Assembly (NCBI GenBank): GCA_003345555.1
Contig: PRDJ01000003.1
Coordinates: forward strand, 1-11,162
Source of the DNA: Candidatus Thorarchaeota archaeon
Lineage (GTDB): Archaea > Asgardarchaeota > Thorarchaeia > Thorarchaeales > Thorarchaeaceae
Direction of reading: 5' to 3'
Length of the DNA stretch: 11,162 nt
Shown here: one piece after another, positions 1 to 11,162 of the stretch
How the letters are laid out: the number at the start of each line of letters is the position of its first letter
Position numbering within the stretch: position 1 is the first letter of the stretch
Translations under genes and position numbers: made by a program
Notes under the pieces: model-generated
The model's database searches: none
Seen by the model: only the letters and a program-made list of their open reading frames with translations
Told to the model about the DNA's origin: nothing

Positions 1-1
1 A

Positions 2-109
2 GGCACACTAAACAAGGGCGGTCTTACTGGCCGTGTAATCGAGTCATGGGCTGTACTCGATGAGTTCATCCACGCAGTTAATCAGGTATTCACCAATCAC
101 TTAGGCTGA
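2..109 (+). CDS. 3' end of an unidentified CDS running in from the left edge (GTLNKGGLTGRVIESWAVLDEFIHAVNQVFTNHLG*)
   Basis: Frame 2 is open from the window edge to TGA at 107-109 and reads as a plausible amphipathic protein tail. No family recognised. Confidence 0.4.
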   Translation, partial: GTLNKGGLTGRVIESWAVLDEFIHAVNQVFTNHLG

Positions 110-215
110 CGGGTAGTTGGCCAGCGTGAGCCGCCGCCTTCAAGAATGACCTAAAATCCACGTCTCGACGTTCTTCCGAACCTCATCGAAATAATGTTCC
201 CCATCTTGGCCTGTT

Positions 216-569
216 CTATTGCCCGGTGAGGCCACCGCACTTGCTGTCCTCAAAGATATCGCCAAAGGCCCTGTAGAAGTACTGACAGGCCTCCAATAGA
301 CCTTCTCTACCGGCGGTTGTCAATCTGTAGATGACCTGTCTTCCCTCCGATGTCTTCTCAATCAGATTACGAGAGAATAGGTCCTTGAGCGCGGGATAGA
401 TAGTGCCGGGCGTTGGTTTACTGCCTCTTCTTACAGCGATTCTCTTCGCCAGTTCCTGTCCGTTCATTGGTTTCTTACTCAATTCCCAAAGTATTTGGAA
501 TGAAAGCAGACCACGCATGTCACAGCAGGCTGGCGGACAGCATTCATCGTATACTGGCTTGTGCGTCAC
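216..569 (-). CDS. PadR-family winged-helix transcriptional regulator with Cys-rich N-terminus (CCPPACC)
   Basis: PadR signatures LSFQILWELSKKPMNGQEL, PTPGTIYPALKDL and YRLTTAGR. GTG start at 569 (alternative ATG at 518), TAG stop. Divergent from arsM. Confidence 0.9.
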   Translation of the reverse strand: MTHKPVYDECCPPACCDMRGLLSFQILWELSKKPMNGQELAKRIAVRRGSKPTPGTIYPALKDLFSRNLIEKTSEGRQVIYRLTTAGREGLLEACQYFYRAFGDIFEDSKCGGLTGQ

Positions 570-575
570 GGTCTA

Positions 576-627
576 TATTGGATGACCAATAGGTTTATAT
601 CTGCTTGTATCGGGCGTCCAATAGGAC
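576..627. promoter_or_regulatory. Divergent promoter/operator: TATA box TTTATA at 594-599 flanked by TATTGG-N4-CCAATA (576-591) and a second CCAATAGG copy (618-625)
   Basis: Motifs read directly from the sequence. The TATA lies about 25 bp from the padR GTG and about 25 bp from the second CCAATAGG copy on the arsM side. Confidence 0.55.
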
Positions 628-661
628 CATATTAGATGAGGAATAGAAGGACGAATCTGCA

Positions 662-1420
662 ATGAGAAAGGAGAGCAAGTCCATCAAGAAGCACGTGAAG
701 CAACACTACGCTGAGGTCGCACAAAGAGCCCAGGCACCTGCCTCTTGCTCATGCTCCAGCTCGTGCTGCGGTTCGGTCTCGAAGGCAGAGTATGCAGAAG
801 CAATAGGTTACATCAAGGAGCAAATCGTCACGCTGCCCGACGGGGCCATTGCGGCCAGCGCAGGATGTGGTAATCCCACAGCTCTTGCAGAACTGCAAGA
901 TGGAGAAACAGTCCTCGATCTCGGATCTGGAGGCGGCATTGACGTATTCTTGGCTGCGAAACGGGTCGGACCGCACGGAAGGGTAATCGGTGTGGATATG
1001 ACCCCTGATATGATAGAATTGGCCGAGAAGGGCGCGAAGGAAATGGGCCTTGAGAATGTCGAGTTCAGACTGGGAGACATCGAGGAATTGCCTGTGGAGA
1101 ATCAATCCGTTGATGTCATCATAAGCAACTGTGTCATTAATCTTGCACCTGACAAGGACAAGGTGTTCAGGGAAGCCTACAGAGTACTCAAGCCCGGCGG
1201 GCGGTTGATGGTATCTGACATAGTCACCGATGGTGAGCTGCCCAAAGCAGTAAGGGACAATCCAGATGCATGGGCGGGATGCGTGGCTGGTGCCCTTGAC
1301 GAGCGGGACTATCTGGCCAAGATTCATGATGCGGGATTTCAGGACGTGGAGACTGTCTCTAAGAAGCGATTCGTGGAACAAGTGTACAGTGCAGAGGTAA
1401 AGGCATTCAAACCAATCTAA
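662..1420 (+). CDS. arsM: Arsenite S-adenosylmethionine methyltransferase
   Basis: SAM motif I VLDLGSGGG. ArsM/AS3MT conserved cysteines in GCGNP (C69), ISNCVINL (C157) and WAGCVAGA (C207). Also has LKPGGRL and an N-terminal CSCSSSCC. Confidence 0.92.
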   Translation: MRKESKSIKKHVKQHYAEVAQRAQAPASCSCSSSCCGSVSKAEYAEAIGYIKEQIVTLPDGAIAASAGCGNPTALAELQDGETVLDLGSGGGIDVFLAAKRVGPHGRVIGVDMTPDMIELAEKGAKEMGLENVEFRLGDIEELPVENQSVDVIISNCVINLAPDKDKVFREAYRVLKPGGRLMVSDIVTDGELPKAVRDNPDAWAGCVAGALDERDYLAKIHDAGFQDVETVSKKRFVEQVYSAEVKAFKPI

Positions 1421-1590
1421 GAGGCCGAAAGAGTTCGAGCATACTCTTCACCGCCTAGACGGCTCTTGCCAGCTCACCTCTAGAGTTGGCCTAGAGAATC
1501 GGCACCCGTTACATGATCTTCCGAGCGTATCTGAAAGGTTAAATGGTTCATCAAGCCAGCCGACCAACATCTTTCCGAAGGGTCGATGGA

Positions 1591-2001
1591 ATGCCTCCGA
1601 AGGACATGAACGTCATCGTGTTTGGCTGTACTCAGTGCATGTATAATGCAGCCGATCTTGCAGGCACAATGAAGATACAATATGACGTGAGTGCCCGCAT
1701 CATTCGCATGCCTTGCACGGCAAGGTTAGACATCAACTTCATCCTGAAGGCCCTTCAAGAGGGCGCAGATGGCGTTCTTGTAGTTGGCTGTCACCCCGGC
1801 GACTGCGCTTACAAGACCGGAAACTTGGGTGCGGAAAGAAGGGTCCGCTTCGCGAAGAAGCTCATCGGTCAGCTGGGAATGAATGAGGGCCGCGTGAAGA
1901 TGGTCTTTGTCAGCGCTGCAGAAGGCGACAAGTTCGCGGCTGAGGTCAACAAATTCGCTGACGAAATTCGGAAGATTGGGCCGAATCCGATACGTCTGTA
2001 G
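1591..2001 (+). CDS. mvhD: MvhD/FlpD-family [2Fe-2S] hydrogenase iron-sulfur (delta) subunit
   Basis: Motifs FGCTQCMYNAADLAG, RMPCTARLD, GADGVLVVGCHPGDCAY, GN...RRV, RVKMVFVSAAEG.KF and GPNP. The track starts at 1543, but ATG 1591 (or 1606) fits family length better. Confidence 0.9.
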   Translation: MPPKDMNVIVFGCTQCMYNAADLAGTMKIQYDVSARIIRMPCTARLDINFILKALQEGADGVLVVGCHPGDCAYKTGNLGAERRVRFAKKLIGQLGMNEGRVKMVFVSAAEGDKFAAEVNKFADEIRKIGPNPIRL

Positions 2002-2003
2002 GT

Positions 2004-2189
2004 TTGGGCTCATCTATATCTATTGAAGACTATACAGGGCAAGACGGTTGGCTTCTCAAGAGGGAACCAGCGACTGTTGGATTCTTGGTTGTTATCTTCC
2101 TGTTTGGTTTGCTGATCGGTTTTCTTGGCTTTCGGTTTCTGTTTCGGATGTTGAATCCGGGGGATTTGTTCGTTACGGGGGTGGTATAG
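2004..2189 (+). CDS. Possible small single-pass membrane protein
   Basis: One hydrophobic stretch (VGFLVVIFLFGLLIGFLGF) followed by RFLFR. Only TTG starts are available (2004 or 2085) and there is no clear RBS. It could be a T-rich non-coding tract. Confidence 0.35.
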   Translation: MGSSISIEDYTGQDGWLLKREPATVGFLVVIFLFGLLIGFLGFRFLFRMLNPGDLFVTGVV

Positions 2190-2196
2190 AGAACAG

Positions 2197-2236
2197 GGTT
2201 TATATCCAAAACACTCCATTCCTTAACTATAGTGAA
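2197..2236 (+). promoter_or_regulatory. FTR1 promoter: TATA GGTTTATATC (2197-2206) plus near-perfect palindrome TTAACTATAGTGAA (2223-2236)
   Basis: The 10-mer is identical to the one at 592-601. The palindrome sits at the expected transcription start, 17 bp before the ATG at 2254. Confidence 0.55.
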
Positions 2237-2253
2237 TATGGGGCGGGCAAAGA

Positions 2254-3114
2254 ATGTCGTTAGTAGCACCTCTGGTTGTATCGTTGAGAGAAGGCATTGA
2301 GATAGCTCTGATAATCGCAGTAATGGCATCATACTTGCGTAAGTCGGGTCAAATGCCTCTAGCTCGGTATGTGATGGCCGGCACGCTAATGGCTGTGGTG
2401 GGCAGCATAGGAATAGCCCTCTTAATGGCCGCGATCTGGGGGGAATTTGAGGGGCCCGGCCTTGATGTGTTTGAAGGGGTTGTGGTCATTAGTGCTGCAG
2501 TATTATTGACGACAATGATCCTTTGGATGTGGAAGATGGGGCCCAGCGTCGGGCCGGACATAGAAGCATCAATGAAGCAAAGGGCAAGAGCAGGCAGCAG
2601 CATCGGACTGGTCTTATTGAGCTTCGCGCTCATCCTCAGAGAGGGCGTAGAGCTTGTTCTCTTCTCGATGGCTCTGGCAATAGAGGATGCGACCCAGACA
2701 TATCTAGGGGTCAGTTTGGGGTTGTTACTTGCCTTCGCCGCAGGGGTTGGCATTTACCAAGGATCGCTGAGAATCAGCCTGAGAACTTTCTTCAGGTGGA
2801 CTTCCATATTCCTAGTGCTCTTCGCAGCAGGGATGGTATCCTATGGAATACAGGAGCTACAAGACGGAGGCCTGCTTCTGATCGGGTCACTTCAGGTATG
2901 GGATATCAATCCGCTGTTGGATGAGAACGGGCTAATTGGAGGTCTTGCCAAGGCTTTGTTCGGATATGATGGCAACCCTTCGGCTTTGATGGTCGTGGGA
3001 TATGTGTCGTATCTGTTTATAGTTGCTGTCTACTACGGACTCAACAAGAGACATGTCAACCACGTGGTCCATCCCTCCACGCTCGAAGCCGCAGTAATTG
3101 CCGCCAAGGAGTGA
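2254..3114 (+). CDS. FTR1/EfeU-family high-affinity iron permease
   Basis: Two REGxE iron-binding motifs (LREGIE, LREGVE), about 7 hydrophobic segments, and family C-terminal motifs GIQELQ, WDINPLL and LFGY. Confidence 0.92.
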   Translation: MSLVAPLVVSLREGIEIALIIAVMASYLRKSGQMPLARYVMAGTLMAVVGSIGIALLMAAIWGEFEGPGLDVFEGVVVISAAVLLTTMILWMWKMGPSVGPDIEASMKQRARAGSSIGLVLLSFALILREGVELVLFSMALAIEDATQTYLGVSLGLLLAFAAGVGIYQGSLRISLRTFFRWTSIFLVLFAAGMVSYGIQELQDGGLLLIGSLQVWDINPLLDENGLIGGLAKALFGYDGNPSALMVVGYVSYLFIVAVYYGLNKRHVNHVVHPSTLEAAVIAAKE

Positions 3115-3293
3115 ACAACTGAACAGACCTCATCTTGCGCTCGACAGCAAAGGCTTTCACGGGATGCAGGAAGACCCTATTATCCATTTGCAGCAACCAA
3201 AACGACTTTGGCTGTCATCGCAAACCCATCTAAGGGGGAATACAGATACACTCAGATAGACGTCGAACTGGAGACAAGGCGGAGCAAGCGTCG

Positions 3294-4139
3294 ATGGTTC
3301 GGAGAGAGAAGGGCGAGAAAGTGCCCAATTCACAGAAACAGAAGAGCCCTCTGAAAGACAGAGTGCGCGAGCTATTTGCCAGCAACAAGATGTGCGAGTT
3401 GGCATTTGATGAACTTGAGAATGACGATGAAGTAGATACCATGCTTGAGGACTGCAACAGGATGGCAATAGACAGACTCGGATTCTCTGATCACGGACAC
3501 ACGCACTCTCTGATTGTGACCATGAATGGGATTCACTTGCTGCGCGTCCTGAGCTCGGGAGTTCAGCCATCGATTGTGCAGGAGCAGACTGGGACGTTAG
3601 AGGATTCAGAGCTCGTAGTTATGCTTGCCTGTTATCTGCACGACATAGGAATGAGCGTACATCGTGAGCGGCACAACATATTCTCAGTGACCCTTGCAAC
3701 ACCGATTGTCAACCGGATTCTCGAGAAGGTGTACCCGAAAGACAGGCATAAGCAGGCCCATATCAGAGGGCACGTGCTTCATGCCATTTTCTGCCATGAC
3801 AAGCAAATCACCCCGAGCACGATTGAGGCCGGCATTGTCGGTGTGGCCGACGCACTCGACATGACCAAAGGCAGGGCGAGGATTCCGTTCGAGGCCGGGA
3901 GAGTCAACATCCATTCAGCCTCGGCGATGGCAATCAACAAGGTCGATATTAAGAAGGGTGAAGAGAAGACCGTGAGAATAGAAATCTCGATGAGCAATGC
4001 TTCAGGTATTTTCCAAATCCAAGAGCTTTTGGAAAAGAAGATACGCAACGCGGCCCAGCTGCTTGACCACATCGAGCTTTATGCAATCATGGCTGGAGAA
4101 GAGGATCGGATACTGGGCGAGAAGCTGAGAGTACTCTGA
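3294..4139 (+). CDS. HD-superfamily metal-dependent phosphohydrolase (COG3294-like)
   Basis: Motifs DHGHTH, LHDIG, HAIFCHD and ADALDMTKGRARIPF...IHS.SA.AI..V.I. The true start may be downstream (GTG 3321 or ATG 3390). Confidence 0.88.
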   Translation: MVRREKGEKVPNSQKQKSPLKDRVRELFASNKMCELAFDELENDDEVDTMLEDCNRMAIDRLGFSDHGHTHSLIVTMNGIHLLRVLSSGVQPSIVQEQTGTLEDSELVVMLACYLHDIGMSVHRERHNIFSVTLATPIVNRILEKVYPKDRHKQAHIRGHVLHAIFCHDKQITPSTIEAGIVGVADALDMTKGRARIPFEAGRVNIHSASAMAINKVDIKKGEEKTVRIEISMSNASGIFQIQELLEKKIRNAAQLLDHIELYAIMAGEEDRILGEKLRVL

Positions 4140-4156
4140 TCGGAAACGACCTCTGA

Positions 4157-4585
4157 ATGGAGATCGGTCCCATGCTGGATGGCATGCGAATTTCGAAAGG
4201 TGACTTGGACAGACTAATCTGCCATGCAGAGAGTAGCCTACCCCTTGAATCGGCCGCCTTGCTCTTCGGGCGAATCGAAAGCAATGTAATCTTGGTCACA
4301 AGGGTTGAGCCTGTTGACAATGTCTTGAAGTCAAGCGTCGCATTCGAAGTTGACCCTATGGTCGAATATCGACTGCTTCTGGATGCTGAGGCACGAGGCG
4401 AGGAGATGATTGGGATATTCCACTCACATCCTGCGCCGCCGATGCCATCGAAACAGGATCTCCGCAACATGGATCTAAACCCTGTCGTGTGGCTGATAGC
4501 ATCGAAGACGACCGGCCGTTGGAAGAGTCGTGCCTTCTTGCTAGACAACATGAAATTGGCAGAAGTCTCGCTTATCGTTGTGTGA
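4157..4585 (+). CDS. JAB/MPN+ (JAMM, M67-family) zinc metalloisopeptidase, desampylase-like
   Basis: E31 (PLESAALLFG) plus HSHPAPPMPSKQD (H89, H91, S98, D101). Single-domain 142-aa size. Confidence 0.9.
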   Translation: MEIGPMLDGMRISKGDLDRLICHAESSLPLESAALLFGRIESNVILVTRVEPVDNVLKSSVAFEVDPMVEYRLLLDAEARGEEMIGIFHSHPAPPMPSKQDLRNMDLNPVVWLIASKTTGRWKSRAFLLDNMKLAEVSLIVV

Positions 4586-4587
4586 GC

Positions 4588-4902
4588 CTAACGTTGCAGC
4601 CCTTTCAATGTTCCTGAGGCTCGCTTGGGCTCAAACGATACCTGCGTGTTGCCAATGGCCGTTATCAGCGCAGCAGAAGCAAGAAGCTTATCGAGAGATT
4701 CGGCATTGCACTGCAATATTCCTGTATCTTCATCATCATTGTACATGCCTATGAACAACCTAGAGTCTGCGACGGAGACTTCTCCGAACAGCGAAAGGAA
4801 GTTCTTTCGAATGGCTGCTGAGAGCTGGTGCACATCGATTGCGGGCCCCTCCCTGTGCAGGCGGAAGAGCACATACCTTCTTCTCAGTTTGCGCATTCTC
4901 AC
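4588..4902 (-). CDS. rnp2: RNase P protein component 2 (Pop5/Rpp14 family)
   Basis: N-terminal RRRYVLFRL, central LFGE, C-terminal SGTLKGL. GTGA overlap with the rpp30 stop. Conserved gene order. Confidence 0.85.
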   Translation of the reverse strand: MRMRKLRRRYVLFRLHREGPAIDVHQLSAAIRKNFLSLFGEVSVADSRLFIGMYNDDEDTGILQCNAESLDKLLASAALITAIGNTQVSFEPKRASGTLKGLQR

Positions 4903-5585
4903 GAATCCTCCCGTACGACTTCAATCCCGGGTGTAAATGACTGAGACTTCACTTTGCGCTCAGAGCGGCTCAGGATTTGATCAGGTACCTGATACACGCA
5001 TTCCTTCGACTTGCGCTTATCCATTCCAAGCAGTATGCCGATGTGCCACATGGCGGATGGCGCTCTCATAAGGATGGGTTCGGATGCGAAGCTCGACAGG
5101 ACGACTGCCATCCCTGAATCTATCGCCGTTGCTACTGATTCTCTATAGACCTTCAAAATCCTCGACCTATCAAGCCCGGATGTCCTGAGGAGTGGAGCAA
5201 TAGGGACCTCCAAAGCGATTCCGTTCTGTCCGGCCAGCTTGGCAGTGCTCTCTCGAATAGTATACTCCTTTGATGGCTCTGCAATCGTAAGGAGGTCGAC
5301 TCTGGAATCCTCCGCTGCCCAGTTGGAAGCTTCGATGTCGCTTAGGGGCACTGCAATTACTGAGGTTCTCTGTCTGATGCGTGGCAGCTGTCTCTTTATT
5401 GACTCTGCACCTCTTCCAGCCAAGTCTATCCTAGTCATCAGCACGATGCCGTCGTTCGTCTTTGTTATGGGGTTGCTCATAGGAAGAGGAACAGCAAAAC
5501 CAGTCAGCCCTATCCTGGCCGCCATTCGTGTGAAATCTGTGAGCTTATCGAACTTGGGTACTCTTACGTTCAGGTCCAGAGGCAC
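4899..5585 (-). CDS. rnp3: RNase P protein component 3 (Rpp30)
   Basis: PHP/TIM-barrel-like, with AAEDSRVDLL, AKLAGQNGIALEV and VVLSS.A...ILMRAP motifs. Lies between COG1325 and pop5. GAGGGG RBS before the GTG. Confidence 0.85.
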   Translation of the reverse strand: MPLDLNVRVPKFDKLTDFTRMAARIGLTGFAVPLPMSNPITKTNDGIVLMTRIDLAGRGAESIKRQLPRIRQRTSVIAVPLSDIEASNWAAEDSRVDLLTIAEPSKEYTIRESTAKLAGQNGIALEVPIAPLLRTSGLDRSRILKVYRESVATAIDSGMAVVLSSFASEPILMRAPSAMWHIGILLGMDKRKSKECVYQVPDQILSRSERKVKSQSFTPGIEVVREDS

Positions 5586-5588
5586 GGT

Positions 5589-6047
5589 TCACCCCTCCGC
5601 AGCTGCTAGACGCTCTTGAATGAATGTTATGGCTTTTTCCTGAATACATCGAGGATACTGACGAATATGCAGTTGAATGCTAATGACATCTGATTCCGTT
5701 GCAAGCTGCAAGCGGCCAAGATATGCAGCCTGCTTATCAAGTCTAATGAAAAGAACACAGCGGTCGTCTAAACGCTGCCTTATCGTGCTGAGAAGGGTCT
5801 CTCTGTCGGTTGATGATAATGTTCTCAGGAGGTAGTCTGCTGTAGTCTCGCTTGAGGGCTTATCTTCTGTTGTCGCAGCGATTACGACGATAGGTATCTG
5901 ATTGTACCCTTCTGTCCTTGTGCTGGTCATCTGCACCTTGCTGCGAAGCTCTTCGGGGAAAACATTCAGGACTGCAGCATTCACCCTTTCGACGATCTCT
6001 GTCGCGCGTGAGTAGGCCCGGGCCTCAACCCTGGCGAAGTACGACAT
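5589..6047 (-). CDS. COG1325/DUF54 RNA-binding protein (predicted exosome-associated)
   Basis: Motifs YSRATE...V..A, EGY.QIPI and RLDD..VLFIRLDKQAAY.G. ATG at 6047 with GGGAGA RBS (the track extends to 6074). Canonical position downstream of rpl15e. Confidence 0.85.
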   Translation of the reverse strand: MSYFARVEARAYSRATEIVERVNAAVLNVFPEELRSKVQMTSTRTEGYNQIPIVVIAATTEDKPSSETTADYLLRTLSSTDRETLLSTIRQRLDDRCVLFIRLDKQAAYLGRLQLATESDVISIQLHIRQYPRCIQEKAITFIQERLAAAEG

Positions 6048-6076
6048 ATTCGTCTCCCTGAGCGGAGCAGTCAAGC

Positions 6077-6658
6077 CTACTTCCCAATATTGCCCTTGGC
6101 CCCAAGAGACGGTCTGATCTTTTCTGCACCAGTACCCTTTCTCCGTAGACCCCTGCTCTTCTTGCCGGCTGAAGTGAGTCCACGGTGCGTTCTTCCTTTC
6201 TGTGTAGGGTCACAAATCCAGTTGATGACCGGGTCATTATAGACTTCTGGGCGACTGGGATCCACCAAGATGCATTCGTACCATATCCACTTGCTATCCT
6301 GCCCTAGCCAGTAGGAGTTCAGCAAGCGAAGATTGGGAAACTTGCGAGCAACTCTCTCTTCAGCAATCCAGCGACGATTCTTCTGGGGCGTGTATCTGGT
6401 GACACCCATGCTTCTTGGCTTCCGTCCAGCTTTGGGTCGAATCTTCTCACGAGGACCACGACCCGTTCTCACTCTTACAACAACGTAGCCTAGCTTGGCT
6501 TTGTAGCCTAGTGACCGTGCTCGTCCGAGTCTTGTTGGGTGCTCTAGCCTTACGATACTATCCTGTCTTCTCCAGACGATATATCTACCCCGGATGGTTT
6601 CAGTACGCTCGTCTTGCTCTTCCATCCATGCTTCATTCATGTGTTTGTAGGCTGACAT
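6077..6658 (-). CDS. rpl15e: 50S ribosomal protein L15e
   Basis: Motifs MSAYKH...W, WRR, PTRLGRARSLGYKAK.GYVVVRVR, EERVARKFPNL.LLNSYW and RGLTSAGKKSRGL. ATG at 6658. Confidence 0.97.
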   Translation of the reverse strand: MSAYKHMNEAWMEEQDERTETIRGRYIVWRRQDSIVRLEHPTRLGRARSLGYKAKLGYVVVRVRTGRGPREKIRPKAGRKPRSMGVTRYTPQKNRRWIAEERVARKFPNLRLLNSYWLGQDSKWIWYECILVDPSRPEVYNDPVINWICDPTQKGRTHRGLTSAGKKSRGLRRKGTGAEKIRPSLGAKGNIGK

Positions 6659-6800
6659 GTTACTACTTCCTTTGCCGTGAATCAAGTCTCTTTGTTTGAG
6701 GTTCAGCCCTCAAAGGGCCACATCCCGCGCGGACGTATCCGCCAACACAAAGGAATGACGTGGTCGAGATTCTTCAGCTGTCCTTCTGACTCGACCACGT
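6659..6800 (-). ncRNA. Candidate structured 5' leader of rpl15e (eL15-type ribosomal leader)
   Basis: TTTAAG TATA at 6823-6818 predicts a start near 6795-6800. Then an 11-bp hairpin (6800-6758), a GCGGA-UACG-UCCGC hairpin (6742-6729), and GGG-AUGU-GGCCCU-UUG-AGGGCU-GAAC-CUC (6726-6698). Confidence 0.55.
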
Positions 6801-6865
6801 TTTTCCGGTAGGCTTGACTTAAAGATGTAACGATTGAACTAGACGGCCGGGTCAGGTGCAGTATC

Positions 6866-7783
6866 CTACTTCTTGGCGAACTCTGCAATGACCTTATCGA
6901 CCGTGAGTTCTCCTATTCTGCTCTGGGCTTCGAGCGTGGACGATGCGATATGTGGTGTCGCCACTACCTTCGGATGCTTCACAAGTTTCCAGTCCTTAGG
7001 CGGCTCATCGACGTAGACGTCCAGACCCGCACCAGCGATTGTTCCCGCATCGAGTGCCTTGAGAAGAGCCGCTTCATCAACAATTCCACCACGTGATGTG
7101 TTGATTATGTAAGCTGTTTTCTTCATACGACCGAATTCTTTCTCGCCAATCATGCCTTTTGTCGCGGGTACCATAGGGACATGTAGAGTTATGAAATCGG
7201 ATCTCTCTATGATATCCTTGAGCTCAACCCGCTTTATGCCGAGGTCCTTGCATGCCTTACTGATGTCTACTACATCATAGGCTAGCACATCCATATCGAA
7301 AGCCTTTGCCCTCTTCGCCACTTCTGCTCCGATTCTTCCAAGGCCTACGATTCCTAATGTCTTCTTGTACAGCTCCGTGCCCTCCAGCTTCTTCTTCTCC
7401 CACTTCTCTTCTTTCATCGTGCGGTCTGCCGTTGGGAAGAACCTGATGAGCGAGAGCATGAGGCCAAAGACCAACTCAGCGACAGAGACAGAGGGGCCCT
7501 CGGGAGTATTCAGGACCTTGATGCCCTTCGCCTTTGCAGCCTCTGCATCGACGTTATCGAGACCTACTCCTGCTCTTACTATGAGCTTGAGCTTGTCTGC
7601 AGAAGCGATGACCTCTTTGGTCACCTTCGTTGCGCTTCTGACAACTATGCATTCGAAGCCCTTGATTTGCTTTTCCAGAGGCCCGTCGGTCTCTGGTTTC
7701 CTAACTACAACTGTAAGTCCCGCCTTCTCCAGTCTCTTCTGGGCGGATTCTGCGACGGGATCAGCAATCAGCACACGTACCAT
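6866..7783 (-). CDS. serA: D-isomer-specific 2-hydroxyacid dehydrogenase, D-3-phosphoglycerate dehydrogenase-like (short form, no ACT domain)
   Basis: Motifs VRSATKV, RAGVGLDNVD, GIVGLGRIG (Rossmann), LHVP, INTSRG, LDVY..EP and TPHIASST.EAQ. AGGTGA RBS before the ATG at 7783. Substrate specificity is not proven. Confidence 0.8.
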   Translation of the reverse strand: MVRVLIADPVAESAQKRLEKAGLTVVVRKPETDGPLEKQIKGFECIVVRSATKVTKEVIASADKLKLIVRAGVGLDNVDAEAAKAKGIKVLNTPEGPSVSVAELVFGLMLSLIRFFPTADRTMKEEKWEKKKLEGTELYKKTLGIVGLGRIGAEVAKRAKAFDMDVLAYDVVDISKACKDLGIKRVELKDIIERSDFITLHVPMVPATKGMIGEKEFGRMKKTAYIINTSRGGIVDEAALLKALDAGTIAGAGLDVYVDEPPKDWKLVKHPKVVATPHIASSTLEAQSRIGELTVDKVIAEFAKK

Positions 7784-7830
7784 GACTTTCACCTACTGAT
7801 TCGGGTGAAGGGAAACCCATCTCAATCTGG

Positions 7831-7861
7831 CTTAAACTTGGCGACCGAACAGTTTCTTAAG
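7831..7861. promoter_or_regulatory. Back-to-back TATA-like boxes for serA (minus, TTTAAG 7836-7831) and the flavin reductase (plus, TTTCTTAAG 7853-7861)
   Basis: The only AT-rich TTAA elements in the divergent spacer. The plus-strand box is about 25 bp from ATG 7885, compatible with a leaderless mRNA. Confidence 0.4.
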
Positions 7862-7884
7862 GCCGAATCCACGATTCTTGGCTC

Positions 7885-8466
7885 ATGAAACGGCAGCTCG
7901 AGCCCTCTAATTCCATCACACCATGCCCTGCCATCCTCTTGAGCGTGAAGGGGCCTACTCGGCCAAACATCATCACGCTTGCTTGGGTGGCCAACGTATG
8001 CAGCGAGCCTCCTACGGTGGTAGTTGGTATCAGACCAAAGCGATACAGTCACGCTCTTGTGAAGGATGCGGGCGACTTTGTCATCAACATTCCATCTGCT
8101 GACCTGATTGACGCAACAAGACTGTGTGGCACAAAGTCGGGCAAAGACATCGACAAGTTTGCAGAGGCGCATCTCACTGCGGAGCCGTCAACGAAGATCA
8201 CGTCTCCGATGATTAAGGAATGCATCATCAACATTGAATGCAAGACGAAGCAAGTAATCACGTTAGGGAGTCATGACCTTTTCATCGCCGAAGTTGTGGC
8301 GGTCCACATGGATGAATCTGTTATGGACAAGAAGGGTGAATTCGACGCCGCCAAAGCCAAGCTATTCACCTTTCTCCCGCAAACAGGGGATTACTGGGAG
8401 CTTGGAGGGCAGATTCTGGAATCGGCCCCAGTCCGCAAGACCAAAACCAAGACCCGCGGCCGCTGA
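7885..8466 (+). CDS. Flavin reductase-like FMN-binding protein (DIM6/NTAB, COG1853)
   Basis: Motifs PCPAILLSV, NIITLAW, EPPTVVVGIRPKRYSH, FVINIP, CGTKSG...DKF, ECIINIECK and GSHDLFIAEV. Confidence 0.9.
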   Translation: MKRQLEPSNSITPCPAILLSVKGPTRPNIITLAWVANVCSEPPTVVVGIRPKRYSHALVKDAGDFVINIPSADLIDATRLCGTKSGKDIDKFAEAHLTAEPSTKITSPMIKECIINIECKTKQVITLGSHDLFIAEVVAVHMDESVMDKKGEFDAAKAKLFTFLPQTGDYWELGGQILESAPVRKTKTKTRGR

Positions 8467-8550
8467 TGGATTTCGGAGACGGTTCTTCTCCTGACCTCGT
8501 CATTCAGGTACAACGAAGTGCTCAGGCTACTGAGGCCAGAGACTGCCTGC

Positions 8551-9768
8551 TTACTTGGTTCCTTTGGCACTCACAATCTTGATGACATCGCCGTTCTTCA
8601 GGACAGTCTTGTCGGAAATTCTCATCTTGGTACGGGCATCGATTGCGTGTATGAAGCTCTCCATGAGGTCGGTGTGAATCACACCCGCGAATTCCTTTGC
8701 CGTTGTACCCTCTGGCACTAGGTAAACATCCGGTAGGACATTGCCATCTCCATCCGAAAGCGAGTTCGGATCATGAACCGGATAGACGGCTATCATGTGC
8801 AGGTACTCAAACACTGCCCGATTGAGGATACCCTGTACCCCCGTGCCGCCATACTTCTTGAGAAGGTCCTTCTTGAGCTTGTCCAGCTGCGTTCGTTCGT
8901 TTTCCTTTAATCTCTCGGGCTGCAGGATCTCGAAGTCGTCGTTCCCGGGTATGTACTTGATAATCCCTTTCTTATCCATGTCACGAAGCGCTTTCTCAGC
9001 CAGAGCGCTCACTGGCACAACGAGGGTGTCAGGATATGCCTTCTCAAGTCTCTTGAGGTTCTGTTCTGCGGTAGGACGATCGATTTTGTTGGCTGCGATT
9101 ATTATGGGTTTGGCCACCTTCCGAAGTATGGTAACGAACTTCTTCACATCATCGTCTGTCCACTTGTCTGCCGCTTCAGCCTTGAGACCTGCGTCTCTGA
9201 TTGCCTTCAGAATATGGGCCCTGCTGATATTCAGACCTGTAAGCTTCTCAAGAAGAAGTTCGTCAACCTTTGCAGACTCCGCTTTGACTCGTCCGGATAT
9301 TCTCCTCCAGTCTTTCTGGACTACTGAAAACATCCACTCAGTGACCTCATCCTCGAGGAACTTTACATCCTCCAAAGGATCATGACTCCCTGCGGCAACC
9401 TCCTGCCCTTCGGAGTTCGTGGAGCCGCTGGTATCCACGATATGGATCAGCACATCCGCCTGTCTCAAGTCATCAAGGAATTGGTTACCCAATCCCTTTC
9501 CTTCGTGGGCGCCTGGGACAAGGCCTGCAACGTCAATCATCTTGACTGGTATCATTCTGATGCCATCGATGCAAGCGGAGTTCTTCGGATTGTCCTTCAC
9601 GCCAAAGACCCTACATGCACATGGCGTGCGTACGTAGGTTACTGCAACATTCGCCTGTATCGTTGTGAACGGGTAATTGCCGACTTTGAAATCGGTCATA
9701 CACGCCGCGTTTGTGAAAGAGGTCTTGCCAGACGATGGTTTTCCAACAACACCGACGCTAAAGCCCAT
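8551..9768 (-). CDS. ychF: Archaeal YchF/OLA1-family (Obg superfamily) ribosome-associated NTPase with C-terminal TGS domain
   Basis: G1 GKPSSGKT, G2 YPFTT, G3 DVAGLVPGAHEGKGLGNQFLDDL, G4 NKID, and TGS domain with IHTDL. ATG at 9768. Confidence 0.93.
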   Translation of the reverse strand: MGFSVGVVGKPSSGKTSFTNAACMTDFKVGNYPFTTIQANVAVTYVRTPCACRVFGVKDNPKNSACIDGIRMIPVKMIDVAGLVPGAHEGKGLGNQFLDDLRQADVLIHIVDTSGSTNSEGQEVAAGSHDPLEDVKFLEDEVTEWMFSVVQKDWRRISGRVKAESAKVDELLLEKLTGLNISRAHILKAIRDAGLKAEAADKWTDDDVKKFVTILRKVAKPIIIAANKIDRPTAEQNLKRLEKAYPDTLVVPVSALAEKALRDMDKKGIIKYIPGNDDFEILQPERLKENERTQLDKLKKDLLKKYGGTGVQGILNRAVFEYLHMIAVYPVHDPNSLSDGDGNVLPDVYLVPEGTTAKEFAGVIHTDLMESFIHAIDARTKMRISDKTVLKNGDVIKIVSAKGTK

Positions 9769-9808
9769 TACAACCAACTCTCATACTGTGGAGTATTTCC
9801 TCACCGGC

Positions 9809-9824
9809 GAGAGATAAAGCTCTC
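9809..9824 (-). promoter_or_regulatory. Probable ychF TATA box (TTTAT on minus strand, 9818-9814) enclosed by a GAGAG/CTCTC inverted repeat
   Basis: The sequence GAGAG-ATAAAG-CTCTC lies about 45 bp upstream of the ychF ATG. Confidence 0.35.
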
Positions 9825-10135
9825 CAATCATTCCATCAGAAGTGAAGGTGGGCAAATCATATTGCGAAGAGAATCCACACAACCAAAACCTGCGCGGTCT
9901 CCGATAGGATTGCGAGGGAGCAATCCAAATGAGCTCCCATGCGTATAACAGGGCTTGGCCGTTTGTTAAGTCCAAAGATGTGACCAATACCACGTTTTGA
10001 CTCCATTAGTAATGGAGGTGTGTTTGGCCGCTGCTCGTATGTGCTGGACTGGTCGAGAATGGATTCCGGGGAGCCTTTCAAGAAGGCGGCGAATCCAACA
10101 CCCCCTTATATGCCTAGCAAGCGGAGGCTTCTCAC

Positions 10136-10576
10136 ATGGAATGGATGGCGTTCCAATCGGGTGCGTCAAAAAGCATGACGGAGCTTGTATGCGACTACAT
10201 TCTTGTAAGGAGACCATCCTTGCCGCGCTGGTGGGATCCTGTCGCAAGACCTCATGTGGCTGTCATAGTCGAAGACGCCATCGATGACTCCGCCGTCCGG
10301 TATTATCTGTCTCGGACTGGTTGTCCTGACCGGAATGGTCGTGTTCCTCTAGAAATCTCCGATATTGAGAGTCTTCCGGAAGGCTCACTTCTTGAGGTCC
10401 GATACAATACCACCAAGGCGAACTTGTATAGACTTGAACTGATAGACAATGTTCCTTGCTGGAGATGGGTAGGCCGTTGCAGGGGGCTATCAAGTTTCGA
10501 GTCTGAGATGGTTGATTGGACTCACCTGCTTGATGATGTGGAGTCCTACCGGATTACGGGATTGGTTCCCAACTAG
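10136..10576 (+). CDS. Hypothetical protein, no family recognised
   Basis: GGAGG at 10123-10127 lies 8 nt before the ATG, with TTATAT about 30 bp upstream. It fills an otherwise empty gap and has a globular-looking composition. Confidence 0.65.
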   Translation: MEWMAFQSGASKSMTELVCDYILVRRPSLPRWWDPVARPHVAVIVEDAIDDSAVRYYLSRTGCPDRNGRVPLEISDIESLPEGSLLEVRYNTTKANLYRLELIDNVPCWRWVGRCRGLSSFESEMVDWTHLLDDVESYRITGLVPN

Positions 10577-10749
10577 CGGATTACCGCTGCGTCACTATCT
10601 GCTGGACAACGGGGCCAGTCATGGCTTCTTGCTTCCTTCTCATTAGTGGTAACAAAGGACCTTTGTTGATGGGATTAAGACTTCGTGTAAAGAAGATGGG
10701 CAATCTCTCGTCAGCTATGTTCAGATGGCAAGCCTTATCAGAGTACATT

Positions 10750-10763
10750 TGAACGTTCTTTCA
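10750..10763. promoter_or_regulatory. ArsR/SmtB-type operator core TGAA-N6-TTCA
   Basis: TGAACGTTCTTTCA matches the CzrA/SmtB operator core, 9 bp upstream of ATG 10773. Confidence 0.55.
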
Positions 10764-10772
10764 ACTGTTCGA

Positions 10773-11114
10773 ATGAAGGTGACCTTGCTGCCAACCAAAC
10801 TCAATCAAGACCACCGCCCGATCCTGTTCGACGATACGGAAGCAGAGGCGGCCGTCAGAATCTTCAAGGCTCTGTCTGACGAAACGAGGGTAAGGACGTT
10901 GTCGATACTTACGATGAACAAGGATTACTGTGTTTCAGACATCGCATCAATGCTGAAGATGGACATTAGCAGGATAAGTCACCAACTTACGAAGCTTGAG
11001 GACTTGGGTTTCATCAGGCGACGTAAGTCTGGCAAGAATGCGTACTATCGAATCAGCGACGATTGCATCCGAAGTATACTTGGGAGGGCGAAGGAGCATG
11101 TCGCAGGAATCTAG
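10773..11114 (+). CDS. ArsR/SmtB-family metalloregulatory repressor
   Basis: Motifs FKALSDETR..IL, CVSDIA..L, ISHQL.KL...G.I...K.GK..YY.I, and an alpha5 helix ending EH. The track starts at 10725, but ATG 10773 is preferred because of the operator position. Confidence 0.9.
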   Translation: MKVTLLPTKLNQDHRPILFDDTEAEAAVRIFKALSDETRVRTLSILTMNKDYCVSDIASMLKMDISRISHQLTKLEDLGFIRRRKSGKNAYYRISDDCIRSILGRAKEHVAGI

Positions 11115-11116
11115 AA

Positions 11117-11162
11117 GTGCCTGTGAGTACTGCGAGGCAGAACGGGCAAGACGCGAAGCAGT
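11117..11162 (+). CDS. Possible 5' end of a gene co-transcribed with the ArsR regulator
   Basis: GTG 2 nt after the arsR stop, frame open to the window edge (MPVSTARQNGQDAKQ...). Too short to confirm. Confidence 0.25.
   Translation, partial: MPVSTARQNGQDAKQ

Follow-up and report, generated by a model that had tools for sequence, protein, structure and literature searches.

An arsM gene lies near one end of the 11,162 nt stretch of Thorarchaeota DNA analysed here (hereafter the window) and raises the question of how its expression could be controlled. As the original prediction had it, no ArsR-type gene adjoins arsM; the nearest HTH_5 protein is encoded at positions 10725–11114, about 9.3 kb away, and a link between this ArsR-type gene and arsM was rejected in view of the distance of ~9 kb and the unrelated genes lying in between. 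A PadR-type regulator gene had been placed head-to-head with arsM over 92 bp, which is the exact length of the intergenic gap (570–661), and its ORF, its reading frame and the motif CCPPACC at nt 542–522 all agree with the translation. The elements concerned are:

216–569, minus strand: padR-type regulator gene, 117 aa, GTG start, PadR subfamily-2 fold
522–542, minus strand: N-terminal cysteine tag C10-C11-P12-P13-A14-C15-C16, directly before helix 1
662–1420, plus strand: arsM, encoding an As(III) S-adenosylmethionine methyltransferase, short form, 252 aa

We consider it likely that the padR product is an autoregulated repressor of arsM and that As(III), or else Sb(III)/MAs(III), is sensed via a three-thiolate site at its N-terminus. 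That the site binds a ligand at all, and that this ligand is As(III), we infer from the neighbouring gene and from cysteine chemistry. As far as the sequences can tell, the Cys-tagged PadR found in the window and in about 70 other sediment archaea is probably a non-ArsR arsenic switch.

The arsM product scores 337 bits against the NCBIfam model NF008823 (arsenite methyltransferase, cut-off 263), contains the SAM motif VLDLGSGGG and carries an N-terminal CSCSSSCC cluster in addition to C69 (GCGNP), C157 (SNCVINL) and C207 (WAGCVAG); four of its cysteines align with the catalytic Cys region of the solved ArsM structures 5evj and 4fr0. It is the single arsM of its genome above the cut-off. Acr3 was not found in this genome, which is 93% complete, while an ArsB/CitMHS-type permease with no adjacent regulator (at C82) and one ArsA/Get3-like ATPase are encoded; these three observations speak neither for nor against a functional PadR-arsM pair.

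The regulator is a PadR protein by profile and by fold. Pfam reports PadR only (PF03551, 44.3 bits, cut-off 27, residues 26–91), and the ArsR/SmtB model NF033788 reaches 21.7 bits, below its cut-off of 55. The AF2 model (mean pLDDT 84.4) is composed of helices 18–30, 37–48 and 54–66, a wing (70–83) and a long C-terminal helix (85–112), and its top Foldseek matches are the PadR subfamily-2 structures TA0346, Rv3488, RosR and LmrR, with E values of 3e-6 to 1e-4 and TM scores of 0.6–0.8. Dimerization is a textbook property of PadR proteins.

The cysteine tag precedes this fold in a segment that is predicted to be disordered, with residues 1–10 at pLDDT <50 and the block 11–20 averaging 59. More than 1000 PadR homologues were found, and in the top 120 clusters (59–90% identical) the motif CCPP[DEAGSN]CCDMRG is present almost throughout, with a Met or Val start 8–15 residues upstream. 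The original prediction relied on the conservation of the tag in orthologues, and near invariance in more than 100 homologue clusters bears it out. In an alignment of 26 sequences, C11, P12, P13, C15, C16, D17, M18, R19 and G20 are invariant; C10, nearly invariant too, is usually kept but replaced in several Bathyarchaeota. The same alignment does not sustain the proposal that C95 and C111 belong to the sensor: both are present in the window's PadR but neither is conserved, and they were rejected as sensor cysteines. The core site would therefore consist of C11/C15/C16 together with C10, and three conserved thiolates would, at the level of sequence, be available for an S3 site.

Whether the tag is made at all depends on the start codon. 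The padR ORF is annotated to start at GTG 569; a TAG stops the same frame two codons before it, and the translation begins VTHKPVYDECCPPACCDMRG. Should translation start instead at ATG 518, in frame 17 codons downstream, the tag would be absent and the protein an ordinary PadR merely happening to neighbour arsM; the use of GTG as the annotated start and one database cluster called from a later Met (P0004, P0006) would fit this. However, the 17 codons upstream of ATG 518 are kept as protein with synonymous changes in more than 100 clusters, in the closest relatives an ATG stands in the place of GTG 569, GTG is used at the same start position in 16 of 64 loci, and the TATA spacing described below fits a leaderless start at 569. 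Across 66 loci the Cys codons of the tag (TGC and TGT mixed) and its Pro codons (all four) vary synonymously. Since CCPPxCCDMRG is kept as protein while synonymous codons vary freely, we regard the tag as translated and under selection. A start at ATG 518, which the original prediction had itself named as a fatal difficulty, is very improbable given this codon variation and the operator/TATA spacing found in 54 of 64 loci.

The association with arsM extends far beyond the window. Relatives of the tagged PadR are encoded in 217 genomes, and neighbourhoods were taken from the best 80 loci. In 73 of these 80 loci arsM is the adjacent divergent gene (50–89% identical), one locus (L020) has a 52-residue arsM remnant beside padR, and six have no arsM match next to padR. 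The pair occurs in Thor-, Hermod- and Bathyarchaeota, Methanocellales and Methanomethylicota. Other padR neighbours are lineage-specific (TBP, aspartyl protease, hydrolase, nitroreductase and others), and in the best 80 loci no neighbour other than arsM was seen to be conserved across lineages. Because it recurs in 73 of the best 80 related loci, the combination of padR-arsM pairing and motif is far beyond chance, and the expected linkage of orthologues to arsM is borne out by this recurrence as well as by co-presence and co-absence. In the family to which the window belongs, both genes are present in 42 genomes and both absent from 16, padR occurs alone in one and arsM alone in none; in another family (f12) padR is present in 18 of 19 genomes and arsM likewise in 18 of 19, the presence/absence pattern covering 251 genomes of the phylum. 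The pairwise distances of PadR and ArsM are correlated (r = 0.75), a value reached by 0 of 999 permutations. A Methanocellales variant with NPPxCC, in which the first Cys pair is gone, has neither arsM nor the operator. An independent link to arsenic comes from two genomes, G053 and G061, where the tagged PadR lies apart from arsM and is followed by a GNAT protein whose best NCBIfam match is ArsN2 (115–118 bits, under the curated cut-off of 125).

This linkage also bears on the nature of the signal. The same repressor and operator could serve a tag that senses another thiophilic signal, such as Cd, Zn, Cu(I), Hg or sulfide/persulfide, arsM then being one gene among the targets of a general response to soft metals or sulfur stress. 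Motifs of vicinal cysteines are not specific for arsenic; Cd, Hg, Cu(I) and Zn are bound by them too, and disulfides can form. Rv3488, among the closest folds and with solved complexes among the Foldseek matches, reportedly binds Cd, and the NCBIfam model of the Rv3488 family gives a weak match to the padR product. At some loci the neighbours are a nitroreductase, a flavin reductase or DinB and not classical ars genes. We nevertheless hold a soft-metal or sulfur signal to be unlikely, as arsM is the only neighbour conserved across the five archaeal lineages, padR and arsM were gained and lost together, and no metal efflux or metallothionein gene is linked to them.

The intergenic region contains candidate binding sites for the tagged PadR. 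The following elements were recognised between the two genes:

576–591: candidate for a proximal operator, TATTGGATGACCAATA, a TATYGG-N4-CCRATA palindrome located between the padR start and the TATA box
594–600: shared TATA box TTTATAT (ATATAAA toward padR), centre ~28 nt from GTG 569
608–623: candidate for a distal operator, TATCGGGCGTCCAATA, beyond the TATA box toward arsM and covering the region where arsM transcription is expected to start
630–645: degenerate, weak third copy TATTAGATGAGGAATA, differing from the consensus at 3 positions and separated by 16 nt from the ATG of arsM

The box at 594–600 is also the only clear TATA for arsM. A site at the proximal operator position occurs in 64 of 81 loci, at least one palindrome in 74 and at least two in 56; relative to the start codon, their centres fall around −15 and around −60 to −70. 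The position of the third copy is occupied by a perfect palindrome in other lineages. The core ATYGG-N4-CCRAT is found 133 times in 10.5 kb of padR-upstream DNA compared with 30 times in the other 764 kb, an enrichment of ~320-fold. The classical PadR operator is ATGT-N8-ACAT, and this motif is absent from 570–661. The family consensus reads ACATTTAAATG-TATCGG-N4-CCAATA, the TATA part abutting the operator, and 7–8 nt further on comes the ATG or GTG start in 54 of 64 loci. The TATA centre thereby lies 27–28 nt before the start in the same proportion of loci (54 of 64), which, with the TATA-to-TSS distance generally known for archaeal promoters, suggests that the padR mRNA is leaderless and includes the tag.

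The window's genome holds only 11 ATYGG-N4-CCRAT sites compared with 4 in a reversed control, which argues further against a general soft-metal response. Two of the 11 lie within 570–661, and the two others that were inspected lie outside promoters: C3:9480 has no TA flanks of the 16-mer and C37:16450 is inside a 477-codon ORF. No additional member of the regulon was found among the sites inspected.

In two wetland RNA libraries there are contigs matching padR (nt 242–427) and arsM (nt 917–1348); the tag and the intergenic region (in 428–916) are uncovered, a gap that carries no evidential weight. These contigs are a weak hint, as they give no strand, 5′ end or level and could derive from DNA carry-over.

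The following mechanism can be envisaged. A dimeric PadR subfamily-2 repressor would bind the 16-bp palindromes on either side of the shared TATA box and so silence its own gene, transcribed without a leader, together with the divergent arsM. The disordered tag C(C)PPxCC, immediately ahead of the helix that opens the DNA-binding domain, would offer the three invariant thiolates C11, C15 and C16, usually with C10 as a fourth. A trivalent metalloid captured by these thiolates, likely As(III) and perhaps Sb(III) or the methylation product MAs(III) as well, might then constrain or cross-link the N-termini so that the repressor leaves the DNA, and ArsM would be made only in the presence of arsenic.

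The same cysteines could in principle report the redox state rather than a metalloid, either as a thiol-disulfide switch or as a ligand set for an Fe-S cluster or a structural Zn. Four close cysteines could form disulfides or ligate a cluster across the dimer, the archaeal PadR-like RosR, a close fold match, is said to be an oxidative-stress regulator, and ArsM needs reduced cysteines. However, only three of the cysteines are strictly invariant and they form a C-x3-CC rather than a CxxC motif; the PP turn and the disordered context would be unlike cluster-binding motifs, and no redox enzyme is a conserved partner. We judge a redox or cluster function to be unlikely, slightly more so than a response to soft metals. 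A further argument comes from three unrelated regulators encoded beside arsM in sister lineages, all of which have vicinal Cys pairs: an AbrB/MazE type, a second PadR clade (with a C-terminal CCP) and an ArsR (with SLCCS). That such pairs recur in three other regulator folds beside arsM points to the ArsM substrate as the signal that they have in common.

The original prediction had assumed that arsM is usually under ArsR control. This was not seen in a small sample from the phylum, in which ArsR adjoins arsM in only 1 of 12 arsM loci of genomes without the tagged PadR. The cysteines sit differently on the various scaffolds: CCPPxCC is N-terminal in PadR, CCP is C-terminal in the second PadR clade and AbrB/MazE has an N-terminal CC...CC. 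There is perhaps an even chance that in Asgard archaea and Bathyarchaeia ArsR has been largely replaced at arsM by unrelated scaffolds, each independently given a vicinal-cysteine tag as a portable As(III) sensor, and that the window's PadR is the founding member of a new family of arsenic metalloregulators with a readable 16-bp operator.

In the literature open in full text outside subscription-only papers, no article was found that connects PadR with arsM or with the sensing of arsenic. If our reading is correct, PadR would be a regulator of arsenic methylation in abundant uncultured archaea of wetlands and marine sediments (Thor-, Hermod- and Bathyarchaeota), which matter for arsenic volatilisation and the formation of methylarsenic in paddy soils and wetlands. 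A sensor of about 115 aa and its 16-bp palindrome would also form a compact pair that is testable in vitro and could be a scaffold for biosensors. The padR-arsM region is in any case a rare instance of a readable promoter/operator architecture in Asgard archaea.

Compared with the solved PadR subfamily-2 proteins (TA0346, 3elk; Rv3488, 5zhc/5zi8; LmrR, 3f8b; RosR, 6ez1), the window's PadR has the same fold and size. The solved PadR profile matches it from residue ~18 onward, but no solved PadR aligns to the N-terminal tag, the alignments starting at profile positions 12–21. PadR proteins are known to bind phenolic acids, drugs or Cd at their dimer interface. The tag itself recalls ArsD, whose metalloid site, Cys12-Cys13-Cys18, consists of a vicinal pair followed at a short distance by a third Cys and binds As(III)/Sb(III). 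Only the logic of the motif is held in common, however, as ArsD is a thioredoxin-like chaperone and weak repressor without a PadR domain.

Among winged-helix repressors, ArsR proteins are known to sense arsenic through cysteines, and one study describes the same for a MarR protein. AdMarR_ars of Achromobacter deleyi As-55 senses As(III)/Sb(III) through Cys36/Cys37/Cys157; it was shown experimentally to bind the marR and arsV promoters and to be released by As(III)/Sb(III) (bioRxiv 10.1101/2021.08.12.456183). Like the tagged PadR as proposed here, it is a non-ArsR winged-helix repressor with gained cysteines beside an ars gene. It differs in being a bacterial member of the MarR family which controls arsV, whereas the tagged PadR is paired with arsM, and in the placing of its cysteines, which lie within the fold and C-terminally and not in a tail at the N-terminus; sensing is demonstrated for MarR_ars and predicted for PadR.

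A close parallel in general design is ArsR/SmtB, the family of As(III)-responsive repressors that includes R773 ArsR. The metalloid site is formed by the N-terminal Cys15-Cys16 and Cys55 in C. glutamicum ArsR1 and by Cys95-Cys96-Cys102 in A. ferrooxidans ArsR. ArsR/SmtB proteins are small, dimeric and autoregulated winged-helix repressors encoded beside the ars gene that they control, as is proposed for the tagged PadR, and the S3 site, likewise proposed for PadR, combines a vicinal Cys pair with a third Cys outside the DNA-binding core. In contrast to ArsR/SmtB, the window's protein is a PadR (PF03551) with a long C-terminal dimerization helix and not an HTH_5 protein, and it would act on the operator TATYGG-N4-CCRATA within an archaeal promoter logic of TATA box and leaderless mRNA. 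The sites of the ArsR/SmtB proteins arose independently at different positions, and the tagged PadR, if it functions as proposed, would be another clean case of the convergent evolution of an S3 metalloid site.

Translation and profile matches bear out the proposal, made from the sequence alone, of a PadR protein with a cysteine motif (hereafter the tag) at residues 10-16 (nt 542-522), encoded divergently from arsM. The features of the locus are as follows.

216-569, minus strand: padR ORF, start GTG 569, 117 residues, N-terminus VTHKPVYDECCPPACCDMRG
542-522, minus strand: tag C-C-P-P-A-C-C, residues 10-16, read from the translation
576-591: candidate operator site 1, TATTGGATGACCAATA
594-600: TATA box, TTTATAT
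608-623: candidate operator site 2, TATCGGGCGTCCAATA
630-645: degenerate third operator copy, before the arsM ATG 662
662-1420, plus strand: arsM (arsenite methyltransferase), start ATG 662; NCBIfam NF008823, 337 bits versus a cut-off of 263

An in-frame TAG lies two codons 5′ of GTG 569 and there is therefore no longer padR frame. The PadR domain is matched at residues 26-91 (44.3 bits versus a Pfam cut-off of 27), and an AlphaFold2 model built with 26 homologues (mean pLDDT 84.4) has the PadR subfamily-2 layout of three helices, a beta wing and one long C-terminal helix (85-112), with residues 1-17 unstructured and of low confidence. The top Foldseek matches in the PDB are PadR-s2 proteins (TA0346, Rv3488, RosR, LmrR, LadR-like); none of the solved PadR relatives aligns with the N-terminal tag.

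The tag is conserved in orthologs, as the original prediction implied. More than 1000 homologues came from a search of 5.8 billion proteins, and nearly all of the best 120 clusters (59-90% identical; where named, from MAGs of Thor-, Hermod- and Hodarchaeota) carry CCPPxCCDMRG, where x is D, E, A, G, S or N, preceded by a start codon and 8-15 poorly conserved residues. Throughout a 26-sequence alignment C11, P12, P13, C15, C16, D17, M18, R19 and G20 are invariant, while at position 10 a few Bathyarchaeota have Y, I, S or T instead of Cys, and residue 95 varies (C, S, A, T or R). The C-terminal tail is variable, ending in C-x-C or C-x-x-C in many Thorarchaeota and having no Cys in Hermodarchaeota. 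The window protein also has C95 and C111, both initially counted among the sensor cysteines; given the variability of residue 95 and the tail these two have to be dropped, and C11, C15 and C16 with C10 are retained as the core.

The tag would be left untranslated if PadR started at ATG 518. Such a start appears very unlikely because relatives begin with ATG or GTG at the position of GTG 569: the closest ones (85% identical) have ATG there and 16 of 64 padR loci have GTG. In the 66 loci with the exact motif, Cys is encoded by a mix of TGC and TGT and Pro by all four codons, synonymous variation of the kind left by selection acting on the protein rather than on the DNA. The padR start codon and the centre of the TATA box are 27-28 nt apart, as is canonical for an archaeal TATA box and transcription start site, and the padR mRNA is thus probably leaderless; starting at the start codon, it would include the tag within the protein. 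With start codons, codon usage and TATA spacing all pointing to a translated tag, an untranslated one is extremely improbable. Contigs in two wetland metatranscriptome libraries match padR (242-427) and arsM (917-1348), a weak hint of transcription that is uninformative on 5′ ends.

When the padR upstream DNA of all loci was aligned for a promoter consensus, 54 of 64 loci showed ACATTTAAATG-TATCGG-N4-CCAATA followed by 7-8 nt and ATG/GTG, with a second copy of the palindrome 45-55 bp farther on, on the arsM side. The 10.5 kb of DNA upstream of padR contain 133 copies of the strict motif ATYGG-N4-CCRAT, against 30 in the other 764 kb, a ~320-fold enrichment, with at least one site in 74 of 81 loci and at least two in 56. 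The window's own genome contains 11 matches, two of them within the intergenic region 570-661, versus 4 for the reversed control. Each candidate operator would separate the TATA box from the expected start site of one divergent gene, which appears to be where archaeal repressors acting through a block of polymerase recruitment usually sit.

Linkage of tagged PadR homologs to arsM, another point raised by the original prediction, proved extensive. A scan for padR relatives over 185,579 species, each represented by one genome, yielded 217 genomes, from which the best 80 loci were compared (Thorarchaeota, Hermodarchaeota/'Promethearchaeota', Bathyarchaeota, Methanocellales and Methanomethylicota). 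In 73 of these 80, the next gene upstream, on the other strand, is an arsM homologue (50-89% identical; tblastn with the window ArsM), mostly at a distance of 80-122 bp; one further locus (L020) keeps an arsM remnant of 52 residues beside padR, and in six tblastn found no adjoining arsM. Clustering of all flanking ORFs revealed no neighbour besides arsM common to different lineages, the next commonest (TBP, aspartyl protease, S33 hydrolase, nitroreductase, flavin reductase) being lineage-specific and present in at most 22 loci each. Across a 251-genome sample of the phylum padR and arsM go together in presence and absence: of the genomes in the window's family, 42 carry both, 16 neither, one padR only and none arsM only, and in a second family each gene is found in 18 of 19 genomes. 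PadR and ArsM pairwise distances correlate (r = 0.75, reached by 0 of 999 permutations), which is consistent with the two genes being inherited together, shared species phylogeny also contributing. In the genome of the closest relative there are two identical padR-arsM pairs (L003 and L004) on two contigs, C9 and C10 (4.9 kb and 120 kb), reflecting recent duplication or else redundancy in the assembly.

In an alignment with solved ArsM structures (5evj, 4fr0), the window ArsM matches at the SAM motif, at the Cys of GCGNP, SNCV and GCV and at an N-terminal Cys cluster; no other arsM in the genome (2.28 Mb, 93% complete) exceeds the cut-off. The setting is archaeal (RNase P p30, eL15, MvhD-like protein). 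As first noted, no ArsR-type gene adjoins arsM in the window: the closest HTH_5 protein, an ArsR/HTH_5-type regulator at 10725-11114 (plus strand, 42.7 bits), is 9.3 kb away with no link to arsM seen. Downstream of arsM are a stand-alone MvhD/FlpD-like gene (1543-2001, plus strand; VhuD-like at a sub-threshold 166 bits) and an EfeU/FTR1 iron permease gene (2254-3114, plus strand), whose adjacency to the padR-arsM pair is not conserved elsewhere.

Some tagged PadR proteins are found away from arsM. In G053 and G061, genomes of a different family, the padR gene for a CCPEKPDCC version diverges from a nitroreductase gene, and one operator copy separates them (L097:2338-3812, L100:2547-3962); arsM is on another contig, and the GNAT gene after padR best matches NCBIfam ArsN2, an arsenic-resistance acetyltransferase (115-118 bits, just below the cut-off of 125), a pointer to arsenic that does not depend on arsM adjacency. 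Four Methanocellales loci (L064:5989-9135, L074, L076, L077) have an NPPxCCDMRG variant without the first Cys pair, and neither arsM nor operator; here padR immediately precedes aRF1 and arginyl-tRNA synthetase and is read in their direction, a strange position for a regulator that responds to a ligand.

Twelve arsM loci sampled from Asgard genomes without tagged PadR served for comparison. The premise that arsM is usually under ArsR control was not borne out in this sample of the phylum, ArsR (with SLCCS) adjoining arsM in one of the 12; six have an AbrB/MazE-type protein, two an unrelated PadR clade and one an AhpD-like protein, and in two no regulator was identified.

L085:1711-2001, plus strand: AbrB/MazE-type (PF04014)
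L086:2916-3203, minus strand: AbrB/MazE-type (PF04014)
L087:1685-1975, plus strand: AbrB/MazE-type (PF04014)
L094:2868-3167, minus strand: AbrB/MazE-type (PF04014)
L091:1714-2058, plus strand: AbrB/MazE-type (PF04014)
L090:3803-4198, minus strand: AbrB/MazE-type (PF04014)
L089:2479-2868, plus strand: different PadR clade divergent from arsM, C-terminal QQCCPEG...NCDC
L093:1383-1778, minus strand: the same clade, divergent from arsM, C-terminal DSCCPDG

The six AbrB/MazE-type proteins (95-130 aa), from other Asgard families, are encoded directly before arsM on the same strand. Each has a Cys-rich N-terminal CC...CC tag, ECCPSSGEGESCC and EICCEPEKMNSTCC being examples, and an xCC pair (VCC, ICC or PCC) is also present internally in four of them, making them a second candidate non-ArsR arsenic regulator, of swapped-hairpin fold. 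The other PadR clade has no significant BLASTP similarity to the window PadR, and its CCP motif looks independently acquired. Many long-form Asgard arsM matches (G064:C140:8340-9149, G047, G070, G088, G038 and others) contain one in-frame TAA or TAG, probably through the match overrunning the true stop.

The recurrence of vicinal Cys pairs on unrelated DNA-binding folds beside arsM argues that they sense what ArsM acts on. A tag responding to another soft metal or a persulfide seems unlikely, and one acting as a redox or Fe-S switch slightly more so. All the in-silico tests support the interpretation of PadR as an arsenic-sensing regulator: most likely it would be a dimeric, autoregulated repressor of arsM, freed from the palindromes when a trivalent metalloid is bound by the invariant thiolates C11, C15 and C16. 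C10 would provide a spare thiolate, the Cys site lying directly ahead of helix 1. The site may be contained in a single subunit or shared by two, C-terminal Cys of some orthologues may contribute to it, and As(III), Sb(III) and MAs(III) are the candidate physiological ligands.

A full-text literature search found no paper linking PadR proteins to arsM or arsenic sensing. The Cys-based, metalloid-sensing winged-helix repressor is a known concept; the novelty lies in the PadR scaffold, the tag and the operator. ArsR follows the same logic with independently evolved S3 sites, which consist of a vicinal Cys pair and a third Cys. So does MarR_ars, which uses Cys36/37/157 to come off the marR and arsV promoters in response to As(III)/Sb(III) (bioRxiv 10.1101/2021.08.12.456183).

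Follow-up and report, generated by a model that had tools for sequence, protein, structure and literature searches.

An eL15 ribosomal leader in Thorarchaeota with a candidate two-state expression platform over the Shine-Dalgarno sequence of rpl15e

Some translational riboswitches and bacterial ribosomal leaders (r-leaders) occlude the Shine-Dalgarno (SD) sequence. To our knowledge, archaea have very few described regulators that act at the RNA level, and the validated r-leaders known to us show repression, whereas positive autoregulation is not among their behaviours. The closest described archaeal element is the eL15-Euryarchaeota leader (Rfam RF03144), a motif that was assigned to Euryarchaeota only, with rpl15e as the sole gene given as regulated (Eckert and Weinberg, 2020; PMC7247131). 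Its published consensus consists of P1, P2 and a 5-nt tail, and no expression platform was proposed; the bulged-G (sarcin-ricin/loop E) module of 23S rRNA was named as the eL15 site, and imitation of rRNA by the motif was called unclear (PMC7247131). In the first rows of Additional file 3 of the same paper, several euryarchaeal 5' flanks appear by eye to be complementary to an SD-adjacent stretch, a feature that is absent from the drawn consensus. Rfam 15 added three covarying pairs to RF03144 (PMC11701678). Our literature search returned no experimental binding, feedback or reporter study for any eL15 leader, no published mechanism for it, and no paper on an eL15 leader in Asgard archaea.

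We analysed a window of 11,162 nt, the whole of the stretch under study (contig PRDJ01000003.1 of assembly GCA_003345555.1, Candidatus Thorarchaeota archaeon), in which the leader and the genes that follow it lie on the minus strand (-). The rpl15e gene [6077..6658 (-); 193 aa; PF00827, E 2e-71] encodes a protein whose closest relatives are Ca. Thorarchaeota eL15 proteins (73-84% identity). Upstream of it, positions 6742-6695 (-) match the full length of the RF03144 model (positions 1-48) with 41.4 bits (E 3.8e-5, Infernal) against a gathering score of 33.7 bits, and the end of the model lies 36 nt before the ATG on the strand of rpl15e. A preliminary description, made from the letters alone, had proposed an eL15 leader here. 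This assignment is borne out by the full-length match above the cut-off, by conservation in relatives and by the core pairs, and the letters, the strand and the distance of 39 nt from 6698 to the ATG at 6658 are as that description gave them. The match is a single copy in the 2.28 Mb genome, in which no second copies before other genes were found. In its score, its position upstream of rpl15e, and its possession of P1 and of P2 with an NRUGU/GAA loop, the element agrees with RF03144, and we conclude that it is a real member of a catalogued family whose core was already known.

The proposed extension of the family to a new archaeal lineage survives in name only, since Thorarchaeota-type rows were already present, as unnamed metagenome sequences, in the defining alignment of 2020. 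In a by-eye comparison, the cores of loci L007/L009/L012 and L025 are identical to rows of that alignment, including a row from sample SMTZ1 (PMC7247131); the names Thorarchaeota and Asgard were not found in the searched parts of the supplements of that paper. The Thorarchaeota leader shares with the eL15-Euryarchaeota leader P1, P2 with the NRUGU/GAA internal loop, an A-rich tail, and a place just 5' of rpl15e. It differs by an additional 5' hairpin (P0), a switch strand, a further hairpin (P3) and two alternative helices (A and B), all described below. As far as we have searched, neither this additional platform nor the breadth of the element's occurrence among Asgard archaea has been published.

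Among 45 Thorarchaeota loci that were fetched, we distinguished 43 leaders, in all of which every core pair is formed. P1 (6729..6742) is observed as in the Rfam alignment at 6742-6729, with 5/5 pairs in 43/43 leaders and a variable loop. P2, observed at 6726-6700 (6700..6726), comprises a GG/CC lower stem, a GAUGU/GAA internal loop that is the putative eL15 site, and an upper stem. The loop had been drawn differently, as a 4x4 loop closed by GGG/CUC; this register failed, as its middle pair requires a U that is present in 2/43 distinct leaders and is replaced by a G.A mismatch in the other 41. An alignment of rpl15e upstream regions showed that P2 covaries and corrected the register to GG/CC around a 5x3 loop, GAUGU/GAA, which is paired in 43/43 leaders and covaries across lineages. 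In 25 cores from Asgard archaea and Woesearchaeota, a set chosen partly for pairing and therefore biased in favour of the test, double changes occur at all six P2 pairs, and no shuffle reaches the score. This register was further supported, later and independently, by Heimdallarchaeia copies that have a GA/UC lower stem of 5-7 pairs.

The description as an rRNA mimic holds for one of the two loop strands. Helix 11 of 23S rRNA, which we take to be an eL15 contact, shows covariation in Thorarchaeota, lies near position 180-205 and contains the canonical bulged-G strand pair GAA/AGUA; this loop was found in four Thorarchaeota 23S genes, including that of the host genome. The leader likewise has a GAA strand within an asymmetric internal loop, but the opposite strand is (G)AUGU instead of AGUA, so that the bulged-G arrangement of AGUA opposite GAA is absent. 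GAUG and CUGA, present on the two strands of the Thorarchaeota loop, could instead mark a K-turn or a box C/D-like binding site of L7Ae, which is also an RNase P subunit, in place of an eL15 site. We regard this assignment as very improbable. The register it requires would destroy the covarying upper stem of P2, CUGA is not conserved beyond Thorarchaeota and is replaced in the Odin-, Freya- and Heimdallarchaeia copies, and a 3-nt bulge with a canonical stem 5' of the G.A pairs is missing.

The element reaches beyond the segment first described (6698-6742), by approximately 60 nt on the 5' side and 30 nt on the 3' side. A BRE/TATA-like promoter box [6818..6834 (-)], with a TATA-like hexamer at 6823-6818, is conserved approximately 75 nt upstream of the motif, most of its positions being 93-100% conserved in the 43 leaders, and the exact full pattern, which includes a TTTAAG box, occurs once in the host genome. 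From the conserved box at 6834-6818 we infer a transcription start near 6797-6800 and a 5' UTR of approximately 140 nt; the box is possibly a useful example of an Asgard promoter. A bacterial-type promoter scan of the leader was uninformative. Two wetland metatranscriptomes, possibly from one campaign, contained six short contigs, mostly of rpl15e and the leader, that are strandless and uninformative for the parts they do not cover. One metatranscriptome contig covers 6632-6782, although contigs of this kind neither reveal where transcripts begin nor rule out a DNA origin. P0 (6758..6800), located at the predicted beginning of the transcript, is a hairpin of variable sequence with a perfect basal stem of 10-11 bp; a hairpin of 5-16 predicted pairs occupies this position in 43/43 leaders, where its sequence is unalignable. 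The entire leader (6800-6656) folds at z = -3.3.

Between P0 and P1, and outside the Rfam model, lies an anti-SD-like switch strand (6743..6757) with two alternative partners. Its core, CCUUUGU, is present in 43/43 leaders and belonged to the extraction pattern, which 45/45 Thorarchaeota loci matched. Partner B (6666..6675) overlaps the SD-like purine tract 8-17 nt before the ATG, and its pairing with the switch strand (helix B; 99.3% of cells paired, mean duplex of -14 kcal/mol) would cover the SD. SD signals are used in the host, where GGAGG occurs at -16..-8 in 74 ORFs compared to 10 in a control window, and the 16S rRNAs of two relatives end in a canonical anti-SD (this assembly contains no 16S gene); the rpl15e SD is weak in the host (-4.8 kcal/mol; mean, -6.8). 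Substitutions in the core of helix B are of one type, 19/20 being A-to-G opposite U, which gives a wobble. Native strand pairs are stabler than cross-species pairs (171/20000 permutations over 38 haplotypes, with kinship left in), and SD pairing is 0.93 compared to 0.63 with shuffled flanks, and higher in 43/43 leaders. Column covariation in helix B did not exceed column shuffles, in related sequences whose columns barely vary. At equilibrium helix B dominates in 36/43 leaders, and ViennaRNA favours it in the full-length RNA by approximately 4 kcal/mol, irrespective of core folding. By these comparisons of sequences, helix B appears better supported than helix A, with modest covariation.

The other partner of the switch strand is the A-rich 3' tail of the family (6686..6699), extended in Thorarchaeota into partner A (6698-6686). 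The resulting helix A (91.7% of cells paired) would close a three-way junction and leave the SD free. Its mean duplex is -8.7 kcal/mol compared to -4.8 kcal/mol for shuffled sequences, it is dominant (p>0.5) in 36/43 transcripts truncated ahead of partner B, and folding of the core raises it in the prefix transcript from 0.79 to 0.95. The 3-nt linker contains two U in 41/43 leaders, as needed for helix A, the first position of partner A shows wobble-only changes, AAAG is conserved after the family tail, and three divergent leaders (L010, L017, L068) rebuild helix A with altered letters. Helix A is broken in L023 and absent in L018. No covariation was found for it: native pairing equals cross-species pairing, and column shuffles are not exceeded in columns that barely vary. 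Its conservation is partly accounted for by the family tail and by P3 (6677..6690), a weak hairpin that is possible only with helix A open and whose pairs are formed in 41/41, 12/41, 35/41 and 39/41 leaders. The tail is also kept in Thermococcales-type leaders, which are short and have neither a switch strand nor a 5' partner for it; the search pattern for these leaders, whose lineage label is inferred, fixed five of the six letters of the tail, a constraint that did not apply to the rows in the paper. Because the tail is kept where no 5' partner exists, it probably belongs to the binding module and would be hidden by helix A. Thus, a single strand has two conserved, mutually exclusive partners, one of which lies over the SD, as in a two-state expression platform. 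An "anti-aptamer" helix between the switch strand plus linker and the 3' strand of P2 was also considered and was rejected on account of a variable 3-nt linker, which breaks the pairing in several lineages.

We propose, at roughly even confidence, that this Thorarchaeota form of the eL15 leader acts on translation through a two-state expression platform, in which free eL15 would promote helix B and so block its own translation. During transcription the switch strand would pair first with partner A, forming a tight three-way junction with an open SD onto which coupled ribosomes could load (ON state). When eL15 exceeds free 23S rRNA, it would bind the P2 internal loop and the A-rich tail, which would be unpaired only with helix A open. 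Binding would speed or lock the shift to helix B and P3, such that the SD would be buried and rpl15e initiation would stop (OFF state; negative feedback). An opening route is needed because a permanently closed SD is unlikely on an essential gene, and the predicted preference for helix B means that the two-state model can hold only if the switch is kinetically controlled or the multiloop energies are in error. As in translational riboswitches and bacterial r-leaders, an anti-SD strand has two mutually exclusive partners, but the presumed ligand is a protein and the host is an archaeon. The direction of switching is argued from the tail: repression is favoured because validated r-leaders repress and because the tail is conserved as a single strand in Thermococcales-type leaders. 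The opposite logic, by which eL15 or another factor would stabilise the compact helix-A junction and activate translation, would agree with helix B as the predicted default and with the stimulation of helix A by core folding. It is nevertheless quite improbable, since positive autoregulation would be unlike the validated r-leaders known to us and since helix A engages a tail that other members of the family keep single-stranded.

The same negative feedback could arise without a dedicated ON fold. In such a leader, helix B, P1, P2 and P3 would form a four-way junction whose closing helix B breathes, eL15 would stabilise helix B over the SD, and helix A would be a by-product of the A-rich tail. 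The dominance of helix B at equilibrium, the lack of covariation in helix A, and the ability of P3 to account for conserved G, GA and C positions are all consistent with this simpler arrangement, as is the lower stem in Heimdall-, Odin- and Freyarchaeia, which continues into the SD region with no competitor. However, it leaves unexplained the conserved AAAG, the two-U linker, the wobble-only start of partner A and the rebuilt helix A of the three divergent leaders, and a duplex as stable as helix B would seldom open unaided. We consider it unlikely, though still an alternative to be reckoned with, and prefer the two-state platform.

Among the lineages compared, only Thorarchaeota showed a switch strand with two partners. 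The core is widespread. The motif precedes rpl15e in 35/36 and 26/26 same-family genomes and in 45/45 of the Thorarchaeota loci fetched. A P2-only model placed it immediately 5' of rpl15e in Thorarchaeota (17/17), Odinarchaeia (4/4), Baldrarchaeia (4/4), Freyarchaeum relatives (6/6) and Borrarchaeum relatives (3/5), counts that are partly circular, as the model was built from the same lineages; the two Borrarchaeum misses lack rpl15e in the assembly. The core lies upstream of rpl15e in the Baldr-, Odin-, Borr- and Freyarchaeia loci L086-L109, and a pyrimidine strand with complementarity to the SD is conserved within the Freyarchaeum group. Woesearchaeota/Nanoarchaeota and one further archaeon (L044-L048) have the P2 core without P1 upstream of rpl15e and gave no Rfam match. 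Copies that did not contribute to this model stand before rpl15e in the genomes of Heimdallarchaeum aukensis and a second Heimdallarchaeota member, and in a Kariarchaeaceae-related and a Hodarchaeales-related genome, with low scores and with position as the main evidence. Heimdallarchaeia cores below the Rfam cut-off [L150:196-245, L163:198-242, L158:190-242 and L154:655-722 (-)] were also noted, and three of these four have a GA/UC lower stem that reaches or enters the SD-like tract. Occlusion of the SD in non-Thorarchaeota copies is visible in some folds and is overall no better than with shuffled flanks (0.72 compared to 0.66; 17/24). No core was found in four AT-rich Loki-like upstream regions, one of which was assigned by way of its cluster members. 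Four weaker model matches in other Asgard genomes were discarded as chance, three because they fall within long open reading frames and the last because it does not precede rpl15e.

Taken as one claim, to which we give slightly less than even confidence, the Thorarchaeota leader would carry a complete, riboswitch-like two-state platform (helix A, ON; helix B and P3, OFF) that is missing from the family model, and the eL15 core would be no euryarchaeal speciality but common to many Asgard classes (including Heimdallarchaeum, Kariarchaeaceae and Hodarchaeales-related genomes) and Woesearchaeota, as an ancient feedback element of archaea that the nearest kin of eukaryotes have retained. This broader range qualifies the view of the 2020 paper that r-leaders seldom span phyla (PMC7247131), and it places the element among those Asgard lineages that are most closely related to eukaryotes. 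The Thorarchaeota copies offer a concrete, mutable expression platform, which makes self-repression by eL15 and its route testable.

Downstream of rpl15e, the gene for a PF01877 RNA-binding protein [DUF54; 5589..6074 (-)] starts 2 nt past the rpl15e stop and is followed, after a 3-nt gap, by the gene for RNase P subunit Rpp30 [PF01876; 4899..5585 (-)], whose stop overlaps by 4 nt the start of the gene for RNase P subunit Pop5/Rpp14 [PF01900; 4588..4902 (-)]. DUF54 is immediately 3' of rpl15e in 43/45 Thorarchaeota loci. Since the operon is tight, indirect control of the RNase P genes by the leader is plausible, and in the two-state model translational coupling would be the only route by which it reaches DUF54, Rpp30 and Pop5. 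This tight four-gene arrangement with two RNase P subunits, and the 5' hairpin in every leader, would also suit a leader that controls the stability, processing or transcriptional elongation of the operon mRNA instead of translation initiation, including recognition of a cloverleaf-like fold as an RNase P substrate. We judge this improbable: a bacterial-type scan of the leader found nothing resembling a terminator, the P3 loop varies and does not look like a T-loop, the best-supported helix lies exactly over the SD, and at some loci the core stands before rpl15e where no adjacent RNase P protein gene was detected.

Several minor observations were made at this and related loci. In a same-genus genome, DUF54 lies approximately 1.3 kb away from rpl15e (L032, and also L027), which points to an insertion within the operon. 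Another Asgard genome has an RNase P RNA gene (L038:545-886) approximately 600 nt 5' of rpl15e and RNase P protein genes. Elsewhere in the window, a Pfam search with the 146-aa ORF at 10136-10576 gave no match; judged from ORF translations alone, the regions 216-3114 and 10136-11114 encode a PadR-like regulator, an ArsM-like methyltransferase, an MvhD-like protein, an FTR1-like iron permease and an ArsR-like regulator. In several Thorarchaeota (L002-L006, L010, L017, L023), the start codon of rpl15e is apparently TTG.
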